A stretch of DNA of 34,896 bases, taken from the IMG/VR virus record IMGVR_UViG_2548877009_000017, positions 1-34,896 of that record; one strand, written 5' to 3'. The notes below the pieces were generated by a model, which ran no database searches, was not told where the DNA came from, and worked only from the letters and a program-made list of their open reading frames with translations. This DNA comes from a virus. Its lineage: Duplodnaviria > Heunggongvirae > Uroviricota > Caudoviricetes. Position numbers and translations under genes: made by a program. This document shows, one piece after another, positions 1 through 34,896 of this stretch; the first letter of the stretch is position 1, and every line of letters starts with the position of its first letter.

Positions 1-10574: not shown

Positions 10575-11057
10575 CTATGCGTTTGGGATATCGCCATCAA
10601 TCAGAGGGAGATCGCCTGGATAATATCGGTCAGATGTGAACACGTCATATTTATTACCCTGCCCTACAGGAAAATCTCCACGTCGTCGCATTGAAGGAAC
10701 AACCAGAGTGTCGGTCATCAAGGCATCATATGAGCGTTGGGCGTTACTGAGAACTTGCGGAGTTGGCTCAAGGCTGTAATCAGATAGCATTCTCAGCAAT
10801 AACTGATAGCCTACTGCGTGTTTGTATTTTCTTGGAAGACCTGACTCATCATCTGGTAATGGCTGCTCATCTCCAGTTGCGAAAGCGTAACCAATGTCGC
10901 CGGGGTTAATCATCCACTCGGACATCATATCTTCCAGATCAATTACACCATCTTCAATTGATTGCGGCTCAACATCAGTCAGCGATGCATTAGAAGCAAT
11001 AGCAAACTTACGAAGCGCAAAAAGGACGATCTCACCCTTTGTCAGTACTGTTGCCAT
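10575..11057 (-). CDS. Head-to-tail adaptor (P22 gp4 family)
   Basis: 160 aa; LTDVEPQS motif and overall pattern match P22 gp4. Confidence 0.8.
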   Translation of the reverse strand: MATVLTKGEIVLFALRKFAIASNASLTDVEPQSIEDGVIDLEDMMSEWMINPGDIGYAFATGDEQPLPDDESGLPRKYKHAVGYQLLLRMLSDYSLEPTPQVLSNAQRSYDALMTDTLVVPSMRRRGDFPVGQGNKYDVFTSDRYYPGDLPLIDGDIPNA

Positions 11058-11217
11058 TGTCTGCCGCCTTACGACCTCGCTTACTGGTCGGTTTCAATTC
11101 ATCAACTGAGGCAACAAAGCCCAACTTTTCGAAAAACTGGAAGTCTTTTTCTGCGATAACGGCCTGTACATGCCCGGATTCGTTATCTGCGGCAAGGAAT
11201 ACACTCATGCGATCCAT
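11032..11217 (-). CDS. Small hypothetical protein between coat and gp4-like genes
   Basis: 61-aa ORF with ATG preceded by AAGGAAAC; Lys/Arg-rich C-terminus; overlaps gp4-like start by 26 nt in another frame. Confidence 0.45.
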   Translation of the reverse strand: MDRMSVFLAADNESGHVQAVIAEKDFQFFEKLGFVASVDELKPTSKRGRKAADNGNSTDKG

Positions 11218-11230
11218 ATTGTTTCCTTAA

Positions 11231-11256
11231 AACATAAAAGGGGCGGAAGCCCCTTG
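11231..11256 (-). terminator. Intrinsic terminator/attenuator immediately downstream of coat gene
   Basis: On minus strand GGGGC-ttcc-GCCCC hairpin followed by TTTTATGTTTT, 4 nt after the coat stop codon. Confidence 0.5.
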
Positions 11257-11259
11257 TTA

Positions 11260-12531
11260 TTACGGATTACCGAAGAACTGACCGCCCATGTGAGGGTTAA
11301 AGCACACATATGCAGGCAGTAAGTCGAAGCGCATTTTTTGCACGTTGGCATCGCCATCTGCGTATTTATGTACGCGGATGGAGAAACCTTCATATGTTGC
11401 AACAGCAGAATCAATACTGTGCAGTTTCGGCAGTGGGATAGAGCCAAGTCCACAGAAGAACTTGTTATAGAACAGGTTTGGCTTCATTGTCTGGCTAGCA
11501 GTGCCTACTACAGATACGGCATCGCCTGCCGCTACCTGACGACTTACAGAGTTGTACTGCGGGTTTGTAGTGTCATAAATCGGAACACCAGAAAGCGTAA
11601 CCGTCACATCGCCACCGCTGTCTGAATTAGCATCAGCAGTAACCGTTGCAGTGAAGCTAATTGGTGTGGCTCCGTTATACAACGCCTGTTTGGTCTGCTG
11701 TTGCAGCCAGTAGGTATTGGTGAATTTGACCTGATCACCAGCTTTCAGAAAACCTGTAACGCTGGCTGTCGCTCCGGTCAATGTTACAGTGAACTGGTAT
11801 GAGTCTTTAACTGCGTTATAGGTAACAGTTGGCTGTGTTTTGACTGTCAGTGTTCCGCCAAATGCCCCCTGCGTACGAGAGGCAAGCCCATTAGACATCA
11901 GTGCGCGAATGCCGCCAAAATTGGTTGGGATCTGCGCATTCTCCCATGCAGTACGAACCAATTGATCTGAAGCGTGCAAACCAGTCTGCGCATCAGCAAG
12001 TCGCTGTGCAGACCATGGATCCATTACAGCATAGTTTTCACCTTCATTAACGCCGAGATCTTTCAGGAAAGATGCCGTCTGCGCAACATCAGACCATTTG
12101 GTGATTGGAGTATTGGGGCTACCAAGTGACAACGCACCGTTATTCATCATGAAGTGAGCAAGCTCTGTTTCAAGGTCGGTAACGATTCGCTGGCGAACCG
12201 GCGCGAGAATTTCTTCCAGTTGGTTAAGCTTGATCGCTTCCTCCAGTTGCTGATATTCAACAGCAACAGTGATGTAGTTACCTACACGCCCCGTTGCTTT
12301 ACCTGAGATCAGGTTGTTTTTATTTTGCCCTGAAATATCACCAGTGGGAGTACGGAGGGATGAGAATTGATGCGGACGTTTAAAGCTAACGCTATCGCCA
12401 GTGCTGGAGTTGATTTCACCTGCCAGCAACTGACGGTCTACGGTTTTCGCCAGAACTAAATCTGACATAAAACCCGGAAGGAATTTTTTCAGAACGATTT
12501 GACTGACGTTACTGTCGAGATTGTTAGGCAT
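11260..12531 (-). CDS. Major coat protein (P22 gp5 / Sf6 gp5 family)
   Basis: 423 aa following the scaffold gene; N-terminus MPNNLDSNVSQIVLKKFLPGF; size and position match P22-like coat. Confidence 0.9.
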   Translation of the reverse strand: MPNNLDSNVSQIVLKKFLPGFMSDLVLAKTVDRQLLAGEINSSTGDSVSFKRPHQFSSLRTPTGDISGQNKNNLISGKATGRVGNYITVAVEYQQLEEAIKLNQLEEILAPVRQRIVTDLETELAHFMMNNGALSLGSPNTPITKWSDVAQTASFLKDLGVNEGENYAVMDPWSAQRLADAQTGLHASDQLVRTAWENAQIPTNFGGIRALMSNGLASRTQGAFGGTLTVKTQPTVTYNAVKDSYQFTVTLTGATASVTGFLKAGDQVKFTNTYWLQQQTKQALYNGATPISFTATVTADANSDSGGDVTVTLSGVPIYDTTNPQYNSVSRQVAAGDAVSVVGTASQTMKPNLFYNKFFCGLGSIPLPKLHSIDSAVATYEGFSIRVHKYADGDANVQKMRFDLLPAYVCFNPHMGGQFFGNP

Positions 12532-12542
12532 TTATCTTTTCC

Positions 12543-13427
12543 TTATTCGATTTTTGCGCCGGGGCATAATTTGTTGAATTCGTCTTGTTTCGCATCAGCA
12601 CCGCCACCACGTACTTCCGGCTCTGGCTTGATGGCTTTCTTTGGTTTTGGAGCAAGGCTTACCTGTTTGCTAATCTGCCCCAAGAGGAATGCTGCGCGAA
12701 TTGGATCTGTCTCAGCGGCTACACGCTGGCGTAATTGCTGGCTCTTACCTAATCCATAGGCGAGTAGTTCAGAGCCTTCGTCTGCACAGTGAATGATGAT
12801 TTCCTGCTGAATTGGTGGTAGCTCACTAAGAACAATGGCCTCCATTTCCTGATAATCTTTCACAGGAAGTTTGGCTGCCCGTTGTTTATGCGCTTCTACC
12901 CTTTGCTGGAAACGCTGTTGGTATTCCTGTTGCTGACGTATTTTTTGTTGCTGCTGCTGTTCGACACGGCCTTTTTTCTCATGCCAATCAGTCAATGCCT
13001 GTTCAAACGCCTGTTCGTCATAATCACACGACTCAAGAGTCGGTTTTGGTGGAATAGCGTCTGGTTGTGGTTGCTGATGTTCCGCAGGCTTGGCTAATGC
13101 TTCCTCAAGCTGGCGGCGCAACTCACGGTTTTCTTTCTGTGTTTCTTTGAAGCCTTTGCGAAGATCTTTCACCCATTGCGGTGCAGGTTGCCCGTCAATG
13201 TGATCATCATCGTCAGTGTTAAGCTGAATTTCTTCATCACCAATACGCAAGGCGTAATCTTCTGGTGTCTCTTCGGTTTTTTCAGGATCAGTTGCCATCT
13301 CTTTTCCGTTGTCATCCTGGCTTTCATTCTCAGGCTGTGACTCTGTTTGGATGATGGTTTCTTCTGCATTTTCCTGTGTTTCAGACAGGTCAATAACCTG
13401 ACCGTCGATGATCAGTTCGTTTTCCAT
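12543..13427 (-). CDS. Scaffolding protein (P22 gp8 family)
   Basis: 294 aa, highly acidic and Gln/Glu-rich; located between portal and coat. Confidence 0.8.
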   Translation of the reverse strand: MENELIIDGQVIDLSETQENAEETIIQTESQPENESQDDNGKEMATDPEKTEETPEDYALRIGDEEIQLNTDDDDHIDGQPAPQWVKDLRKGFKETQKENRELRRQLEEALAKPAEHQQPQPDAIPPKPTLESCDYDEQAFEQALTDWHEKKGRVEQQQQQKIRQQQEYQQRFQQRVEAHKQRAAKLPVKDYQEMEAIVLSELPPIQQEIIIHCADEGSELLAYGLGKSQQLRQRVAAETDPIRAAFLLGQISKQVSLAPKPKKAIKPEPEVRGGGADAKQDEFNKLCPGAKIE

Positions 13428-13440
13428 TGATTACTCCTGG

Positions 13441-15567
13441 TTAACTCGGCATTAAGTCTGCCGGTGACTGTGGTGGTGACTGGAATTGCTGTTGTTGTGA
13501 CTCGGCGACATCTTTCAGAAGGCGTATTGCCTCCATCACTGCTTTGTCATCGATGTTTCTGGCTTGAGCCAGTTTATAGACAGTGTTTGCCTGACTCTCC
13601 ATCGCATCCTGCTGGGCAGTAAATGCTTTGATTTGAGTTTGAGCAGTTTCGTTAGTTGCTTTTTGCGCTTCTGCCTGCGCTGCTACCATTTGCGCCTGAG
13701 CGAGAACCATTTCAGGATTTGGCTGGCTTTGTGCTGCCATTTGCGTCTGTTGAACAATCTGCTGCTCTTTCTCATTGCGTGGTTTTGCAATACCAGATAT
13801 CAGCAGTTGGTTTCGGTTGTACTCTTTGAAGTCATCAAGGCCTTCGCCATCGATATTGTCCAGAATAATACCCTGAATTGCCGGGCGCATTGGGTCTGTT
13901 GGAAGCATAGAGCTAAGGATATTTGTCAGTACAGAAACCGTTGCATCACGTCGTGCTGTGTAGCTTGGTCCAACATCAACCGTCACATCGTATCGACCGA
14001 CAGAAAGGTCATTTAACGCAACAACAGCCCCTGTTTGCCTGTCAACAACCTGTGCGCTCAGGACAGCGATATCATCACTTCCATCTTCGTTAACGATGCG
14101 CACTTCACGTTCTGAACCGTACACTTCACGCGCCATTGACAGCCATACTTCACCAGCGCGTTTAAGACTTTTCGCCATATTGTCCAGATAGATAAACGAA
14201 GCCATATCTGCTCTGTTCATCAAGTTGTTAACCGTTTCCTGAGCAATATTACTTGGCATCTGCTGCATGGCCTGACTGCCGCCTGTAACCTCCTGAATAT
14301 CAGCACTGGTTTGCTGTAGTAATGCAGCCAATGCCTGATTCATAACCGCAGGCTGTGTATATCCTGCAGGGGTAGCTCCAGCGATAATGTTGCCAGATTT
14401 ATCTCTCACTTCGCGCAACGGCAAGAACGCTGGGCGTTTCTTGTTGCGAGCCTCCCAGTGCTTCTCAAGTCCACGAATTTGCTCCATGCCAACTATAGGG
14501 ATCTGACCGGGGTCTTGTGCTGCAGTATCAGCCAGCATTGAAACCTGAAGGTTGTACAAACGCTGTGGATCCATTGCTTTTGCAATGTGACCTTCGACAC
14601 GCTCAATGTCATCAATGAACCAGCGTTTTCCATAAACCGGGATGAGGGGGATATGCTCACCAGGAATACGTCGAGGTTTCTCAAGGAAACCATCACCATC
14701 CACTACTGATACATACACACGACGGCGCTTCACTGAGCGCCTTGCAACTTCCTGAAATCCAGCTATTGCCAGTTCATCTTCAATATCGTCGACCTGATCA
14801 CTGTCATATGTTGCAATCTCTCCAGTGATTGGATGTCGATAACTGATAACATCAACAGACTCTTTACGAACTTCGTAATACTTCGCTATGTAAATAACAT
14901 CTGCATCAAACCAGTCATATTCCCAACTGGTCATAGACGTTACGTCCAGAGAAGCAGGAGGTTTCTTTCCGTATTCAGCCTCATATTTTTCAGGTGACAA
15001 CGAATACATGCAGAACGCCCACAACGCGTCAGATTTGTCGTACTTCTTAGCATCAGGGTCAAACCACACAGAGCGCGACGGGTCGTATATTGGTTCAATA
15101 GCAATGCGCTGACGATCGTCCATGGGGTCGTATTCATTGACCAGCATAGACGTCAAACGGAAGCAACCGAAACCACCAGTAGCAGCGTCGTCAAATGCAT
15201 TATCGCAAGCCTCACCACCATCAGTTTCTTCGTAGTCAGCACGGAACAGACCATTTAATTTATTGGCTAACTCTTCGCTTGCCTCTCTGTCACCAGGACG
15301 AAACTTAACGGTGATTCTGTTATTGCGGTATTCTGCAATGATGCGGTTAAGTTCAGTTGCTACCTTATTGATTTCAAACTTAGGATACTTCTCGAACTGC
15401 TCATCAAGCTTAGTTCCAGCCGCCGTTGCTCCTTCCCATTGACCTCCGGGGACACGAGCAAACCTCGTAGCTTCAATGCACTTTTCGCGCACTTCCTGCT
15501 GTGGAGAATAGGCGCGGTCAAACCTGAGCATGATCCGCTCATGTTTTTTCTCTAATGTCTCTGCCAT
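13441..15567 (-). CDS. Portal protein (P22 gp1 family)
   Basis: About 708 aa; start chosen at MAETLEKK (ATG 15567) lying 2 nt after TerL stop; ORF-track start at 15639 would overlap TerL by 70 nt; Gln/Ala-rich C-terminal barrel-like tail as in P22 portal. Confidence 0.9.
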   Translation of the reverse strand: MAETLEKKHERIMLRFDRAYSPQQEVREKCIEATRFARVPGGQWEGATAAGTKLDEQFEKYPKFEINKVATELNRIIAEYRNNRITVKFRPGDREASEELANKLNGLFRADYEETDGGEACDNAFDDAATGGFGCFRLTSMLVNEYDPMDDRQRIAIEPIYDPSRSVWFDPDAKKYDKSDALWAFCMYSLSPEKYEAEYGKKPPASLDVTSMTSWEYDWFDADVIYIAKYYEVRKESVDVISYRHPITGEIATYDSDQVDDIEDELAIAGFQEVARRSVKRRRVYVSVVDGDGFLEKPRRIPGEHIPLIPVYGKRWFIDDIERVEGHIAKAMDPQRLYNLQVSMLADTAAQDPGQIPIVGMEQIRGLEKHWEARNKKRPAFLPLREVRDKSGNIIAGATPAGYTQPAVMNQALAALLQQTSADIQEVTGGSQAMQQMPSNIAQETVNNLMNRADMASFIYLDNMAKSLKRAGEVWLSMAREVYGSEREVRIVNEDGSDDIAVLSAQVVDRQTGAVVALNDLSVGRYDVTVDVGPSYTARRDATVSVLTNILSSMLPTDPMRPAIQGIILDNIDGEGLDDFKEYNRNQLLISGIAKPRNEKEQQIVQQTQMAAQSQPNPEMVLAQAQMVAAQAEAQKATNETAQTQIKAFTAQQDAMESQANTVYKLAQARNIDDKAVMEAIRLLKDVAESQQQQFQSPPQSPADLMPS

Positions 15568-15569
15568 GT

Positions 15570-16982
15570 TTACCAACCGGAGGATGAGGGAACGTATATT
15601 TCTGTTTCTTCGCGGACCAATGCCGGGCAATGCATACACATCATCAGCGCATCAGCCAGGTTAGGAGATGGAATACCGAGCTTCTGCTTCATTTCGACCT
15701 TAGTCATAAGCTCCAGCTTCCCGTTGTTATTGAATTTGCGCTGAATCTGCGTCAGTTCTGCAAACAGCTTCTCCAGCATATTCTCGCCTATCGCTTCTTT
15801 GTCGAAACTCAGCATGTCGTCGGGGTCTGCATACTCACCGTAAACAACCGCCCGATATGTCAGATACAGCCTGTCAGCCAGCGCGTAATAGAATTGCGCT
15901 CGCTTATTGCGGAACACATCACCAATAGTGCGAACGTTGTCGCCCTGTACGACTTCATCAGCCCATGCTCCGGCCTGATACGGTGCATCTTCATCGAATG
16001 GCGATTCGCTGCCCTTGAACATCGTGGCGGTGATTTTCTTGCCGGAGAACGCTTCCGTTGTCTGTCTGCGTAGCCCGGCACCAACACCATCACCATCCCA
16101 CAGGTAATGGTCAGCGCCGTCTTCAATCGCCAGCGAAGCAGCCCAGTCAGCACCATCGTTGATGTCCATCAGCAGACCTTCGGCAATGCGCTTAACTACC
16201 GAACCGTGACGCGATGCATAACCTTTAGCATCTGGCCCTGTATCTGATGGGTCATGCGCAGAGACAACAGCGCCTTTCGCTTTCCATCCGAGTTTCTTGT
16301 GCGCATCGGTTGCGGCTTCAAGCCATTCACGTTTGATGATTGCCATATCACTTGCGCTTACCGGCTCACCAAGCCAGATGTGACGATACAGTGTCGGATT
16401 TCTGCGTTTACACTCTTCCATCTCCAGACGGAGAACTTCAGGAAAGTGCGGATTGTCGGTGTAGTTCACCGTCAGCAGACAAATATCATCGGGAGGATTT
16501 ACGACGAATCGCTGATAGGTATCGTCGAGGATGTTTTTCGGGTTAAAGCTCACCCATATTTCGGAAAACGGCTTGCGGATGGTTGGTATCAGGATATCCC
16601 ATGATTCCTTCGTTACCGCTTCCGCTTCTTCCACCCAGCAGATATCAATGCCTTCGAGCGATTTAATCTTAGTCGGGTTGTTTTTGATGCCGTAGAACAT
16701 GAATTCAGCATTCGTTCCGAGATGACGAATCATTGAACGCTGAATTTCAAACTCAGCCGTATACCCTTCACGTTCTATGGTGTCTTCAAGCAGCCGGATT
16801 ACCGAATCGCTGATACTGTTTTGCAGCTCACGAGCGCAGAGAATACGTACAGGCTGCCGACGCACCGCCTCAACAAGCAGTCTCGCAATTGCCCATGACT
16901 TACCGCTACCTCGACCGCCTTTGGCGACTTTATAGCGATGCGCCTCAATGAACGGTTCAAAGATAGGATTAATCGAGGTCAT
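15570..16982 (-). CDS. Terminase large subunit
   Basis: Walker A KGGRGSGKS near N-terminus; 470 aa; immediately downstream of TerS with ATGA overlap. Confidence 0.9.
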   Translation of the reverse strand: MTSINPIFEPFIEAHRYKVAKGGRGSGKSWAIARLLVEAVRRQPVRILCARELQNSISDSVIRLLEDTIEREGYTAEFEIQRSMIRHLGTNAEFMFYGIKNNPTKIKSLEGIDICWVEEAEAVTKESWDILIPTIRKPFSEIWVSFNPKNILDDTYQRFVVNPPDDICLLTVNYTDNPHFPEVLRLEMEECKRRNPTLYRHIWLGEPVSASDMAIIKREWLEAATDAHKKLGWKAKGAVVSAHDPSDTGPDAKGYASRHGSVVKRIAEGLLMDINDGADWAASLAIEDGADHYLWDGDGVGAGLRRQTTEAFSGKKITATMFKGSESPFDEDAPYQAGAWADEVVQGDNVRTIGDVFRNKRAQFYYALADRLYLTYRAVVYGEYADPDDMLSFDKEAIGENMLEKLFAELTQIQRKFNNNGKLELMTKVEMKQKLGIPSPNLADALMMCMHCPALVREETEIYVPSSSGW

Positions 16983-17506
16983 TTTCCGAATAAAGTGCTC
17001 ATTGGTGATGTTTCAATCTGGATTGCGCCGCCGTCTTTGCCGGTTAGCTCGTGAGAAGCTTGTTCTTTAAACGCCTGAACGTAAACATGCTTACCAAGAA
17101 GTTCGAGATTTTTGACCTTATCAGGCCATTTGATTTTCTTCAGAAGTGCGGTGCTATCTGCAGATACCATCTCCACGACATCCATTCCTGATAGCGTTGT
17201 GCGCCATACCTTAGGCCAGTCTTTAATGGGTTTTAGCTCACCGTTTTGCAGGAGAATGTCGAGCACATCCATCTGATCGATTTCAATAAGGCGATTAAGC
17301 ACATATTCTGCATTAATACCAACAAGATCATTGCGTTGCGCTTTCAGTTCGGCGATTCTGAATTGGATGTCAGGTTTTGACATGTTTTCGGATGCGGTAC
17401 GGTTAGCTGTCTTTGCGCTGTACCCCGCCCGAATAGCCGCTTGCGTGGCGTTTAAATCGATGAGGTACTCGCGACAGAACATTTCTTGCTTGTCGGTGAG
17501 TGCCAT
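16979..17506 (-). CDS. Terminase small subunit
   Basis: 175 aa directly upstream of and overlapping TerL; N-terminal region MALTDKQEMFCREYLIDLNATQAAIRAGYS typical of phage small terminase. Confidence 0.75.
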   Translation of the reverse strand: MALTDKQEMFCREYLIDLNATQAAIRAGYSAKTANRTASENMSKPDIQFRIAELKAQRNDLVGINAEYVLNRLIEIDQMDVLDILLQNGELKPIKDWPKVWRTTLSGMDVVEMVSADSTALLKKIKWPDKVKNLELLGKHVYVQAFKEQASHELTGKDGGAIQIETSPMSTLFGK

Positions 17507-17532
17507 TTTTTACTTCCCATAAGGAGATTGTT

Positions 17533-17715
17533 ATGAACGATGACTTTAAAACAGGTGACATTGTTAAACTGAAATCAGGCGGACCTGACATGACTATCAG
17601 GTCATTTTCATCTACCCACGGTAACTCTTTTCTTTGTCAATGGTTTGCTGGCAAGAAGCTTGAGCAAGGATATTTCAAACCGGAATCTCTTGAGCGCGTT
17701 ACCCCAAAGCCATAG
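17533..17715 (+). CDS. DUF2158/YodC-like small protein
   Basis: 60 aa; KSGGPDMT motif; ATG preceded by AAGGAG; antisense to the late operon. Confidence 0.55.
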   Translation: MNDDFKTGDIVKLKSGGPDMTIRSFSSTHGNSFLCQWFAGKKLEQGYFKPESLERVTPKP

Positions 17716-17759
17716 TCCCAAACACACCAACCTTAACTCTTGATGATATTTCATCATGG

Positions 17760-17999
17760 ATGATGTCCGTTTTATCAACAGATGGTTGCCTTTATCAGCA
17801 GGATGTTGTGGATTATCTCGTTAAACAACATAACGAGCAGCACCTCAAAGAAAATGCGGATGGCAACCAAGCGCTATCAACAAAAGTGATTAATAAATTC
17901 AGGGTTGATAGCGGTGAAAGTGTTGTTTGGGTTAAGCCAGATAAGTACTGGCGTTTCCGTGTGCCTGAAGACGAAAACGGTCGTGAAGCTCGCGGTTAA
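17760..17999 (+). CDS. Hypothetical protein
   Basis: 79-aa ORF on plus strand following the DUF2158 gene; no recognisable motif. Confidence 0.4.
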   Translation: MMSVLSTDGCLYQQDVVDYLVKQHNEQHLKENADGNQALSTKVINKFRVDSGESVVWVKPDKYWRFRVPEDENGREARG

Positions 18000-18017
18000 A
18001 CTAATCAACGATAAAAG

Positions 18018-18040
18018 GCAGCATGTTGAGTGCTGCCATA
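18018..18040. terminator. Hairpin between convergent genes, candidate bidirectional terminator
   Basis: 7-bp stem ggcagca / tgctgcc (18018-18024 and 18032-18038) with 7-nt loop; T-run on minus strand side, A/T-rich on plus strand side. Confidence 0.4.
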
Positions 18041-18074
18041 TTCATCTCACTTATTTGTTATTTCAGGTTGAGCA

Positions 18075-18317
18075 TCATGCTCCGGTAGTGAACAGGTCTA
18101 ACGCTTCCTTCGATTTACGCACCGCTTCGATAGTGCGGGTCGTGATATCTGAATTAGCGCCGCCTGACTGGAAGTGAATTTTGAATAGCTCAAGCTTCAG
18201 TTCGTCAGTGCCAATGAACTGAAATGCTTCCTCTGCGGCTGCGTTCTGGTTCATGACCAGTTTATAAATCTCTAACTGGAATTTCTGTTCTTCAGTCATG
18301 GGAATAATCTCTGCCAT
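18075..18317 (-). CDS. Hypothetical protein
   Basis: 80-aa ORF with ATG start, co-oriented with late operon. Confidence 0.45.
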   Translation of the reverse strand: MAEIIPMTEEQKFQLEIYKLVMNQNAAAEEAFQFIGTDELKLELFKIHFQSGGANSDITTRTIEAVRKSKEALDLFTTGA

Positions 18318-18420
18318 TGCTGGCTCCGTTTATCCGTTAAAAGGGATATAAGTTAAGTTATCCCGTGTAGGGTATAAGCCATTATCAAAGCCACTCTGTA
18401 GGGAATGGCTTTTGTAATAA

Positions 18421-18777
18421 CTACTGTTCGCTTAGCTTCTGCTTCAGCAAGTAACCTTCGAGCATCCAGATTTTGTTTACAGCATTCTGCCGGGCAATCT
18501 TCCGACCAATTTCTGCATCAAAATTTTCCGGACTTGCACAGGAACTCTCTCCGGTGACGGTGAAGCCATTCTTCAGCACCAGTACGCAGAAAGTCAGGAG
18601 GTCTGTAGATTTATGCGCTGTCCATGAATCGCCAACGCCCATATTGGCAGCACGAATGCCGTCATAAGCAGTAAAGAAATGCTCTTCAAGAATGATGCTT
18701 TCGATATATTGAGGCGTAACTCGCGGAGCGGTTTTGCCTTTCTCAACGATTTCTTTTTCGATTTGCTGGTCGTTCAT
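18421..18777 (-). CDS. Hypothetical protein
   Basis: 118-aa ORF with ATG start, co-oriented with late operon, downstream of an ORF-free stretch. Confidence 0.5.
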   Translation of the reverse strand: MNDQQIEKEIVEKGKTAPRVTPQYIESIILEEHFFTAYDGIRAANMGVGDSWTAHKSTDLLTFCVLVLKNGFTVTGESSCASPENFDAEIGRKIARQNAVNKIWMLEGYLLKQKLSEQ

Positions 18778-19156
18778 AATTATGACCCTGTGGAGTGGTT
18801 GCTTGATTAGGATGTCTTTCCATCAGTCCGCCACCACAAAGAATCTTTTTTTGCCATAAGGCAGGAGGTTCATCTTTCAGTGGCTGCCAGTGTTATTTCC
18901 CCACTTTCTGGCTTGGGTTGTTTCGCTGTACTGCCGTAACTGGTTGCCCAGAATAAATTCCGGTTTCATTATCAAGCCCACCCGTAGATAGGCTTTGTAA
19001 TGAACTGGCTCTTATCTCAACGCAGCCCCTTACCGCGCGCCAGATGCTCAACTTCAAGCATCAGCAATGAGATGTTTAATCTGGATTCACTCCAGAAGTG
19101 AGCACCACCCTGTCTACAGAGCCAGATGTGAAGGATGATGAGTAAAATTATCGCTA

Positions 19157-19624
19157 TCATCGAAGGCATTGCGTCCTGATGTATTCCTGAAGCGTTCTCA
19201 GTGCAGTTTGGTCGCGGATAATTCCGTCCCGGACACCGAGAACGTTTCGTCCAGCAACTGGAGAGAGTTCGACGGTGGCATCATTGCCCATGCCGGAGGC
19301 GCCGGAGGTTTCGGCTGAGGATGGCACAGGGCATTTTCCTTTGACGAGCACCCGACCACCATTATCAAGCTTGCGCCGAAGAGCATCATTTTCAGCTTTC
19401 GCATCAGCTAACTCCTTCGTGTATTTATCATCGAGTGCATCAGCATCACGCTGGCGCTGCTGCATGTCAGTAATGGTGGCGTTCGCCTTCTCCAGTTCAC
19501 TGGCCTTGTTATCGCGCTGTTCTTTGTAGGCGATTGCATTATCACGGTAATGATTAACAGCCCATGACAGGCAGACGATGATGCAGATAACCAGAGCGGA
19601 GATAATCGCGGTGACTCTGCTCAT
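19157..19624 (-). CDS. Rz: Rz spanin (inner membrane subunit)
   Basis: N-terminus [31 protein letters not shown] as in lambda Rz; N-terminal TM plus coiled coil; overlaps R stop. Confidence 0.85.
19198..19404 (-). CDS. Rz1: Rz1 spanin (outer membrane lipoprotein) embedded in Rz in +1 frame
   Basis: [21 protein letters not shown]... signal peptide with lipobox VVGC and proline-rich mature part, wholly inside Rz. Confidence 0.6.
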
Positions 19625-20097
19625 ACATCAATCTCTCTGACCGTTCCGCCCGCTTCTTTGAATTTTGCAATCAGGCTGTCAGCCTTATGCTCGAACTGAC
19701 CATAACCAGCGCCCGGCAGTGAAGCCCAGATATTGCTGCAACGGTCGATTGCCTGACGGATATCACCACGATCAATCATAGGTAAAGCGCCACGCTCCTT
19801 AATCTGCTGCAATGCCACAGCGTCCTGACTTTTCGGAGAGAAGTCTTTCAGGCCAAGCTGCTTGCGGTAGGCATCCCACCAACGGGAAAGAAGCTGGTAG
19901 CGTCCGGCGCCTGTTGATTTGAGTTTTGGGTTTAGCGTGACAAGTTTGCGAGGGTGATCGGAGTAATCAGTGAATAGCTCTCCGCCTACAATGACGTCAT
20001 AACCATGATTTCTGGTTTTCTGACGTCCGTTATCAGTTCCCTCCGACCACGCCAGCATATCGAGGAACGCCTTACGTTGATTATTGATTTCTACCAT
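19621..20097 (-). CDS. R: Endolysin, lambda R-type lytic transglycosylase
   Basis: 158 aa, [35 protein letters not shown]... essentially identical to remembered lambda R. Confidence 0.9.
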
Positions 20098-20404
20098 CTT
20101 CTACTCCGGCTTTTTTAGCAGCGAAGCGTTTGATAAGCGAACCAATCGAGTCAGTACCGATGTAGCCGATAAACACGCTCGTTATATAAGCGAGATTGCT
20201 ACTTAGTCCGGCGAAGTCGAGAAGGTCACGAATGAACCAGGCGATAATGGCGCACATCGTTGCGTCGATTACTGTTTTTGTAAACGCACCGCCATTATAT
20301 CTGCCGCGAAGGTACGCCATTGCAAACGCAAGGATTGCCCCGATGCCTTGTTCCTTTGCCGCGAGAATGGCGGCCAACAGGTCATGTTTTTCTGGCATCT
20401 TCAT
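20081..20404 (-). CDS. S: Holin/antiholin, lambda S-type with dual start
   Basis: 107 aa starting [20 protein letters not shown], near-identical to lambda S; Met1/Met3 dual-start motif; GGGGGTAAG upstream. Confidence 0.9.
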
Positions 20405-20646
20405 GTCTTACCCCCAATAAGGGGATTTGCTCTATTTAATTAGGAATAAGGTCGATTACTGATAGAACAAATCCAGGCTACTGTGTTTAGTAATCAGATT
20501 TGTTCGTGACCGATATGCACGGGCAAAACGGCAGGATGTTGTTAGCGCGACCTCCTGCCACCCGCTTTCACGAAGGTCATGTGTAGAAGGCCGCAGCGTA
20601 ACTATCACTGATGAATTCAGGATAGCCAGTGGCTACGGCTCAGTTA

Positions 20647-20722
20647 TGGTGCTGTTTAACGGACTTGAACCGCTACCCATTCGCTTACAAGGCGACCGCT
20701 CTACCATTGGAGCTAAAACAGC
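20647..20722 (-). tRNA. tRNA-Thr (anticodon UGU)
   Basis: 76 nt on minus strand folds into cloverleaf by hand: 7-bp acceptor stem, D-arm GCTC/GAGC, anticodon loop CTTGTAA, T-loop TTCAAGT, 3' ACCA encoded. Confidence 0.65.
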
Positions 20723-20727
20723 ATGTT

Positions 20728-20802
20728 TGGCGGGACAGCGTGGACTCGAACCACGATAAGAAGGTTAACAGCCTTCCGTAATCACCTTTATACGACTGAC
20801 CC
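20728..20802 (-). tRNA. tRNA-Asn (anticodon GUU)
   Basis: 75 nt on minus strand: anticodon stem GAAGG/CCTTC with loop CTGTTAA, T-arm CGTGG-TTCGAGT-CCACG, 3' GCCA encoded; acceptor and D stems each have one mismatch. Confidence 0.6.
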
Positions 20803-20865
20803 AAATAAAAAAAGCCACCGTTGCAACTTAAGAGTCACTAACGGCAGCTTACCTTCTAATTATGG

Positions 20866-21384
20866 CTAAATGGATAATTGCATGTCAAGGCTTTTAACAG
20901 CAACATGCTTAACTTTCTCAACACGTTTACGCATTTTGAAAGCATTTTGCATTGGCTGGTACAAAACAAATAACGATGCTTTCAGGATGTCGTCAATTTC
21001 GTTTCTACAGGTTGCCAGTGAAGGTTTTCTCCATCCCTCGCCACCACGTCCACACATCTTGCGTGGCTTTGCAGTCGCGTGATAGTAGGATGCAATTGCT
21101 CGCTTAGATGAACCATGAGCGTAGTAGCTGAGGAGGATGCCAAAGGCTTTCTTGTCAATGCACATGACGGAATCGACGACCTGAGAAATCAACATTCCAT
21201 CATCATCATTGCACATTGGCCTTGTCATAACTCTTCCCGGCTCTACGCTCTCCATGAACTTCGCTATTACGCTGCTCATGCGCTTTTCCAGACGACCTGA
21301 ATAAACCCATGCGCCCCACAGTTCAAGCCAGCCATTCAGCCACTCATGCTGTTCTTTGGTGAGGTTTAGTTCTCTTATGCCCAC
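20866..21384 (-). CDS. Late-gene antiterminator Q (P22 gp23 type)
   Basis: WLELWGAW and CNDDDGMLI motifs resemble P22 gp23; directly upstream of tRNAs and lysis genes; probable GTG start preceded by GGGAGAAGG. Confidence 0.75.
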
Positions 21385-22046
21385 GCGCCTTCTCCCTGTA
21401 CCTGAATCAATGTGAGGTTTCCGCAGAACACTGCGCCGGTATCGATATACATTTGGTTGGCAAATTTAAGTGGTTTCACTGCTGGCGTATGACCAAAGAT
21501 AAACGTGTCCGCGCCTTTAATTTCTTTCACGATCCCGTCTTGTGAGTTGCTGATTCGTTCGCGGTTCCAGATTACCTGCTGATGATCAACTGGCTTTCCA
21601 AATTCGTATTCGTCACAAGGATAATCGGCGTGGCAGATGACATATTTTTTACCTTTGCTCACCAGTTCGATGATTAACGGAAGTTCTTCTGCTTTATGGG
21701 CAAGAGCTTTAGCCAGAATTTCTTTGTCGTAATCGAGATTAAAGAACCAGACACCGCCATTAAGCAGCCAGTGATTGACGTTTCCACGCTCTGATAAGCC
21801 ATCAATCATCATGTGCTCATGGTTTCCACGTACAGCTCTGAACCAGGGGAATGTGATTAATTCCAGGCATTCAACGTTCTCTGCACCACGATCAACCAAA
21901 TCGCCCACCGAGATAAGCAGGTCTTTTTTGTTGTCGAATCCAATCGTATCCAGTTTGTTCATAAGGTTCGTGTAGCATCCGTGCAGGTCGCCAGCTACCC
22001 AAATATTTCGGTATTTGCTGCCATCAATTCTTTCGTAGATATTCAT
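21375..22046 (-). CDS. Ser/Thr protein phosphatase (lambda ORF221 / PPP family)
   Basis: Metallophosphatase motifs GDLHG, GDLVDRG, GNHE; 223 aa; in nin region. Confidence 0.85.
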
Positions 22047-22654
22047 GCAGCCTCACTTCTGCTGTTTCGCAGTTTTTTAAGTTTCTGTTGATACTCCGCC
22101 TTGATGGTCCTGCACTCTTCGACAGTCCAGCGATGGCGGTTATGGTTTGATTCGATTTCGTCTACTGCTTCCTGCCCGATGCGGTTAATCAGTTCGACGC
22201 GATACGGAACGAGATTTCCGCTTTTGTGCTGGTTGCACACCACGCATTGCTTGTGAATATTGCGTTCATCAAATCGGAGTTGAGGCGCCGCAGCAGTTGT
22301 CCGGTAATGCCCGGCATCCCACTGAGCAGACGTGAGCGTTCCGCACGAGATACATGGTAAGTCGCGGTCTCTTTCTCTGATGAAGGCGTTTACGGCTTGT
22401 TGGGCTTGTTTAATCCAGTAACTGCGGGGCTTTAAGGCGAGTTTTCGAATCTTAAGTTTATCTTTCTGTTTCTGATCCTCTCGTCGTCGTTTCTTCTCTG
22501 CTGCTTTTTCCGCTTTTTCGCGTTCTTTACTTCGTCGTTCGAGTGCTATCTTGGTTCCACACTCTGGAGAGCACCACCACTGATTAGCGAATGCAGGGTG
22601 AAACCATTCCCGACATTCATCGTTTTTACATCGTCTTCGCGCTGGTTTAGCCAT
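22043..22654 (-). CDS. ninG: NinG (Rap) recombination endonuclease
   Basis: 203 aa starting [33 protein letters not shown], near-identical to remembered lambda NinG. Confidence 0.9.
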
Positions 22655-22823
22655 CGTCTTCTTCCTCGTACATTGAGCTATTCTGATCGCTCATCAGTTC
22701 TGCGCAGCAGTGCTCACACACGTGAACTTCCAGCACATGCAGCTTCTGACCGCAGTTAGCGCACGTTAAAGCCCGCTCGACGCTTTCTTTCTGGTATTGA
22801 AGGGATTGGGATGGGCTAAGCAT
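22647..22823 (-). CDS. ninF: NinF
   Basis: 58 aa [46 protein letters not shown]..., matches lambda NinF; overlaps ninG start; missed by ORF track (under 60 aa). Confidence 0.75.
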
Positions 22824-23188
22824 TATTGGATTCTCTGCATCATGAGAAAGACAATCATGGCGGCGCGGAGGGGATTTTCATGTATAGCTCGCTTAGATTT
22901 ACAGTAGGCCACACCGCGTGCACCCCACTCGTCTTCATCGAGATTGATAATGCTAATCCTGTATTTTTCAATAATCGGCCATGCGTCTGCTGGGTTTGCG
23001 CATGGGTTAAAGGATCCGCGCTCAACTTCTACTTCAACTGCGTCTCCGTTTACAATGTCTCCCTCAAATGAGACAAACACCATATCGCCATTCTCACCTT
23101 CTTTGTAATCCGGTGATCCGTTATGAATGGCTTCGAATACCGCCACGTTAATTTCAAAATCACTTAACTGTGAATAATCCATTGTCAT
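22823..23188 (-). CDS. Hypothetical nin-region protein (NinX position)
   Basis: Acidic 121-aa protein; start set at ATG 23188 (MTMDYSQL) overlapping ninE stop as ATGA with AGGAA upstream; ORF-track start 23224 is an upstream extension. Confidence 0.5.
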
Positions 23189-23361
23189 TTCCTCGCACGA
23201 TGTCTTAGCCACCGGATATCCCACAGATGAGCCGTGTAGTTGAAGGTTTTTACGTCAGATTCTTTTGGGATTGGCTTGCGTTTATTTCTGGAGCGTTTCG
23301 TTGGAAGGTATTTGCAGTTTTCGCAGATTATGTCGGTGATACTTCGTCGCTGTCGCCTCAT
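23185..23361 (-). CDS. ninE: NinE
   Basis: 58 aa [58 protein letters not shown], matches lambda NinE; ATGA overlap with ninB stop; missed by ORF track. Confidence 0.75.
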
Positions 23362-23768
23362 TCATACCTCCTGTCGGTAAATCTGACACCCTGACCAACA
23401 GCCCATGCTGTCGTGTACTCAATCAGGCTTGCCATGCGCTTCACGCTCATCTGCGCGCTGCTTTCGCGAATGTTGACGTATTCGCCTTCAAGCCCGGGCA
23501 AAACATCAGCTTCCTGTTTTGTTGCCACTGCATGACCGCTTATCAACAAAACCTTCCATTGTTCTGGTTTTAACCATTTATCGCGCCACTGAACTTGCCT
23601 AGCGATATCTGCGACCATCGCGTGAAATTTTGCGTTCTGGTCAAGGTTGCGCTTGTAGTCAGTAATGCGGATGGTGACTGGCTTGTCTTTATCGAGTGGT
23701 GTTGCGAGGATGGCGTTGATCGCGGCTTGCTGTTGTTGCTTACTTCGGAGGAAGATTGTTTGCTTCAT
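23358..23768 (-). CDS. ninB: NinB-like (Orf-family recombination mediator)
   Basis: 136 aa with [20 protein letters not shown] and WLKPEQWK pattern similar to lambda NinB. Confidence 0.65.
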
Positions 23769-23770
23769 CG

Positions 23771-24091
23771 TTACTCCTTCACTTTGACTCCAGCAGCGCG
23801 GATGTTTTCCTCATAAGCATCCATTCCATCACCGAAGCCATTGGAATAATCAACAGTAAACCCTTTGGCTAATGCTTCTCTGCTGTCGATAAACTTTGGC
23901 GCGGTTATTTCAATAGCTGATCGCGATGCCTGCCACGTTTGCCAGTGGCCTTGAACATCGTCCATCACGTATTGACCACCAATATTACCACTGCCAATTT
24001 CATGGTGATTTTCAGGGTAACGGATAAGGTCTGAGGATTCGCCTCCACGTCGCAACCAACTTTCTTCAAACTGCTTTCTTGATTCGCCCAT
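23771..24091 (-). CDS. Hypothetical protein
   Basis: ORF in-frame with track ORF 23771..24115 whose first codon is GTG; ATG at 24091 (MGESRKQFEESW...) with GGGGA upstream chosen as start. Confidence 0.45.
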   Translation of the reverse strand: MGESRKQFEESWLRRGGESSDLIRYPENHHEIGSGNIGGQYVMDDVQGHWQTWQASRSAIEITAPKFIDSREALAKGFTVDYSNGFGDGMDAYEENIRAAGVKVKE

Positions 24092-24092
24092 A

Positions 24093-24308
24093 TCAATCCC
24101 CGTTAGTCGTTTCACTCACGAATCTGACAAAACCAGCCATGTTAATTTGCATGAGTTTTTTCAACACTTTGTCTCTTCGACTACGTTTTGGTTTTGGCCT
24201 GTGGTTGAATCTTTCACAAACTGGAAGGCTTGATGATTTCCAGTACCTATTACGCCTTGCTCCATCTTCCGCCATATCGGCATGAATAAGGTCTGCGAGT
24301 GTGCTCAT
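24093..24308 (-). CDS. Hypothetical basic protein
   Basis: 71 aa from ATG 24308 with GGAGAGG upstream; Arg/Lys-rich centre. Confidence 0.45.
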   Translation of the reverse strand: MSTLADLIHADMAEDGARRNRYWKSSSLPVCERFNHRPKPKRSRRDKVLKKLMQINMAGFVRFVSETTNGD

Positions 24309-24322
24309 ATTCACCTCTCCAG

Positions 24323-24505
24323 TTACATTGGTTTTGTAATGTTGCTAGTCATCTTGCGAATAAAAAGATGCGTAAGTAGCCTTGCTTCCCACATGTAAAT
24401 CTCCTCAAGGCGAGATAAATCTACGAATACCGGGCCTTTGTAATCTGGTCTTGATGCCCTTATATATGAGCTAATAGTTTGTGCATCTTGCTCATCCAGA
24501 TTCAT
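24323..24505 (-). CDS. Hypothetical protein
   Basis: 60 aa from ATG 24505 (MNLDEQDAQ...) preceded by GGGGAGAGGGAAG; track start at 24523 is TTG. Confidence 0.45.
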   Translation of the reverse strand: MNLDEQDAQTISSYIRASRPDYKGPVFVDLSRLEEIYMWEARLLTHLFIRKMTSNITKPM

Positions 24506-24578
24506 GACTTCCCTCTCCCCCAAATAAAAAGGCCTGCGATTACCAGCAGACCTGTTATTAGCTCAGTGATGTAGATGG

Positions 24579-25955
24579 TCATACGTCAGCCCCTTGTGCA
24601 TATCGTCTGCCACGTGCAGCGGGTGCATTTGATGTTGTGCAAATATGTCTGGCTTCATCCTGGTCACATGCAACAAAGTGTCCGTTGCAGAACCGCTGGT
24701 AAACCGTACCAAGTGAGCCAAAACGGTTTTTCGTCACGATGATTTCAGCAAATGGCGCGGCGCTACTGTTCTCGTCATATACCGCTTCCCGATAGAGCAT
24801 GATGATTGAGTCTGCGTCCTGCTCAATGCTTCCTGAATCACGCAAATCTGCGTTTGTCGGGCGTTTGTTTGGTCGCTTCTCAACATCGCGCGAAAGCTGA
24901 CTCAGGGAGATAACAGGCGTTTTCAGGTCTTTCGCCATCGCCTTCAGGCTTCCGGAGATGTGAGCAATTGCGAGGTCGTTGCGATCTGCTTTCGGCTTCT
25001 CAATCAGGCCAAGATAATCCGCCATGATGAGTGAGAGGTTTGGATTTTCCTGTTTGTGCCGCTCTGCGATTGAGCGAATTTCTTCTACCGATAACCGCGA
25101 GGCATCGACTACCCATACATCCAAATCTGCAAGCTGACTCATGCCTTTAGCAACACGTGCCCAGCCCTCGTCATCCATCGATGCAGGATTTCGCAGTACG
25201 CTAACCGACATCCTCCCGGCGTTGGCAATGCTTCGCTCTGCGATCTGCAATGCGCTCATTTCCATCGAGAAAATCAACACTCCGCGCCGGACGTCAGAAC
25301 CAGGAATAACGCGGCTTGCAACGCCTTCGGCAATCTTCAGCGCCAGCTCGGTTTTCCCCATACCCGGACGAGCAGCGATAATCACCAGGTCTTCCGAGTT
25401 CATCCCTCCGGTGATGACATCAAGTTCTTCGATTCCGGTCTTCAGGGTATCTGACTCTTCTCCGTTCCTCAGACGCCTGTCAAGCGTGTCAGTGTAGTCA
25501 GTGATGATTTCCCCTAACCGTACAGGTTTAACCTCGTCACGGGGCTTTCTGATGGCTGAAAGACGCTTTACAAGCTCATCCATCGCCTGACTCGATGCGT
25601 CGATGGTTCCGCTCTGAATTGGTTCACGCATTTCATCCATGATTTCCAGCACCAGACGGCGGTGATAGTTATCCGCGACCATTCCGGCATATCCCTTCAG
25701 GTTTGCGGCGCTCGGGCAGTTTTTGCTGGTCATCAGGATTGACGTGAAATGCTCCTCGCCGCACTCCTCGGCAACCATCAGCGCGTCGATTAAGTTTCTG
25801 TTTCGCGCCTGCTTGCGGATAACCTCGAAGGCTTTCCGGTAGAGCGGAATTGAAAACGCTTCCGGCTCAAGCGTTGCCAGAACGTCGCTGGCGGTTGGTG
25901 TTAATCCACCAATCAGCAGGCCACCGATAACGCTCGCTTCGATATCCTGTCTCAT
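24579..25955 (-). CDS. Replicative DNA helicase, DnaB family (P22 gene 12 type)
   Basis: 458 aa; Walker A ARPGMGKT, DnaB-like N- and C-terminal domains; overlaps initiator gene stop. Confidence 0.9.
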
Positions 25956-26899
25956 GCAATCCCCCTGTCTGCAAACTTCCCTTCCCGTACACCCGTTAAC
26001 GAGTCTTCTCTCAGCAGGTAATCAAAATCTGCCGTCCAGCCCGTGTCGTTGTCTCCGAAGTAAAACGGCTTGGCCTGATGCACAAACGCCCTGACATACG
26101 CTCTGAAACCGTCCACGTTTGGCGTTTTCAGTTGCGGGATGATTTTCTTCAGGCGGCGTTTGCGTTTCTCGTTGACCGCAACAGCGTGTGGAAGTCTGTC
26201 ACCGACTTCGGTGTTGTAGGCGTTCAGGAAGGATTCGTAGTCGATTCGTTCTGCCTTGCGACGTTCAGGTTTAACCTGCCCATCGCCTCCCCCATTGGGG
26301 GGTAGGGGGGTATTATTTATATTCTTGTTAATACCTTCTTGTTCATGATGTGCGGTTGTTTGTGCGGCTTCATGTGCGCTTTCATGTGCGGCATGTACGC
26401 TGAAAGCCGCGCTATTGCTGGCTTCATCATGTGCGGCATCATGTGCGGTTGTTTGTGCGGCTTCATGTGCGGGTAAATTGTCCATTTTTTGAGCATATTC
26501 ATGGTAATTTGTGATGGTTATCACACGGCCTTTTTGCTTCTCTCCATCAATGGAGATCATCCCCTCTTTCACAAAAACCTGAAGCATCCGCTCAACCTGA
26601 TCACGGCTTGCTGGCTTGCCATGTCTGTCGCATAACTGAAGACCTAAATCAGCTGCTGTCACAACCAGTTGACCGGGTTGCAGATGCCATTCATGACCTT
26701 TGAAATTCGCTTTGTATGGCTTTCTGGCGGCATTCAGGAGAAGGTTTTCCCACAGGGTGCGAAGATAAACATCTTTCGCCCATGACTGTTTCAGAATGCT
26801 CCGGTACAACGGAATGTAACCAGTTTTCTGGTTCTCCATCCTGTTGCTCCTGCGCTCGTGTGCGGCGCTGAAATCGTAGATTTTTGCTGTATTGCTCAT
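25952..26899 (-). CDS. Replication initiator, lambda O / P22 gp18-like, carrying the origin internally
   Basis: N-terminus [10 protein letters not shown] resembles lambda O MTNTAKILNF; central His/Ala-rich repeat segment encoded by iterons; 315 aa. Confidence 0.8.
26343..26475. repeat. Origin iterons: two clusters of four to five 12-bp direct repeats (core TGTGCGG) inside the initiator gene, adjacent to an AT-rich tract
   Basis: TGTGCGG/TGTGCGC at 26349, 26361, 26373, 26385 and 26430, 26442, 26454, 26466 (12-bp phase); identical 31-mer atgtgcggttgtttgtgcggcttcatgtgcg at 26348-26378 and 26441-26471; AT-rich tattatttatattcttgttaata at about 26310-26335. Confidence 0.7.
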
Positions 26900-26901
26900 A
26901 A

Positions 26902-27174
26902 CTACCTGCCTTGACGAAAGACCTTAAGAACATCGTTAAACTGACTTACGGATATGTCTTCTTTGAGAAGCTTTTCCAGAAATGCGTTTGGAATGAACGT
27001 ATATCCCTCCTCTTTTGGTAGAGACGGGAGCAACGCCCTCGCCTCAGCCTTCAGAAGCTCAGTTCTGGCAACTTTCACAAAAGAGATTTGAGTTCTTTCA
27101 TCAATGGAACGAAGGAAGCGCAAACGCTTAGCTTCTTTGTGTGTATCAGGTGGATTAAAGCCTTTGTTTCGCAT
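26902..27174 (-). CDS. Hypothetical protein between cII and the initiator gene
   Basis: 90-aa ORF from ATG 27174 preceded by GAGGTAA; lambda has no gene at this position. Confidence 0.5.
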   Translation of the reverse strand: MRNKGFNPPDTHKEAKRLRFLRSIDERTQISFVKVARTELLKAEARALLPSLPKEEGYTFIPNAFLEKLLKEDISVSQFNDVLKVFRQGR

Positions 27175-27181
27175 ATAATTA

Positions 27182-27259
27182 CCTCGTTGGATGTTGTTAA
27201 AATTCCATTTGTATTTGATCAGAACGCTCGGTTGCCGCCGGGCGTTTTTTATTGGTGAG
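27182..27259 (+). ncRNA. oop: oop antisense RNA overlapping the 3' end of cII
   Basis: 3' portion ...tttgatcagaacgctcggttgccgccgggcgttttttatt matches remembered lambda oop RNA including its terminator hairpin and U-run; antisense to cII stop region; 5' end approximate. Confidence 0.6.
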
Positions 27260-27490
27260 AATCGAAGCAACTTGTCGTGCCAATCGAGCCATGTCGTCGT
27301 CGACAACACCCCATTCAAGAACAGCAAGCAGCATTGAGAACTTTGGAATCCAGTCCCTCTTCCACCTGCTGATCTGCGACTTATCAACGCCCACAGCTTC
27401 CGCTGTCTTCTCAGTTCCAAGCATTGCGATTTTGTTAAGCAACGCACTCTCGATTCTTAGAGCCTCGTTGCGTTTGTTTGCACGAACCAT
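27197..27490 (-). CDS. cII: Transcriptional activator CII
   Basis: 97 aa MVRANKRNEALRIESALLNKIAMLGTEKTAEAVGVDKSQISRWKRDW..., essentially identical to lambda CII. Confidence 0.95.
   Translation of the reverse strand: MVRANKRNEALRIESALLNKIAMLGTEKTAEAVGVDKSQISRWKRDWIPKFSMLLAVLEWGVVDDDMARLARQVASILTNKKRPAATERSDQIQMEF
27464..27481 (+). promoter_or_regulatory. pRE-type CII-activated promoter element (TTGC-N6-TTGC)
   Basis: TTGCGTTTGTTTGC at 27468-27481 on plus strand overlapping the cII 5' coding end, oriented toward cI, as in lambda pRE. Confidence 0.6.
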
Positions 27491-27548
27491 ATGTAAGTAT
27501 TTCCTTAACTAATAAGAAGTTATGCGCATCAACTTATGCGCGTTGTAT

Positions 27549-27592
27549 TCCCGCATTTCGGCGGGAATGATGACCATGACTGTTAAAGAGCG
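27549..27592 (-). promoter_or_regulatory. Candidate nutR (boxA plus boxB hairpin) between cro and cII
   Basis: On minus strand CGCTCTTTAA (boxA-like, 27584-27592) followed by hairpin CCCGC-cgaaat-GCGGG (27550-27565). Confidence 0.5.
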
Positions 27593-27598
27593 GTGTTA

Positions 27599-27793
27599 CT
27601 ATTTGTTTTTCTTGTTGCTTGGGAAAGGACGAACTTCCTCTCCAATCACACTGCCATCAGGCTTTACCGTAACCATAATGTTACGACCTGCCAGAATGGC
27701 CTTGCTGATAGCGCACTGGATTACACCAAAGTCACTGGCTGCTTTAGCCTGTCCATGGATTTTGGCGTAATCGGCAAGTGTCATTCGAATCAT
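27599..27793 (-). CDS. cro: Cro repressor (lambda Cro fold family)
   Basis: [62 protein letters not shown] parallels lambda Cro; ATG 27793 preceded by GGAGAG. Confidence 0.8.
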
Positions 27794-27822
27794 ATGCACT
27801 CTCCGTTATTAACCATGAACAA

Positions 27823-27851
27823 AGAATACTACAGGTATTCAAAGCAATCAA
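27823..27851 (-). promoter_or_regulatory. Candidate pR promoter
   Basis: Minus strand TTGATT (-35) - 17 nt - TATTCT (-10), overlapping the two OR palindromes, about 30 nt upstream of cro. Confidence 0.45.
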
Positions 27852-27865
27852 TACTCAGGGTATTT
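27824..27865. promoter_or_regulatory. Two candidate OR operator palindromes (AATAC-N5-GTATT type)
   Basis: GAATACtacagGTATTC (27824-27840) and CAATACtcaggGTATTT (27849-27865) in the cro-cI divergent intergenic region. Confidence 0.5.
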
Positions 27866-27899
27866 TTAGTTTAAGTACCTTAGCTATTAGAATTAAGCT

Positions 27900-28616
27900 A
27901 TGGAAAATAAAAAATCACTGACGACAGAACAGCTGGAAGACGCTAAGCGGCTTAAGGCTTTGTATGAGTCAAAAAAGAAAGAATTGGGAATAACCCAATA
28001 CTCAATCGCTGATGAACTGGGTATCACCCAAGGAGCGGTAGGGCATTATCTTAATGGCAGAAACGCGCTAAACGTTGAGGTTGCATCTGGTTTTGCACGA
28101 TTGTTGCAAGTCTCAATTGCTGATTTTAGCCAGTCAATTGCTGCCAAGGTTGCAGAACAGGCAGAAAGCCTTAAGAGCGATGCCAACGTAAGGTATGCAG
28201 GGGAATACAGAGCAGGAAAGAGGTATCCGGTGTTAAGCAGTATCCAGGCTGGCTCGTGGTGTGAAGCATGCGAACCATACACCATTAAAGACATAGATGT
28301 TTGGCTTGAGTCTGACGCGCATATTCAAGGTAATGCGTTCTGGCTTAAAGTGGAAGGTGATTCAATGACGGCACCGGTTGGGTTAAGCATTCCAGAGGGA
28401 ACATTCGTTCTTTTCGATACCGGAAGGGAGGCGATCAACGGCAGCTTGGTCATAGCAAAACTTTCTGACTCTAACGAAGCAACATTCAAGAAGCTGATAA
28501 TCGACGGCGGAAATAAATACCTCAAGGGACTTAACCCTGCATGGCCTCTCGTGCCAATCAATGGAAACTGCAAGATTATAGGCGTTGCAATTGAGACAAA
28601 ACTAAGGCTGGTTTGA
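27900..28616 (+). CDS. cI: CI repressor, lambda cI family (HTH N-domain plus LexA/S24-like autocleavage domain)
   Basis: MENKKSLTTEQLEDAKRLKALYESKKKELGITQ parallels lambda CI; C-terminal GDSM and KKL catalytic motifs; recognition-helix region differs from lambda; no SD upstream and TAGAAT -10 about 7 nt before the ATG suggests a leaderless pRM transcript. Confidence 0.9.
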   Translation: MENKKSLTTEQLEDAKRLKALYESKKKELGITQYSIADELGITQGAVGHYLNGRNALNVEVASGFARLLQVSIADFSQSIAAKVAEQAESLKSDANVRYAGEYRAGKRYPVLSSIQAGSWCEACEPYTIKDIDVWLESDAHIQGNAFWLKVEGDSMTAPVGLSIPEGTFVLFDTGREAINGSLVIAKLSDSNEATFKKLIIDGGNKYLKGLNPAWPLVPINGNCKIIGVAIETKLRLV

Positions 28617-28633
28617 TCACGCAAGGGGCGCTT

Positions 28634-29002
28634 ATGGTTGGAACCGCTATAGCAAGCTTTTTTGGGATGTTGGCAATCTCGACAATTTACGGCTTAGCGC
28701 ATGCTTTTATTGCGAAATCTCTATCAGAAAAAATAAGCCAGGCTTGGGCGCATAGATCAGCTCGTTTCATGATTCTAGTGATCATAGCAATACAAGGGAT
28801 ATCTGCATTTATCCTCTATGGTTCAAGCTTATACCTGTTGTATAAAGGCGCGACATTTACGCCTTACACCAGTGATTACGGAACTCTATACGATGGTAGT
28901 GAAGACATCTATATGGCTTGGATCGTTTTTGGTTTATCTATGGCCGTGTCTGTTGTAGCAGACATCATTAAGGTAATTCTCGTCTTAACCTTCGCTGACT
29001 AA
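28634..29002 (+). CDS. Small integral membrane protein of unknown function, co-oriented with and immediately downstream of cI
   Basis: 122-aa ORF from ATG 28634 preceded by AAGGGG; three to four predicted TM segments; occupies the position of lambda rexAB. Confidence 0.55.
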   Translation: MVGTAIASFFGMLAISTIYGLAHAFIAKSLSEKISQAWAHRSARFMILVIIAIQGISAFILYGSSLYLLYKGATFTPYTSDYGTLYDGSEDIYMAWIVFGLSMAVSVVADIIKVILVLTFAD

Positions 29003-29087
29003 CCTATAATCCCGGCAGCAATAGCTATCGGGATCCACTTCACATATCCCGCATAAAAAGCACTGAACAAGCAGACACCGAAAAAAT

Positions 29088-29174
29088 AAATATCCTTTGT
29101 ATTCATTTGCTTATCATTATTTCACCAAAAATAAATACCTTGGGTATTTACACAATAAAATACCTACCGTATTC
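29088..29174. promoter_or_regulatory. Candidate OL operators (three AATAC-N5-GTATT palindromes)
   Basis: AAATATcctttGTATTC (29088-29104), AAATACcttggGTATTT (29133-29149), AAATACctaccGTATTC (29158-29174). Confidence 0.5.
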
Positions 29175-29175
29175 T
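29147..29175 (+). promoter_or_regulatory. Candidate pL promoter
   Basis: TTTACA (-35, 29147-29152) - 17 nt - TATTCT (-10, 29170-29175), overlapping the last two OL palindromes. Confidence 0.45.
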
Positions 29176-29576
29176 TTAGCCATCAGCAGGACGCTGGAAG
29201 CCAAACGGAACAGCTTGGCAGGCTCTTTAACATTGATGGGATTGTCCCGCCGAAATGCGGGAACCAAAGAGTAGTTGGCTTTGGGGTGACGTGAAGTGCA
29301 GCTGCACGACGGCAACCGGAAGATAAGCACCCGGCGCGTCACCGCCAAAGTCAATTCCATAGGCGTTATGCAGCCGCCACCATATTCAAGAAAGCTGCAC
29401 AAGAGGTAGGAGGATTTATGTGAATACTTACATTCAATTGAGAGATTAATTAAATAGAACTGATCGAGCAGAGTCCATAAAGGCTCATAAATGCTCTTCC
29501 ATCCCCGTCTAATTGGCGGGGAAGGAAACCACTTTGTAATAAAAAAAATTCCAAAGTTGTTTCATCGGAGGTCAAC

Positions 29577-29876
29577 ATGACAGTGGTCATTACATATCTG
29601 GCTGACGATAACGCCAGAAATCGCCGCAGAGCACGCAGACAGGCTCAACGTGAACAGGCAATGCAAGAGCAGCGACTGGCGCGAAAAATTGCGCTAAAGC
29701 TCTCTGGTTGCGTCAGAGCAGATAAAGCAGCATCACTCGGAAGCCTTCGCTGCAAGAAGGCAGAAGAAGTCGAGCGTAAACAGAACCGTATTTACTACCG
29801 CAAGCCACGCAGTGAAATGGGTGTGACTTGTGTTGGTCGCCAGAAAATGAAATTAGGCAGCAAACCACTTATTTGA
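29577..29876 (+). CDS. N-like antitermination protein
   Basis: 99 aa with N-terminal arginine-rich motif DNARNRRRARRQAQREQ; first gene downstream of OL/pL; GGAGG before ATG. Confidence 0.55.
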   Translation: MTVVITYLADDNARNRRRARRQAQREQAMQEQRLARKIALKLSGCVRADKAASLGSLRCKKAEEVERKQNRIYYRKPRSEMGVTCVGRQKMKLGSKPLI

Positions 29877-29884
29877 GGTGATAT

Positions 29885-30355
29885 ATGACAAAATCATGGA
29901 GCGTACCTTTTCCTGAATCAGAAACTGAACATGATGGAATGCCTGTTTTCTGGAGATTCCAAGCGACAGTTGAAGAAGATGGAATCAAAATATTCGCACT
30001 TCAATATATAGCTTTTCATCAGACAGAGCATTATGCATGGTTGGTTCCTGCGCATTGGATTGTTAATTTTAAACCAGCACCAAATCAGTGGTTACAGGAA
30101 TGGAAACAAAGGAGAAATAGATATGCAATTAAGAAAGTAGCAAAAAATGCAGAAAGATCTTTTGCATTCCCGACGAAGAAACTTGCCATTGAAAGTTTAT
30201 TGCGCCGGAAGAAATACCATTTGATGAGAATCAAACAAGATTTGGCTGTTGTATCAACTCTTGTTGATGGGATGAAGAATATTGATACATCAACACCAGG
30301 TATTGAATATAACTTTGGACACAACCAAGAAACAGAAAACTGGGTGTTTTATTAG
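29885..30355 (+). CDS. Hypothetical protein, AT-rich moron-like gene
   Basis: 156-aa soluble protein with no recognised motifs; visibly lower GC than neighbours; GAGGTGA before ATG. Confidence 0.55.
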   Translation: MTKSWSVPFPESETEHDGMPVFWRFQATVEEDGIKIFALQYIAFHQTEHYAWLVPAHWIVNFKPAPNQWLQEWKQRRNRYAIKKVAKNAERSFAFPTKKLAIESLLRRKKYHLMRIKQDLAVVSTLVDGMKNIDTSTPGIEYNFGHNQETENWVFY

Positions 30356-30459
30356 TACGAATAAGCACTGTGTATTCATTCCAACGAGTGAATACACGGA
30401 GCAATGTCGCTCGTAACTAAACAGGAGCCGACTTGTTCTGATTATTGGAAATCTTCTTT

Positions 30460-30485
30460 GCCCTCCAGTGTGAGGGCTTTTTTAT
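30460..30485 (+). terminator. Intrinsic terminator downstream of the AT-rich ORF
   Basis: GCCCTC-cagtgt-GAGGGC hairpin followed by TTTTTTAT; a second 9-bp hairpin gtgtattca/tgaatacac lies at 30369-30396. Confidence 0.55.
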
Positions 30486-30549
30486 ATGCATACCAATAAC
30501 GCTTCACTCGAGGCGTTTTCGTTATGCAATCAAACAGAAGGAGCATCCT

Positions 30550-30720
30550 ATGCAACAGTTCGCTATTGCAGGGGCGGCATCGGTTCGCCCTTTCAACCCG
30601 ATTTTATCGGTACAGCATTCACGAAAAAACATTTTAACCGGAGCAGACTTTAAACAACCAAGAATGAAAAGCTTGCTCGAAAAGCTTTGGGATATTTTGA
30701 AACAACAAGGCCGTCCATGA
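30550..30720 (+). CDS. cIII: CIII-like protein
   Basis: 56 aa MQQFAIAGAAS...LLEKLWDILKQQGRP parallels lambda CIII (MQYAIAGW...LIDILNQPG); AAGGAG before ATG. Confidence 0.6.
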   Translation: MQQFAIAGAASVRPFNPILSVQHSRKNILTGADFKQPRMKSLLEKLWDILKQQGRP

Positions 30721-30875
30721 GTTTTACGGATAACTTGTCAGACGAAGAATTCATTCGTCAGATAAAAGAATTAATCGGTAACGAAGGAGATATTCATGTC
30801 ACTTGCAACCACAGTGAAGGAGAGCAAGTTACAGAGACGCATGTACACGCAGAAAGCTCTCTGGTATCGCCATAA
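30717..30875 (+). CDS. Hypothetical small acidic protein
   Basis: 52-aa ORF with ATGA overlap onto cIII-like stop. Confidence 0.4.
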   Translation: MSFTDNLSDEEFIRQIKELIGNEGDIHVTCNHSEGEQVTETHVHAESSLVSP

Positions 30876-30976
30876 TGGTGACCGCGAAGGAATGCGGGTA
30901 TGCCTTAATTTGTCCCGAGTCGAAGTATTAAATCAGCGTTATTTCCTTGGGCCGTGTCCATTCTGAGAGCAATCAT

Positions 30977-31582
30977 ATGAGCAAAGAATTTTACGCAAGA
31001 CTGGCAGCTATTCAGGAGAATCTGAACGCGCCAAAGAATCAGTACAACTCATTCGGCAAATATAAATACAGAAGCTGCGAAGATATTCTTGAAGGCGTTA
31101 AGCCGTTACTGAACGGTCTGTTTTTATCAATCAGCGATGAAGTTGTGTTGATTGGTGATCGGTATTACGTGAAAGCCACGGCAACTATTACCGATGGCGA
31201 AAACAGTCATACGGCAACCGCTCTTGCACGAGAGGAAGAAAGCAAGAAAGGAATGGATTCTGCACAAGTTACGGGAGCTACAAGCTCTTATGCACGCAAG
31301 TATTGCCTCAATGGTTTGTTCGGCATTGATGATGCGAAAGATGCAGATACAGACGAGCATAAACATCAGCAGAACGCAGCAGCAAAGCAATCAAAACCAT
31401 CACTTACACCTGAACAGGTTCTAAAAGCATTCACTGACGCAGCAATGCAGAAAAACACCGTAGAAGAGCTTAAACAGGCGTTCGCCAAAGCGTGGAAGAT
31501 GCTCGAAGGGACGCCGGAGCAGCACAAAGCGCAGGACGTTTACAACATCAGACGAGACGAATTAGAAGGGGCAACTGCTTAA
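30977..31582 (+). CDS. erf: Erf single-strand annealing recombinase
   Basis: MSKEFYARLAAIQENLNAPKNQYNSFGKYKYRSCEDILEGVKPLL... closely parallels P22 Erf. Confidence 0.85.
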   Translation: MSKEFYARLAAIQENLNAPKNQYNSFGKYKYRSCEDILEGVKPLLNGLFLSISDEVVLIGDRYYVKATATITDGENSHTATALAREEESKKGMDSAQVTGATSSYARKYCLNGLFGIDDAKDADTDEHKHQQNAAAKQSKPSLTPEQVLKAFTDAAMQKNTVEELKQAFAKAWKMLEGTPEQHKAQDVYNIRRDELEGATA

Positions 31583-31965
31583 TGGCACATTCGATTACAG
31601 TAAGACTAAACAAACCCGCAAGAGAGTTTCAGGGCGGGGAAAATATCGGATTCAACATCCGTGCTGGCGTTCAGTATTACGATCGCCAGACAAAAAAGAA
31701 AGAATGGACAAACTACAGCGCCGTTGTATTTGCCAAGCCGGGAGCGCAAGCGGATTACTATCGTAGCGTTCTGGTTGAAGGAGGCATTGTAGAAATTACC
31801 GGAGAAAACATCAGGGTTGATGTTTATCAGGGGCAAAATGGTCAATCAATCACTCTTGAATTACTGAATGCAAAGATTGGATTTGCAACTTCAGGAAACA
31901 GCCAACAGCAGCAAAGTAGCAATCATCAAAATAATCCTGAATACGACGATTCCATCCCATTCTGA
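31582..31965 (+). CDS. Single-stranded DNA-binding protein (short SSB)
   Basis: 127 aa with OB-fold-like core and canonical acidic C-terminal tail ...PEYDDSIPF; TAATG overlap with erf stop. Confidence 0.7.
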   Translation: MAHSITVRLNKPAREFQGGENIGFNIRAGVQYYDRQTKKKEWTNYSAVVFAKPGAQADYYRSVLVEGGIVEITGENIRVDVYQGQNGQSITLELLNAKIGFATSGNSQQQQSSNHQNNPEYDDSIPF

Positions 31966-31988
31966 TTTAGAAAAATAAGGATTTAATT

Positions 31989-32285
31989 ATGCCAGCGCCT
32001 TTGTATGGTGCGGATGACCCGCGCCGCTGTTCCGGCAATTCCGTATCGGAGGTGCTGGATAAATTCAGAAAAAACTACGATCGAATAATGTCTCTACCGC
32101 AGGAAACGAAAGAGGAAAAGGAATTTCGCCACTGTATATGGCTTGCAGAGAAAGAAGAACGCGAGCGAATTTACCAGACATCAATCCGACCATTCCGCAA
32201 AGCCACATATACCCACTTCCCTGAATATATCGACCCGCGCCTGCGTAATTACCGCTCACGCTATGGCGCTATCAGTAATGACTGA
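31989..32285 (+). CDS. Hypothetical protein (in the position of P22 abc2)
   Basis: 98-aa ORF with AAGGA before ATG. Confidence 0.45.
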   Translation: MPAPLYGADDPRRCSGNSVSEVLDKFRKNYDRIMSLPQETKEEKEFRHCIWLAEKEERERIYQTSIRPFRKATYTHFPEYIDPRLRNYRSRYGAISND

Positions 32286-32379
32286 GGAATTTACCATGAG
32301 AGGACTTGCTTAAGAGAAAGAGTTTCGGTTCTGTTAATGACAACAAATATCTGAATGCGATGTGGCGGAGTGGGAAGAA

Positions 32380-32778
32380 ATGAAACAAATGTCACTAATT
32401 GAGATGGATGGATTTCTGAAAGGTAAATGCATCCCACGAGATTTAAAGGTTAACGAAACAAACGCTGAATATCTGGTGCGTAAATTTGCTGAAGCGGAGG
32501 CCAAGTGCGCGGCGCTGGCTGCTGAAGTTGAGGCTGTGAAATCAGCACATCAAGATGCTGTAAACACCATCTTGTATACCGCCAATCGAACGGGTGTTTT
32601 ATACACAGAGAAGACAATTCAAATGTCCTGCAAAACCCCGGCCACCGACGCCTTCCTGGCTGAAGTGCGGGCGCAAGGGGTAGAGATGATGCGCGAACAT
32701 CCATCAATCAAACTTTGCTCTTTGACGCACATATGTGACGAGTTAGCCGCCCAGCTTCGCAAAGGAGGCAACCAATGA
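32380..32778 (+). CDS. Hypothetical protein
   Basis: 132 aa from ATG 32380 (track start 32362 is GTG); GGAG upstream. Confidence 0.45.
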   Translation: MKQMSLIEMDGFLKGKCIPRDLKVNETNAEYLVRKFAEAEAKCAALAAEVEAVKSAHQDAVNTILYTANRTGVLYTEKTIQMSCKTPATDAFLAEVRAQGVEMMREHPSIKLCSLTHICDELAAQLRKGGNQ

Positions 32779-33380
32779 GCAAGATTGACTATCAGGCACT
32801 GCGTGAAAAGGCAGAGAAAGCAACGAGTGGTGTGTGGTCGCTCGAATATGGAGAGGAGGGATTTGATGGTGATGATGCACTAATTCATCGCGAGGCTGCT
32901 GGATATATTCCCATTTGCAGAATTGAAGGAGCACATCCAGAAAGCGGTTTCGATGAAGATTTCCAAATGGAACAGCAGGCCAATGCTGAATTCATCGCCG
33001 CAGCCAATCCGGCTACCGTCTTGGCGCTGCTGGATGAGCTGGAAGCAGCAGAGAAGCGAAACGCTGAATTACAAAGCGAGAATGCATACATCCGCAACCG
33101 GTACAAAGAACTGGACCTATTAATCGGGAAAAACATTCTGGTCATGCAGGCTGCCATTATCGAATGGCAGGCAACTGGCGACGCTAAGAGCGGACTGGCA
33201 TGGATTTATAACACACTGTTTGGCCCTGGCGAATTACCGGACGAATCTGAGAAAGATGCTCAGGCCTACTTTAATCGCAAATATGCACCGATTGACGAAA
33301 AGCTTATGGCGCTTCACAAGTGGTTTTGGGAACAAAGTGAAGCCGAGCGCGCCGCTGGCATCAAGGAGGAGTCTGAGTGA
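32775..33380 (+). CDS. Ead/Ea22-like protein
   Basis: N-terminus MSKIDYQALREKAEKATSGVWSLEY typical of Ead/Ea22-like family; coiled-coil centre. Confidence 0.6.
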   Translation: MSKIDYQALREKAEKATSGVWSLEYGEEGFDGDDALIHREAAGYIPICRIEGAHPESGFDEDFQMEQQANAEFIAAANPATVLALLDELEAAEKRNAELQSENAYIRNRYKELDLLIGKNILVMQAAIIEWQATGDAKSGLAWIYNTLFGPGELPDESEKDAQAYFNRKYAPIDEKLMALHKWFWEQSEAERAAGIKEESE

Positions 33381-33871
33381 TGGTCATTTCACCTATAACG
33401 CTGAAAGCGGCGCAGGAATTTATCGCACAGCACCACCGACACAATAAACCACCAGTGGGGCATAAATTCAGCATTGGTCTGAGAAATAATGCCGGAGAAT
33501 TGATAGGTGTGGCGACAGCTGGTCGACCTGTTGCACGACATTTGGACGATGGATTAACGCTTGAAGTAAATCGCACATGTACCACAGGAGAACGCAACGC
33601 TAACAGCGCGCTTTATGGTGCTGTCTGGCGGGCAGCAAAAGCTATGGGTTATCAACGTTGTATTACGTACACCCAGGCAGATGAATCAGGAGCATCTCTT
33701 CGCGCAGCTGGTTTTGTTCGTGTGAAAGAGCTTCCTCCAAGAAAAAGCTGGGCGGAATCAAGCGTCGCCCTGCGGAGTAAACGCGATCCGGTCGGAAACG
33801 GTGGTATTCCTCGTGTGCTCTGGGAAATCAGGAGAATGAGTACCACTGGCATTCGCACCAAAGGAGAGTGA
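33380..33871 (+). CDS. Hypothetical protein
   Basis: 163-aa ORF from ATG 33380 overlapping the preceding stop; no confident family assignment. Confidence 0.45.
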   Translation: MVISPITLKAAQEFIAQHHRHNKPPVGHKFSIGLRNNAGELIGVATAGRPVARHLDDGLTLEVNRTCTTGERNANSALYGAVWRAAKAMGYQRCITYTQADESGASLRAAGFVRVKELPPRKSWAESSVALRSKRDPVGNGGIPRVLWEIRRMSTTGIRTKGE

Positions 33872-33872
33872 T

Positions 33873-34406
33873 ATGAGCGCTATAACCAAAGAACGTATCA
33901 AATTATTCATTAAAAATCCGCTTGATAACGGACTTACTCGTGGCGAACAAATGGAACTGGCACGGATTGCGCTGGCATCGCTGGAAGCAGAGCCTGTAAG
34001 CCAAACTTACAACTTGCCAGAATTAATCGAAGGCATGGAAGTTTCCATTGATGTAAGCACTTGTGATGCTGATTTAGGTAATCGCTATTTCGGCACCGTC
34101 ACCGAGGCGTTAGAACTTGATACAGCCAAGAATGGTTACATCCTCCTGGTTCAGGACGCAGAGCCAAACTTCGATGTAAATGGCAACTCTCCGGTAACTC
34201 CGGATGGTTGGATAAGCTGTAGTGAGCGAATGCCGAAAGGGTATGCTGATGTGTTAGTGACCGACGGAGAGCATGTCGAGGTTAAATGGTGGGATGAATC
34301 TGGGTATTGGAATAGTTGGACGGAACTTAACTCAGATATCTTTGCCGATGAAATAACTCACTGGATGCCGCTACCAGAACCGCCGCAGGAGGTTAACCGT
34401 GGCTAA
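33873..34406 (+). CDS. DUF551-type protein
   Basis: C-terminal ITHWMPLPEPP motif typical of DUF551 domain; 177 aa. Confidence 0.55.
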   Translation: MSAITKERIKLFIKNPLDNGLTRGEQMELARIALASLEAEPVSQTYNLPELIEGMEVSIDVSTCDADLGNRYFGTVTEALELDTAKNGYILLVQDAEPNFDVNGNSPVTPDGWISCSERMPKGYADVLVTDGEHVEVKWWDESGYWNSWTELNSDIFADEITHWMPLPEPPQEVNRG

Positions 34407-34467
34407 CCTGCAACTTGCCGTAAAAGGTGAATAACAATCCTCGCACTCGCGGGGATTTCTTTTATAT

Positions 34468-34493
34468 GAACTCGCTACGGCGAGTTTTGTTTT
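34468..34493 (+). terminator. Intrinsic terminator
   Basis: AACTCGC-tacg-GCGAGTT hairpin followed by TTTGTTTT. Confidence 0.5.
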
Positions 34494-34506
34494 ATGGAGA
34501 TGATAA

Positions 34507-34676
34507 ATGCACTTCCGAGTCACAGGTGAATGGAATGGAGAACCATTCAACAGAGTTATCGAAGCAGAGAACATCAATGACTGCTATGACCACTGGATGA
34601 TATGGGCGCAGATAGCACATGCAGACGTAACCAATATTCGAATTGAAGAACTGAAAGAACACCATGCCGCCTGATG
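34507..34676 (+). CDS. Hypothetical small protein
   Basis: 55-aa ORF (MHFRVTGEWNGEPFNRVIEAENINDCYDHWMIWAQIAHADVTNIRIEELKEHHAA) with GGAG upstream; below ORF-track cutoff. Confidence 0.4.
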
Positions 34677-34691
34677 GCGGTTTCTTTTTGC
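34668..34691 (+). terminator. Intrinsic terminator overlapping the stop of the 55-aa ORF
   Basis: GCCGCC-tgat-GGCGGT hairpin followed by TTCTTTTT. Confidence 0.5.
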
Positions 34692-34704
34692 CTGGAGAAT
34701 TAAG

Positions 34705-34896
34705 ATGACCGATACCAGCCTGATTCCTGAGAAAGAAGTGATGAACAAGCTCGGTGTTTCATCACGTCAGACAATCTGGAACTATACCAAACGGCACGGA
34801 TTTCCGAAGCCAGTCAGAACCCACCCCAAATCATACCTTCGTGAAGCTGTTGATGGGTGGATTCTTAACGGTGGCGTTAATCAGAAATGCTCCTGA
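34705..34896 (+). CDS. xis: Excisionase-like DNA-binding protein (AlpA/Xis HTH family)
   Basis: 63 aa with GVSSRQTIWNYTKRHGFPKPV HTH-like segment; last gene before the window end where an integrase would be expected. Confidence 0.55.
   Translation: MTDTSLIPEKEVMNKLGVSSRQTIWNYTKRHGFPKPVRTHPKSYLREAVDGWILNGGVNQKCS

Follow-up and report, generated by a model that had tools for sequence, protein, structure and literature searches.

Phages 21 and HK446 carry a tRNA-Thr(UGU) that acts as a nuclease-resistant replacement for the host tRNA-Thr(UGU) cleaved by P2-OLD, and infection is rescued (PMC12445682; preprint 10.64898/2026.07.10.737580). Counter-defense from the HK446 tRNA-Thr(UGU) was strong (preprint 10.64898/2026.07.10.737580). 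Host-type tRNA-Thr(UGU) did not rescue, whereas the phage alleles did (PMC12445682; preprint 10.64898/2026.07.10.737580), and work with another rescue tRNA showed that the UGU anticodon is needed for ACA decoding (PMC12445682). However, viral tRNA-Thr alone rescued neither lambda nor the toxicity of OLD in recB-deficient cells (preprint 10.64898/2026.07.10.737580). A second nuclease, AriB of the PARIS system, has its target site at U36AAUC|N41 in the Lys(UUU), Thr(UGU), and Asn(GUU) tRNAs, and a U39A change abolishes cleavage (PMC12409363). Escape from the characterized PARIS system requires a resistant tRNA-Lys(UUU) (PMC12409363). For PARIS, host tRNA-Asn is a secondary target, and it has also been assayed as a substrate of P2-OLD. 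Both P2-OLD and AriB have Thr(UGU) and Asn(GUU) on their published substrate lists.

The window (the whole 34,896-nt stretch of DNA analyzed here) comes from a P22-like (HK620/Sf6-like) E. coli phage, and int/att lie outside it. ARAGORN found exactly two tRNA genes in the whole window, both on the minus strand: tRNA-Asn(GUU) at 20728-20802 (75 nt, with discriminator G73 and a 4-nt variable loop) and tRNA-Thr(UGU) at 20647-20722 (76 nt, tRNAThr21 type). Each encodes its own CCA, and a 5-nt spacer, AACAT (20723-20727, minus strand), separates them. The original prediction, made by hand folding, had placed tandem Asn-GUU and Thr-UGU genes 5 nt apart at 20647-20802, on the late-operon strand between Q and the lysis cassette. 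ARAGORN returned the same isotypes, anticodons, and outer coordinates, and the gap, strand, and placement also proved to be right. In an Rfam search of the whole window, both were full-length matches to RF00005 (model positions 1-71), tRNA-Thr with 61.2 bits (E = 4.6e-11) and tRNA-Asn with 55.3 bits (E = 1.9e-9). The gathering score is 29, and both scores are far beyond chance. No other Rfam family had a match in the window, and in a permissive Rfam search (E ≤ 5) of 20350-20950 neither an additional or decayed tRNA nor any other RNA family turned up. Both sequences, aligned with cmscan, have U8, G18G19, U33, the T-loop UUCRA, and the 3' CCA. Single-sequence minimum free energy (MFE) folding missed the cloverleaves, but it failed even on host tRNAs. 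Therefore, we relied on covariance-model scores and covariation. Both tRNA genes are genuine and intact.

This Asn/Thr pair is already known. It is annotated in Sf6, phage 21, BTP1, and approximately 5% of complete E. coli genomes, both in GenBank and in RefSeq, and PGAP calls it in hundreds of E. coli prophages. The Sf6 annotation reportedly dates from 2004. In Sf6, phage 21, BTP1, and HK446 alike, this tRNA-Asn precedes this tRNA-Thr with 5 nt between them, and the pair lies between Q and the holin gene, directly after tR'. The slot is also used by the ileZ-argN-argO genes of Stx phages 933W and 2851, which lie downstream of tR' (before stx) and follow the same logic of Q-dependent late expression. 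However, the isoacceptors differ, being Ile (CAU; Met according to ARAGORN), Arg(UCG), and Arg(UCU) in the Stx phages, where the classical explanation is supply for rare codons. Phage 2851 retains the first 24 nt of a window-type tRNA-Asn after a 21-type tR'.

The order of elements along the minus strand, in the direction of transcription, is Q, PR', tR', Asn, Thr, and S. The Q-like late antiterminator gene (20866-21384, minus strand, 172 amino acids) matched PHROG 943, "anti-termination protein Q-like" (E = 5e-93). It is of the Sf6/BTP1/L type, with a homologue annotated in Sf6 and BTP1, and is related to phage 21 Q. The late promoter PR' (20859-20888, minus strand; TTGACA, 18 nt, CATAAT) overlaps the end of Q. 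It matches 11 of 12 positions and lines up with the PR' annotated in Sf6 and in phage 21; no other sigma-70-like site occurs in 20300-21000. Transcription from it would start at about 20852. Next is a late leader of approximately 50 nt (20803-20852, minus strand), with a qut/pause region and the intrinsic terminator tR'. The tR' stem runs from GCTGCCGTT (20848-20840) to AACGGTGGC (20822-20814) and is followed by the U-run TTTTTTTATTT (20813-20803); the RNA fold has an energy of -20.2 kcal/mol (z = -5.4). A simple terminator scan of 20300-21000 found nothing, missing tR', which was identified instead from its fold and its homology to the annotated phage 21 terminator (annotation source, PMID 1704887), to which it is identical from TAAGCTGCC on. 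Beyond the tRNAs, the first late protein gene is S (20081-20404, minus strand), a lambda-type dual-start holin gene homologous to lambda S that matched PHROG 126, holin/anti-holin (E = 1e-40). R (19621-20097) and Rz (19157-19624) come after it.

The window tRNA-Thr is identical to that of phage 21 at 73 of 76 nt, including the whole anticodon stem-loop (27-43). Apart from a compensatory replacement of G5-C68 by U5-A68 and an A26G change, there are no differences. (The phage 21 sequence was taken from its genome record, in which we inspected 37.5-42.9 kb and found one annotated tRNA-Thr.) The HK446 allele is identical to that of phage 21; both share the anticodon stem-loop, the anticodon, and the G1-C72 and C2-G71 pairs with the window allele. 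Three IMG/VR contigs carry the window allele too, and four complete E. coli genomes have an identical copy of the whole 221-nt module. The identity set for threonyl-tRNA synthetase is G1-C72, C2-G71, G35, and U36, and the window tRNA-Thr has all of these, with the acceptor GCUGUUU...AAACAGC and the anticodon UGU. It is only 69% identical to host thrU. In the anticodon stem, C28U and G42A give UCG at 28-30 and CGA at 40-42, compared with CUG and CAG in thrU, and the stem is shortened because 27-43 (G27.A43) is unpaired. The C28U/G42A changes and the stem-shortening G27.A43 have been tied to the OLD resistance of phage 21 tRNA-Thr (PMC12445682). G27.A43 and U28-A42 were invariant in 20 of 20 tRNA-Thr alleles. 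The G27.A43 mismatch, at the top of the anticodon stem, was absent from the original prediction.

The window tRNA-Asn matches the allele of phage 21, Sf6, HK446, and BTP1 at 74 of 75 nt, with G for C at one D-loop position as the sole difference. Asparaginyl-tRNA synthetase recognizes G34, U35, U36, and discriminator G73, and all are in place (a GUU anticodon, and G73 before CCA). The body of the molecule is nearer to glyT (54/78) than to asnT (48/78), so the isotype rests on the anticodon and discriminator. Identity to host asnT is 62%. Compensatory changes were found in both tRNAs, at four pairs in tRNA-Thr (3-70, 5-68, 6-67, and 51-63; 94.5% of cells paired) and three in tRNA-Asn (6-67, 7-66, and 28-42; 90.2% of cells paired). 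The covariation score was reached by 0 of 500 shuffles in each case, with positions 1-27 of tRNA-Asn being fixed by the retrieval pattern. Among relatives, nucleotide diversity was 0.016 to 0.028 in the tRNAs but 0.14 to 0.15 in adjacent non-coding DNA and 0.14 in the spacer between them. We count this contrast, together with the compensatory changes, as evidence of selection on both tRNAs.

We think it probable that the two genes are a mobile cassette of late-expressed replacement and supplement tRNAs, in which tRNA-Thr is best seen as a stand-in for nuclease-cleaved thrU. The cassette sits directly 3' of tR', and the tRNAs would be transcribed only when Q allows RNA polymerase past that terminator. 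Host tRNA-processing enzymes presumably excise both from the late transcript, after which both would be charged. The best-supported benefit would come from tRNA-Thr(UGU) replacing the single-copy host thrU, which is cut in the anticodon stem by PARIS AriB and by the OLD-family Toprim nucleases that resident P2-like prophages encode. The phage tRNA-Thr would be spared by C28U/G42A and the shortened stem, as reported for phage 21. The OLD resistance and rescue are assigned by analogy to the near-identical phage 21 and HK446 alleles, which are three substitutions away, outside the anticodon arm. Because the late genes are rich in ACA, the same tRNA-Thr would also cover a real supply bottleneck. 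tRNA-Asn(GUU) may follow the same logic of replacement and supplement, and it might have a counter-defense role of its own, as its species is a PARIS/OLD substrate.

Another part of the phage genome is relevant as context for tRNA function, although it is separate from the cassette. Searching with HK446 proteins (tblastn) revealed an early-left recombination locus on the plus strand (30717-32285), which encodes a Gp33-like protein (30717-30875; 85% identity), Erf (approximately 30977-31579; 99%), a Gp31-like protein (31582-31962; 98%), and the anti-RecBCD protein Abc2 (31989-32285; 97%). PHROGs 2123, 155, and 656 were matched there. This is a homologue of the HK75/HK446 locus, in which Gp33 triggers P2-OLD (preprint 10.64898/2026.07.10.737580). 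The full-length OLD inhibitor Oad2 is not in the window, where only a 36-amino-acid N-terminal match was found.

The strongest rival is that the tRNAs only boost supply for codons over-used in the late genes and that defense is irrelevant. We regard this as possible, though it has the smaller share of our confidence. Late genes have 18.5 ACA per 1,000 codons (31% of Thr codons), compared with 5.4 (10%) in a reference set of 41 K-12 genes, a 3.2-fold enrichment, and ACA ranks third in absolute excess. Asn codons are also raised (52.8 versus 37.7 per 1,000, same reference). ACA is read by a single-copy, low-abundance host tRNA, and the authors of the phage L work proposed a codon-supply role for its Asn tRNA. 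Codon demand alone could explain retention, and this counts against our proposal. However, the most over-represented rare codons in the late genes are AGA (4.5-fold), AGG (3.6-fold), UCA (3.5-fold), AUA (2.7-fold), and GGA (2.6-fold), and none has a cognate phage tRNA here. Furthermore, four genes encode tRNA-Asn in the host. The invariant G27.A43 and U28-A42 of tRNA-Thr are not needed for decoding, whereas they are at the positions tied to OLD resistance, and in the published tests described above a host-type tRNA-Thr(UGU) was not enough. The original suggestion that these tRNAs support late-gene translation fits the ACA and Asn codon usage but is incomplete, because it left out the OLD-resistant replacement role of near-identical tRNA-Thr alleles.

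It is quite unlikely that the cloverleaves serve mainly as RNase P/RNase E signals at which the late mRNA is cut away from the Q-loading leader and the terminator hairpin, with decoding secondary. tRNA-Asn does begin directly after the tR' U-run in every context, a junction that recurs behind 21-type tR' (80 loci) and lambda-type tR' (14 loci). Also, the leader between tRNA-Thr and S (20405-20646, minus strand) is strongly structured (RNA fold z = -5.85), with a hairpin at approximately 20589-20641, a second hairpin plus GTTTTG at 20524-20559, and a stem-loop at the S ribosome-binding site (20412-20424). It can be aligned to lambda and HK446 and is homologous to lambda 44945-45185. However, lambda has this same flanking leader and no tRNA. 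The cassette stands in place of 163 nt of lambda (44782-44944), in which ARAGORN found no tRNA remnant. Therefore, the late operon can do without tRNAs. Conservation extends to the anticodons, the identity elements, and CCA, and the Thr alleles decode functionally in rescue assays, which also argues against a role mainly in processing.

We find it very improbable that tRNA-Asn is a decaying pseudogene hitchhiking beside a functional tRNA-Thr. It was originally described as having mismatches in the acceptor and D stems and as perhaps atypical or partly decayed. The mismatches are real (U4.U69 and U13.U22, with "v" marks in the cmscan alignment). In addition, a few rare IMG/VR alleles are damaged (for example by U33A, a 1-nt deletion, or C61A), and the tRNA-Asn of HK446 was overlooked in a 2026 preprint. 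However, U4.U69 is retained in 16 of 19 alleles, and U13.U22 with an identical D-arm is present in the functional E. coli glyT. One dominant allele makes up 78 of 116 copies, and diversity at positions 28-75 is low (pi = 0.016). The RF00005 score, the three compensatory pairs, and the intact G34-U35-U36, G73, and CCA are likewise not what this rival predicts. tRNA-Asn is conserved in most cassette variants, and in ST64T, L, and JLK-2012 it is the member that was kept while the second tRNA was swapped. Judged from these sequences, tRNA-Asn is not decayed, so that part of the original description does not hold.

A last possibility, that the genes are att-site fragments of host tRNAs or spares for a host tRNA gene that integration has disrupted, is one that we can hardly credit, even though integration compensation has been raised for HK446 (preprint 10.64898/2026.07.10.737580), its attP resembles thrW, and tRNA genes are integration targets of many P22-like phages. 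The att-site fragment had been named at the outset as a case that would overturn the prediction, but both genes are full length and have only 62% (asnT) and 69% (thrU) identity to host isoacceptors. They are behind a terminator in the late leader and so should be silent in a lysogen, and the thrW anticodon is not UGU. The same cassette is also found in phages with different attachment sites (the thrW-like attP of HK446, argW for Sf6, and icd for phage 21).

At the AriB site, the phage tRNAs have UAAGCG (Thr) and UAACCU (Asn), compared with UAAUCA and UAAUCC in the host. Therefore, U39 is absent from both, with G39/G41 in tRNA-Thr and C39/U41 in tRNA-Asn. The CNG motifs of host asnT are paired (CGG/CCG), but AAG/CUU stands there in the phage tRNA-Asn, so both published cleavage motifs are missing from the latter. 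The PARIS-evading set of T5 (PMC12409363) has three tRNA species, two of which are shared with the window, and U39 is missing from the tRNAs of both phages. However, T5 is a lytic phage with approximately 24 tRNAs, whereas the window phage is temperate, with a two-gene cassette behind a late promoter. The window has no tRNA-Lys, and its tRNA sequences are 61 to 63% identical to those of T5 and not closely related. We rejected the idea that the cassette is a PARIS-escape set, because the 34.9-kb window has two tRNAs and neither is Lys(UUU). Putting the E. coli cleavage site back into T5 tRNA-Lys did not restore AriB cleavage (PMC12409363), which makes predictions based on the anticodon stem-loop weak.

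The pattern of anticodon-stem "resistance" is not universal either. Klebsiella-type tRNA-Asn alleles regain a paired CNG motif (CAG/CUG). Temperate coliphage P1 also has a tRNA-Asn(GUU) gene and a tRNA-Thr(UGU) gene adjacent and in the same order, but its anticodon stems are host-like, with CUG/CAG in Thr and UAAUCA in Asn. The P1 tRNA-Thr is 79% identical to that of the window, whereas its tRNA-Asn is unrelated in sequence (58% identity), and the P1 genes are in the C1-controlled ban operon (early and C1 repressed) together with tRNA-Ile. In both P1 and the lambdoid JLK-2012, tciA/tciB follow the tRNAs. The glyT-like Gly(UCC) of some cassette variants retains the host CAG/CUG motif, and so we do not claim OLD resistance for it. 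The lack of tRNA-Lys(UUU), the failure of viral tRNA-Thr alone to rescue lambda or OLD toxicity in recB-deficient cells, the motifs of the Klebsiella-type alleles and of P1, and the T5 tRNA-Lys result were all counted against our proposal. Our literature search found no experiment on the window alleles or on any tRNA-Asn allele.

A bolder reading, which we put forward only tentatively, is that tRNA-Asn completes, as its second member, a minimal and modular counter-defense cassette that depends on Q and is directed against ABC-ATPase/Toprim tRNases (P2-OLD, PARIS AriB, and relatives). With an Asn anticodon and G73 on a scaffold that resembles Gly(UCC) in its D-arm and 4-nt variable loop, Asn decoding would be hidden in a body that the nuclease would not recognize. 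On this view, the adjacent Asn-Thr pair of P1, an unrelated phage, would be a convergent response to the same class of nucleases, and lambdoid cassette expansions with Gly(UCC), another reported OLD target, would have the same cause.

What makes this locus interesting is the discovery, in 2025-2026, that a host tRNA destroyed by P2-OLD is replaced by lambdoid alleles of tRNA-Thr(UGU). The window has that allele family in its natural setting, behind tR', in a phage with an OLD-trigger locus, no full-length Oad2, and ACA-rich late genes. If tRNA-Asn is also a nuclease-resistant replacement, then two-tRNA cassettes of temperate phages would mark the tRNase specificities in the prophage and satellite defense hotspots of enterobacteria.

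ARAGORN called exactly two tRNA genes in all 34,896 nt, both on the minus strand: tRNA-Asn(gtt) at 20728-20802 and tRNA-Thr(tgt) at 20647-20722, separated by 5 nt. Both gave full-length matches to the Rfam tRNA model (61.2 bits, E = 4.6e-11 for tRNA-Thr; 55.3 bits, E = 1.9e-9 for tRNA-Asn; gathering score, 29; window-wide E values), and both encode their 3' CCA. There were no matches to other Rfam families across the whole window, and a permissive Rfam search of 20350-20950 found nothing beyond the two tRNAs. Therefore, the genes, outer coordinates, and gap of the original prediction were all borne out. The mismatches that it proposed in the acceptor and D stems of tRNA-Asn are also real, appearing in the cmscan alignment as U4.U69 and U13.U22. 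The alignment shows a further mismatch in tRNA-Thr, G27.A43 at the top of the anticodon stem.

The window is from a P22-like E. coli podophage or prophage, with mosaic relationships to HK620, Sf6, CUS-3, and recent isolates of Lederbergvirus. Gene order on the minus strand agreed with placement of the tRNAs between Q and S on the late-operon strand. A Q-like antiterminator gene (20866-21384, minus strand; PHROG 943, E = 5e-93) is accompanied by the only sigma-70-like promoter in the region (TTGACA-18-CATAAT; 20888-20859, minus strand). A late leader of approximately 50 nt lies 5' of tRNA-Asn on the same strand, with a 17-bp hairpin and then TTTTTTTATTT (-20.2 kcal/mol, z = -5.4). The U-run of this hairpin is followed at once by tRNA-Asn, the spacer, and tRNA-Thr. 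A structured leader of 242 nt (minus strand; fold z = -5.85) then precedes a lambda-type S gene (20081-20404, minus strand), with R and Rz next.

The leader is identical to that of phage 21 from TAAGCTGCC on, and the phage 21 record has experimentally based annotation of the transcription start, a sigma-dependent pause element, and the terminator. Sequence 5' of the start is of the Sf6/BTP1 type and not the phage 21 type, which fits a Q-binding element that differs from that of phage 21. The phage L paper likewise remarks on a different Q-binding element. Judged by this anatomy, cassette expression should be Q dependent, and read-through by Q of tR', the leader terminator, would lead to late expression of both tRNAs. 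A second terminator-like hairpin in the late leader (20524-20559; GGCAGGAGG...CCTGCC then GTTTTG) is also in lambda; in the window copy, the 3' arm differs from that of lambda, HK446, and Sf6 by a single C-to-A change that is not compensated.

Other features of the window included two plus-strand ORFs of 71 and 79 aa (17500-17715 and 17760-17999; PHROG 3261 and 10782, both function-unknown families). They are on the opposite strand to the late operon, between the genes of the lysis region and that of the small terminase, a moron-like placement. An O-acetyltransferase-like ORF (1-987, plus strand; PHROG 3333, E = 3e-10) adjoins the tailspike gene and may be a serotype-conversion gene like Sf6 oac. 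The early-left region encodes a Mom-like DNA-modification protein (33377-33871, plus strand; PHROG 1384, E = 1e-43).

The tandem tRNA pair is a known, annotated feature, correctly recognized and well located by the original prediction. Both genes carry annotation in Sf6 (as "similar to phage 21"), phage 21, BTP1, SPN9CC, vB_SosS_Oslo, Bas106, and others, and the pair is mentioned in the genome papers on epsilon34 and phage L. A 221-nt module of the leader and both tRNAs had at least 80% coverage in 262 of 5,426 complete E. coli genomes and was 100% identical in 4; PGAP labels the genes there as tRNA-Asn and tRNA-Thr. ARAGORN called both tRNAs in HK446 (L006 1211-1285 and 1291-1366; L numbers denote comparison sequences with their own coordinates). 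Neither is annotated in NC_019714, and a 2026 preprint describes HK446 with a single tRNA (10.64898/2026.07.10.737580).

In a three-way alignment of the window, lambda, and HK446, the tRNA pair takes the exact slot of a 163-nt lambda segment (44782-44944). This segment is flanked by the tR' U-run and by late-leader sequence common to all three up to the S start codon. HK446 has Q, PR', and tR' of the lambda type, yet the identical junction carries the same pair. Therefore, the pair is a mobile cassette, and its constant trait is location directly 3' of tR'.

An IMG/VR pattern scan with the 5' part of tRNA-Asn retrieved at least 119 loci (L016-L134). The cassette was Asn-Thr only in at least 92, included Gly(UCC) in at least 9, Phe(GAA) in at least 9, and Arg(UCU) in at least 8, and was Asn alone in at least 6. 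Among the matches listed, 25 loci were without a 21-type or lambda-type tR'. About a dozen of these have a common, different upstream sequence ending ...GAGCCCTGAACCAGATTGA, and in a few others the cassette follows further terminator-like T-runs. The Phe(GAA)- and Arg(UCU)-expanded cassettes fall among these loci (compare Klebsiella phage Mulock, L008 801-1120).

ST64T, L, and JLK-2012 retain tRNA-Asn, with the second tRNA replaced or rearranged. In ST64T (L007 938-1010) and phage L it is not Thr, although its 5' acceptor and D-arm are still tRNA-Thr sequence; ARAGORN made no call for the ST64T gene, and the phage L paper assigned anticodon UAA (Leu) by tRNAscan-SE. In JLK-2012 (L010 929-1004 and 1008-1082), the annotated tRNA-Thr is chimeric and escapes an ARAGORN call, with the phage allele as its 5' part and a 3' part like thrU, the host tRNA-Thr(UGU) gene, with G42U and U43C, which alter the CNG motif and shorten the stem. 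Next come a tRNA-Gly(UCC) like host glyT and tciA/tciB, recalling the P1 arrangement Asn-Thr ... tciABC-Ile (L009 2425-4085). A clean phage-5'/thrU-3' recombinant was one IMG/VR allele among the matches listed. Stx2c phage 2851 has the 21-type leader and tR', then only the first 24 nt of tRNA-Asn (L011, about 1250-1273), and then unrelated sequence with Ile/Arg/Arg tRNAs and stx2. This remnant looks like a recombination scar and the slot like an exchange hotspot.

The cassette probably encodes two functional, Q-dependent tRNAs that would both add to and stand in for host tRNAs while the late genes are expressed. The basis for tRNA-Thr is published experiments on alleles that share its anticodon arm; for tRNA-Asn, we infer it. 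The main rival, pure codon supplementation, is possible but less likely. Codon usage in 18 late ORFs (5,895 codons) was set against that in 41 annotated K-12 genes. ACA occurred at 18.5 per 1000 in late genes (31% of Thr) versus 5.4 in the K-12 sample (10% of Thr), a 3.2-fold enrichment (third in absolute excess, fourth in ratio), and Asn codons (AAC plus AAU) occurred at 52.8 versus 37.7 per 1000. However, AGA, AGG, UCA, AUA, and GGA are over-represented equally or more, and none of them is served by a phage tRNA. Also, the host already has four tRNA-Asn genes, and codon supply by itself is a poor explanation for the choice of Asn. The originally predicted support of late-gene translation thus gains real backing from codon usage but is not an exclusive explanation.

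The mismatches had also suggested that tRNA-Asn might be partly decayed. Among the matches listed, 90.2% of tRNA-Asn pair cells were paired (19 alleles), with 6-67, 7-66, and 28-42 changed on both sides. Position 4 was unpaired as U4.U69 in 16 alleles and stood opposite C69 in 2 and G69 in 1. Invariance of U13.U22 among the sampled alleles is by construction, because the retrieval pattern fixed positions 1-27 save 6, 7, and 20. Functional E. coli glyT (L002 674-748) shares this D-arm, UCGUAUAAnGGnnAUUAC, with C9 and U13.U22, as well as the 4-nt variable loop. The phage tRNA-Asn matched glyT at 54/78 and host asnT at 48/78, and it looks like a Gly(UCC)-like scaffold with an Asn anticodon and G73. 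For tRNA-Thr (20 distinct alleles among the matches listed), 94.5% of cells were standard pairs, 3-70, 5-68, 6-67, and 51-63 were changed on both sides, and the covariation score exceeded all 500 shuffles and all slid controls. Nucleotide diversity among the listed loci was 0.016-0.028 in the tRNAs, versus 0.14 in the spacer and 0.15 over the following 66 nt, flank values partly raised by mosaic replacement. The E. coli identity sets for AsnRS (G34, U35, U36, and G73) and ThrRS (G1-C72, C2-G71, G35, and U36) are intact in the respective window tRNAs. Therefore, given also the compensatory pairs, low diversity, and glyT precedent, decay of tRNA-Asn is unsupported and a pseudogene is unlikely. 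Readings of the tRNAs as att fragments, compensation for integration, or processing signals are also unlikely.

Replacement of host tRNAs has experimental precedent for the Thr member. Phage tRNA-Thr(UGU) genes rescue cells from the P2 prophage nuclease OLD by replacing thrU, and that of phage 21 (tRNAThr21) is protective (PMC12445682, 2025). High ACA use would be why thrU loss is so damaging. The HK446 gene, an allele identical to that of phage 21, is a strong counter-defense (10.64898/2026.07.10.737580). The window allele differs from these at three positions (G5-C68 to U5-A68, which is compensatory, and A26 to G), whereas anticodon stem-loop 27-43 is the same in all three (GUCGC CUUGUAA GCGAA, including U28-A42 and G27.A43). 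These two features are kept in 20/20 listed tRNA-Thr alleles, including those with remodelled acceptor stems, and decoding alone does not obviously need them. The Gp33-Erf-Gp31-Abc2 recombination locus of HK75/HK446 includes an OLD trigger, Gp33, and HK446 Gp27 (Oad2) is an OLD inhibitor (10.64898/2026.07.10.737580). In the early-left region of the window, 30717-32285 encodes homologues of Gp33 (85% identity), Erf (99%), Gp31 (98%), and the anti-RecBCD protein Abc2 (97%), and by analogy the phage should provoke OLD. Oad2 matches only over its first 36 residues (32380-32487), where another ORF, of 138 aa (32362-32778), begins. Because the trigger homologue is encoded and the known protein inhibitor is absent, protection by the tRNA route is plausible for this phage.

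Replacement by a nuclease-resistant copy may also apply to tRNA-Asn, which is conserved but has been overlooked. The OLD paper includes tRNA-Asn(GUU) among substrates with cleavage kinetics set against thrU (PMC12445682). For AriB, the tRNA-cleaving nuclease of PARIS, U39A abolishes cleavage, and full rescue needs all three T5 tRNAs (PMC12409363). In host asnT, the sequence is UAAUCC and the paired CNG motifs are CGG/CCG, whereas the window tRNA-Asn has UAACCU and AAG/CUU, an anticodon-arm sequence that fits a resistant replacement. Against this, the anticodon arm alone is no predictor of resistance, CAG/CUG is restored in Klebsiella-type alleles, the adjacent Asn and Thr tRNAs of P1 retain host-like motifs, and the lack of a tRNA-Lys in this phage means that its cassette cannot be a full PARIS-escape set. 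Our literature search found no paper testing or discussing this phage tRNA-Asn in a defense context.

What the first reader, a model, noticed from the sequence alone, without database searches (positions are those of the whole stretch)
26288..26480. Replication origin embedded in the O-like initiator gene: two clusters of 12-bp iterons plus AT-rich tract
Eight to nine copies of a TGTGCGG-containing 12-bp unit occur in two clusters that are themselves a duplicated 31-mer, followed in the gene's direction by an AT-rich stretch. This is the lambda ori architecture (iterons then AT-rich region inside O) but with a different repeat unit, implying a distinct initiator-iteron specificity. A C5/G6 tract pair (cccccattggggggtagggggg, 26288-26312) lies alongside.
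Basis: partly seen in the sequence, partly recalled or inferred. Interest (0 to 1): 0.55.

Follow-up and report, generated by a model that had tools for sequence, protein, structure and literature searches.

The report
Phage replication origin inside initiator gene
The repeats are real and are very probably the binding sites for the phage's own replication-starter protein, lying inside that protein's gene as in phage lambda; this is an ordinary kind of feature, but with short one-directional repeats that differ from lambda's.

Summary
Window 26345-26473 (gene strand is minus) holds eight 12-bp units, nCCGCACAtnnn. They form two clusters of four separated by a 33-bp spacer. A 34-bp tract of 79% A+T follows (26313-26346), then a C/G tract. 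All of this lies in the predicted disordered linker of a 315-aa lambda-O-family initiator (Pfam Phage_rep_O). A DnaB-type helicase gene lies downstream. The window is about 99.5% identical to phage CUS-3.

Forty-four diverse homologous loci share the layout: 3+3 or 4+4 units at a strict 12-bp period, a fixed 45-bp step between clusters, then an AT tract. Synonymous codon positions inside the units are almost frozen: His CAT:CAC is 241:1 in units and 101:90 elsewhere, and Ala is GCR 244:0. So selection acts on the DNA, not on the peptide.

The unit sequence tracks the predicted recognition helix of the initiator:
- SRD pairs with CCGCACAT.
- SRH pairs with CCGCGCAT.
- SPQ pairs with CCGAT.
- KQV pairs with GGTAACAAA.

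This is a further member of a known kind (ori-lambda, P22 gene 18, the putative phage L ori). It differs from lambda in having short direct repeats without dyad symmetry. An unexplained spacer element is conserved across all classes. Interest is modest.

The parts
25952..26899 (-). O-type replication initiator gene (315 aa) that contains the whole feature
   Evidence: ORF. Pfam PF04492 Phage_rep_O matches aa 20-132 at E 3e-15. It is 99.5% identical in DNA to phage CUS-3 gene O.
26492..26839 (-). N-terminal winged-helix DNA-binding domain (aa 21-136). The predicted recognition helix is aa 99-111 (26567-26605), with Asp100.
   Evidence: AlphaFold model: helix 82-88, helix 99-111 and beta-hairpin 115-129, with pLDDT 64-83. 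Foldseek hits are all winged-helix proteins but weak. Asp/His at this position covaries with iteron base 6.
26426..26473 (-). Iteron cluster 1: four 12-bp units, CCCGCACATGAA GCCGCACAAACA ACCGCACATGAT GCCGCACATGAT
   Evidence: The same phased units occur in 44 homologous loci.
26393..26425 (-). 33-bp central spacer, GAAGCCAGCAATAGCGCGGCTTTCAGCGTACAT, which carries an element conserved in all iteron classes
   Evidence: the step between clusters is fixed at 45 bp, the consensus is AGYRMTGGCGCGGCYT, and synonymous sites are fixed. The element is also present in phage L.
26345..26392 (-). Iteron cluster 2: four 12-bp units, GCCGCACATGAA AGCGCACATGAA GCCGCACAAACA ACCGCACATCAT
26313..26346 (-). AT-rich tract, the putative DNA-unwinding element. 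It is A-rich on the coding strand and holds two AACAAGAA copies.
   Evidence: 79% A+T, in the top 0.65% of the window. It is conserved as HEQEGNNKN / EQNKKLLEQE in homologues. Its position matches the lambda AT-rich tract.
26289..26310 (-). C6-TA-C6-AAT-G5 tract encoding TPLPPNGG. It marks the start of the P22-type C-terminal domain and a mosaic junction.
   Evidence: it is present with some C-domain types only. The hairpin is no better than shuffled sequence.
25952..26311 (-). C-terminal domain (aa 197-315), 97% identical to that of phages with unrelated N-domains and iterons (mEp213, HK544, 2851) and 60% identical to P22 gp18
   Evidence: tblastn; sequences.
24579..25955 (-). DnaB-type replicative helicase gene, overlapping the end of the initiator gene
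   Evidence: Pfam DnaB_C at 1.4e-77 and DnaB at 1.8e-13. Annotated as a replicative DNA helicase in CUS-3.

Best explanation
This is the replication origin of a CUS-3-like (P22-like, lambdoid) phage, embedded in the gene of its own O-type initiator.

Proposed mechanism:
1. The N-terminal winged-helix domain of the initiator binds the eight CCGCACAT units head-to-tail at 12-bp intervals, in two groups of four, and builds a nucleoprotein complex.
2. The adjacent 34-bp AT-rich tract is opened.
3. The initiator's C-terminal domain brings in the phage's own DnaB-type helicase, encoded just downstream.

The stretch of protein encoded by the origin is a disordered linker whose amino-acid sequence is largely free. 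That freedom is what lets the DNA carry the signal.

Shown here:
- the anatomy;
- DNA-level constraint on the units;
- covariation of the unit sequence with the predicted recognition helix;
- modular exchange of N-domain plus iterons against the C-domain.

Inferred by analogy with lambda and P22:
- binding itself;
- unwinding at the AT tract;
- helicase recruitment;
- dependence on rightward transcription.
For: 1. Initiator family and layout. Phage_rep_O matches aa 20-132. Repeats occupy gene nt 427-555 and the AT tract nt 554-587, between the N- and C-domains. In lambda the iterons occupy nt 349-433 and the AT tract about nt 435-470.

2. Conservation of the architecture. All 44 diverse loci from Enterobacterales (N-domain 67-87% identical) have n units at a 12-bp period, a 45-bp step, n more units (n = 3 or 4), and then an AT tract.

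3. DNA-level selection.
- His codons are CAT:CAC 241:1 in units and 101:90 elsewhere (p 1e-37).
- Ala codons are GCR:GCY 244:0 in units and 384:565 elsewhere (p 6e-81).
- The third base of the preceding four-fold codon is C 282:0, against 958:2442 elsewhere.
- Among 63 near-identical genes, polymorphism falls on unit positions 1 and 10-12 and on the spacer, not on the core.

4. Specificity.
- Base 6 of the unit is a synonymous Ala position. It is A in every unit in 20 of 21 such loci (5 of 6 in the other) and G in 21 of 23 (one A in each of the other two).
- It matches Asp versus His at the start of the predicted recognition helix 44/44 times.
- More distant initiators with other helices have other cores in the same layout: SPQ with CCGAT, KQV with GGTAACAAA, SAKAV with GTCGAA.

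5. The peptides encoded by the arrays are unrelated between classes (AHEA, PDEP, EVTN, SVQG). The linker is predicted disordered, with pLDDT 26-36.

6. Mosaicism. The N-domain plus iterons occur with lambda-type C-domains and a P-type loader in Klebsiella and Yersinia phages. The same C-domain occurs with other N-domains and iterons in mEp213 and others.

7. Precedent. A rep_origin is annotated at the equivalent place in P22 gene 18 and in phage L gene 18 (PMC8022706).
Against: - There is no experimental datum for this phage or for any initiator of this subfamily: no binding, no mapping of initiation.
- The units lack the dyad symmetry of lambda iterons, so the stoichiometry and geometry of the complex cannot be carried over from lambda.
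- The Asp/His against A/G covariation rests on only about two independent changes on the N-domain tree.
- Natural variants with one, three or four clusters exist, so the two-cluster form is not obligatory. Alternatively, some prophages may be defective.
- The structure model is of moderate confidence, and fold matches are not significant.
Confidence: 0.8

Rival explanations
1. The repeats are initiator-binding sites, but their main role is regulatory rather than the place where replication starts. Examples would be autoregulation of the gene by a transcription roadblock, or copy control by handcuffing. In that case the origin would lie elsewhere.
For: The DNA-level constraint and the helix/iteron covariation prove a sequence-specific ligand, not origin firing. 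Cluster number varies from one to four among close relatives, as expected for a titrating array.
Against: An AT-rich tract always abuts the array, as at ori-lambda. No other tandem iteron array turned up in the 34.9-kb window. The position is homologous to the experimentally defined ori of lambda and the annotated ori of P22.
Confidence: 0.08
2. The repeats exist for the protein: a periodic Ala-His-rich linker (for example metal binding or spacing), with the DNA periodicity as a by-product.
For: The array translates to a regular (A/x)AHxx repeat. Ala-His is kept in all 44 loci of the closest subfamily.
Against: Synonymous positions are fixed. Third-codon positions of variable neighbouring residues (P, A, T, G, S) are always C. 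Other classes encode unrelated peptides in the same DNA layout. Phage L has an 11-bp period that cannot keep a peptide repeat. The linker is predicted disordered.
Confidence: 0.04
3. The array is a slippage- and recombination-prone mosaic joint between the two initiator domains, with no function of its own.
For: It is the most polymorphic part of the gene. Expansions and contractions occur in 93-bp steps. Domain exchange breakpoints lie at its edges.
Against: Neutral repeats would not keep invariant cores next to free flanks. They would not keep a fixed 45-bp step in 44 of 44 loci. They would not match the recognition helix.
Confidence: 0.04

Closest known systems
ori-lambda inside gene O of phage lambda, and the six-iteron variants of Stx phages 933W and P27
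   Same: The initiator is of the Phage_rep_O family. The origin sits in the middle of the initiator gene. Repeated sites are followed in the direction of transcription by an A-rich AT tract, then by the C-terminal domain that couples to the helicase system. The gene order cro-cII-O-helicase function is the same (PMC7466680).
   Different: Lambda has four 18-bp iterons with internal dyad symmetry, 20-24 bp apart, bound by O dimers. Here there are eight 12-bp direct units without dyad symmetry, in two clusters around a conserved spacer. The downstream partner is a DnaB-type helicase, not a P-type loader. The N-domain is only distantly related to that of lambda O.
Putative origin in gene 18 of Salmonella phage L (GenBank MW013503 rep_origin; Zaworski et al. 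2020, PMC8022706)
   Same: Short direct repeats in a 3+3 arrangement flank a spacer carrying the same ACCAGTAATGRCGCGGCT element. An AT-rich tract follows, inside an O-like gene upstream of a DnaB-like helicase.
   Different: The unit is TGTCCAACGGA at an 11-bp period, not CCGCACAT at 12 bp. The N-domain is too distant to be found by tblastn from this family. The C-domain is of a different type. The phage L origin is itself only predicted.
P22 gene 18 origin (annotated rep_origin; paired with gene 12 helicase)
   Same: The C-terminal domain is 60% identical. Both have the TPLPPxGG C5/G5 tract after an AT-rich tract, and a DnaB-type helicase downstream.
   Different: The P22 N-domain is lambda-like, and its roughly 20-bp repeats have dyad character (GGTAAA-N3-TTTACC). 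They are unrelated to CCGCACAT (PMC8022706).
Eru2-type replication module of Stx phages (273-aa Eru2A plus 458-aa DnaB helicase; PMC8044961)
   Same: The C-terminal domain and helicase are the same (mEp213/2851-type hits, 97% over aa 190-315). The exact gene of this window also occurs in 48 or more Stx2a phages.
   Different: The N-domain and iterons differ. No origin was described in that work.

Membership tests
Lambdoid-phage origin embedded in an O-type initiator gene | Initiator with an N-terminal Phage_rep_O DNA-binding domain | tested here: met
   PF04492 matches aa 20-132, E 3e-15, 56.9 bits against a cut-off of 28.7.
Lambdoid-phage origin embedded in an O-type initiator gene | Array of repeated sites in the middle of the initiator's own coding sequence, between the N- and C-domains | tested here: met
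   Units occupy gene nt 427-555 of 948. The linker aa 137-215 is predicted disordered. In lambda the iterons occupy nt 349-433 of 900.
Lambdoid-phage origin embedded in an O-type initiator gene | AT-rich tract directly after the repeats in the direction of transcription | tested here: met
   26313-26346 is 79% A+T and A-rich on the coding strand. It is conserved in homologues.
Lambdoid-phage origin embedded in an O-type initiator gene | Iterons of about 18-19 bp with internal dyad symmetry (sites for O dimers) | tested here: not met
   No inverted repeats were found in 26200-26560. The units are 12-bp direct repeats, all in one orientation.
Lambdoid-phage origin embedded in an O-type initiator gene | Iteron sequence specific to, and inherited together with, the N-terminal domain, while the C-domain is exchangeable | tested here: met
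   The core changes with the recognition-helix motif. The mosaic structure is shown.
Lambdoid-phage origin embedded in an O-type initiator gene | Initiator binds the repeats and replication starts there | not testable with these tools
   Needs EMSA or footprinting and minireplicon or marker-frequency experiments.
Phage L gene 18-type array (short direct repeats, two clusters) | Two clusters of 3-4 direct units flanking a spacer with the conserved AGYRMTGRCGCGGCT element, then an AT tract | tested here: met
   Window. Phage L.
Phage L gene 18-type array (short direct repeats, two clusters) | 11-bp period and TGTCCAACGGA unit | tested here: not met
   The period here is 12 bp and the unit CCGCACAT. 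This is the same architecture with a different specificity class.
Iteron-plasmid origins (RepA/pi/RepE type) | Iterons of about 22 bp outside the rep gene, with a two-winged-helix Rep initiator | tested here: not met
   The units are 12 bp and lie inside the gene. There is no sequence match to any PDB chain and only weak single winged-helix fold matches. Plasmid-database hits are whole phage genomes.

The most novel reading that the evidence does not exclude
This subfamily of O-type initiators may build an origin complex differently from lambda. Protomers would bind head-to-tail on non-symmetric sites every 12 bp (11 bp in phage L), in two blocks. The blocks would be held in fixed register (45-bp step) around a spacer element that is conserved whatever the iteron specificity. 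That spacer would then be read by something other than the specificity helix, such as a host factor or a conserved part of the initiator.

The family would also offer a natural one-residue/one-base recognition pair: Asp100 with A and His with G at unit position 6, which is a silent codon position.
Probability: 0.35. Interest if true: 0.5.

Novelty: new member of a known kind. Interest (0 to 1): 0.35.

Why it matters
The practical value is in annotation. This exact initiator gene is very common in E. coli and Salmonella prophages, with protein clusters of hundreds to more than a thousand members. It occurs in CUS-3-like P22-type phages and in at least 48 Stx2a-converting phages, and none of the records I looked at marks an origin there.

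The comparative set assembled here gives several things that can be used directly.
- A simple rule for finding such origins: 3-4 units at a 12-bp period, a 45-bp step, 3-4 more units, then an AT tract.
- A table pairing recognition-helix motifs with iteron cores, which can be tested by swaps.
- A clean example of a coding region in which silent sites are fixed by an overlapping DNA signal.

It does not change how lambdoid replication is understood.

Tried and rejected
- Ninth repeat copy (AGCGTACATGCC in the spacer). It is out of phase and not conserved, so I rejected it.
- Lone CCGCACA at 26855-26866 near the 5' end of the gene. The same leader occurs in a homologue with different iterons, so it is probably chance.
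- C5/G6 tract as a general origin element. It is present in only 28 of 84 distinct arrays and travels with the C-domain type. The hairpin is no better than shuffles, z -0.85.
- PDB sequence search. No hit.
- Foldseek against the PDB. Only weak winged-helix matches, E at or above 0.05. These are usable as consistency, not as evidence.
- Plasmid database, searched for a natural minimal replicon. Hits are 36-41-kb circular phage genomes or fragments, which are uninformative.
- Protein search from a TGTCCAA-type homologue, to link phage L by sequence. Phage L was not hit. The link to phage L rests on architecture only.
- Literature search for the motif itself (CCGCACAT / ATGTGCGG / CCGCACA). Nothing relevant. 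Searches for iterons with CUS-3, P22-like or Stx phages found no description of this array.
- Whole-window tandem-repeat scan. No second iteron-like array.

Full report
**1. What is in the sequence**

The stretch lies in a 948-nt ORF on the minus strand (25952-26899, 315 aa). Read on the gene strand, there are eight 12-bp units.
- Cluster 1 (26473-26426): CCCGCACATGAA GCCGCACAAACA ACCGCACATGAT GCCGCACATGAT.
- A 33-bp spacer follows (26425-26393).
- Cluster 2 (26392-26345): GCCGCACATGAA AGCGCACATGAA GCCGCACAAACA ACCGCACATCAT.

Tandem Repeats Finder reports period 12 for both clusters. The clusters share an exact 31-mer at 26348 and 26441.

One-mismatch matches to ATGTGCGG occur at chance frequency in the window as a whole: 30 found, 31 expected. 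Eight of them fall in 130 bp on one strand, where 0.06 are expected.

It is out of phase and is not conserved in relatives.

Directly after cluster 2, in the direction of the gene, comes a 34-bp tract of 79% A+T (26346-26313). It is A-rich on the coding strand. Only 0.65% of 34-mers in the window are as AT-rich. Then comes CCCCCCTACCCCCCAATGGGGG (26310-26289).

No inverted repeat was found in the region.

**2. The gene and its neighbours**

- The protein matches Pfam Phage_rep_O over aa 20-132 (E 3e-15).
- The next gene downstream (24579-25955) is a DnaB-type helicase (DnaB_C, 1.4e-77).
- Upstream lies a cII homologue.
- The gene is 99.5% identical to gene O of the P22-like coliphage CUS-3, where the order is cI / cro-cII-O-helicase-nin.
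- It is at least 98% identical to genes in HF4s, JEP4, Gally and about 48 Stx2a-converting phages.

An AlphaFold model built on 16 homologues has mean pLDDT 59.7. The N-domain scores 64-83 and shows a winged-helix layout: helix 82-88, helix 99-111 and beta-hairpin 115-129. There is a helical C-domain (aa 221-306) and a disordered linker (aa 137-215, pLDDT 26-36).

The repeats, the AT tract and the C/G tract all encode this linker.

Foldseek returns only weak hits, all to winged-helix proteins such as MarR, CodY and ArsR types (E at or above 0.05). No PDB chain matches by sequence.

**3. Comparison with lambda**

In lambda the four annotated iterons occupy gene nt 349-433 of O. The AT-rich tract occupies about nt 435-470. 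The C-domain starts right after it with SSENSGESSD.

Here the units occupy nt 427-555 and the AT tract nt 554-587. The C-domain starts at aa 197.

The order and relative position are the same. The difference is in the sites. Lambda has 18-bp units with internal dyad symmetry, spaced 20-24 bp apart. This window has 12-bp direct repeats.

**4. Is the periodicity a property of the DNA or of the peptide?**

I collected 80 near-identical loci from IMG/VR. I also collected 47 loci from one-genome-per-species bacterial assemblies. These come from Enterobacter, Citrobacter, Xenorhabdus, Yersinia, Brenneria, Pantoea, Proteus and others, with N-domains 67-87% identical.

All 44 usable loci (41 of these genome loci plus the window, a Klebsiella phage and a Yersinia phage) have the same plan:
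- three or four units exactly four codons apart;
- a step of exactly 15 codons to the next cluster;
- the same number of units again;
- then HHEQEGNNNN, which is the AT tract.

The unit consensus is nCCGCRCATnnn. Synonymous positions are almost invariant inside the units:

| Position | In units | Elsewhere in the same genes | p |
|---|---|---|---|
| His codon, CAT:CAC | 241:1 | 101:90 | 1e-37 |
| Ala codon, GCR:GCY | 244:0 | 384:565 | 6e-81 |
| Third base of the preceding four-fold codon (Pro, Ala, Gly, Thr or Ser), C:other | 282:0 | 958:2442 | 3e-144 |

Units were picked by a 6-of-8 match to the consensus. Because phasing is strict, only about four phased positions were missed, so ascertainment bias is small.

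Among 63 distinct near-identical genes, the origin region is the most polymorphic part of the gene. The variation sits at unit positions 1 and 10-12 and in the spacer. Positions 5-8 are nearly invariant.

More distant relatives keep the DNA layout but encode unrelated peptides, such as PDEPCDKPSD, EVTNEVTKEVTN and SVQGSVQPFVQP.

The repeats are therefore selected as DNA.

**5. Does the repeat match the initiator?**

Within the closest subfamily there are two unit types.
- CCGCACAT occurs in 21 loci, including the window.
- CCGCGCAT (with CCGAGCAT variants) occurs in 23 loci.

The distinguishing base is a silent Ala position. It is uniform within 41 of the 44 loci; the other three each have a single deviating unit.

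It agrees 44 out of 44 times with Asp versus His in the motif SR[D/H]xVERML. It also agrees with Ala/Pro versus Ser/Thr in VT[A/S]ADLG. These residues are Asp100, at the start of the predicted recognition helix, and residue 82, at the start of the preceding helix.

A caution applies. On a neighbour-joining tree of the N-domains, built without those columns, the type changes only twice. One of the two changes is a Yersinia locus (L116) that clusters among A-type loci yet carries His and G-type units.

Deeper in the family the pairing continues:

| Recognition-helix motif | Unit core |
|---|---|
| SPQAVTRM | nCCGATnAAcc |
| xKQVRDML | GAGGTAACAAA |
| SAKAVERML | GTCGAA |
| PVKEVQRL | TGTCCAA |

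tblastn shows the module structure.
- Aa 3-143 recur at 74-81% identity in Klebsiella and Yersinia phages. There they are joined to a lambda-type C-domain and a P-type loader, and they have CCGCACAT units.
- Aa 190-315 recur at 97% identity in mEp213, HK544, 2851 and others. Those phages have other N-domains and other repeats.

This is the pattern expected if the N-domain reads the repeats and the C-domain serves the helicase system.

**6. Mechanism proposed**

- Shown: the anatomy, the DNA-level constraint, the helix/iteron pairing and the modularity.
- Inferred from lambda and P22 (PMC7466680, PMC8022706): the initiator binds the units and forms a higher-order complex. The adjacent AT tract melts. 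The C-domain recruits the phage DnaB-type helicase.

The sites are asymmetric, all point the same way and lie 12 bp apart. Head-to-tail binding is therefore more likely than the dimer-per-palindrome mode of lambda. This last point is inference only.

**7. Things not explained**

- The 33-bp spacer carries an element, consensus RAA-SCC-AGY-RMT-GGC-GCG-GCY-TYR, that is conserved across all iteron classes. Its silent positions are fixed: GCG in 67 of 71 arrays and GGC in 65 of 71.
- The same element is present in phage L gene 18, whose units differ and have an 11-bp period.
- The element is independent of iteron specificity. Its ligand, if any, is unknown.
- The cluster-to-cluster step is fixed at 45 bp.

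**8. What the C5/G6 tract is**

It encodes TPLPPNGG at the start of the P22-type C-domain. A C5-N(1-5)-G5 inverted repeat occurs in 28 of 84 distinct arrays. It is replaced by GAGAATTC...TCTGA in lambda-type C-domains (13 arrays). It is absent in 43 arrays.

The hairpin is no more stable than shuffled sequence.

It is best read as part of the C-domain module and a mosaic joint. P22's annotated rep_origin reaches into the equivalent sequence without covering all of it, so a role at the origin is not excluded.

**9. Relation to what is known**

An origin inside the O gene, with iterons specific to the N-domain, is textbook for lambda. It is also annotated for P22.

For phage L, Zaworski et al. 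(PMC8022706) noted six imprecise 11-bp repeats in gene 18 as the likely origin. I find that phage L has the same plan of 3 units, spacer, 3 units and AT tract.

I found no description of the CCGCACAT array, of its 12-bp two-cluster plan or of the spacer element. This covers the searchable literature and the CUS-3, Stx and other records I inspected.

The feature is thus a further member of a known kind. Its site architecture differs from the lambda paradigm.

**10. Verdict**

My confidence that this is the phage's origin is about 0.8. Interest is modest (0.35). The most novel reading not excluded is a distinct origin-complex architecture with a specificity-independent central element.

Noticed in passing
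window 26393-26425; also L193 (phage L) gene nt 431-463 and 71 distinct homologous arrays: The spacer between the two iteron clusters holds an element (AGYRMTGGCGCGGCYT) that is conserved across all iteron specificity classes. Its silent codon positions are fixed, and the cluster-to-cluster step is fixed at 45 bp. Its ligand and function are unknown.
   Followed up: partly
proteins P0001, P0010, P0018, P0042, P0045, P0050 (relatives of window 25952-26899): Near-identical initiator genes carry one, two, three or four iteron clusters, with protein lengths from 284 to 357 aa. Expansions come in 93-bp steps (five units plus the spacer), which suggests unequal crossing-over. The two-cluster form is by far the most common.
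   Followed up: partly
window 26855-26866: A lone extra CCGCACA lies near the 5' end of the initiator gene, upstream of the alternative start Met21 that many database entries use. The same leader occurs in a homologue with different iterons, so it is probably chance.
   Followed up: partly
L009, L036, L139 (equivalent to window about 26300-26310): Some metagenomic and prophage copies have C5 instead of C6 in the ACCCCCCTA tract. This frameshifts the initiator to about 205 aa. It could be homopolymer sequencing error or real slippage.
   Followed up: no
L008 (GenBank OR850084.1): A 2.7-kb contig labelled 'Staphylococcus phage SA 1298 Kay' encodes an enterobacterial O-type initiator with the P22-type C-domain. 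The host label is almost certainly wrong.
   Followed up: no
window 28099-28143 and 7712-7753: Two short 21-bp two-copy tandem repeats were reported by Tandem Repeats Finder. The first lies inside the cI-like repressor ORF 27900-28616. Neither was examined.
   Followed up: no
window 26902-27196: About 300 bp separate the cII homologue from the initiator gene, with no convincing annotated gene in CUS-3. In lambda and P22 the equivalent region holds the oop promoter and terminator. This was not examined here.
   Followed up: no

Follow-up and report, generated by a model that had tools for sequence, protein, structure and literature searches.

The general layout of the early-right region in lambdoid phages is cII-oop-orf-O-P, with phage lambda described as "naturally missing" the orf gene (Hayes et al. 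2012, PMC3349717). The oop RNA of lambda overlaps cII by 55 nt, and lambda CII remains active without its last 17 amino acids, which are nevertheless needed for OOP control (PMC3349717). In P22 (NC_002371), the order is c1, the oop terminator, the oop promoter lying over the start of orf48, orf48 itself, gene 18, and gene 12, and in HK97 it is cII, gp53, O, and P, with a CATAAT hexamer over the gp53 ATG and an oop-type terminator in the 3' end of cII. Taken together, P22 orf48, HK97 gp53, and the published layout (PMC3349717) indicate that a small gene in this slot is the rule and lambda the exception. OOP RNA has been detected experimentally in the P22-like phage BTP1 (PMC7067206) and by RNA-seq in P22, where it is 63 nt long (PMC13397905), and it is listed for Stx phages in a 2025 review (PMC12197685).

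The sequence analyzed here (the window, a whole stretch of 34,896 nucleotides) showed 99.7% identity to phage CUS-3 by megablast and 98 to 99% to HF4s, JEP4, and Gally, all of them P22-like Lederbergvirus, and E. coli ATCC 11775 carries a prophage with a 100% match. The window is very probably a lambdoid E. coli prophage of the CUS-3/HF4s-like kind (P22-type, Lederbergvirus), and in this same assessment positions 27182 to 27490 are a canonical lambdoid lysis-lysogeny cassette carrying the lambda allele of cII. Both the cassette and its gene order are textbook lambdoid biology, already known, and GenBank contains this exact DNA, in CUS-3, HF4s, Stx2a phages, and the E. coli type strain. The discovery value is thus low: an earlier note on this DNA had read a known arrangement correctly, and its observations were confirmed at the coordinates given, while its interpretation is partly supported and the novelty that it implied is not. 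The early-right operon runs along the minus strand in the order cro, cII, a 90-codon open reading frame (ORF90), an O-like replication initiator, and a DnaB-type helicase (Table 1), the last of which completes the replication module beside the initiator. The cro-cII spacer (27512 to 27598), the expected place of nutR and tR1, is not lambda-like, and it contains a hairpin-forming stretch, TTCCCGCATTTCGGCGGGAA, at 27549 to 27568.

Table 1. Position of the genes and of the observed or predicted regulatory elements around the cII cassette (window coordinates)
Feature	Position	Strand	Assignment or comment
cI-type repressor	27900-28616	+	Peptidase_S24 + HTH
cro	27599-27799	-	Pfam Cro, E 3.6e-26
pRE (putative)	27468-27510	+	TTGC-N6-TTGC, then lambda-identical -10 region; points toward cro (antisense) and cI
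cII (97 aa)	27197-27490	-	Pfam Phage_CII PF05269, E 5e-48
oop intrinsic terminator	27221-27248	+	12-bp stem, loop UGCC, U-run; within cII C-terminal codons
Predicted oop-like antisense RNA, ~66 nt	27186-27251	+	3' 50 nt lambda-like
Predicted oop promoter po	27151-27179	+	TGGATT-17-TATAAT
ORF90 (90 aa)	26902-27174	-	phrog_2519; own Shine-Dalgarno sequence (GAGG)
O-like replication initiator (315 aa)	25952-26899	-	Phage_rep_O, E 3e-15; phrog_345
DnaB-type replicative helicase	24579-25955	-	DnaB_C, E 1.4e-77; equivalent of P22 gene 12

The cII gene product was identical to lambda CII at 95 of its 97 residues (the differences being A76S and E90D), bearing out the near-identity that the earlier note had claimed, and it scored 161.7 bits against the Phage_CII profile, well above the gathering cut-off of 21.3. 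At the DNA level, a block from approximately 27205 to 27508 aligned with few mismatches to the lambda segment containing cII, the 3' half of oop, and pRE; it takes in the cII ribosome-binding site, the pRE region, and the oop 3' half with its terminator. The TTGC-N6-TTGC direct repeat expected to flank the -35 of pRE was present, in agreement with the earlier note, as TTGCGTTTGTTTGC at 27468 to 27481 on the plus strand, inside the 5' end of cII, and the sequence remained lambda-like across pRE as far as about 27508, with cI downstream on the plus strand. The bare pattern occurs in the window at chance frequency (4 found versus 3.1 expected), so the motif is meaningful by virtue of one thing, its location inside the lambda-identical block. 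From the near-identity with lambda, we infer that CII would bind this element within its own first codons and activate pRE, and that the resulting transcript would run antisense through cro and into cI, an orientation that is read from the gene map. A second TTGC-N6-TTGC element, TTGCGTGGCTTTGC, was found at 21059 to 21072 on the plus strand, antisense within a Q-like antiterminator gene (minus-strand ORF 20866 to 21384), which is the expected place for a CII-dependent promoter of the paQ or P22 "23as" type.

At the other end of cII, a terminator scan picked out the oop terminator on the plus strand, with a sequence identical to that of lambda; the oop 3' segment next to it, part of the same aligned block, differed from lambda by a few bases. 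We placed the 3' end of the predicted RNA by analogy with that of lambda oop and its 5' end 7 nt past the predicted -10 hexamer, the latter being uncertain by about 4 nt in either direction. So defined, the RNA would be complementary to the final 55 nt of cII, including the stop codon, an overlap equal to that in lambda. Its predicted fold (-21 kcal/mol, z = -2.6) is dominated by the terminator hairpin. The stem was kept in nine related sequences (99% of cells paired), with compensatory double changes at two stem pairs (A-U to G-C or U-A at one, G-C to U-A at the other), and the covariation score was reached by none of 500 shuffled controls. The 5' stem-loop of lambda oop was not retained, since the first 40 nt of the predicted RNA folded no better than shuffled sequences (z = 0.23); that structure is a lambda-specific feature, and with it missing, the RNA may pair with different kinetics from lambda oop and have a different stability. 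An Rfam scan of 26000 to 29000 with E values up to 10 gave chance hits only, Rfam holding no oop family. The terminator segment taken alone matched in 1,211 of 5,426 complete E. coli genomes, and in HF4s the loop differs, being 3 nt longer (TCTTGCACA; approximately 2880 to 2895 in HF4s, equivalent to 27230 to 27240 in the window), with the stem retained.

As to where such an RNA would start, the earlier note had placed a candidate promoter over the beginning of ORF90, and a TATAAT hexamer indeed lies there, the first T of the -10 being the complement of the A in the ORF90 ATG. The -35 falls in codons 7 and 8 of ORF90, and the complement of the Shine-Dalgarno sequence sits just past the -10, ahead of the expected start at about 27186. 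The layout of this predicted promoter matches that in other phages. It reads TGGATT-17-TATAAT in the window, TTGAGT-17-CATAAT in lambda, TGGTCA-17-CATAAT in P22 (annotated oop promoter, NC_002371), and TGGTAT-17-CATAAT in HK97, with the -10 over the ATG of ORF90, O, orf48, and gp53, respectively; in lambda, the Shine-Dalgarno sequence is likewise found between the -10 and the start point. The sequence CGCATATAATT was invariant in six diverged loci carrying ORF90, including the non-coding ATAAT between the Shine-Dalgarno sequence and the ATG, while the flanking bases varied, and it was unchanged although the synonymous sites of ORF90 are saturated in the same relatives. In two of three comparisons, synonymous divergence over codons 1 to 12 was 0.2 to 0.3 versus 0.7 to 0.9 elsewhere, albeit with small numbers.

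The promoter was not listed by a strict sigma-70 consensus scan because its -35 matches at only three of six positions. The earlier note had also proposed an alignment to lambda oop and po, and this held for the 3' half and the terminator but not for the promoter and the oop 5' segment: positions 27140 to 27200, compared with the lambda po region, gave a local score of 16 against 17 ± 3 for shuffled sequences, i.e., chance, in line with the earlier note, which had called the oop 3' segment recognizably lambda-like. The same segment was borderline against P22 and weak against HK97. Without an above-chance alignment to lambda, the case for po is one of layout and not of sequence homology, and we regard it as a well-supported prediction at the level of the consensus, a candidate promoter. 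On this basis, a constitutive po, its -10 over the ATG of the next gene, would produce a short antisense oop RNA that would stop at the intrinsic terminator inside cII, pair with the last 55 nt of the cII mRNA, and, by analogy with lambda, reduce CII levels by way of cleavage by RNase III.

The conserved segment also lies at a boundary between genome modules. ORF90, po, and oop were 98 to 100% identical in CUS-3, HF4s, JEP4, Gally, Kapi1, TL-2011a, 48 records of Stx2a phages, and the ATCC 11775 prophage. In the first four, near-identity extends over cII too; the Stx2a phages, in contrast, have a different allele of cII, with homology to the window stopping at approximately 27259. The block that they have in common with the window (98.5 to 99.3%), which includes the replication module, comes from the left up to this point, and its overlap with the lambda-like block is confined to the 3' half of oop with its terminator (approximately 27205 to 27259). 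Such a pattern would be expected of a recombination joint where two mosaic modules, that of cII and that of replication, come together, and that the oop 3' half marks this joint is a point of modest value. A different explanation is that the oop segment has been conserved only as the code for the CII C terminus and as a recombination linker, with no functional antisense RNA. In its favor, the terminator is embedded in a coding region, the mosaic joints fall in the conserved stretch, and the promoter is a prediction. However, the compensatory double changes preserve the hairpin while altering codons, the last 17 residues of lambda CII matter for OOP control and not for activity, as mentioned above, the non-coding ATAAT does not vary among relatives, and the OOP RNAs detected in P22 and BTP1 come from the same layout. 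We therefore consider the purely coding explanation highly unlikely and retain that of a predicted antisense RNA that would act on cII.

ORF90 was described in the earlier note as an extra gene with a strong ribosome-binding site, occupying a gap between cII and the initiator where lambda has none, and as a possible recent insertion. The gene and its position were as described, with a GAGG 7 nt upstream of the ATG, but neither an unusual character nor a recent arrival withstood comparison. The slot is filled in P22 (orf48) and HK97 (gp53), in agreement with the general lambdoid layout (PMC3349717), and ORF90, with its own ribosome-binding site, is the occupant of this "orf" slot here. Its product is a full-length member of phrog_2519 (E value of 1.9e-57, residues 1 to 90 on profile positions 1 to 90), with no Pfam or NCBIfam match at normal thresholds. 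The earlier note had named a lack of conservation of ORF90 in relatives as a ground for refutation, but homologues were found at 71 to 80% identity, all with exactly 90 codons save for one 4-codon deletion. The dN/dS values ranged from 0.06 to 0.12, with synonymous sites saturated between relatives, indicating strong purifying selection. These values, together with the fixed length, show that ORF90 is a real and old gene; a spurious reading frame is ruled out by dN/dS and length and a recent insertion by the saturation of dS.

The distribution of the gene points the same way against a recent insertion. In all six diverged loci examined, ORF90 occupied the same position behind cII, from which it was separated by approximately 22 to 23 nt, and on contigs long enough to show them, genes for an O-like initiator and a DnaB helicase came next. 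Four different immunity regions were found with this synteny, cII-ORF90-O-like-DnaB. Members of this small family come from enterobacteria (E. coli, Salmonella, and Scandinavium), with 34 clusters in a word-indexed search and approximately 15 when 1.84 billion representatives were searched exhaustively with a profile. Narrow as phrog_2519 is, ORF90 was found in 278 of 5,426 complete E. coli genomes (about 5%) and in 57 phage records, 48 of which are Stx2a-converting phages, and it sits immediately ahead of the initiator gene; this prevalence is another point of modest value. It was left unannotated in the CUS-3 record (CP000711, 2553 to 2825), where the DNA is 99.7% and the protein 100% identical, and the absence of this real 90-residue gene from the CUS-3 annotation is likewise a point of modest value.

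The ORF90 stop codon lies 2 nt before the initiator ATG (TAG-TT-ATG here and TAG-CG-ATG in relatives), a spacing from which the two genes are probably translationally coupled. With the -10 lying across the ORF90 start codon and the initiator start codon close behind the gene, the "coupled regulation" suggested in the earlier note is plausible in the way that it is for lambda O. The arrangement resembles that of P22 in several respects: a small ORF follows the cII homologue and abuts or overlaps the start of the initiator, the promoter layout is of the form TGGxxx-17-(C/T)ATAAT, and a DnaB-type helicase gene occupies the same position. P22 gp18 and the O-like protein of the window also share the label "replication initiation O-like." The c1 and oop sequences of P22 are unlike those of the window, and orf48 is a protein of 48 residues belonging to phrog_1913, weakly similar to residues 9 to 27 of ORF90. 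HK97 gp53 has 53 residues and is unrelated to ORF90. The differences from lambda are that the next gene after cII is O there and ORF90 here, that the po and oop 5' sequences cannot be aligned, that the lambda 5' stem-loop is missing, and that cro, cI, and the replication genes of the window are of other types. The P22 orf48 gene (P22 positions 1850 to 1996) is labelled "tail protein" by both PHROGs and RefSeq; given its position between c1 and gene 18, this label is almost certainly wrong.

A sequence homologous to the lambda promoter does exist in the window, although it is located elsewhere. Positions 26866 to 26914, comprising the start of the O-like gene (its first 12 or so codons) and the preceding bases, aligned with the lambda po/O start with a score of 40, and the N terminus of the O-like protein resembles the lambda O start MTNTAKILNF. 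By this similarity, we interpret the segment as a relic of the lambda po/O start, and its DNA is unusually conserved among relatives. The functional oop promoter could accordingly be sought here and not at the ORF90 start, on the assumption that ORF90 is recent or spurious and has pushed the promoter away from cII, in which case the antisense RNA would measure approximately 345 nt and span ORF90 and the 3' end of cII. However, the -35 position of the relic reads TCGTAG and the -10 position CATAAC, with the final T missing, and in all diverged relatives the latter is CATCGC, so a promoter there is unlikely to be active. In addition, purifying selection and saturated dS make ORF90 neither spurious nor recent, and the TATAAT at its start is invariant. 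A displaced promoter is therefore very improbable, and the candidate po over the ORF90 ATG remains the preferred origin of the RNA.

The same two sites bear on where ORF90 might have come from, since "O-start" signatures are found in tandem, at 27151 to 27190 and at 26866 to 26914. One possible origin is an ancestral replication initiator, a piece of which would have been domesticated as ORF90 after a swap of the replication module left it behind; this piece would be made up of an orf48-type leader and of the first strand and two helices of the Phage_rep_O winged helix. Such a product might modulate initiation or helicase loading or might simply deliver ribosomes to the initiator. In 16 of the 19 family members, residues 54 to 88 gave a sub-threshold match to positions 6 to 39 of Phage_rep_O (best E value of 5e-5), and the same C-terminal residues also matched O-like and DnaD-like PHROGs below threshold. 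An hhalign comparison with residues 26 to 59 of lambda O gave 29% identity (E value of 0.0014, probability of 17%). Toward the N terminus, residues 9 to 27 share the motif HK...R.RFL.S with P22 orf48, to which they are weakly similar (hhalign E value of 0.0023, probability of 12%), and 10 of the 19 members touch phrog_1913, the orf48 family, with E values of 0.0024 to 0.2, the protein of the window being without a match.

Structural modeling was compatible with this origin. After a first AlphaFold2 model from 12 sequences (pLDDT of 58) was set aside, a model from 19 sequences (pLDDT of 83.7) consisted of a helical hairpin, a short beta-hairpin, and two helices. The beta-hairpin and the helices that follow it, at residues 53 to 87, look like the start of a winged helix, and the model is compatible with the first elements of that fold, ending before the recognition helix.

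Several results speak against a fragment of an initiator. All the similarities fall below family thresholds, the hhalign probabilities of 12 to 17% included, and the score of ORF90 against Phage_rep_O (PF04492) was 14.6 bits versus a cut-off of 28.7, covering only positions 6 to 39 of the 95 in the profile. No full-length initiator with an ORF90-like N terminus was recovered in the exhaustive profile search of the 1.84 billion representatives, no fold match was found in PDB or BFVD, a PDB sequence search with the family profile gave no match, and ORF90 showed no similarity to the O-like protein of the window itself. The strong amino acid constraint favors a function of its own for ORF90 over a relic, without saying which. 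We consider the fragment origin rather unlikely, and it is similarly doubtful that such a fragment has been retained to tune origin firing or helicase loading or to gate initiator translation at the site of the oop promoter. If true, this would physically link the lysogeny decision to replication licensing.

Within the O-like initiator gene, we also observed (T/C)TCATGTGCGG repeats with a 12-nt periodicity at 26342 to 26484. These are probably origin iterons, which encode a His/Ala-rich linker of the 315-residue protein.

Follow-up and report, generated by a model that had tools for sequence, protein, structure and literature searches.

An HK620-type immunity region

The window, by which we mean the whole stretch of 34,896 nucleotides of viral DNA that was analysed, very probably includes an immunity region of HK620 specificity, belonging to a P22-like, lambdoid E. 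coli phage and most likely working in the manner of the lambda switch. The right-hand half of this region, which controls repressor and anti-repressor in a lambda-like E. coli phage, corresponds base for base to the region annotated in HK620 (2001), which indicates that the region is real and would work as an earlier sequence-only reading had thought. The immunity type, already described in HK620, is known rather than new, and the region is an ordinary one.

The cro-cI intergenic region was 100% identical to those of HK620 (AF335538) and HF4s, and cI was 100% identical to that of many HK620-type loci. The wider region was 98.6-99% identical to HK620 (AF335538 / NC_002730), with the same order of genes and sites (cro, cI, hkaS, OL, nutL, N). 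The GenBank record of HK620 (Clark et al. 2001, J Mol Biol 311:657) labels OR1-3, OL1-3, pR and pL; its OR1-3, OL1-2, pR, pL, nutL, nutR and pRE features fall on the same bases of the window, OL1 and OL2 being those of HK620 except at position 29168. The same immunity region is carried by HK140, mEpX2, HK630 and HF4s, and by 146 of 5,426 complete E. coli genomes. Thus, the comparison with known immunity types that the sequence-only reading had recommended returned the HK620 type. A search of the searchable literature found no experiments on binding, transcript starts or immunity of this type.

The window nevertheless differs from HK620 in four respects. Its cII is of the lambda/434 type, with DNA 97.7% identical to the cII region of phage 434, whereas HK620 has a P22 c1-type gene; a 207-bp insertion, also present in HK140, separates nutL from N; OL1 carries a private C at position 29168; and the third OL site that we favour is not the OL3 of the HK620 record. 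The features of the region are listed in Table 1.

Table 1. Genes and sites of the immunity region, in coordinates of the window; PWM, operator position weight matrix.
Feature	Coordinates	Strand	Description
cII, 97 aa	27197..27490	-	lambda/434-type; PF05269, E 5e-48
pRE CII-binding repeat	27468..27481	+	TTGC-N6-TTGC, toward cI; corresponds to the HK620 features pRE and cII protein_bind
nutR	27547..27592	-	between cro and cII; corresponds to nutR of HK620; boxB on minus strand, identical to nutL boxB
cro, 64 aa	27599..27793	-	lambda Cro-fold lytic repressor; corresponds to cro CDS of HK620
pR	27823..27851	-	-35 TTGATT 27851-27846, 17-nt spacer, -10 TATTCT 27828-27823; coincides with pR of AF335538
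OR1	27824..27840	.	GAATACTACAGGTATTC; exact core; PWM rank 3 of 34,880; OR1 in HK620 record
OR2	27849..27865	.	CAATACTCAGGGTATTT; exact core; PWM rank 2; OR2 in HK620 record
OR3	27873..27889	.	AAGTACCTTAGCTATTA; degenerate; overlaps pRM-like promoter; PWM rank 7; OR3 in HK620 record
pRM-like -10	27888..27893	+	TAGAAT; predicted transcript start is the A of the cI ATG (27900)
cI repressor, 238 aa	27900..28616	+	HTH_3 N-terminal domain (PF01381) and S24 autocleavage domain (PF00717)
hkaS-like membrane protein gene	28634..29002	+	ORF; downstream of cI, at lambda rexAB position; corresponds to hkaS ('unknown') of HK620
Candidate OL3	29088..29104	.	AAATATCCTTTGTATTC; one mismatch; PWM rank 10 of 34,880; starts 45 bp left of OL2
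OL2	29133..29149	.	AAATACCTTGGGTATTT; exact core; PWM rank 1; OL2 in HK620 record
pL	29147..29175	+	TTTACA, 17-nt spacer, TATTCT, toward N; promoter scan 9/12; corresponds to pL of HK620
OL1	29158..29174	.	AAATACCTACCGTATTC; exact core; PWM rank 4; OL1 in HK620 record
nutL	29221..29262	+	boxA-like GGCTCTTTAAC; boxB hairpin TCCCGCCGAAATGCGGGA at 29245-29262; corresponds to nutL of HK620
N antiterminator, 99 aa	29577..29876	+	ORF; arginine-rich N-terminus; aligns with N of HK620 and HF4s

Exact operator palindromes lie on pR and pL

The exact palindrome AATAC-N5-GTATT starts at positions 27825, 27850, 29134 and 29159, four occurrences in the window against 0.02 expected, a number reached in none of 100 shuffles. 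The half-site search against shuffled sequence that had been suggested as a check therefore revealed clear enrichment. The exact palindromes are confined to two clusters either side of cI, and all of them lie on pR and pL. When the operator matrix was run over the window (34,880 positions), the top four scores were those of OR1, OR2, OL1 and OL2.

With up to one mismatch allowed, 6 matches were obtained against 0.86 expected, the two additional ones being located at 29089 (AATATCCTTTGTATT) and 27201. The site at 27201, in the 3' end of cII, was rejected as an operator: it differs in phage 434 and is absent from HK620, which has the same immunity but a different cII module, and we therefore take it as a chance match. 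Versions with 2 mismatches numbered 31 against 14.4 expected in the window, an excess that was likewise rejected as a source of additional operators since it stems largely from the low-GC left end, where 10 of these matches fall within positions 1-1700 (GC 0.30-0.38).

Variation among 65 near-identical loci spares the OR1 and OR2 pentamers, and the flanking positions stay Y or R. We propose that the operator is the 17-bp pseudo-palindrome n-AATAC-Y-N3-R-GTATT-n, which would be the common target of cI and Cro dimers.

cI and Cro are lambda-fold proteins with altered recognition helices

The window cI aligned over its full length with the lambda repressor (PDB 3bdn; E 2.9e-52, 42% identity), with 52% identity in the N-terminal domain. 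It conserves Ala-Gly (residues 117-118; QAG), Ser156 in GDSM and Lys198 in FKKL; given that the cleavage site and the Ser/Lys dyad are both kept, the prophage should be SOS-inducible. Cro matched Pfam PF09048 (E 3.6e-26) and lambda Cro (PDB 1cop; E 4.7e-19), shares 60% identity with the latter, and is preceded by the Shine-Dalgarno sequence GGAGAG, 7 nt before the ATG at 27793.

These matches, together with the altered helices, uphold the description of cI and cro as lambda-fold homologs with different recognition regions. The cI recognition helix, QSGVGALFN in lambda, reads QGAVGHYLN in the window (S45G, G46A, A49H), and that of Cro, QSAINKAIH in lambda, reads QCAISKAIL (S28C, N31S, H35L). 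The half-site is AATAC(Y) in the window compared with TATCAC in lambda: both phages have 17-bp operators with a central base pair and share A2, A5 and C6 of the half-site, whereas positions 3-4 are AT in the window and TC in lambda. The lambda immunity type, with operators of TATCACCGC half-sites, was accordingly not found in the window. Hetero-immunity with lambda is to be expected from the differences in half-site and recognition helices, so that the term hetero-immune used in the sequence-only reading appears apt relative to lambda.

The pairing of helix and half-site also agrees with published work on Cro. For a helix with Gln at H1, Ala at H3 and Lys at H6, the 'evolutionary code' of Cro (Hall, Lefevre and Cordes 2005; Hall et al. 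2011; summarised in PMC6649833) calls for A at +2, A at +5 and G at -6. These three residues are those of the window helix QCAISK, and nAATAC, placed in the lambda 17-bp register, is exactly what the code predicts; the combination of this helix with A+2, A+5 and C+6 thus fits the pairings in the published data set.

Diverged relatives provided a further view of the same pairing. In relatives with cI 43-87% identical to that of the window, AATAC and GTATT are fixed at about -74, -50 and -26, and the half-sites of OR1 are invariant, whereas divergence has affected the operator centres, the spacers and the greater part of Cro. Loci with the cI helix (T/S)QG(A/G)(V/I)(G/A)HY had AATAC half-sites in 25 of 25 cases, from Enterobacterales to Microbulbifer; in contrast, none of three loci with an unrelated cI N-terminal domain had the operator sites, and other palindromes were present there. 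Collectively, the relatives support the assignment of the operators and, as described below, the leaderless geometry of cI.

We consider it extremely improbable that the palindromes arose by chance in AT-rich sequence, or that they are the sites of another factor rather than cI/Cro operators. The pattern is indeed AT-rich, and its versions with 2 mismatches abound where the window has low GC, at its left end; nevertheless, no shuffle reached the four exact matches, every one of these falls on pR or pL, and the sites pair with one cI recognition helix in 25 loci, are missing from the three loci with other helices and agree with the published Cro code (PMC6649833), which together come near to a refutation already.

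The right operator has three sites in lambda-like positions

The divergent genes cI (plus strand, from 27900) and cro (minus strand, from 27793) flank a short intergenic region with OR1-3 at 27824-27889. The overlap of the palindromes with a TTGATT-17-TATTCT promoter toward cro was seen in the sequence just as it had been described: the -35 of pR starts within an OR2 half-site, and its -10 lies inside an OR1 half-site. The promoter scan missed pR because it scores 8/12 to consensus, under the cut-off of 9 of 12.

The sequence-only reading had recognised two clear OR sites rather than three, and in this respect it needs to be amended, as a degenerate third site occupies the position of lambda OR3 and is labelled OR3 in HK620. 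Its core, AGTACCTTAGCTATT at 27874-27888, carries 2 mismatches and is not outstanding by score, about 14 such matches being expected per window; position and comparison are the grounds on which we make this assignment. In most relatives, the corresponding place reads AATA(G/A)-N5-GTATT. In the window and in lambda alike, the 17-mer spans -27 to -11 relative to the cI ATG, and its centre is at -19; the centres of OR2 and OR1 lie at -43 and -68 in the window versus -42 and -66 in lambda. Operator and promoter positions are thus within 0-2 bp of those of lambda, and the OR1-OR2 and OL1-OL2 spacings are both 25 bp in the window as opposed to 24 bp in lambda.

Given these observed sequence features, homologies, geometry and conservation, cI dimers in the lysogen and Cro dimers during lytic growth would bind the same 17-bp sites. 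At pR, the -10 is overlapped by OR1 and the -35 by OR2, so that bound cI would shut off cro, cII and replication; OL1 and OL2 stand in the same relation to the -10 and -35 of pL, and N and the leftward genes would therefore be silenced as well. OR2, with its centre at -43 relative to the cI start codon, occupies the place that lambda cI uses for activating pRM and may serve likewise here, while the weak OR3 on the pRM-like promoter could let cI regulate its own gene negatively and offer Cro its first target. We infer the order of occupancy, and any looping between OL and OR, as well.

The cI message is predicted to be leaderless

The hexamer TAGAAT is followed by 6 nt (TAAGCT) and then by the cI ATG at 27900, with an in-frame TAA at 27894-27896 upstream of the ATG. 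None of GGAG, GAGG, AGGA and AAGG was found as a Shine-Dalgarno sequence in the 17 nt upstream. The sequence-only reading had noted both the missing Shine-Dalgarno and the -10 just before the ATG. With TAGAAT this close to the ATG, transcription from the maintenance promoter should start at the AUG itself. Lambda has the same arrangement (TAGATT, 6 nt, ATG), and its pRM message, from which cI is translated, is leaderless (PMC10491246). The -35 is poor in the window (TTTAGT, 3/6), as it is in lambda. Furthermore, all 22 enterobacterial loci compared (21 relatives and the window) have TAnnAT at a distance of 5-7 nt upstream of the cI ATG and lack a Shine-Dalgarno sequence. A leaderless pRM transcript as in lambda, which had been put forward from the window alone, is thus consistent with a geometry that is that of lambda and is kept throughout these loci.

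Alternatively, TAGAAT might not be the maintenance promoter, and cI could be expressed from longer transcripts, started at pRE or elsewhere upstream, by Shine-Dalgarno-independent initiation. The poor -35 region would suit such an arrangement, and pRE must in any case yield a long-leader cI message during establishment. We nonetheless regard this as quite improbable, given that the -10, the 6-nt gap and the ATG are arranged identically in lambda, whose pRM message is leaderless, that the distance from hexamer to ATG stays constant at 5-7 nt in all 22 enterobacterial loci although the bases in between vary, and that OR2 sits at the activating position of -43. We therefore retain the leaderless cI message, with its predicted start at the AUG, as the expected one.

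A candidate third site in the left operator

The second operator cluster lies beyond cI at pL and N, with OL1 and OL2 exact, candidate OL3 beside them, and nutL, nutR and N also present. The -35 of pL lies inside OL2 and its -10 inside OL1. At position 29168 of OL1, the window has C where 64 of 64 relatives have A. The half-sites had been reported to recur three times on the OL side (29088-29174); three sites do exist there, but they are unequal, two being exact and one carrying a mismatch.

Left of OL2, at a distance of 45 bp, there is probably a third OL site; in lambda, OL2 and OL3 are 20 bp apart. The palindrome at 29089-29103 fits the operator better than the OL3 of the HK620 record (29111-29127), which we rejected: the latter ranks 16,877 of 34,880 by PWM, is unlike the operator, and is polymorphic and not conserved. 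The pentamers of candidate OL3 are invariant in 64 loci, and operator-like sites at -45 were found in Kluyvera (exact), Tatumella and other lineages, only where a site at -21 or -30 is absent. The HK620 record names the stretch of candidate OL3 tIMM (window 29084-29114), but as an intrinsic terminator this was rejected, since its folding energy of -0.6 kcal/mol gives it no advantage over shuffled sequences.

Some lambdoid phages have been reported to have an OL with only two working sites. It is a sizeable possibility, if not the one we favour, that the same holds here and that the palindrome at 29089-29103 is no operator, being instead a conserved boundary or upstream element of pL, or the tIMM terminator. 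The HK620 record places tIMM here and OL3 elsewhere, and the 45-bp spacing is unlike that of lambda; measured centre to centre, it is a non-integral number of helical turns. Moreover, a block, AAAAATAAAT..CC..TCAT, is kept 45 bp left of OL2 in every relative, even where it does not look like an operator, and because the third site overlaps this generally conserved DNA, its conservation may be due in part to another cause. Conversely, the feeble RNA fold would make a poor terminator, the OL3 of the record lacks conservation and score, the right half-site GTATT, which lies outside the conserved block, occurs only in lineages without a -21 or -30 site, and the -45 site in Kluyvera is exact.

Keeping candidate OL3 as the third site, we put forward a tentative joint reading, to which we give slightly less than an even chance. 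In HK620-type phages, OL3 would lie 45 bp from OL2 and not where the 2001 record has it, -45 being one of three interchangeable placements (-21, -30 and -45) in a very wide specificity class, in which the helix TQGAVGHYLNG and the half-site AATAC are fixed from E. coli to Microbulbifer; the private substitution at the conserved OL1 purine might, in addition, weaken repression of pL.

Neighbouring genes

Where lambda has rexAB, the window has a small membrane protein gene, the hkaS-like gene, which is probably co-transcribed with cI and whose product had no Pfam family above the cut-off. The N protein gave a weak Pfam N_peptide match, below the cut-off. An Rfam scan of the whole window returned two tRNAs only, with no oop, nut or sRNA match. 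A 35-aa hydrophobic ORF on the minus strand (28999-29106), annotated in HF4s, was rejected as a gene, as its frame differs after codon 9 in many near-identical loci, which would be explained by an additional base in the A-run at 29085 (14 of 64 loci); diverged relatives have only the first ~8 codons' worth of DNA in common. The ATG of this ORF falls in the third OL palindrome.

Discussion

The value of these results lies mostly in correct annotation, that is, in recognising, within a mosaic P22-like phage, an immunity module of the HK620 type, a label that predicts which lysogens would be immune to the phage. Three by-products of modest use accompany it. The HK620 reference record can probably be corrected in its OL3 and tIMM features; a clean natural set of about 25 diverged loci, which ties one recognition helix to one half-site, could be used in studies of repressor specificity; and leaderless cI messages gain comparative support as a general feature of the group.

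Gene order and assignment to the HK620 immunity type

A megablast search against phage records identified the region as the immunity region of coliphage HK620, which also occurs in HK140, mEpX2, HK630, HF4s and several Stx phages at 96–99% identity. The cro–cI intergenic region is base-for-base identical to that of HK620 and HF4s, and 146 of 5,426 complete E. coli genomes carry the same 1.6-kb stretch at ≥95% identity. In the HK620 record (AF335538, Clark et al. 2001), features are given for OR1–3, OL1–3, pR, pL, pRE, nutL, nutR and tIMM; at an offset of 25,987, its OR1–3, OL1–2, pR and pL lie exactly on the features that the sequence-only reading had described. Annotated in HK620, with an identical cro–cI intergenic region, and present in other phages and E. 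coli genomes, the region is real and already described: it belongs to the known HK620 immunity type, a common one among E. coli prophages. The hetero-immune lambda-family immunity region proposed from sequence was right in observation and interpretation, with two small amendments: OR3 exists, and the OL3 site carries one mismatch.

Genes and control elements of the immunity region (window positions)
Feature	Position	Strand
cII	27197-27490	minus
cro	27599-27793	minus
cro–cI intergenic space, 106 bp	27794-27899	
cI	27900-28616	plus
hkaS-like small membrane-protein gene, 122 aa	28634-29002	plus
AT-rich control region	about 29080-29180	
nut site	29221-29262	plus
N	29577-29876	plus

The cI product is a full-length match to lambda repressor (PDB 3bdn, E 2.9e-52; 42% identity overall, 52% in the DNA-binding domain), contains HTH_3 and Peptidase_S24 domains, and retains both the Ala-Gly cleavage site and the catalytic Ser–Lys dyad. 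Cro is likewise lambda-type (Pfam PF09048, E 3.6e-26; PDB 1cop, E 4.7e-19; 60% identity). Directly after cI, at the position of lambda rexAB, lies the hkaS-like gene, which matches no Pfam family above the cut-off and is probably expressed in the lysogen.

Beyond this region, the window is a P22-like mosaic, its virion genes resembling those of Sf6 and HK620 and its early genes those of HF4s and CUS-3. Positions 1-3000, low in GC (0.30–0.39 versus about 0.48 elsewhere) and the source of many two-mismatch matches to the operator pattern, are probably a foreign accessory module. Two adjacent tRNA genes lie inside the phage on the minus strand (20650-20802; Rfam tRNA, 61 and 55 bits). Within the O-type replication gene, direct repeats of CATGTGCGG-like units (26420-26480) are presumably origin iterons; the HK620 record places rep_origin inside O. 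Relative to HK620 and HF4s, a 207-bp insertion (about 29341-29547), flanked by a repeated ACCGCCAAAGTCAAT-like stretch, separates nutL and N; it is also present in HK140, annotated there with a small hypothetical ORF.

Operators and promoters

The window (34.9 kb) holds exactly four copies of the palindrome AATAC-N5-GTATT (starts 27825, 27850, 29134 and 29159), compared with 0.02 in shuffled sequence; the motif search bears out the half-site read from the sequence. Allowing up to one mismatch gave six sites against 0.86 expected. The additional two start at 29089, adjoining the OL pair, and at 27201, at the end of cII; we treated the latter as chance because it is missing from HK620 itself, which shares the immunity but has another cII module. 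A minus-strand promoter, TTGATT-17 nt-TATTCT, lies over both OR palindromes, the overlap already seen toward cro, and a plus-strand TTTACA-17 nt-TATTCT lies over both OL palindromes.

Only two clear OR sites had been recognized, and two are indeed exact, but a third exists: OR3, AGTACCTTAGCTATT (27874-27888), with two mismatches. Its score alone is unconvincing, as about 14 two-mismatch matches are expected per window. A weight matrix built from relatives ranked it 7 of 34,880 positions, its placement is exactly that of lambda OR3, and most relatives carry a clearer AATA(G/A)-N5-GTATT at this place. Measured on lambda NC_001416 relative to the cI ATG, the OR3 17-mer spans −27 to −11 in both phages, the OR2 centre lies at −43 in the window and −42 in lambda, and the OR1 centre at −68 and −66, respectively. 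The −10 hexamer, TAGAAT here and TAGATT in lambda, is separated from the ATG by 6 nt in each, and in both the hexamer begins with the final two bases of the OR3 17-mer.

Predicted recognition specificity and its conservation

Both repressors are lambda homologs with altered recognition helices, as had been read from the sequence: cI has QGAVGHYLN where lambda has QSGVGALFN, and Cro has QCAISKAIL where lambda has QSAINKAIH. The half-site differs at positions 3-4 (n-A-A-T-A-C versus T-A-T-C-A-C in lambda); going by the lambda complexes, these are presumably the base pairs faced by the changed helix residues. According to the Cro 'evolutionary code', Gln H1 corresponds to A+2, Ala H3 to A+5 and Lys H6 to G-6 (PMC6649833); the window Cro and half-site obey this code in the lambda 17-bp register.

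Searches with cI yielded 80 viral contigs (cI about 100% identical in 62 and 76–87% in 18) and 80 genome loci, the latter from Lelliottia, Siccibacter, Enterobacter, Tatumella, Lonsdalea, Serratia, Pantoea, Providencia, Proteus, Yersinia, Pectobacterium, Scandinavium, Kluyvera and Microbulbifer. Across the diverged loci, AATAC and GTATT hold their places (about −74, −50 and −26 relative to the cI ATG), with variation falling in the five central bases, in the spacers and in much of Cro. All 25 genome loci with the cI helix (T/S)QG(A/G)(V/I)(G/A)HY have these sites, whereas none of three loci matched from residue 1 but with an unrelated N-terminal domain has them, other palindromes standing instead. 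The Cro helix Q-x-A-I-S-K is retained in otherwise quite different Cro proteins. Among 65 near-identical loci, nine intergenic positions vary, all outside the OR1 and OR2 pentamers, and two variable pentamer-flanking positions stay pyrimidine or purine. Three marine Microbulbifer prophages (cI 43–45% identical) share the recognition helix and the AATAC-N5-GTATT sites. We found no binding experiment on HK620-type operators in the searchable literature.

The sequence arrangement expected of a leaderless cI was also upheld. Six bases separate TAGAAT (27888-27893) from the ATG, an in-frame stop lies one codon 5′ of that ATG, and no Shine-Dalgarno-like tetramer is found upstream. Lambda cI is translated from a leaderless transcript of pRM, the maintenance promoter (PMC10491246). 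In 22 of 22 enterobacterial loci (window included), TAnnAT stands 5-7 nt before the cI ATG, and a separate Shine-Dalgarno occurs in none of them. The three Microbulbifer loci lack this hexamer next to the ATG, and their cI may not be leaderless. Taken together, the comparison across relatives strongly supports the predicted operator assignment, OR3 and the leaderless arrangement.

The OL side

Half-sites had been reported three times at the OL side; two sites are exact, and the third, 29089-29103, has one mismatch. The HK620 record instead places OL3 at window 29111-29127 and the tIMM terminator at 29084-29114. The annotated OL3 has no operator likeness (weight-matrix rank 16,877 of 34,880), is polymorphic (29 of 64 loci differ at position 29125) and is unconserved in relatives, and the tIMM stretch folds with only −0.6 kcal/mol. 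For terminating or stabilising the cI–hkaS transcript, a stronger candidate than tIMM is a stable hairpin lacking a T-run (29009-29034; −13.7 kcal/mol, z −4.2) immediately past the hkaS stop codon.

The site at 29089-29103 ranks 10 of 34,880, and its pentamers are invariant in 64 loci. Operator-like sites occur at the same offset, −45 from OL2, in Kluyvera (exact match), Tatumella and others; where a good site lies at −21 (Lonsdalea, Pantoea) or −30 (Siccibacter group), −45 is not operator-like. This complementary distribution speaks in favour of a real OL3 at −45. However, a AAAAATAAAT..CC..TCAT block (29081-29106), 45 bp left of OL2, is kept in all relatives from E. coli to Pectobacterium, regardless of the sequence to its left, so part of the conservation of 29089-29103 has another cause. 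A 35-aa minus-strand ORF does not account for the block, being frameshifted in many loci with an unconserved protein; the block could be a module boundary sequence or a pL upstream element. On balance, we consider it somewhat more probable than not that 29089-29103 is a working operator.

Within OL1 (29158-29174), position 29168 is C in the window and A in 64 of 64 related loci, and all exact operator sites in relatives have a purine there; the C is either an operator substitution private to this phage or an error of sequencing. Among 144 E. coli genomes and 14 phage records, none matched 29128-29200 exactly (best 72/73).

Proposed working of the switch

The anatomy of the sequence, its homology and its conservation are shown by the analysis; the region most likely works as in lambda, with cI and Cro binding, occupancy order, activation, transcript start and looping presumably alike. 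Dimers of cI on OR1 and OR2 would block pR, and those on OL1 and OL2 would block pL; OR2-bound cI, at −43, would aid RNA polymerase at the weak maintenance promoter. OR3 would provide negative autoregulation and the entry point of Cro. Establishment would depend on CII at the TTGC-N6-TTGC repeat (27468-27481), N would act at nutL and nutR, and prophage induction would proceed through RecA-stimulated self-cleavage of cI.

What the first reader, a model, noticed from the sequence alone, without database searches (positions are those of the whole stretch)
28634..29002. Uncharacterised small membrane protein in the rexAB slot downstream of cI
A 122-aa protein with three to four TM segments starts 18 bp after cI, on the same strand with its own RBS, so it is probably expressed from pRM in the lysogen. 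In lambda this slot holds the rexA/rexB abortive-infection pair and in other lambdoid phages it is a known hotspot for superinfection-exclusion and defence cargo. The sequence does not look like RexB or SieB to me, so it is a candidate lysogen-expressed exclusion or defence factor of unknown type.
Basis: partly seen in the sequence, partly recalled or inferred. Interest (0 to 1): 0.6.

Follow-up and report, generated by a model that had tools for sequence, protein, structure and literature searches.

The report
HkaS: orphan membrane protein beside cI
The ORF is a real, conserved gene (hkaS of coliphage HK620) for a small three-helix inner-membrane protein that sits in the repressor operon of one lambdoid immunity type; it resembles no known protein, so it is a reasonable but untested candidate for a prophage factor that keeps out other phages.

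Summary
Window 28634-29002 (+) encodes 122 aa. It starts 17 nt after the cI stop codon, behind an AAGGGG Shine-Dalgarno, and has three (not four) hydrophobic helices.

It is not a new ORF. It is hkaS of phage HK620, annotated 'unknown' in the GenBank record. It occurs in all 16 sequenced phages with this cI type and in 146 of 5426 complete E. coli genomes.

It lies between cI and the OL operators, inside the mobile immunity cassette (about 27488 to 29264-29355). It was intact in 80 of 80 IMG/VR loci. It is under purifying selection (dN/dS about 0.14) but changes 4-5 times faster than cI.

It is an ORFan. An exhaustive profile search of 1.84 billion representatives found one further member. Pfam gave only a sub-threshold hit, and NCBIfam, PADLOC and the PDB gave none. 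There was no significant fold match, and no relation to RexB, SieA, SieB or 434 Hex.

Co-transcription with cI is inferred from the anatomy and from precedents in the same slot (rexAB, hex, bstA). It was not shown here.

Best guess, at about 45%: a single-component inner-membrane exclusion or defence protein. I found no functional data, so this is a moderate-interest wet-lab candidate, not a surprise.

The parts
27488..29264 (.). HK620-type immunity cassette (nutR side, cro, OR, cI, hkaS, OL/pL, nutL), the unit that moves between phages
   Evidence: In 80 IMG/VR loci the homology block around hkaS ends at 27487/27488 on the left in 69 of 75 uncut cases. On the right it ends at 29264-29355 in 60 of 80.
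27824..27889 (.). OR1, OR2 and OR3 operator 17-mers (27824-27840, 27849-27865, 27873-27889)
   Evidence: A half-site scan found exactly six operator-like sites in 27700-29300. They agree with the HK620 annotation of OR1-OR3.
27888..27893 (+). Putative pRM -10 hexamer TAGAAT, 6 nt before the cI ATG (this would give a leaderless cI mRNA, as in lambda)
   Evidence: Read from the sequence. This is an inference by analogy with lambda pRM and is not annotated in HK620.
27900..28616 (+). cI repressor, HK620 type (HTH_3 plus Peptidase_S24), 238 aa
   Evidence: Pfam hits at E = 5e-24 and 8e-10. It is 99.6-100% identical to cI of HK620, mEpX2 and HK140.
28623..28628 (+). Shine-Dalgarno AAGGGG of hkaS
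   Evidence: It lies 5 nt upstream of the ATG.
28634..29002 (+). hkaS: 122-aa predicted three-TM inner-membrane protein (the finding)
29008..29034 (+). Hairpin directly after the hkaS stop codon (AAUCCCGG...CGGGAU), with no U-tract
   Evidence: The RNA fold centroid is -13.7 kcal/mol. A hairpin occupies the same position in the Hafnia-type loci, and in L003 with a different sequence (GACCCGGGcatCCCGGGTC). Its role is unknown.
29088..29174 (.). OL operator 17-mers (29088-29104, 29133-29149, 29158-29174)
   Evidence: HK620 annotates OL1-OL3 in the same region.
29147..29175 (+). pL promoter (TTTACA, 17 nt spacer, TATTCT)
   Evidence: The promoter scan found it. It coincides with the HK620 pL annotation shifted into window coordinates.
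29222..29230 (+). nutL boxA-like GCTCTTTAA
   Evidence: HK620 and HK140 annotate nutL/boxA at this place.

Best explanation
The ORF is hkaS, an accessory gene of the HK620-type immunity cassette.

**Shown here**
- It is a real protein-coding gene under purifying selection.
- It encodes a 122-aa protein that is almost entirely three long hydrophobic helices, with a conserved basic loop 1 and an acidic, variable loop 2.
- It always sits 17-20 nt after one cI type and before that repressor's OL operators.
- It has no detectable relative outside this cassette.

**Inferred**
- It is transcribed with cI from pRM in the lysogen, and from pRE during establishment of lysogeny.
- It inserts into the inner membrane N-out/C-in, with loop 2 (residues 71-91) in the periplasm.
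- It acts as a single-component exclusion or defence factor against superinfecting heteroimmune phages at the cytoplasmic membrane. The most likely mechanism is interference with DNA translocation or with phage or host membrane proteins needed for it. This is how P22 SieA is reported to work; T4 Imm and HK97 gp15 are analogues from my own knowledge. A less likely mechanism is membrane-level abortive infection.

Its strict linkage to cI needs no functional coupling. The gene lies between cI and OL, so any recombinant that keeps a working immunity carries it along.
For: **The gene is real and constrained.** It is 122 codons in four lineages with saturated dS; dN/dS is 0.14. It was intact in 80 of 80 IMG/VR loci. 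Intact clusters hold 525, 53 and 45 member sequences, against 1-2 for the frameshifted forms.

**Membrane protein.** Three hydrophobic segments. AF2 gives three long helices at pLDDT 92. The charge asymmetry is conserved.

**Operon context.** There is a 17-nt gap after cI and a good SD. The scan found no + strand promoter-like site between the cI start and pL, and no + strand terminator-like site in 27500-29900. HK620 annotators placed tIMM downstream of hkaS. Genes in the same slot are co-transcribed with the repressor or highly expressed in lysogens: hex of 434 from pRM (PMC3564112) and bstA of BTP1 (PMC8585504). Lambda holds rexAB at this place.

**Accessory, not core.**
- HF4s carries a frameshifted copy yet has a complete-genome phage record.
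- The nearest outgroup cI genes (62-71% identity) have no hkaS.
- The gene rides on P22-like, lambda-like, HK97-like and Stx-phage genomes.

**Fast evolution.** dN is 4-5 times that of cI (0.100 against 0.022; 0.31-0.42 against 0.074-0.085). The predicted periplasmic loop is the least conserved part, with 19% invariant positions against 39-44% elsewhere. This is what one expects of a surface that contacts changing partners.
Against: There is no functional evidence at all: no expression data for this gene, no phenotype and no homology to any characterised exclusion or defence protein.

SieA-type injection blockers travel with the virion type they target. hkaS travels with the immunity type across unrelated virion types, so a virion-specific target is not obvious.

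Genes in this slot are not always defences. 434 Hex stabilises the repressor against RecA.

Fast evolution with a variable loop is also what relaxed constraint on a small membrane protein would give.

The hairpin after the gene lacks a U-tract, so the 3' end of the operon is not defined.
Confidence: 0.45

Rival explanations
1. HkaS is a lysogenic-conversion or host-fitness factor unrelated to phages. A small inner-membrane protein could modulate a host transporter, an envelope-stress pathway or a membrane protease to benefit the lysogen.
For: The anatomy is the same as for the best explanation: lysogen operon, membrane protein, purifying selection. The gene is widespread in natural E. coli, in 146 of 5426 complete genomes from many sources, and also occurs in Salmonella and Hafnia. 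The LF82 transcriptome study lists many lysogen-expressed prophage genes with no known defence role, including a 'transmembrane protein' near a cI gene (PMC9928086).
Against: No domain, motif or fold links it to any host pathway. Characterised genes in the cI-N slot act on phage competition or prophage stability, not on host metabolism.
Confidence: 0.25
2. HkaS serves the prophage's own lysis-lysogeny decision or lysogen stability, as 434 Hex does. It might act through a membrane-bound host factor, for example by altering CII/CIII turnover or induction frequency.
For: The gene is invariably linked to one cI type through four lineages with saturated synonymous divergence. It would also be made from pRE during establishment of lysogeny (inference from position). 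The 434 gene in the same slot protects the repressor from RecA-stimulated cleavage (PMC3564112).
Against: Its position between cI and OL is enough to explain the linkage. HkaS has almost no cytoplasmic mass (one 16-residue loop) with which to contact RecA or cI. It is unrelated to Hex (hhalign probability 0.1%). HF4s has a frameshifted copy.
Confidence: 0.15
3. HkaS is a stand-alone RexB-like or holin-like membrane-permeabilising abortive-infection effector. It would be held inactive in the lysogen and triggered directly by an infecting phage.
Confidence: 0.1
4. hkaS is a non-functional ORF that persists only by hitch-hiking between cI and OL.
For: Its position protects it from loss by homologous exchange. 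Rare frameshifted or internally deleted alleles exist.
Against: dN/dS is 0.10-0.15 where it can be measured. The ORF keeps exactly 122 codons despite 42-56% amino-acid divergence. The SD, the start and the C-terminal VLTFAD motif are conserved. It was intact in 80 of 80 loci.
Confidence: 0.03

Closest known systems
HkaS of coliphage HK620 (AAK28867.1; phrog_6534; WP_000233124.1)
   Same: It is the same gene: 96.7% identical protein, same length, same position between cI and tIMM/OL.
   Different: Nothing of substance differs; the window allele has private substitutions (K71, Y93). The family has no assigned function.
Lambda RexB (with RexA), an abortive-infection pair
   Same: It occupies the same genomic slot, downstream of cI and before OL on the cI strand. 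It is also a small polytopic inner-membrane protein.
   Different: No sequence relation (hhalign probability 1.2%; no PADLOC or PHROG hit). HkaS has three TM helices, not the four I recall for RexB. There is no RexA partner.
P22 SieA, a superinfection-exclusion protein
   Same: SieA is a small prophage-expressed inner-membrane protein with three predicted TM helices (PMC10883804). It is the best mechanistic analogue for a block on DNA entry.
   Different: No sequence relation (probability 0.3%). HkaS lacks the conserved cytoplasmic FxRYPxEAxxFNK motif. It is 122 aa against 162-164 aa. sieA lies next to the ejection-protein genes with its own promoter. hkaS is also carried by phages that are not P22-like.
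Phage 434 Hex
   Same: It is the gene directly after cI; the 2013 study reports that it is co-transcribed from pRM.
   Different: Unrelated in sequence (probability 0.1%). Hex has a single N-terminal hydrophobic segment and a soluble body. Its reported activity is protection of the repressor from RecA.
BstA of Salmonella phage BTP1
   Same: It lies downstream of the prophage repressor, is highly expressed in lysogeny and acts as a defence (PMC8585504).
   Different: HkaS gave no hit in PADLOC. I assume that library includes BstA, and I recall BstA as a larger soluble DNA-associated Abi protein with a cognate aba element; neither point was checked here.

Membership tests
HkaS / phrog_6534 | Full-length sequence match to the family profile | tested here: met
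   E = 1.7e-78 over residues 1-122 of a 122-position profile. The protein is 96.7-97.5% identical to HkaS in 15 phage records, and 91% to the frameshifted HF4s copy.
HkaS / phrog_6534 | Position directly after an HK620-type cI and before OL/pL | tested here: met
RexB (lambda RexAB) | Sequence homology to RexB | tested here: not met
   hhalign probability 1.2%. No PADLOC hit, and no PHROG hit other than its own family.
RexB (lambda RexAB) | Adjacent RexA partner gene | tested here: not met
   Only 17 nt lie between cI and hkaS, and OL follows 85 nt after hkaS.
RexB (lambda RexAB) | Location in the cI operon between cI and OL | tested here: met
SieB (P22/lambda) | Sequence homology to SieB | tested here: not met
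   hhalign probability 0.1%.
SieB (P22/lambda) | Location beyond N, on the opposite strand, with its own promoter | tested here: not met
   P22 sieB lies beyond gene 24 on the opposite strand. hkaS lies between cI and OL.
SieA (P22-like phages) | Sequence homology, including the FxRYPxEAxxFNK motif | tested here: not met
   hhalign probability 0.3%. The motif described in PMC10883804 is absent from the 122-aa sequence.
SieA (P22-like phages) | Inner-membrane protein with three TM helices | tested here: inconclusive
   Three TM helices are predicted. Membrane localisation has not been tested experimentally.
SieA (P22-like phages) | Blocks DNA injection by P22-like phages | not testable with these tools
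   This needs plating and K+ efflux or DNA-entry assays.
434 Hex | Sequence homology to Hex | tested here: not met
   hhalign probability 0.1%. The architecture also differs.
Class I holin (lambda S / P22 gp13 type) | Three TM helices N-out/C-in, a charged C-terminal cytoplasmic tail, and a place in the lysis cassette | tested here: not met
   The predicted topology is similar. However, the protein ends at the last helix (…VLTFAD) with no basic tail, lies in the immunity region, and matches no holin family in Pfam or PHROGs. The holin criteria are from my own knowledge.
Known anti-phage defence systems (PADLOC-DB v2) | Match to any defence-protein model | tested here: not met
   No families at E <= 1.

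The most novel reading that the evidence does not exclude
HkaS founds a new family of single-gene, 122-aa, all-transmembrane prophage defence proteins. It is expressed from the repressor operon and protects against heteroimmune phages of several virion types. It could do so by acting on a shared inner-membrane step of genome entry, or as a self-contained sensor-effector in the membrane. Its variable periplasmic loop would set specificity.
Probability: 0.25. Interest if true: 0.6.

Novelty: new member of a known kind. Interest (0 to 1): 0.4.

Why it matters
If HkaS is an exclusion or defence factor, it would be one of the smallest stand-alone ones known. It has no relatives among described systems.

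The gene is already sitting in tractable model phages: HK620, HK630, HK140 and mEpX2. It is also present in Stx2c-converting phages and in about 2.7% of complete E. coli genomes.

It would add a third kind of occupant, alongside rexAB and bstA, to the cI-N hotspot. It would also give a clean case of a defence gene that rides inside an immunity cassette, not with a virion module.

If it is not a defence, it is still an unexplained lysogen-operon membrane protein kept intact under selection, and a simple knockout or plasmid test would settle its role.

Tried and rejected
**Remote homology.** Pfam gave only a sub-threshold Cation_ATPase_C hit (18.7 bits against a 27.3 cut-off), which I read as generic TM similarity. 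NCBIfam and PADLOC gave nothing. The word-indexed search of 5.8 billion proteins found 10 clusters, all the same family. The exhaustive profile search of 1.84 billion representatives found one real extra member, one fragment and one repeat artefact, P0013. A PDB sequence search found nothing.

**Pairwise profile tests.** RexB, SieA, SieB and Hex were all negative.

**Species-representative genomes.** The pattern scan of GTDB representatives found no relative.

**Literature.** The term 'hkaS' returned only fungal herbarium codes. Searches on HK620 with exclusion, repressor or transcriptome terms, on mEpX2, and on lambdoid defence hotspots found nothing on this gene. The svsR sRNA paper (PMC12803456) and the HepS paper (PMC13043305) proved irrelevant.

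**A second gene.** The 35-aa hydrophobic ORF on the minus strand (28999-29106, annotated in HF4s) is rejected. It stops after 12 codons in the Hafnia-type loci (my reading of the sequences), is absent in L003, and is disrupted at its start in about 20 of 81 E. coli-type loci.

**A diverged analogue.** I looked for a similar gene after the next-closest cI genes (62-71% identity). There is no ORF in Serratia OS31, an unrelated soluble ORF in Cronobacter ENT39118, and a different arrangement in Fostie.

Full report
**1. What is there**

The window is a P22-like (Lederbergvirus-type) mosaic phage or prophage. It is closest to phages 611R6, HF4s, HK620 and Sf6. Around the finding the layout is classical lambdoid:

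- cro, 27599-27799, minus strand
- three OR operator 17-mers, 27824-27889
- cI, 27900-28616, plus strand (HTH_3 plus Peptidase_S24)
- the ORF in question, 28634-29002, plus strand
- three OL operator 17-mers, 29088-29174, overlapping pL at 29147-29175
- a nutL boxA at 29222-29230
- N, 29577-29876, plus strand

The ORF is 122 codons. It starts 17 nt after the cI stop codon and has AAGGGG 5 nt upstream of its ATG.

**2. It is a real gene, and it already has a name**

Megablast of the cI-to-N interval finds the same arrangement in HK620. There the gene is annotated hkaS, 'unknown', and is followed by the annotators' tIMM, OL3-OL1, pL and nutL. The protein matches phrog_6534 ('unknown function') over its whole length at E = 1.7e-78. 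The exact sequence is WP_000233124.1, 'hypothetical protein'.

Evidence that it is a functional gene:

- Relatives in four lineages are all exactly 122 codons: the E. coli type, a Hafnia type (82% identity) and two metagenomic lineages (52% and 58%). The start, the SD and the C-terminal VLTFAD motif are conserved.
- Against the Hafnia type, dS is 0.74 and dN/dS is 0.14.
- In 80 IMG/VR loci the ORF was intact in all 80.
- Among E. coli-type alleles, amino-acid changes are mostly conservative (I/V/L/M, S/T).
- Frameshifted or internally deleted alleles exist but are rare: 1-2 member sequences each, against 525, 53 and 45 for the intact clusters.
- Phage HF4s carries a frameshifted copy, so the gene is dispensable for phage growth.

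**3. The protein**

Hydropathy gives three segments: residues 1-27, 44-70 and 92-121.

AlphaFold2, run on a five-sequence alignment, gives a confident antiparallel three-helix bundle (pLDDT 92.4, pTM 0.80). The helices are 2-29, 41-74 and 89-121. There is a short helix at 31-38 in loop 1 and a beta-hairpin at about 78-87 in loop 2.

In all four lineages loop 1 carries 3-4 basic and 0-1 acidic residues. Loop 2 carries 0-1 basic and 3-4 acidic residues. By the positive-inside rule this predicts N-terminus out, loop 1 in the cytoplasm, loop 2 in the periplasm and C-terminus in.

Positions invariant in all four lineages include polar or charged residues inside the helices: R44, Q54, S65, S102, D110 and K113. 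Loop 2 is the least conserved part, with 19% invariant positions against 39-44% elsewhere.

**4. It is an ORFan**

| Search | Result |
|---|---|
| Pfam | only a sub-threshold Cation_ATPase_C hit |
| NCBIfam, PADLOC | nothing |
| Word-indexed search, 5.8 billion proteins | 10 clusters, all this family (Escherichia, Hafnia; also Salmonella) |
| Exhaustive profile search, 1.84 billion representatives | one further true member |
| PDB sequence search | nothing |
| Foldseek against BFVD / PDB | best E = 0.35 / 0.84 |

Profile-profile comparison with proteins that might be expected in this role was negative in every case:

| Protein | hhalign probability |
|---|---|
| Lambda RexB | 1.2% |
| P22 SieA | 0.3% |
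| P22 SieB | 0.1% |
| 434 Hex | 0.1% |

**5. Context: a fixed passenger of one immunity cassette**

- In the phage collection, exactly 16 records have a cI at least 99% identical to the window's. The same 16 records are the only ones with HkaS.
- Those records span different virion types: P22-like (HK620, HF4s, 611R6), Hendrixvirinae (HK140) and Sepvirinae/Stx phages (phi296, phi367) by the record taxonomy, plus HK630 and mEpX2, which I take to be lambda-like siphoviruses, and the Stx2c-converting phages.
- In every divergent relative the gene again lies 17-20 nt after the same cI type and before N.
- In 80 IMG/VR loci the block of homology to the window ends at 27487/27488 on the left in 69 of 75 uncut cases. 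That point is the cII/nutR junction. On the right it ends at 29264-29355, just past nutL, in 60 of 80.

hkaS therefore lies inside the classical 'imm' unit, between cI and the OL operators that cI must bind. This position alone explains the strict linkage. Any recombinant that keeps cI together with both operator sets carries hkaS.

The gene is nevertheless cargo, not core. The next-closest cI genes (62-71% identity) are followed by no ORF (Serratia OS31), by unrelated soluble ORFs (Cronobacter ENT39118, Erwinia phage 49) or by a different arrangement (Fostie). P22 has nothing between c2 and OL. Lambda has rexAB there and 434 has hex.

hkaS also evolves much faster than its neighbour. dN is 0.100 against 0.022 for cI at equal dS, and 0.31-0.42 against 0.074-0.085 in the deep comparisons. 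Its G+C content is slightly low: 41.2% against 45.6% for cI.

It is present in 146 of 5426 complete E. coli genomes, usually as a single copy.

**6. Expression (inferred)**

The scan found no sigma-70-like site on the plus strand between the cI start and pL. It also found no intrinsic-terminator-like site on the plus strand anywhere in 27500-29900. A TAGAAT hexamer 6 nt before the cI ATG fits a lambda-like leaderless pRM transcript; this is my reading of the sequence.

The gene should therefore be made with cI from pRM in lysogens, and from pRE during establishment. Precedents for the slot support this. hex is reported on the pRM mRNA (PMC3564112), and bstA is reported as highly expressed in lysogeny (PMC8585504).

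I found no direct expression data for hkaS. The end of the operon is unclear. A hairpin conserved in position follows the stop codon (29008-29034) but has no U-tract. HK620's 'tIMM' annotation maps to 29084-29114.

**7. What it most likely does**

I rank the explanations as follows:

1. A single-component inner-membrane exclusion or defence protein, about 0.45. It would most plausibly interfere with genome entry at the cytoplasmic membrane. This resembles what is reported for P22 SieA, which also has three predicted TM helices and is expressed from the prophage (PMC10883804).
2. A host-fitness factor, 0.25.
3. A modulator of the prophage's own stability or lysis-lysogeny decision, in the manner of Hex, 0.15.
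4. A stand-alone RexB-like or holin-like permeabilising abortive-infection effector, 0.10.
5. A non-functional hitch-hiker, 0.03.

The arguments for the first are the slot, the membrane location, the dispensability, the fast evolution and the variable periplasmic loop.

The main arguments against it are the complete lack of functional data and the fact that the gene tracks immunity type, not virion type. The latter is not what a virion-specific injection blocker would do.

**8. Novelty and verdict**

The ORF itself is known: it is named in the HK620 GenBank record. Its function is not, and no paper I could search addresses it.

I file it as a new member of a known kind, namely accessory genes carried in the repressor operon of lambdoid prophages. 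It belongs to a protein family with no relatives.

Interest is moderate (0.4). It is a clean, common and experimentally easy candidate, but it is not a surprise.

Noticed in passing
window 28999-29106 (- strand): A 35-aa hydrophobic ORF (MNTKDIYFFGVCLFSAFYAGYVKWIPIAIAAGIIG) converges on the hkaS stop codon and is annotated as a gene in phage HF4s. It stops after 12 codons in the Hafnia-type loci (my reading of the sequences), is absent in L003, and its start is disrupted in about 20 of 81 E. coli-type loci. It is probably not a gene.
   Followed up: yes
window 29008-29034 (+ strand): A hairpin lies directly after the hkaS stop codon. It is conserved in position across lineages, with a different sequence in L003, but has no U-tract. 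It may be a 3' end or processing signal of the cI-hkaS transcript, distinct from HK620's annotated tIMM, which maps to about 29084-29114.
   Followed up: partly
window 29264-29576: The stretch between nutL and N is a mosaic insertion relative to HK620. It is shared with HK140, and CUS-3 labels it a 'boundary sequence' (bsq5). It contains a minus-strand terminator-like hairpin at 29349-29330. Right-hand cassette boundaries cluster at 29264-29355.
   Followed up: partly
window 29885-30355 (+ strand): A 156-aa ORF directly after N matches phrog_1636 (unknown function, E = 1e-111). It has low G+C (36.7%) and is another uncharacterised early-left gene. SieB-like genes occupy the region after N in HK620 and HK140, but not here.
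   Followed up: no
window 20650-20802 (- strand): Two adjacent tRNA genes lie inside the phage (Rfam tRNA, 61 and 55 bits).
   Followed up: no
window 3032-3325 (+ strand): A 97-aa ORF between the large ejection-protein gene (3415-5808) and the tailspike gene (1045-2991) looks to me like a ribbon-helix-helix Mnt/Arc-type protein. No SieA-like gene occupies this place, which is where P22 has sieA.
   Followed up: no
window 29088-29104 compared with HK620 OL3 (maps to 29111-29127): My half-site scan places the third OL operator-like 17-mer at 29088-29104. The HK620 record's OL3 maps 23 nt further right, so the annotation and the sequence pattern disagree.
   Followed up: partly
L015 2609-3013 (phage 434 hex): 434 Hex, annotated 'repressor protection protein', begins with what looks like a signal peptide or lipoprotein leader (MIRIAALLSILLTTSANSEC). 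That is odd for a protein reported to act on RecA and the repressor in the cytoplasm.
   Followed up: no

Follow-up and report, generated by a model that had tools for sequence, protein, structure and literature searches.

An HK97 gp45-family gene in a mosaic slot upstream of the PreS/tL2a element of a P22-like Escherichia coli prophage

The DNA analyzed here, henceforth termed the window, is a stretch of 34,896 nucleotides (IMG/VR record IMGVR_UViG_2548877009_000017, Caudoviricetes). Profile matches show that it encodes a tailspike with a P22 head-binding domain, Erf, and Abc2, which marks it as a P22-like prophage, and among complete E. coli genomes the 601-bp segment under study (29885–30485) has a match of 100% identity in a prophage of E. 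coli ATCC 11775. The early-left operon lies on the + strand. It opens with a cI-like repressor gene (27900–28616) and a 129-aa membrane open reading frame (ORF, 28613–29002), and continues with an N-like antitermination gene encoding 99 aa (29577–29876) that matches PHROG 271, “anti-termination protein N-like”, at E 4.8e-37; its Pfam N_peptide score of 20.2 bits is under the Pfam cut-off. Then follows a 156-aa ORF (29885–30355, with ATG at 29885 and stop codon at 30353–30355), preceded by a GAGG Shine-Dalgarno sequence and starting 8 nt past the N-like stop. Its downstream neighbor is a cIII gene of 56 aa (30550–30720; PHROG 550, E 1e-22), after which come a kil-like gene, small ORFs, and erf (30977–31582). 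An earlier note made from the sequence had located the ORF between N and cIII, and the two profile matches bear this out. Three RNA features, also on the + strand, fill the interval between the ORF and cIII: a strong 14-bp hairpin (30368–30399), a homologue of the PreS/LPR1 small RNA whose 3′ end is the terminator tL2a (30398–30485), and a second terminator-like hairpin (30498–30517).

Two neighboring features of this operon deserve mention. A boxA-like TGCTCTTC followed by a CCCCG...CGGGG hairpin was seen by eye at ca. 29490–29525 on the + strand, ca. 55–85 nt before the N start, and is a probable nutL site. The reading frame of a predicted membrane protein, the 129-aa ORF at 28613–29002 (+), overlaps with the stop codon of the cI-like repressor and matches PHROG 6534 (labeled unknown function) at E 2e-78. 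It occupies the position held by rexAB in lambda and is a candidate for a prophage-expressed exclusion or defense function.

The 156-aa ORF is a near-identical copy of a catalogued, functionally uncharacterized gene family that includes HK97 gene 45 and 933W L0079. PHROG 1636, likewise labeled unknown function, matches the protein over its full length (positions 1–156 of 156, E 1.1e-111), and tblastn gives 98.7% identity to HK97 gp45 (AAF31125) and 99.4% to 933W L0079 (NP_049479). The proteins align, both relatives are also 156 aa long, and the window copy differs from them by one or two residues; in HK97 and 933W, the position after N and the downstream terminator are both as in the window. 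The full-length profile match and the position downstream of N establish membership in the PHROG 1636 family, and the position after N also holds for homologues at 83% and 71% amino acid identity. The ORF is therefore not an unrecognized novelty. Neither it nor the RNA element behind it is new, as both can be found in public records and a function has been published for the RNA element. The ORF family is carried by 83 phage records, mostly of Shiga-toxin phages, and by 563 of 5,426 complete E. coli genomes, where a genome was counted if it matched at least 80% of the 601-bp segment. The exact 156-aa protein occurs on at least 999 contigs, each time named a hypothetical or prophage protein, and a literature search for functional studies of HK97 gp45, L0079, NP_049479, or the PHROG 1636 family found none.

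The ORF stands out from its surroundings by base composition. Its AT-richness, pointed out in the earlier note, is upheld by calculation: GC content is 36.7% as opposed to 46.8% for the window (4th percentile of 471-bp windows) and GC3 is 29.3%, which makes it the second most AT-rich of 39 genes (z = −2.3 for GC and for GC3). The other 11 early-left genes range from 42.1 to 50.7% in GC and from 39.8 to 50.5% in GC3, and the ORF falls outside both ranges; it is compositionally foreign to its neighbors. The note had named two outcomes that would speak against its reading, a composition like that of the neighbors and confident homology to a known core early protein. Neither was obtained, since the composition is distinguishable and profile and structure searches returned no confident homology of that kind. 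A family-wide tendency to AT-richness was ruled out, because diverged homologues have GC3 values of 0.37–0.49. The property thus belongs to the E. coli allele and not to the family.

Downstream of the ORF, the first hairpin has a 14-bp stem with one G-U pair (30368–30381 / 30386–30399) and a CAAC loop, and folds with a dG of −18.8 kcal/mol (z = −6.3, 0 of 200 shuffles as stable). The hairpin had been noticed before; it is real, and only the size given to it, a 9-bp stem at 30369–30396, needs revision. An intrinsic terminator reported at 30460–30485 was read correctly. It consists of GCCCTC-CAGTGT-GAGGGC at 30460–30477, a 6-bp stem with 5 G-C pairs, followed by TTTTTT, and the HK97 record marks the same site as a putative terminator. 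The two structures do not bracket the ORF, as had been claimed, but both lie downstream of it, and a scan of the + strand from 28500 to 30460, which covers the predicted pL region, found no terminator-like hairpin.

These structures belong to a known element. From 30365 to 30482, the window is base-for-base identical to lambda, Sf6, and two E. coli prophages with other upstream genes, and the first hairpin recurs unchanged in lambda, in Sf6, and in E. coli prophages without the ORF. In blastn, query positions 10–133 match lambda 33921–34046, between ral and ea10, at 97.6%. The block is present in 327 phage records, lambda included. The Sf6 record annotates it as “bsq4; boundary sequence” and “terminator, homology to phage lambda; tL2A”, and in HK620, as in Sf6, it is annotated as the lambdoid boundary sequence bsq4. 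For lambda, Silverman et al. (bioRxiv 10.1101/2024.10.31.621285) report that the ea10–ral region encodes the Hfq-dependent small RNA LPR1, renamed PreS, which is ca. 88 nt long, ends at tL2a, and is processed to ca. 68 nt. PreS is made during the lytic cycle, stimulates translation of the host gene dnaN, and assists replication of the phage DNA. By its identity to lambda and its GC-rich stem with poly-U run, the Sf6 annotation, and the published LPR1 position, the segment 30365–30485 is, as judged from sequence, the PreS/LPR1 small RNA with tL2a. The hairpins once described as bracketing the ORF are accordingly to be annotated as PreS/tL2a. Given the identity to lambda, the window PreS would be expected to bind Hfq, to be expressed in the lytic cycle, and to activate dnaN. 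Its 5′ end is placed at ca. 30398, at the foot of the first hairpin, because the reported length of ca. 88 nt counted back from the U-run leads to this position. The window differs from lambda in the bases just past the stem (GATTTTTTAT in lambda, TTTTTTATAT in the window) and in the upstream gene, which is ral in lambda and the 156-aa ORF in the window. A search of Rfam 15 over 27000–32000 found no family; PreS thus appears to be absent from that release.

PreS/tL2a is a backbone element that is independent of the ORF. The 601-bp segment finds a match in 2,238 of 5,426 complete E. coli genomes, yet only 563 of these contain the ORF. Sampled partial matches cover only the last ca. 120 nt of the segment, and the PreS block occurs without the ORF in ca. 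1,700 E. coli genomes. Overall, PreS/tL2a is found in ca. 41% of complete E. coli genomes, many Shiga-toxin prophages among them, i.e., in about four times as many as the ORF. The hairpins are consequently not features of this particular cassette, as had been supposed, but part of a backbone that is shared with lambda and mostly occurs without the ORF. The second terminator-like hairpin at 30498–30517 has a different distribution. It combines an 8-bp stem with a weak T-run (dG −9.9 kcal/mol, z −3.8), is located beyond the conserved block ca. 33 nt before cIII, and is shared by HK97 and E. coli YP3 but not by 933W or PA28. It is specific to phages in which cIII comes directly next, is missing where ea10 or gp17 follows PreS, and may be part of the cIII leader.

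Comparison of the locus across prophages, as had been proposed, reveals the ORF as a mosaic accessory cassette in the N-to-tL2a slot of a P22-like E. coli prophage. Near-identity among the window, HK97, 933W, and PA28 extends from ca. 29823 to the terminator stem, so that the last ca. 60 nt of the N-like gene travel with the ORF in one conserved block. Right past the stem they split: cIII follows directly in the window, whereas 933W and PA28 continue with ea10 or gp17. In a survey of 80 IMG/VR loci with an ORF copy of at least 99% identity, the upstream 400-nt flanks fell into at least 14 clusters and the downstream 300-nt flanks into at least 8. That the slot holds variable cargo, an assertion of the earlier note, is supported by its unrelated occupants elsewhere. 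Lambda carries sieB-orf28-ral and Sf6 carries gp36-ral-gp34 in this slot, with the same mosaic and optional character as the 156-aa ORF and no sequence relationship to it. Lambda Ral (66 aa) and the annotated lambda SieB (184 aa) cannot be aligned to the 156-aa soluble basic protein, and Sf6 gp34 and the slot ORF of an O157 prophage, an unrelated ORF of 83 aa, were ruled out as homologues by comparison. Strain YP3 has a reverse-oriented 164-aa ORF in the same slot, and phage phi367 holds ral and the 156-aa ORF together. The protein would be dispensable cargo and not core machinery, because most lambdoid phages do not have the gene.

In one IMG/VR locus (L039, UViG_2563366924_000001), the sequence before the ORF is the left boundary of the bsq4/PreS block (…AATAAACACTGCACTG) in place of the N 3′ end, and before this boundary lies the terminator that follows a diverged homologue in another locus (L104). 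This layout suggests, at the sequence level, that the cassette was inserted by recombination inside the boundary sequence itself. In phage PA28 (L005), a short ORF at 2232–2369, annotated as “Nun-like transcription termination factor”, is situated just before the gp45-like gene. The sequence immediately before the gp45-like gene aligns with the 3′ end of an N gene of the window type, so this short ORF, which lies downstream of PA28's own N, is probably what remains of an N gene that moved with the cassette.

The PreS block is retained in 71 of the 80 surveyed loci, and it begins 10 nt past the ORF stop in 69 of these 71 and 49 nt past it in the other two. This nearly fixed spacing favors the idea that the region encodes no functional protein and serves only as a 5′ precursor or leader of PreS. 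Several observations effectively refute it. Relative to the HK97 copy, the ORF shows a pS of 0.099 and a pN of 0.005, giving a dN/dS of 0.05, and in comparisons with homologues at 63–83% identity, synonymous sites have reached saturation but pN stays within 0.10–0.25. An alignment of 23 full-length homologues, which cover Escherichia, Pectobacterium, Brenneria, Cronobacter, Rosenbergiella, and other enterobacterial genera, has 40 invariant columns. Protein homologues down to ca. 20% identity occur in unrelated phages without PreS, PreS in turn is found in the ca. 1,700 genomes without the ORF, and the AlphaFold model of the protein is very confident (see below). The ORF is a genuine protein-coding gene under strong purifying selection.

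The position of this gene bears on when it is expressed. It starts 8 nt past the N stop and lies upstream of tL2a, the first intrinsic terminator on the predicted pL transcript. For this reason, the gene is probably read from pL together with N in the first, N-independent burst of transcription, with Rho-dependent termination between N and the ORF as a possibility that the sequence allows. The mRNA of the gene would end in, or be processed into, PreS. Two diverged lambdoid prophages, whose homologues share 83% and 71% amino acid identity with the ORF, retain the order of cI, an N-like gene, and the homologue 2–7 nt later. PreS is absent there, and an unrelated GC-rich intrinsic terminator begins at the stop codon of the homologue. 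The persistence of this layout of N, gp45-like gene, and terminator despite an exchanged terminator suggests that immediate-early expression is selected for, with the protein being made ahead of antitermination.

In many cases, more distant homologues occupy the first or second position in an early operon or small island, as in Salmonella phage NX263 and its relatives, a Vibrio phage, and several metagenomic phages; others are placed among small early genes, and the gene neighborhoods of distant homologues show no constant partner. In NX263-like Salmonella phages and metagenomic phages (L016–L018, L020), a homologue of 63–66% identity is the first gene of a small + strand island surrounded by structural genes on the − strand, and in the NX263-like phages a ParB-like HTH protein comes next. 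This context is quite different from the lambdoid context of the 156-aa ORF.

A profile search over 1.8 billion representative proteins returned 87 matches and delineated a divergent family of 130–160 aa with the motif K-x-V-x-K...R-F-A-F-x-T-K-x-x-A...R-K...L-x-H-L-K. Reciprocal tblastn from a distant member (P0048) leads back to HK97 gp45, and two apparent domain fusions among the matches (P0056 and P0080) were discarded as repetitive false positives. In an alignment of 61 distant relatives, near-invariance is limited to G33, T47, K87, and A101, and a catalytic-looking set of residues is absent. Scans of the 156-aa protein and the 61 relatives against Pfam, NCBIfam, and PADLOC yielded no matching family or consistent result, the best PADLOC match among the 61 members having an E value of 0.0012. 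A resemblance of the R-F-A-F-x-T-K-x-x-A motif to AP2 or integrase arm-type DNA-binding domains was followed up and is unsupported by profile or fold comparison.

With a deepened alignment, AlphaFold2 models the protein at a pLDDT of 96 and a pTM of 0.83. The predicted structure consists of a long β-hairpin (19–30, 33–46), a third strand (50–55), two short helices, a short strand (83–86), a 33-residue helix (98–130), and an ordered C-terminal tail. The 156-aa protein is thus predicted to be a compact α/β protein with a basic center. Its pI is 9.27 (21 K+R vs. 17 D+E), residues 71–120 carry a net charge of +12, and both termini are acidic. With a GRAVY of −0.57 and no hydrophobic segment, it is soluble. 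Foldseek searches of BFVD retrieved 13 matches at E < 1e-3, all uncharacterized phage proteins, from phages of Erwinia, Achromobacter, Delftia, Rhizobium, Sinorhizobium, Tenacibaculum, and Cellulophaga, several of which we presume to be virulent. A profile search of PDB sequences gave nothing under E 0.25, and PDB structures contained no structural match to the predicted fold. A fold that is predicted very confidently and still lacks a counterpart among solved structures points to an apparently new fold in a phage-wide family.

The charge distribution leads to a tentative proposal for how the protein works. It may be a non-enzyme that acts by binding, because its pI is 9.3, residues 71–120 have a net charge of +12, no catalytic-looking residues are present, and no enzyme family matches. 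The binding surface would be a conserved basic one formed by the short strand and the first half of the 33-residue helix, with K84, K87, R91, R107, K109, and R115 as its basic residues. The protein would bind a nucleic acid or a host factor involved in nucleic acid handling and would thereby help the start of lytic growth. The same basic patch could equally bind an acidic protein. Overall, the explanation we favor, with moderate confidence, is that the ORF is a known gp45-family cassette that encodes a probably immediate-early accessory protein that may act by binding.

The location of the gene in a slot where lambda and Sf6 hold ral also recalls a more specific role, raised by the earlier note as an anti-restriction gene: an inhibitor of restriction or other defenses that is expressed earliest and neutralizes host immunity by binding. 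Such a role requires immediate-early expression, which is probable here, and would suit an ORF that is patchy, mosaic, and compositionally foreign, with a fold confined to phage proteins in BFVD. In several genomes, relatives of the protein also lie near Lar, Ral, or DNA methyltransferases, an association that is anecdotal. Direct comparisons provided no positive evidence for an anti-restriction role. hhalign of the family profile with lambda Ral gave a probability of 0.13%, in addition to the lack of a Pfam match; the corresponding values were 0.67% for lambda SieB, for which the hydrophilic character of the protein also argues against a membrane protein of this type, 0.73% for the P22 gp17-like protein of PA28, and 0.09% for a Lar_restr_allev protein. 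Moreover, the co-occurrence of ral and the ORF in phi367 indicates that the gene is no simple ral substitute, and the protein does not appear in one large phage accessory-gene screen, of which the text and 16 supplementary files were searched. Ocr and ArdA are strongly acidic DNA mimics. T7 Ocr and ArdA-type proteins resemble the 156-aa protein in concept, as promoter-proximal, earliest-expressed phage accessory genes, with the early timing in our case deduced from gene order. They differ from it in being acidic and in architecture, and the basic pI and the charge of the central segment rule out membership in the DNA-mimic class. We consider a dedicated anti-defense inhibitor rather unlikely.

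A protein made by the prophage that shields the lysogen from other phages, in the manner of SieB or Rex, is a further alternative. It draws on sieB being in the same slot in lambda and on some distant phages that carry the homologue alone, in opposite orientation among structural genes, which is a typical moron arrangement. Expression from the prophage is difficult to reconcile with the locus, where the ORF is tightly joined to N on the repressed pL transcript and no sigma-70-like promoter was found between pL and the ORF; the sole + strand site in 28500–31200 is at 29147–29175. In addition, the protein is soluble and has neither a hydrophobic segment nor SieB homology, PADLOC defense models are unmatched, and its structural relatives occur in phages of diverse hosts, several presumably virulent. 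We regard an exclusion function as improbable.

Returning to the preferred reading of an early binding protein, the phage-wide spread of the gp45-like family and its promoter-proximal tendency make it a reasonable target for studies of early host takeover or counter-defense. A bolder version, which we would not expect to hold although it deserves consideration, is that the gp45 family constitutes a structurally new class of earliest-expressed proteins in temperate and virulent phages of many hosts, with an undescribed takeover or anti-immunity mechanism. In lambdoid phages, the gp45-like protein would then form a three-part immediate-early package with N and PreS.

At the opposite end of the window, a + strand ORF at 1–987 that reaches the window edge is the most AT-rich gene of all (GC 29.8%, GC3 24.9%). 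Its product belongs to the Acyl_transf_3 family (Pfam E 2.8e-28), it adjoins the P22-like tailspike gene at 1045–2991 (GC 38%), and it looks like a lysogenic-conversion moron of the O-antigen acetyltransferase type.

Follow-up and report, generated by a model that had tools for sequence, protein, structure and literature searches.

A Mom-related GNAT gene in the mosaic accessory region of a P22-like Escherichia coli prophage

Which functions are encoded by the genes that follow the recombinase gene erf in this prophage? The window, meaning the whole stretch of 34,896 nucleotides that was analysed, is a nearly complete P22-like E. coli prophage, and a first-pass annotation described its segment 31582-34704 as a variable accessory region with six ORFs, none of which could be assigned from sequence alone. 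As shown in Table 1, all six ORFs are present on the + strand, and the calls of SSB, Abc2, Ea22 and DUF551 proteins were correct according to profile searches, in the case of the SSB also by alignment and fold. That list missed a 132-aa EaE-like gene and a 5-codon DUF2737 remnant, and its reserve about assignment went too far, in such a way that three genes can be named: the SSB, Abc2 and a Mom-related protein of the XF1762 family.

Table 1. Features in and next to the accessory region, in their order along the window.
Feature	Position	Strand	Support and remarks
erf, ssDNA-annealing recombinase	30977..31582	+	PF04404 3.5e-44; 75% identical to P22 Erf; just upstream of the region
Short phage SSB, 127 aa, HK97 gp40-type	31582..31965	+	phrog_44 'SSB' 3.4e-29
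abc2, anti-RecBCD protein, 98 aa	31989..32285	+	PF11043 (Anti-RecBCD_p2) 4.3e-62, full length; phrog_656
DUF2737 gene remnant, 5 codons (MRGLA*)	32296..32313	+	alignment with HK633 and Sf101; HK633 annotation
EaE-like protein, 132 aa	32380..32778	+	phrog_614 8.8e-53
Ead/Ea22-like protein, 201 aa	32775..33380	+	PF13935 1.8e-22, 80.8 bits vs cut-off 27
XF1762-family GNAT, short Mom-like protein, 163 aa	33380..33871	+	discrete cassette 33348-33879
EaA-like DUF551 protein, 177 aa	33873..34406	+	PF04448 1.1e-15, C-terminal domain, 58.6 bits vs cut-off 22
First tandem hairpin + U-run, intrinsic-terminator-like	34436-34457	+	-13.1 kcal/mol, z = -5.7
Second tandem hairpin + U-run, intrinsic-terminator-like	34468-34487	+	-11.9 kcal/mol, z = -4.2
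orf55, conserved small protein, 55 aa	34507..34674	+	phrog_676 5.9e-39, full length
Terminator-like hairpin + U-run	34666-34681	+	z = -2.6; orf55 stop codon in loop
AlpA-type excisionase/regulator gene (Xis-like), 63 aa	34705..34896	+	phrog_66 2.8e-8; PF05930 0.0032

The setting of these genes was studied in relation to the early control region. A cI-type repressor gene (27900-28616) and an N-like ORF (29577-29876) lie upstream, and within 29000-34896 a single sigma-70-like promoter was found, on the + strand at 29147, ahead of the N-like gene; the - strand carries tailspike, ejection-protein, DnaB-type helicase and other ORFs. The genes follow one another as in the PL operon annotated in P22, and the region is an ordinary patchwork "ea" accessory stretch, of a known kind and with new members of known families. 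In our view it lies promoter-distally in the early-left (PL) operon, as the counterpart of the ea region in P22 and of exo-xis in lambda, and we give this reading, jointly with the expression scheme and the gene roles proposed below, a probability of around 0.75. In such a scheme the genes would be silent in the lysogen, and after induction or infection they would be transcribed from the single promoter upstream of the N-like gene, with N-type antitermination presumably carrying the transcripts past the internal terminator hairpins.

Together with erf, the two genes that follow it would form a recombination module. The 127-aa protein that follows it, named 'hypothetical protein' in RefSeq, consists of an OB domain, a Q-rich linker and a DDSIPF tip (C-terminal end ...EYDDSIPF), and both the OB core and the D-x-IPF end are conserved in an alignment with 30 homologues, most of which keep the tip. 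Its AF2 model has a pLDDT of 85, with residues 107-121 disordered (pLDDT <50), and all 50 matches listed by Foldseek in the PDB are SSB or PriB proteins (best 4.5e-5), with TM-scores of only 0.35-0.47. Under curated thresholds no Pfam family was matched, and TIGR00621 reached 19.1 bits against a cut-off of 53.95. Judging from the alignment and the predicted fold, this protein is a divergent SSB. It shares with bacterial SSBs (E. coli SSB, tip DDDIPF) and HK97 gp40-type proteins the SSB/PriB-type OB fold, the low-complexity linker and the acidic D-x-IPF tip, whereas it differs by its length of only 127 aa, its 20-residue linker and a divergence too large for the Pfam SSB and TIGR00621 cut-offs. 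Its slot is that of abc1 in P22, and protein comparison found no similarity to P22 Abc1.

The 98-aa ORF, guessed to be abc2 from its size and position, aligned with P22 Abc2 with 92.9% identity over 98 aa, and its product scored 206.8 bits with PF11043, for which the cut-off is 25, over all profile positions (1-97). The two proteins differ in length by no more than one residue and both genes are placed after erf, whereas the P22 neighbour abc1 is missing here. The 93% identity to the studied P22 protein suggests that it binds RecC and modifies the activity of RecBCD. From the P22 and E. coli literature, a division of work can be proposed in which Erf would anneal single strands, the short SSB would coat ssDNA and, with an acidic DDSIPF tip like that of the host protein, attract SSB-interacting proteins or compete for them, and Abc2 would bind RecBCD so that this enzyme promotes phage recombination instead of degrading linear phage DNA.

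The region itself is of little weight, being a textbook case of lambdoid mosaicism, and the one real lead is the cassette of the 163-aa ORF previously listed as an unknown. This protein belongs to the curated NCBIfam XF1762 family (NF045478), with 207.3 bits against a cut-off of 50 over profile positions 2-130 of 143, and PGAP names its orthologues likewise. It is also a member of PHROG 1384, 'Mom-like DNA modification protein', which holds Mu Mom as well. The ORF comprises 164 aa from a GTG at 33377 or 163 aa from an ATG at 33380, the latter being the probable start because of a Shine-Dalgarno sequence (AAGGAGG) at 33363-33369 and of the equivalent ATG chosen by PGAP in strain 95NR1. The family has around 3300 clusters at 50% identity, in phages of Proteobacteria, Actinobacteria, cyanobacteria and marine Pelagibacter; no experimental work on it was found in the literature. 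Fusions to DNA methyltransferases of the C5 and N6A types and to a PAPS-reductase domain occur in the family, and in Burkholderia phage phi1026b the gene is directly followed by those of a DNA methyltransferase and ParB. Across 48 viral contigs there was no conserved partner gene beside it, and DNA methylases represented only 4 of the 127 larger neighbour clusters.

The GNAT Mu Mom (PDB 8BV8) takes glycine from Gly-tRNA(Gly) and attaches it to the N6 of adenine in dsDNA, a chemistry solved only in 2026 in a paper that also calls for the study of 'Mom-like GNAT enzymes'. [quoted passage not shown] The XF1762 protein matched Pfam Mom (PF25680) with 24.2 bits, under the gathering threshold of 27.1 (E = 3e-5, profile positions 3-124 of 202). 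When 37 diverse family members were searched, 27 matched Pfam Mom (E <= 0.01), a few of them above the cut-off, and none matched any other Pfam family, other GNATs included. Alignment of the XF1762 and Mom profiles with hhalign gave E = 6.4e-4 over 118 columns with a probability of only 27.7%, and paired E63-x-N65-R66 with E108-x-N110-R111 and N74/S77 with N121/S124. In an alignment of the window protein with 150 representatives, H20, R66 and S77 are conserved at 97-99% (R66 in 150 and S77 in 146 of the 151 sequences) and N74 at 94%. Clear counterparts of Mom R151 and Y159 were found neither by hhalign, which sets a gap and T99/Q100 against Mom D149-R151, nor in the 151-sequence alignment; a manual alternative places D102-E103 against Mom D149-E150, putting S104 against R151 and L108 against Y159. 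The protein has the GNAT fold, as Mom does, and ends around 45 residues past the beta-6 strand. The HTH-like insertion is missing, with about 25 low-confidence residues in its place (segment 120-145, pLDDT 61-64).

The most likely function, to which we give slightly less than an even chance, is anti-restriction, in which the protein would modify a base of nucleic acid, probably of phage DNA, by transferring an acyl or aminoacyl group to it. Catalysis would be carried out by the conserved Arg66/Ser77 site, equivalent to Mom R111/S124, and the substrate-binding surface would have to differ because the HTH-like insertion is absent. XF1762 could even be a minimal, insertion-less Mom that uses aminoacyl-tRNA or another activated acyl donor to make hypermodified bases in the DNA of P22-like and lambdoid phages, a tentative proposal that we regard as doubtful. 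If it were true, DNA modification of this kind would be widespread and unrecognised, given the ~3300 clusters at 50% identity of what looks like a large sister family of Mom, with the catalytic Arg and Ser kept and the DNA-binding insertion lost. The question of DNA modification is directly testable since a 97.6%-identical gene is present in the culturable E. coli phage Kapi1.

The best-surviving alternative, although unlikely, is that XF1762 is a conventional acetyl-CoA-dependent GNAT acting on a host or phage protein or a small molecule in host takeover or anti-defence, and not on nucleic acid. Its fold matches RimI, IAA acetyltransferase, NatA and phosphinothricin acetyltransferases about as well as Mom, and Mom cannot be told from ordinary GNATs by structure alone, with RimI and IAA acetyltransferase scoring much as it does; the lack of the DNA-binding insertion and the location in an early operon among host-modulating genes would also suit such an enzyme. 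By contrast, acetyl-CoA-type GNAT families in Pfam were matched by none of the 37 members, Mom being the only family hit, and where a CoA-pyrophosphate motif (usually R/Q-x-x-G-x-G/A) is expected, XF1762 reads R73-N-A-N-S77-A, deviating in the same way as R120-N-S-E-S124-R in Mom. The fusions to DNA methyltransferases, or the vicinity to their genes, in the family also argue against it.

A final target in tRNA or aminoacyl-tRNA, slowing host translation as TacT/AtaT GNAT toxins do, with tRNA not serving as donor for DNA modification, appears quite improbable. Charged tRNA is a ligand of Mom, and aminoacyl-tRNA is the acetylation substrate of GNAT toxins (PMC13219725); the retention of a Mom-like catalytic core with loss of the DNA-binding insertion would be compatible with this idea. 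Against it, no antitoxin-like partner is conserved beside the gene in the 48 viral contigs, PADLOC and toxin-family searches gave no match, and 144 of the complete E. coli genomes carry the gene, with an intact copy annotated in all matches listed.

The variability of the region, already proposed in the first-pass annotation, was borne out by blastn comparison with 14 related phages and prophages, which revealed sharply bounded segments of 50-1400 bp, arranged as a patchwork. Among 5426 complete E. coli genomes, 3699 have parts of the region, none carries at least 80% of it in one place, and only 144 have the XF1762 cassette. The genes after abc2 (EaE-like, Ea22, XF1762, EaA-like/DUF551 and orf55) would behave as exchangeable cassettes joined at short conserved linkers. 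That these genes are decaying prophage cargo without function is very improbable. In favour of decay, a 77-bp deletion between imperfect direct repeats has removed most of the DUF2737 gene and left it destroyed, and Ea22 and DUF551 appear as truncated pseudogenes in the PGAP annotation of sister prophages. Against it, the remaining ORFs are intact and closely spaced, their stop and start codons overlapping or adjoining, they match PHROG or Pfam profiles over the full length, and culturable phages such as Kapi1, HK633 and Sf101 have conserved versions of them.

The EaE-like protein, whose ORF was listed as 138 aa from a GTG at 32362 and whose start was placed at 32380 to match the collinear gene start in HK633, is 38% identical to P22 EaE over 69 aa, and its matches fall under features annotated EaE in Salmonella phages. 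In the Ea22 protein a conserved N-terminal Ead_Ea22 domain is followed by the C-terminal domain of Stx-phage Ea22, residues 90-201 being 97% identical to 933W L0069/Stx-phage Ea22. The EaA-like protein is 81% identical to P22 EaA in its N-terminal 42 aa and 39% in its C-terminus.

At the distal end, orf55 is intact in five homologous loci. Terminators do flank it, as had been noted, although there are three hairpin-plus-U-run sites and not two. The segment with the tandem terminators (34428-34504) is 98.7% conserved in Kapi1 and in one IMG/VR contig, and 34627-34690 maps by blastn to P22 positions 7469-7532, a segment that covers the aI RNA terminator annotated in the P22 record at 7506-7526. 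The AlpA-type gene, with which both the operon and the window end, has 97.8% DNA identity to an AlpA-family gene of Sf101 that adjoins the Sf101 integrase gene. Apart from the Mom-related cassette, the gain is a cleaner annotation, with a recombination module, a dead DUF2737 gene, two corrected start codons and three conserved terminators.

We compared these genes with known systems. XF1762 resembles Mu Mom in the GNAT fold, PHROG 1384, the E-x-N-R and N-x-x-S motifs and the conserved equivalents of R111, S124 and H58, whereas it is around 80 residues shorter, lacks the HTH-like insertion, shows no clear equivalents of R151 and Y159 and does not conserve Y59; moreover, Mom is a tightly controlled late gene, whereas the XF1762 gene belongs to an early operon with no com-like regulator nearby. 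The Ea22 protein has the N-terminal Ead_Ea22 domain common to lambda and Stx phages and the Stx-phage-type C-terminal domain, and ends in ...IKEESE instead of the K/RGE motif described for Ea22 proteins (PMC7093339), for which expression and knockout phenotypes are reported in lambda and Phi24B, as is a pro-lysogenic phenotype in lambda and Stx phages (PMC7093339). The P22 ea and lambda exo-xis regions occupy the same slot between recombination genes and xis. With the P22 order (erf-abc1-abc2-orf56-eaE-eaF-eaD-eaI-eaA-eaG-eaC-xis) the region shares the families erf, abc2, eaE-like, Ead/Ea22 and eaA/DUF551 and the mosaic style with short conserved linkers, whereas an SSB takes the place of abc1, the DUF2737 gene at the position of orf56 is deleted, EaF, EaI, EaG and EaC are absent, the XF1762 cassette and orf55 are present, and the Xis is of the AlpA type.

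The + strand segment 31582-34704 is a densely packed series of ORFs in a P22-like, nearly complete prophage, and several of its junctions are coupled or nearly so: the erf stop and the SSB start share one base at 31582, the EaE-like and Ea22 ORFs overlap by four bases (32775-32778), Ea22 meets the gene of the XF1762 protein (a 163-aa member of NCBIfam family NF045478) in a TGATG (33378-33382), and the XF1762 stop at 33871 is followed by the DUF551 ATG at 33873. The only + strand sigma-70-like promoter found within 29000-34896 lies at position 29147, upstream of the N-like gene, placing the segment in the distal early-left operon, and its genes run collinear with those of the P22 operon as annotated (erf-abc1-abc2-orf56-eaE-...-eaA-...-xis). 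The first-pass annotation had described a variable accessory region, and this observation was confirmed, but its claim that nothing there was assignable was wrong, as exemplified by the full-length Pfam match of Abc2 and by the 207 bits (cut-off of 50) of the XF1762 protein in NCBIfam. The region is of a familiar type, and its genes are new members of known families. Rfam detected no RNA family in the region, and PADLOC gave no match for XF1762, SSB, Abc2, EaE, DUF551 or orf55 (the 55-aa ORF).

Features of the prophage and of the accessory region downstream of erf
Feature	Position	Strand	Basis or remark
Acyltransferase, Acyl_transf_3, O-antigen type	1-987	+	domain match
Tailspike with P22 head-binding domain	1045-2991	-	adjoins acyltransferase
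Ejection protein with SLT domain		-	
tRNA-Thr (TGT) and tRNA-Asn (GTT)	20647-20802	-	adjacent; upstream of lysis/late genes
Helicase, DnaB-type		-	
Repressor, cI-type	27900-28616	+	
N-like ORF	29577-29876	+	
SSB, 127 aa	31582-31965	+	phrog_44 (phage SSB PHROG), 3.4e-29
Abc2	31989-32285	+	Pfam full length, 4.3e-62; 92.9% identical to P22 Abc2
DUF2737 gene remnant, MRGLA*, 5 codons	32296-32313	+	site of P22 orf56
EaE-like ORF, 132 aa	32380-32778	+	phrog_614; 38% identical to P22 EaE over 69 residues
Ea22	32775-33380	+	N-terminal Ead_Ea22 domain and Stx-phage Ea22 C-terminal domain
XF1762 protein	33380-33871	+	
DUF551 protein	33873-34406	+	short form of P22 EaA
orf55	34507-34674	+	phrog_676 full length, 5.9e-39
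AlpA-type gene	34705-34896	+	ends exactly at window end
Recurring linkers	32298-32367, 34181-34239, 34354-34397, 34428-34504, 34627-34694		blastn, 14 relatives

At the other end of the window, the acyltransferase is likely an O-antigen-modifying moron, and GC is low (0.30-0.39) over 1-2991. The stretch 29885-30520 holds a 156-aa ORF of unknown function (phrog_1636 at 1e-111), after which, upstream of the recombination module, stand terminator-like hairpins at 30460-30477 and 30498-30517.

Matches to parts of the accessory region came from 582 phage records and from 3699 of the 5426 complete E. coli genomes, and no complete genome held 80% of it in one place. A 99.9% match to 30900-34393 was obtained only with OR844588, a 3.8-kb fragment of an E. 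coli O26 phage deposited in GenBank. Comparison by blastn with 14 relatives showed long common blocks (erf-SSB-abc2), unique bodies and recurring linkers of 40-80 bp, with the erf-SSB-abc2 block (30922-32312) being 96-97% identical in HK633, 720R6, Sf101 and E. coli W4.

Within this block, the earlier guess that the 98-aa ORF was Abc2 was settled by its Pfam match and its identity to the P22 protein. The SSB fails Pfam and reaches only 19 bits with TIGR00621 (54-bit cut-off), and its orthologues are labelled "hypothetical" in RefSeq. Thirty aligned homologues, the most distant of them 45% identical, share a conserved core of around 100 residues and a Q/P-rich linker whose length varies; most of them close with a D-x-IPF-type terminus. 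With its AlphaFold model (pLDDT 85, residues 107-121 disordered), all 50 of the 50 PDB matches listed were SSB or PriB (best E 4.5e-5), at modest TM-scores of 0.35-0.47. Though it sits in the slot of P22 Abc1, the SSB shows no similarity to that protein.

The apparent 94-nt gap after abc2 (32286-32379) contains the start of a DUF2737 gene, in which a 77-bp deletion between imperfect direct repeats, ACCATGAGAGGACTTGC and ATCGAGAGAGGAATTGC, has shifted the frame; the gap is a dead DUF2737 gene. OR844588 should share this deletion, since it matches across the site in one piece. The same collinearity shows the ATG at 32380, and not the GTG at 32362, to be the start of the EaE-like ORF, which was absent from the first-pass list. 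Residues 1-36 of its product (32380-32487) constitute an N-terminus that appears, 74-100% identical, on otherwise unrelated proteins of other phages; this stretch looks like an in-gene recombination linker, and the protein is itself mosaic. In Salmonella phage VSe13 the match to this N-terminus lies in a feature that the annotation calls an HNH endonuclease. PDB sequence searches with the EaE-like, Ea22 and DUF551 proteins returned nothing useful.

The C-terminal domain of Ea22 is 97% identical to 933W L0069. For lambda and Phi24B Ea22 a pro-lysogenic phenotype has been reported, the C-terminal domain being variable (PMC7093339). The PADLOC model PDLC02890, "DpdH", matches residues 90-188 (33042-33377) at 5.9e-37. 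A Dpd link was rejected because DpdH/I are described as BrxC-like, the model spans just 127 positions and what it matches is the Stx-phage Ea22 C-terminus; the model probably carries a wrong name or derives from a prophage gene. An unexplained K/RGE C-terminal motif has also been reported for Ea22 proteins (PMC7093339). The Ea22 studied here ends in IKEESE, encoded over AAGGAGGAG (33360-33382), and the XF1762 protein ends in TKGE, where AAAGGAGAG is the Shine-Dalgarno of the next gene (33857-33875). Like this TKGE, the Ea22 motif may reflect a ribosome-binding site that happens to be translated.

The DUF551 protein is 81% identical to P22 EaA over the N-terminal 42 residues and 39% over the C-terminal DUF551 domain. 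Farther downstream, orf55 is intact in five related loci, with homologues too similar for an informative dN/dS. Upstream of it stand two hairpin-plus-U-run terminators in tandem (at 34436 and 34468), and its stop codon lies within a third (at 34666). The segments with these hairpins belong to the short linkers that are conserved even where the phages otherwise differ, and the segment downstream of orf55 matches the part of P22 in which the terminator of its antisense aI RNA is annotated. The hairpin at the orf55 end (34660-34684) was terminator-like on both strands in the scan, the - strand fold being weak (z = -0.9). In Sf101 the AlpA-type gene is followed by the integrase, in convergent orientation.

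The only part of the region with real upside is the XF1762 protein, or mini-Mom, already so labelled in PHROGs and NCBIfam. It falls in PHROG 1384 (1.4e-43), as does Mom, the DNA-modifying GNAT of phage Mu (7.8e-84). In Pfam it matches only Mom, just under threshold (24.2 vs 27.1 bits), and Mom was matched by 27 of 37 diverse XF1762 members; no other Pfam family was matched by any of the 37, many acetyl-CoA GNAT families included. The link is visible to profile methods only: PDB sequence searches with the protein and with its 37-sequence profile found nothing, Mom included, and pairwise BLASTP against Mu Mom was not significant. Literature searches on "XF1762" and "PF25680" (the Mom family) found nothing. 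The XF1762 family is a sister of Mom rather than Mom proper, comprising 4897 clusters at 90% identity and 3310 at 50%, in phages of Burkholderia, Mycobacterium, Streptomyces, Synechococcus, Pelagibacter and others. The best single guess for its function, at a probability of roughly 40-45%, would be nucleic-acid-directed acyl or aminoacyl transfer.

The XF1762 gene forms a discrete cassette of around 530 bp (33348-33879). By blastn the cassette is 99% identical in Kapi1, in E. coli W4 and 95NR1 and in several IMG/VR contigs, where its flanks are unrelated, and in these prophages it is always located in the slot between Ea22 and DUF551; the Kapi1 gene, Kapi1_007, is 97.6% identical. Of 5426 complete E. 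coli genomes only 144 carry the gene, and 20 of 151 E. coli copies were on plasmids; the two listed, NZ_AP024128.1 and NZ_JBSTQM010000004.1, are ~58 kb and might be phage-plasmids. The tRNA-Thr and tRNA-Asn genes lie 13 kb away, and a tie between them and a tRNA-dependent Mom-like enzyme was considered and set aside.

A related-locus search from a narrower XF1762 alignment returned only relatives of 67-99% identity. In the neighbourhoods from 48 more distant viral IMG/VR contigs (344 ORFs, 281 clusters) no conserved partner was detected, so that participation in a multi-gene modification system was dropped; this result fits a single-enzyme function like that of Mom. Fusions of XF1762 (P0206, P0165, P0263, P0241 and P0213) carry C5 DNA methylase, D12 N6A methyltransferase, PAPS-reductase, DUF6884, and YodL plus LPD28 polyvalent-protein domains, and some may be gene-calling artefacts. 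In phi1026b the gene is directly upstream of a DNA methyltransferase and ParB, and around 1 kb upstream of it in a Mycobacterium prophage there is a methyltransferase. For accessory modules of marine elements, a recent preprint lists "MOM-like" proteins next to methyltransferases and to proteins resembling PAPS reductase (10.1101/2025.08.03.668216).

Mom moves glycine from Gly-tRNA(Gly) onto N6 of adenine in dsDNA, for which R111, S124 and R151 are essential and the HTH-like insertion at residues 175-209 is indispensable (PMC13219725); R111 (R101 in earlier numbering) is kept in Mom homologues, not across GNATs (10.1101/861617). The XF1762 model is a confident GNAT (pLDDT 89.5). Ordinary GNATs score nearly as Mom does, so the fold alone does not tell Mom from ordinary GNATs. 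Unlike Mom, the XF1762 protein is devoid of the HTH-like insertion, residues 120-145 being a short basic stretch, modelled at low confidence, in which W125 is conserved; Mom R151, Y159 and Y59 have no clear counterpart, and the gene belongs to an early operon with no com-like regulator nearby. Profile-profile alignment with Mom (E = 6.4e-4, probability 27.7%, 118 columns) pairs H20 with H58, E63-V-N65-R66 with E108-L-N110-R111, and R73-N74-A-N-S77 with R120-N121-S-E-S124. Among 151 aligned sequences (the window protein and 150 representatives), H20, R66 and S77 are conserved in 97-99% and N74 in 94%; R66 and S77 are the residues aligned with the essential R111 and S124 of Mom.
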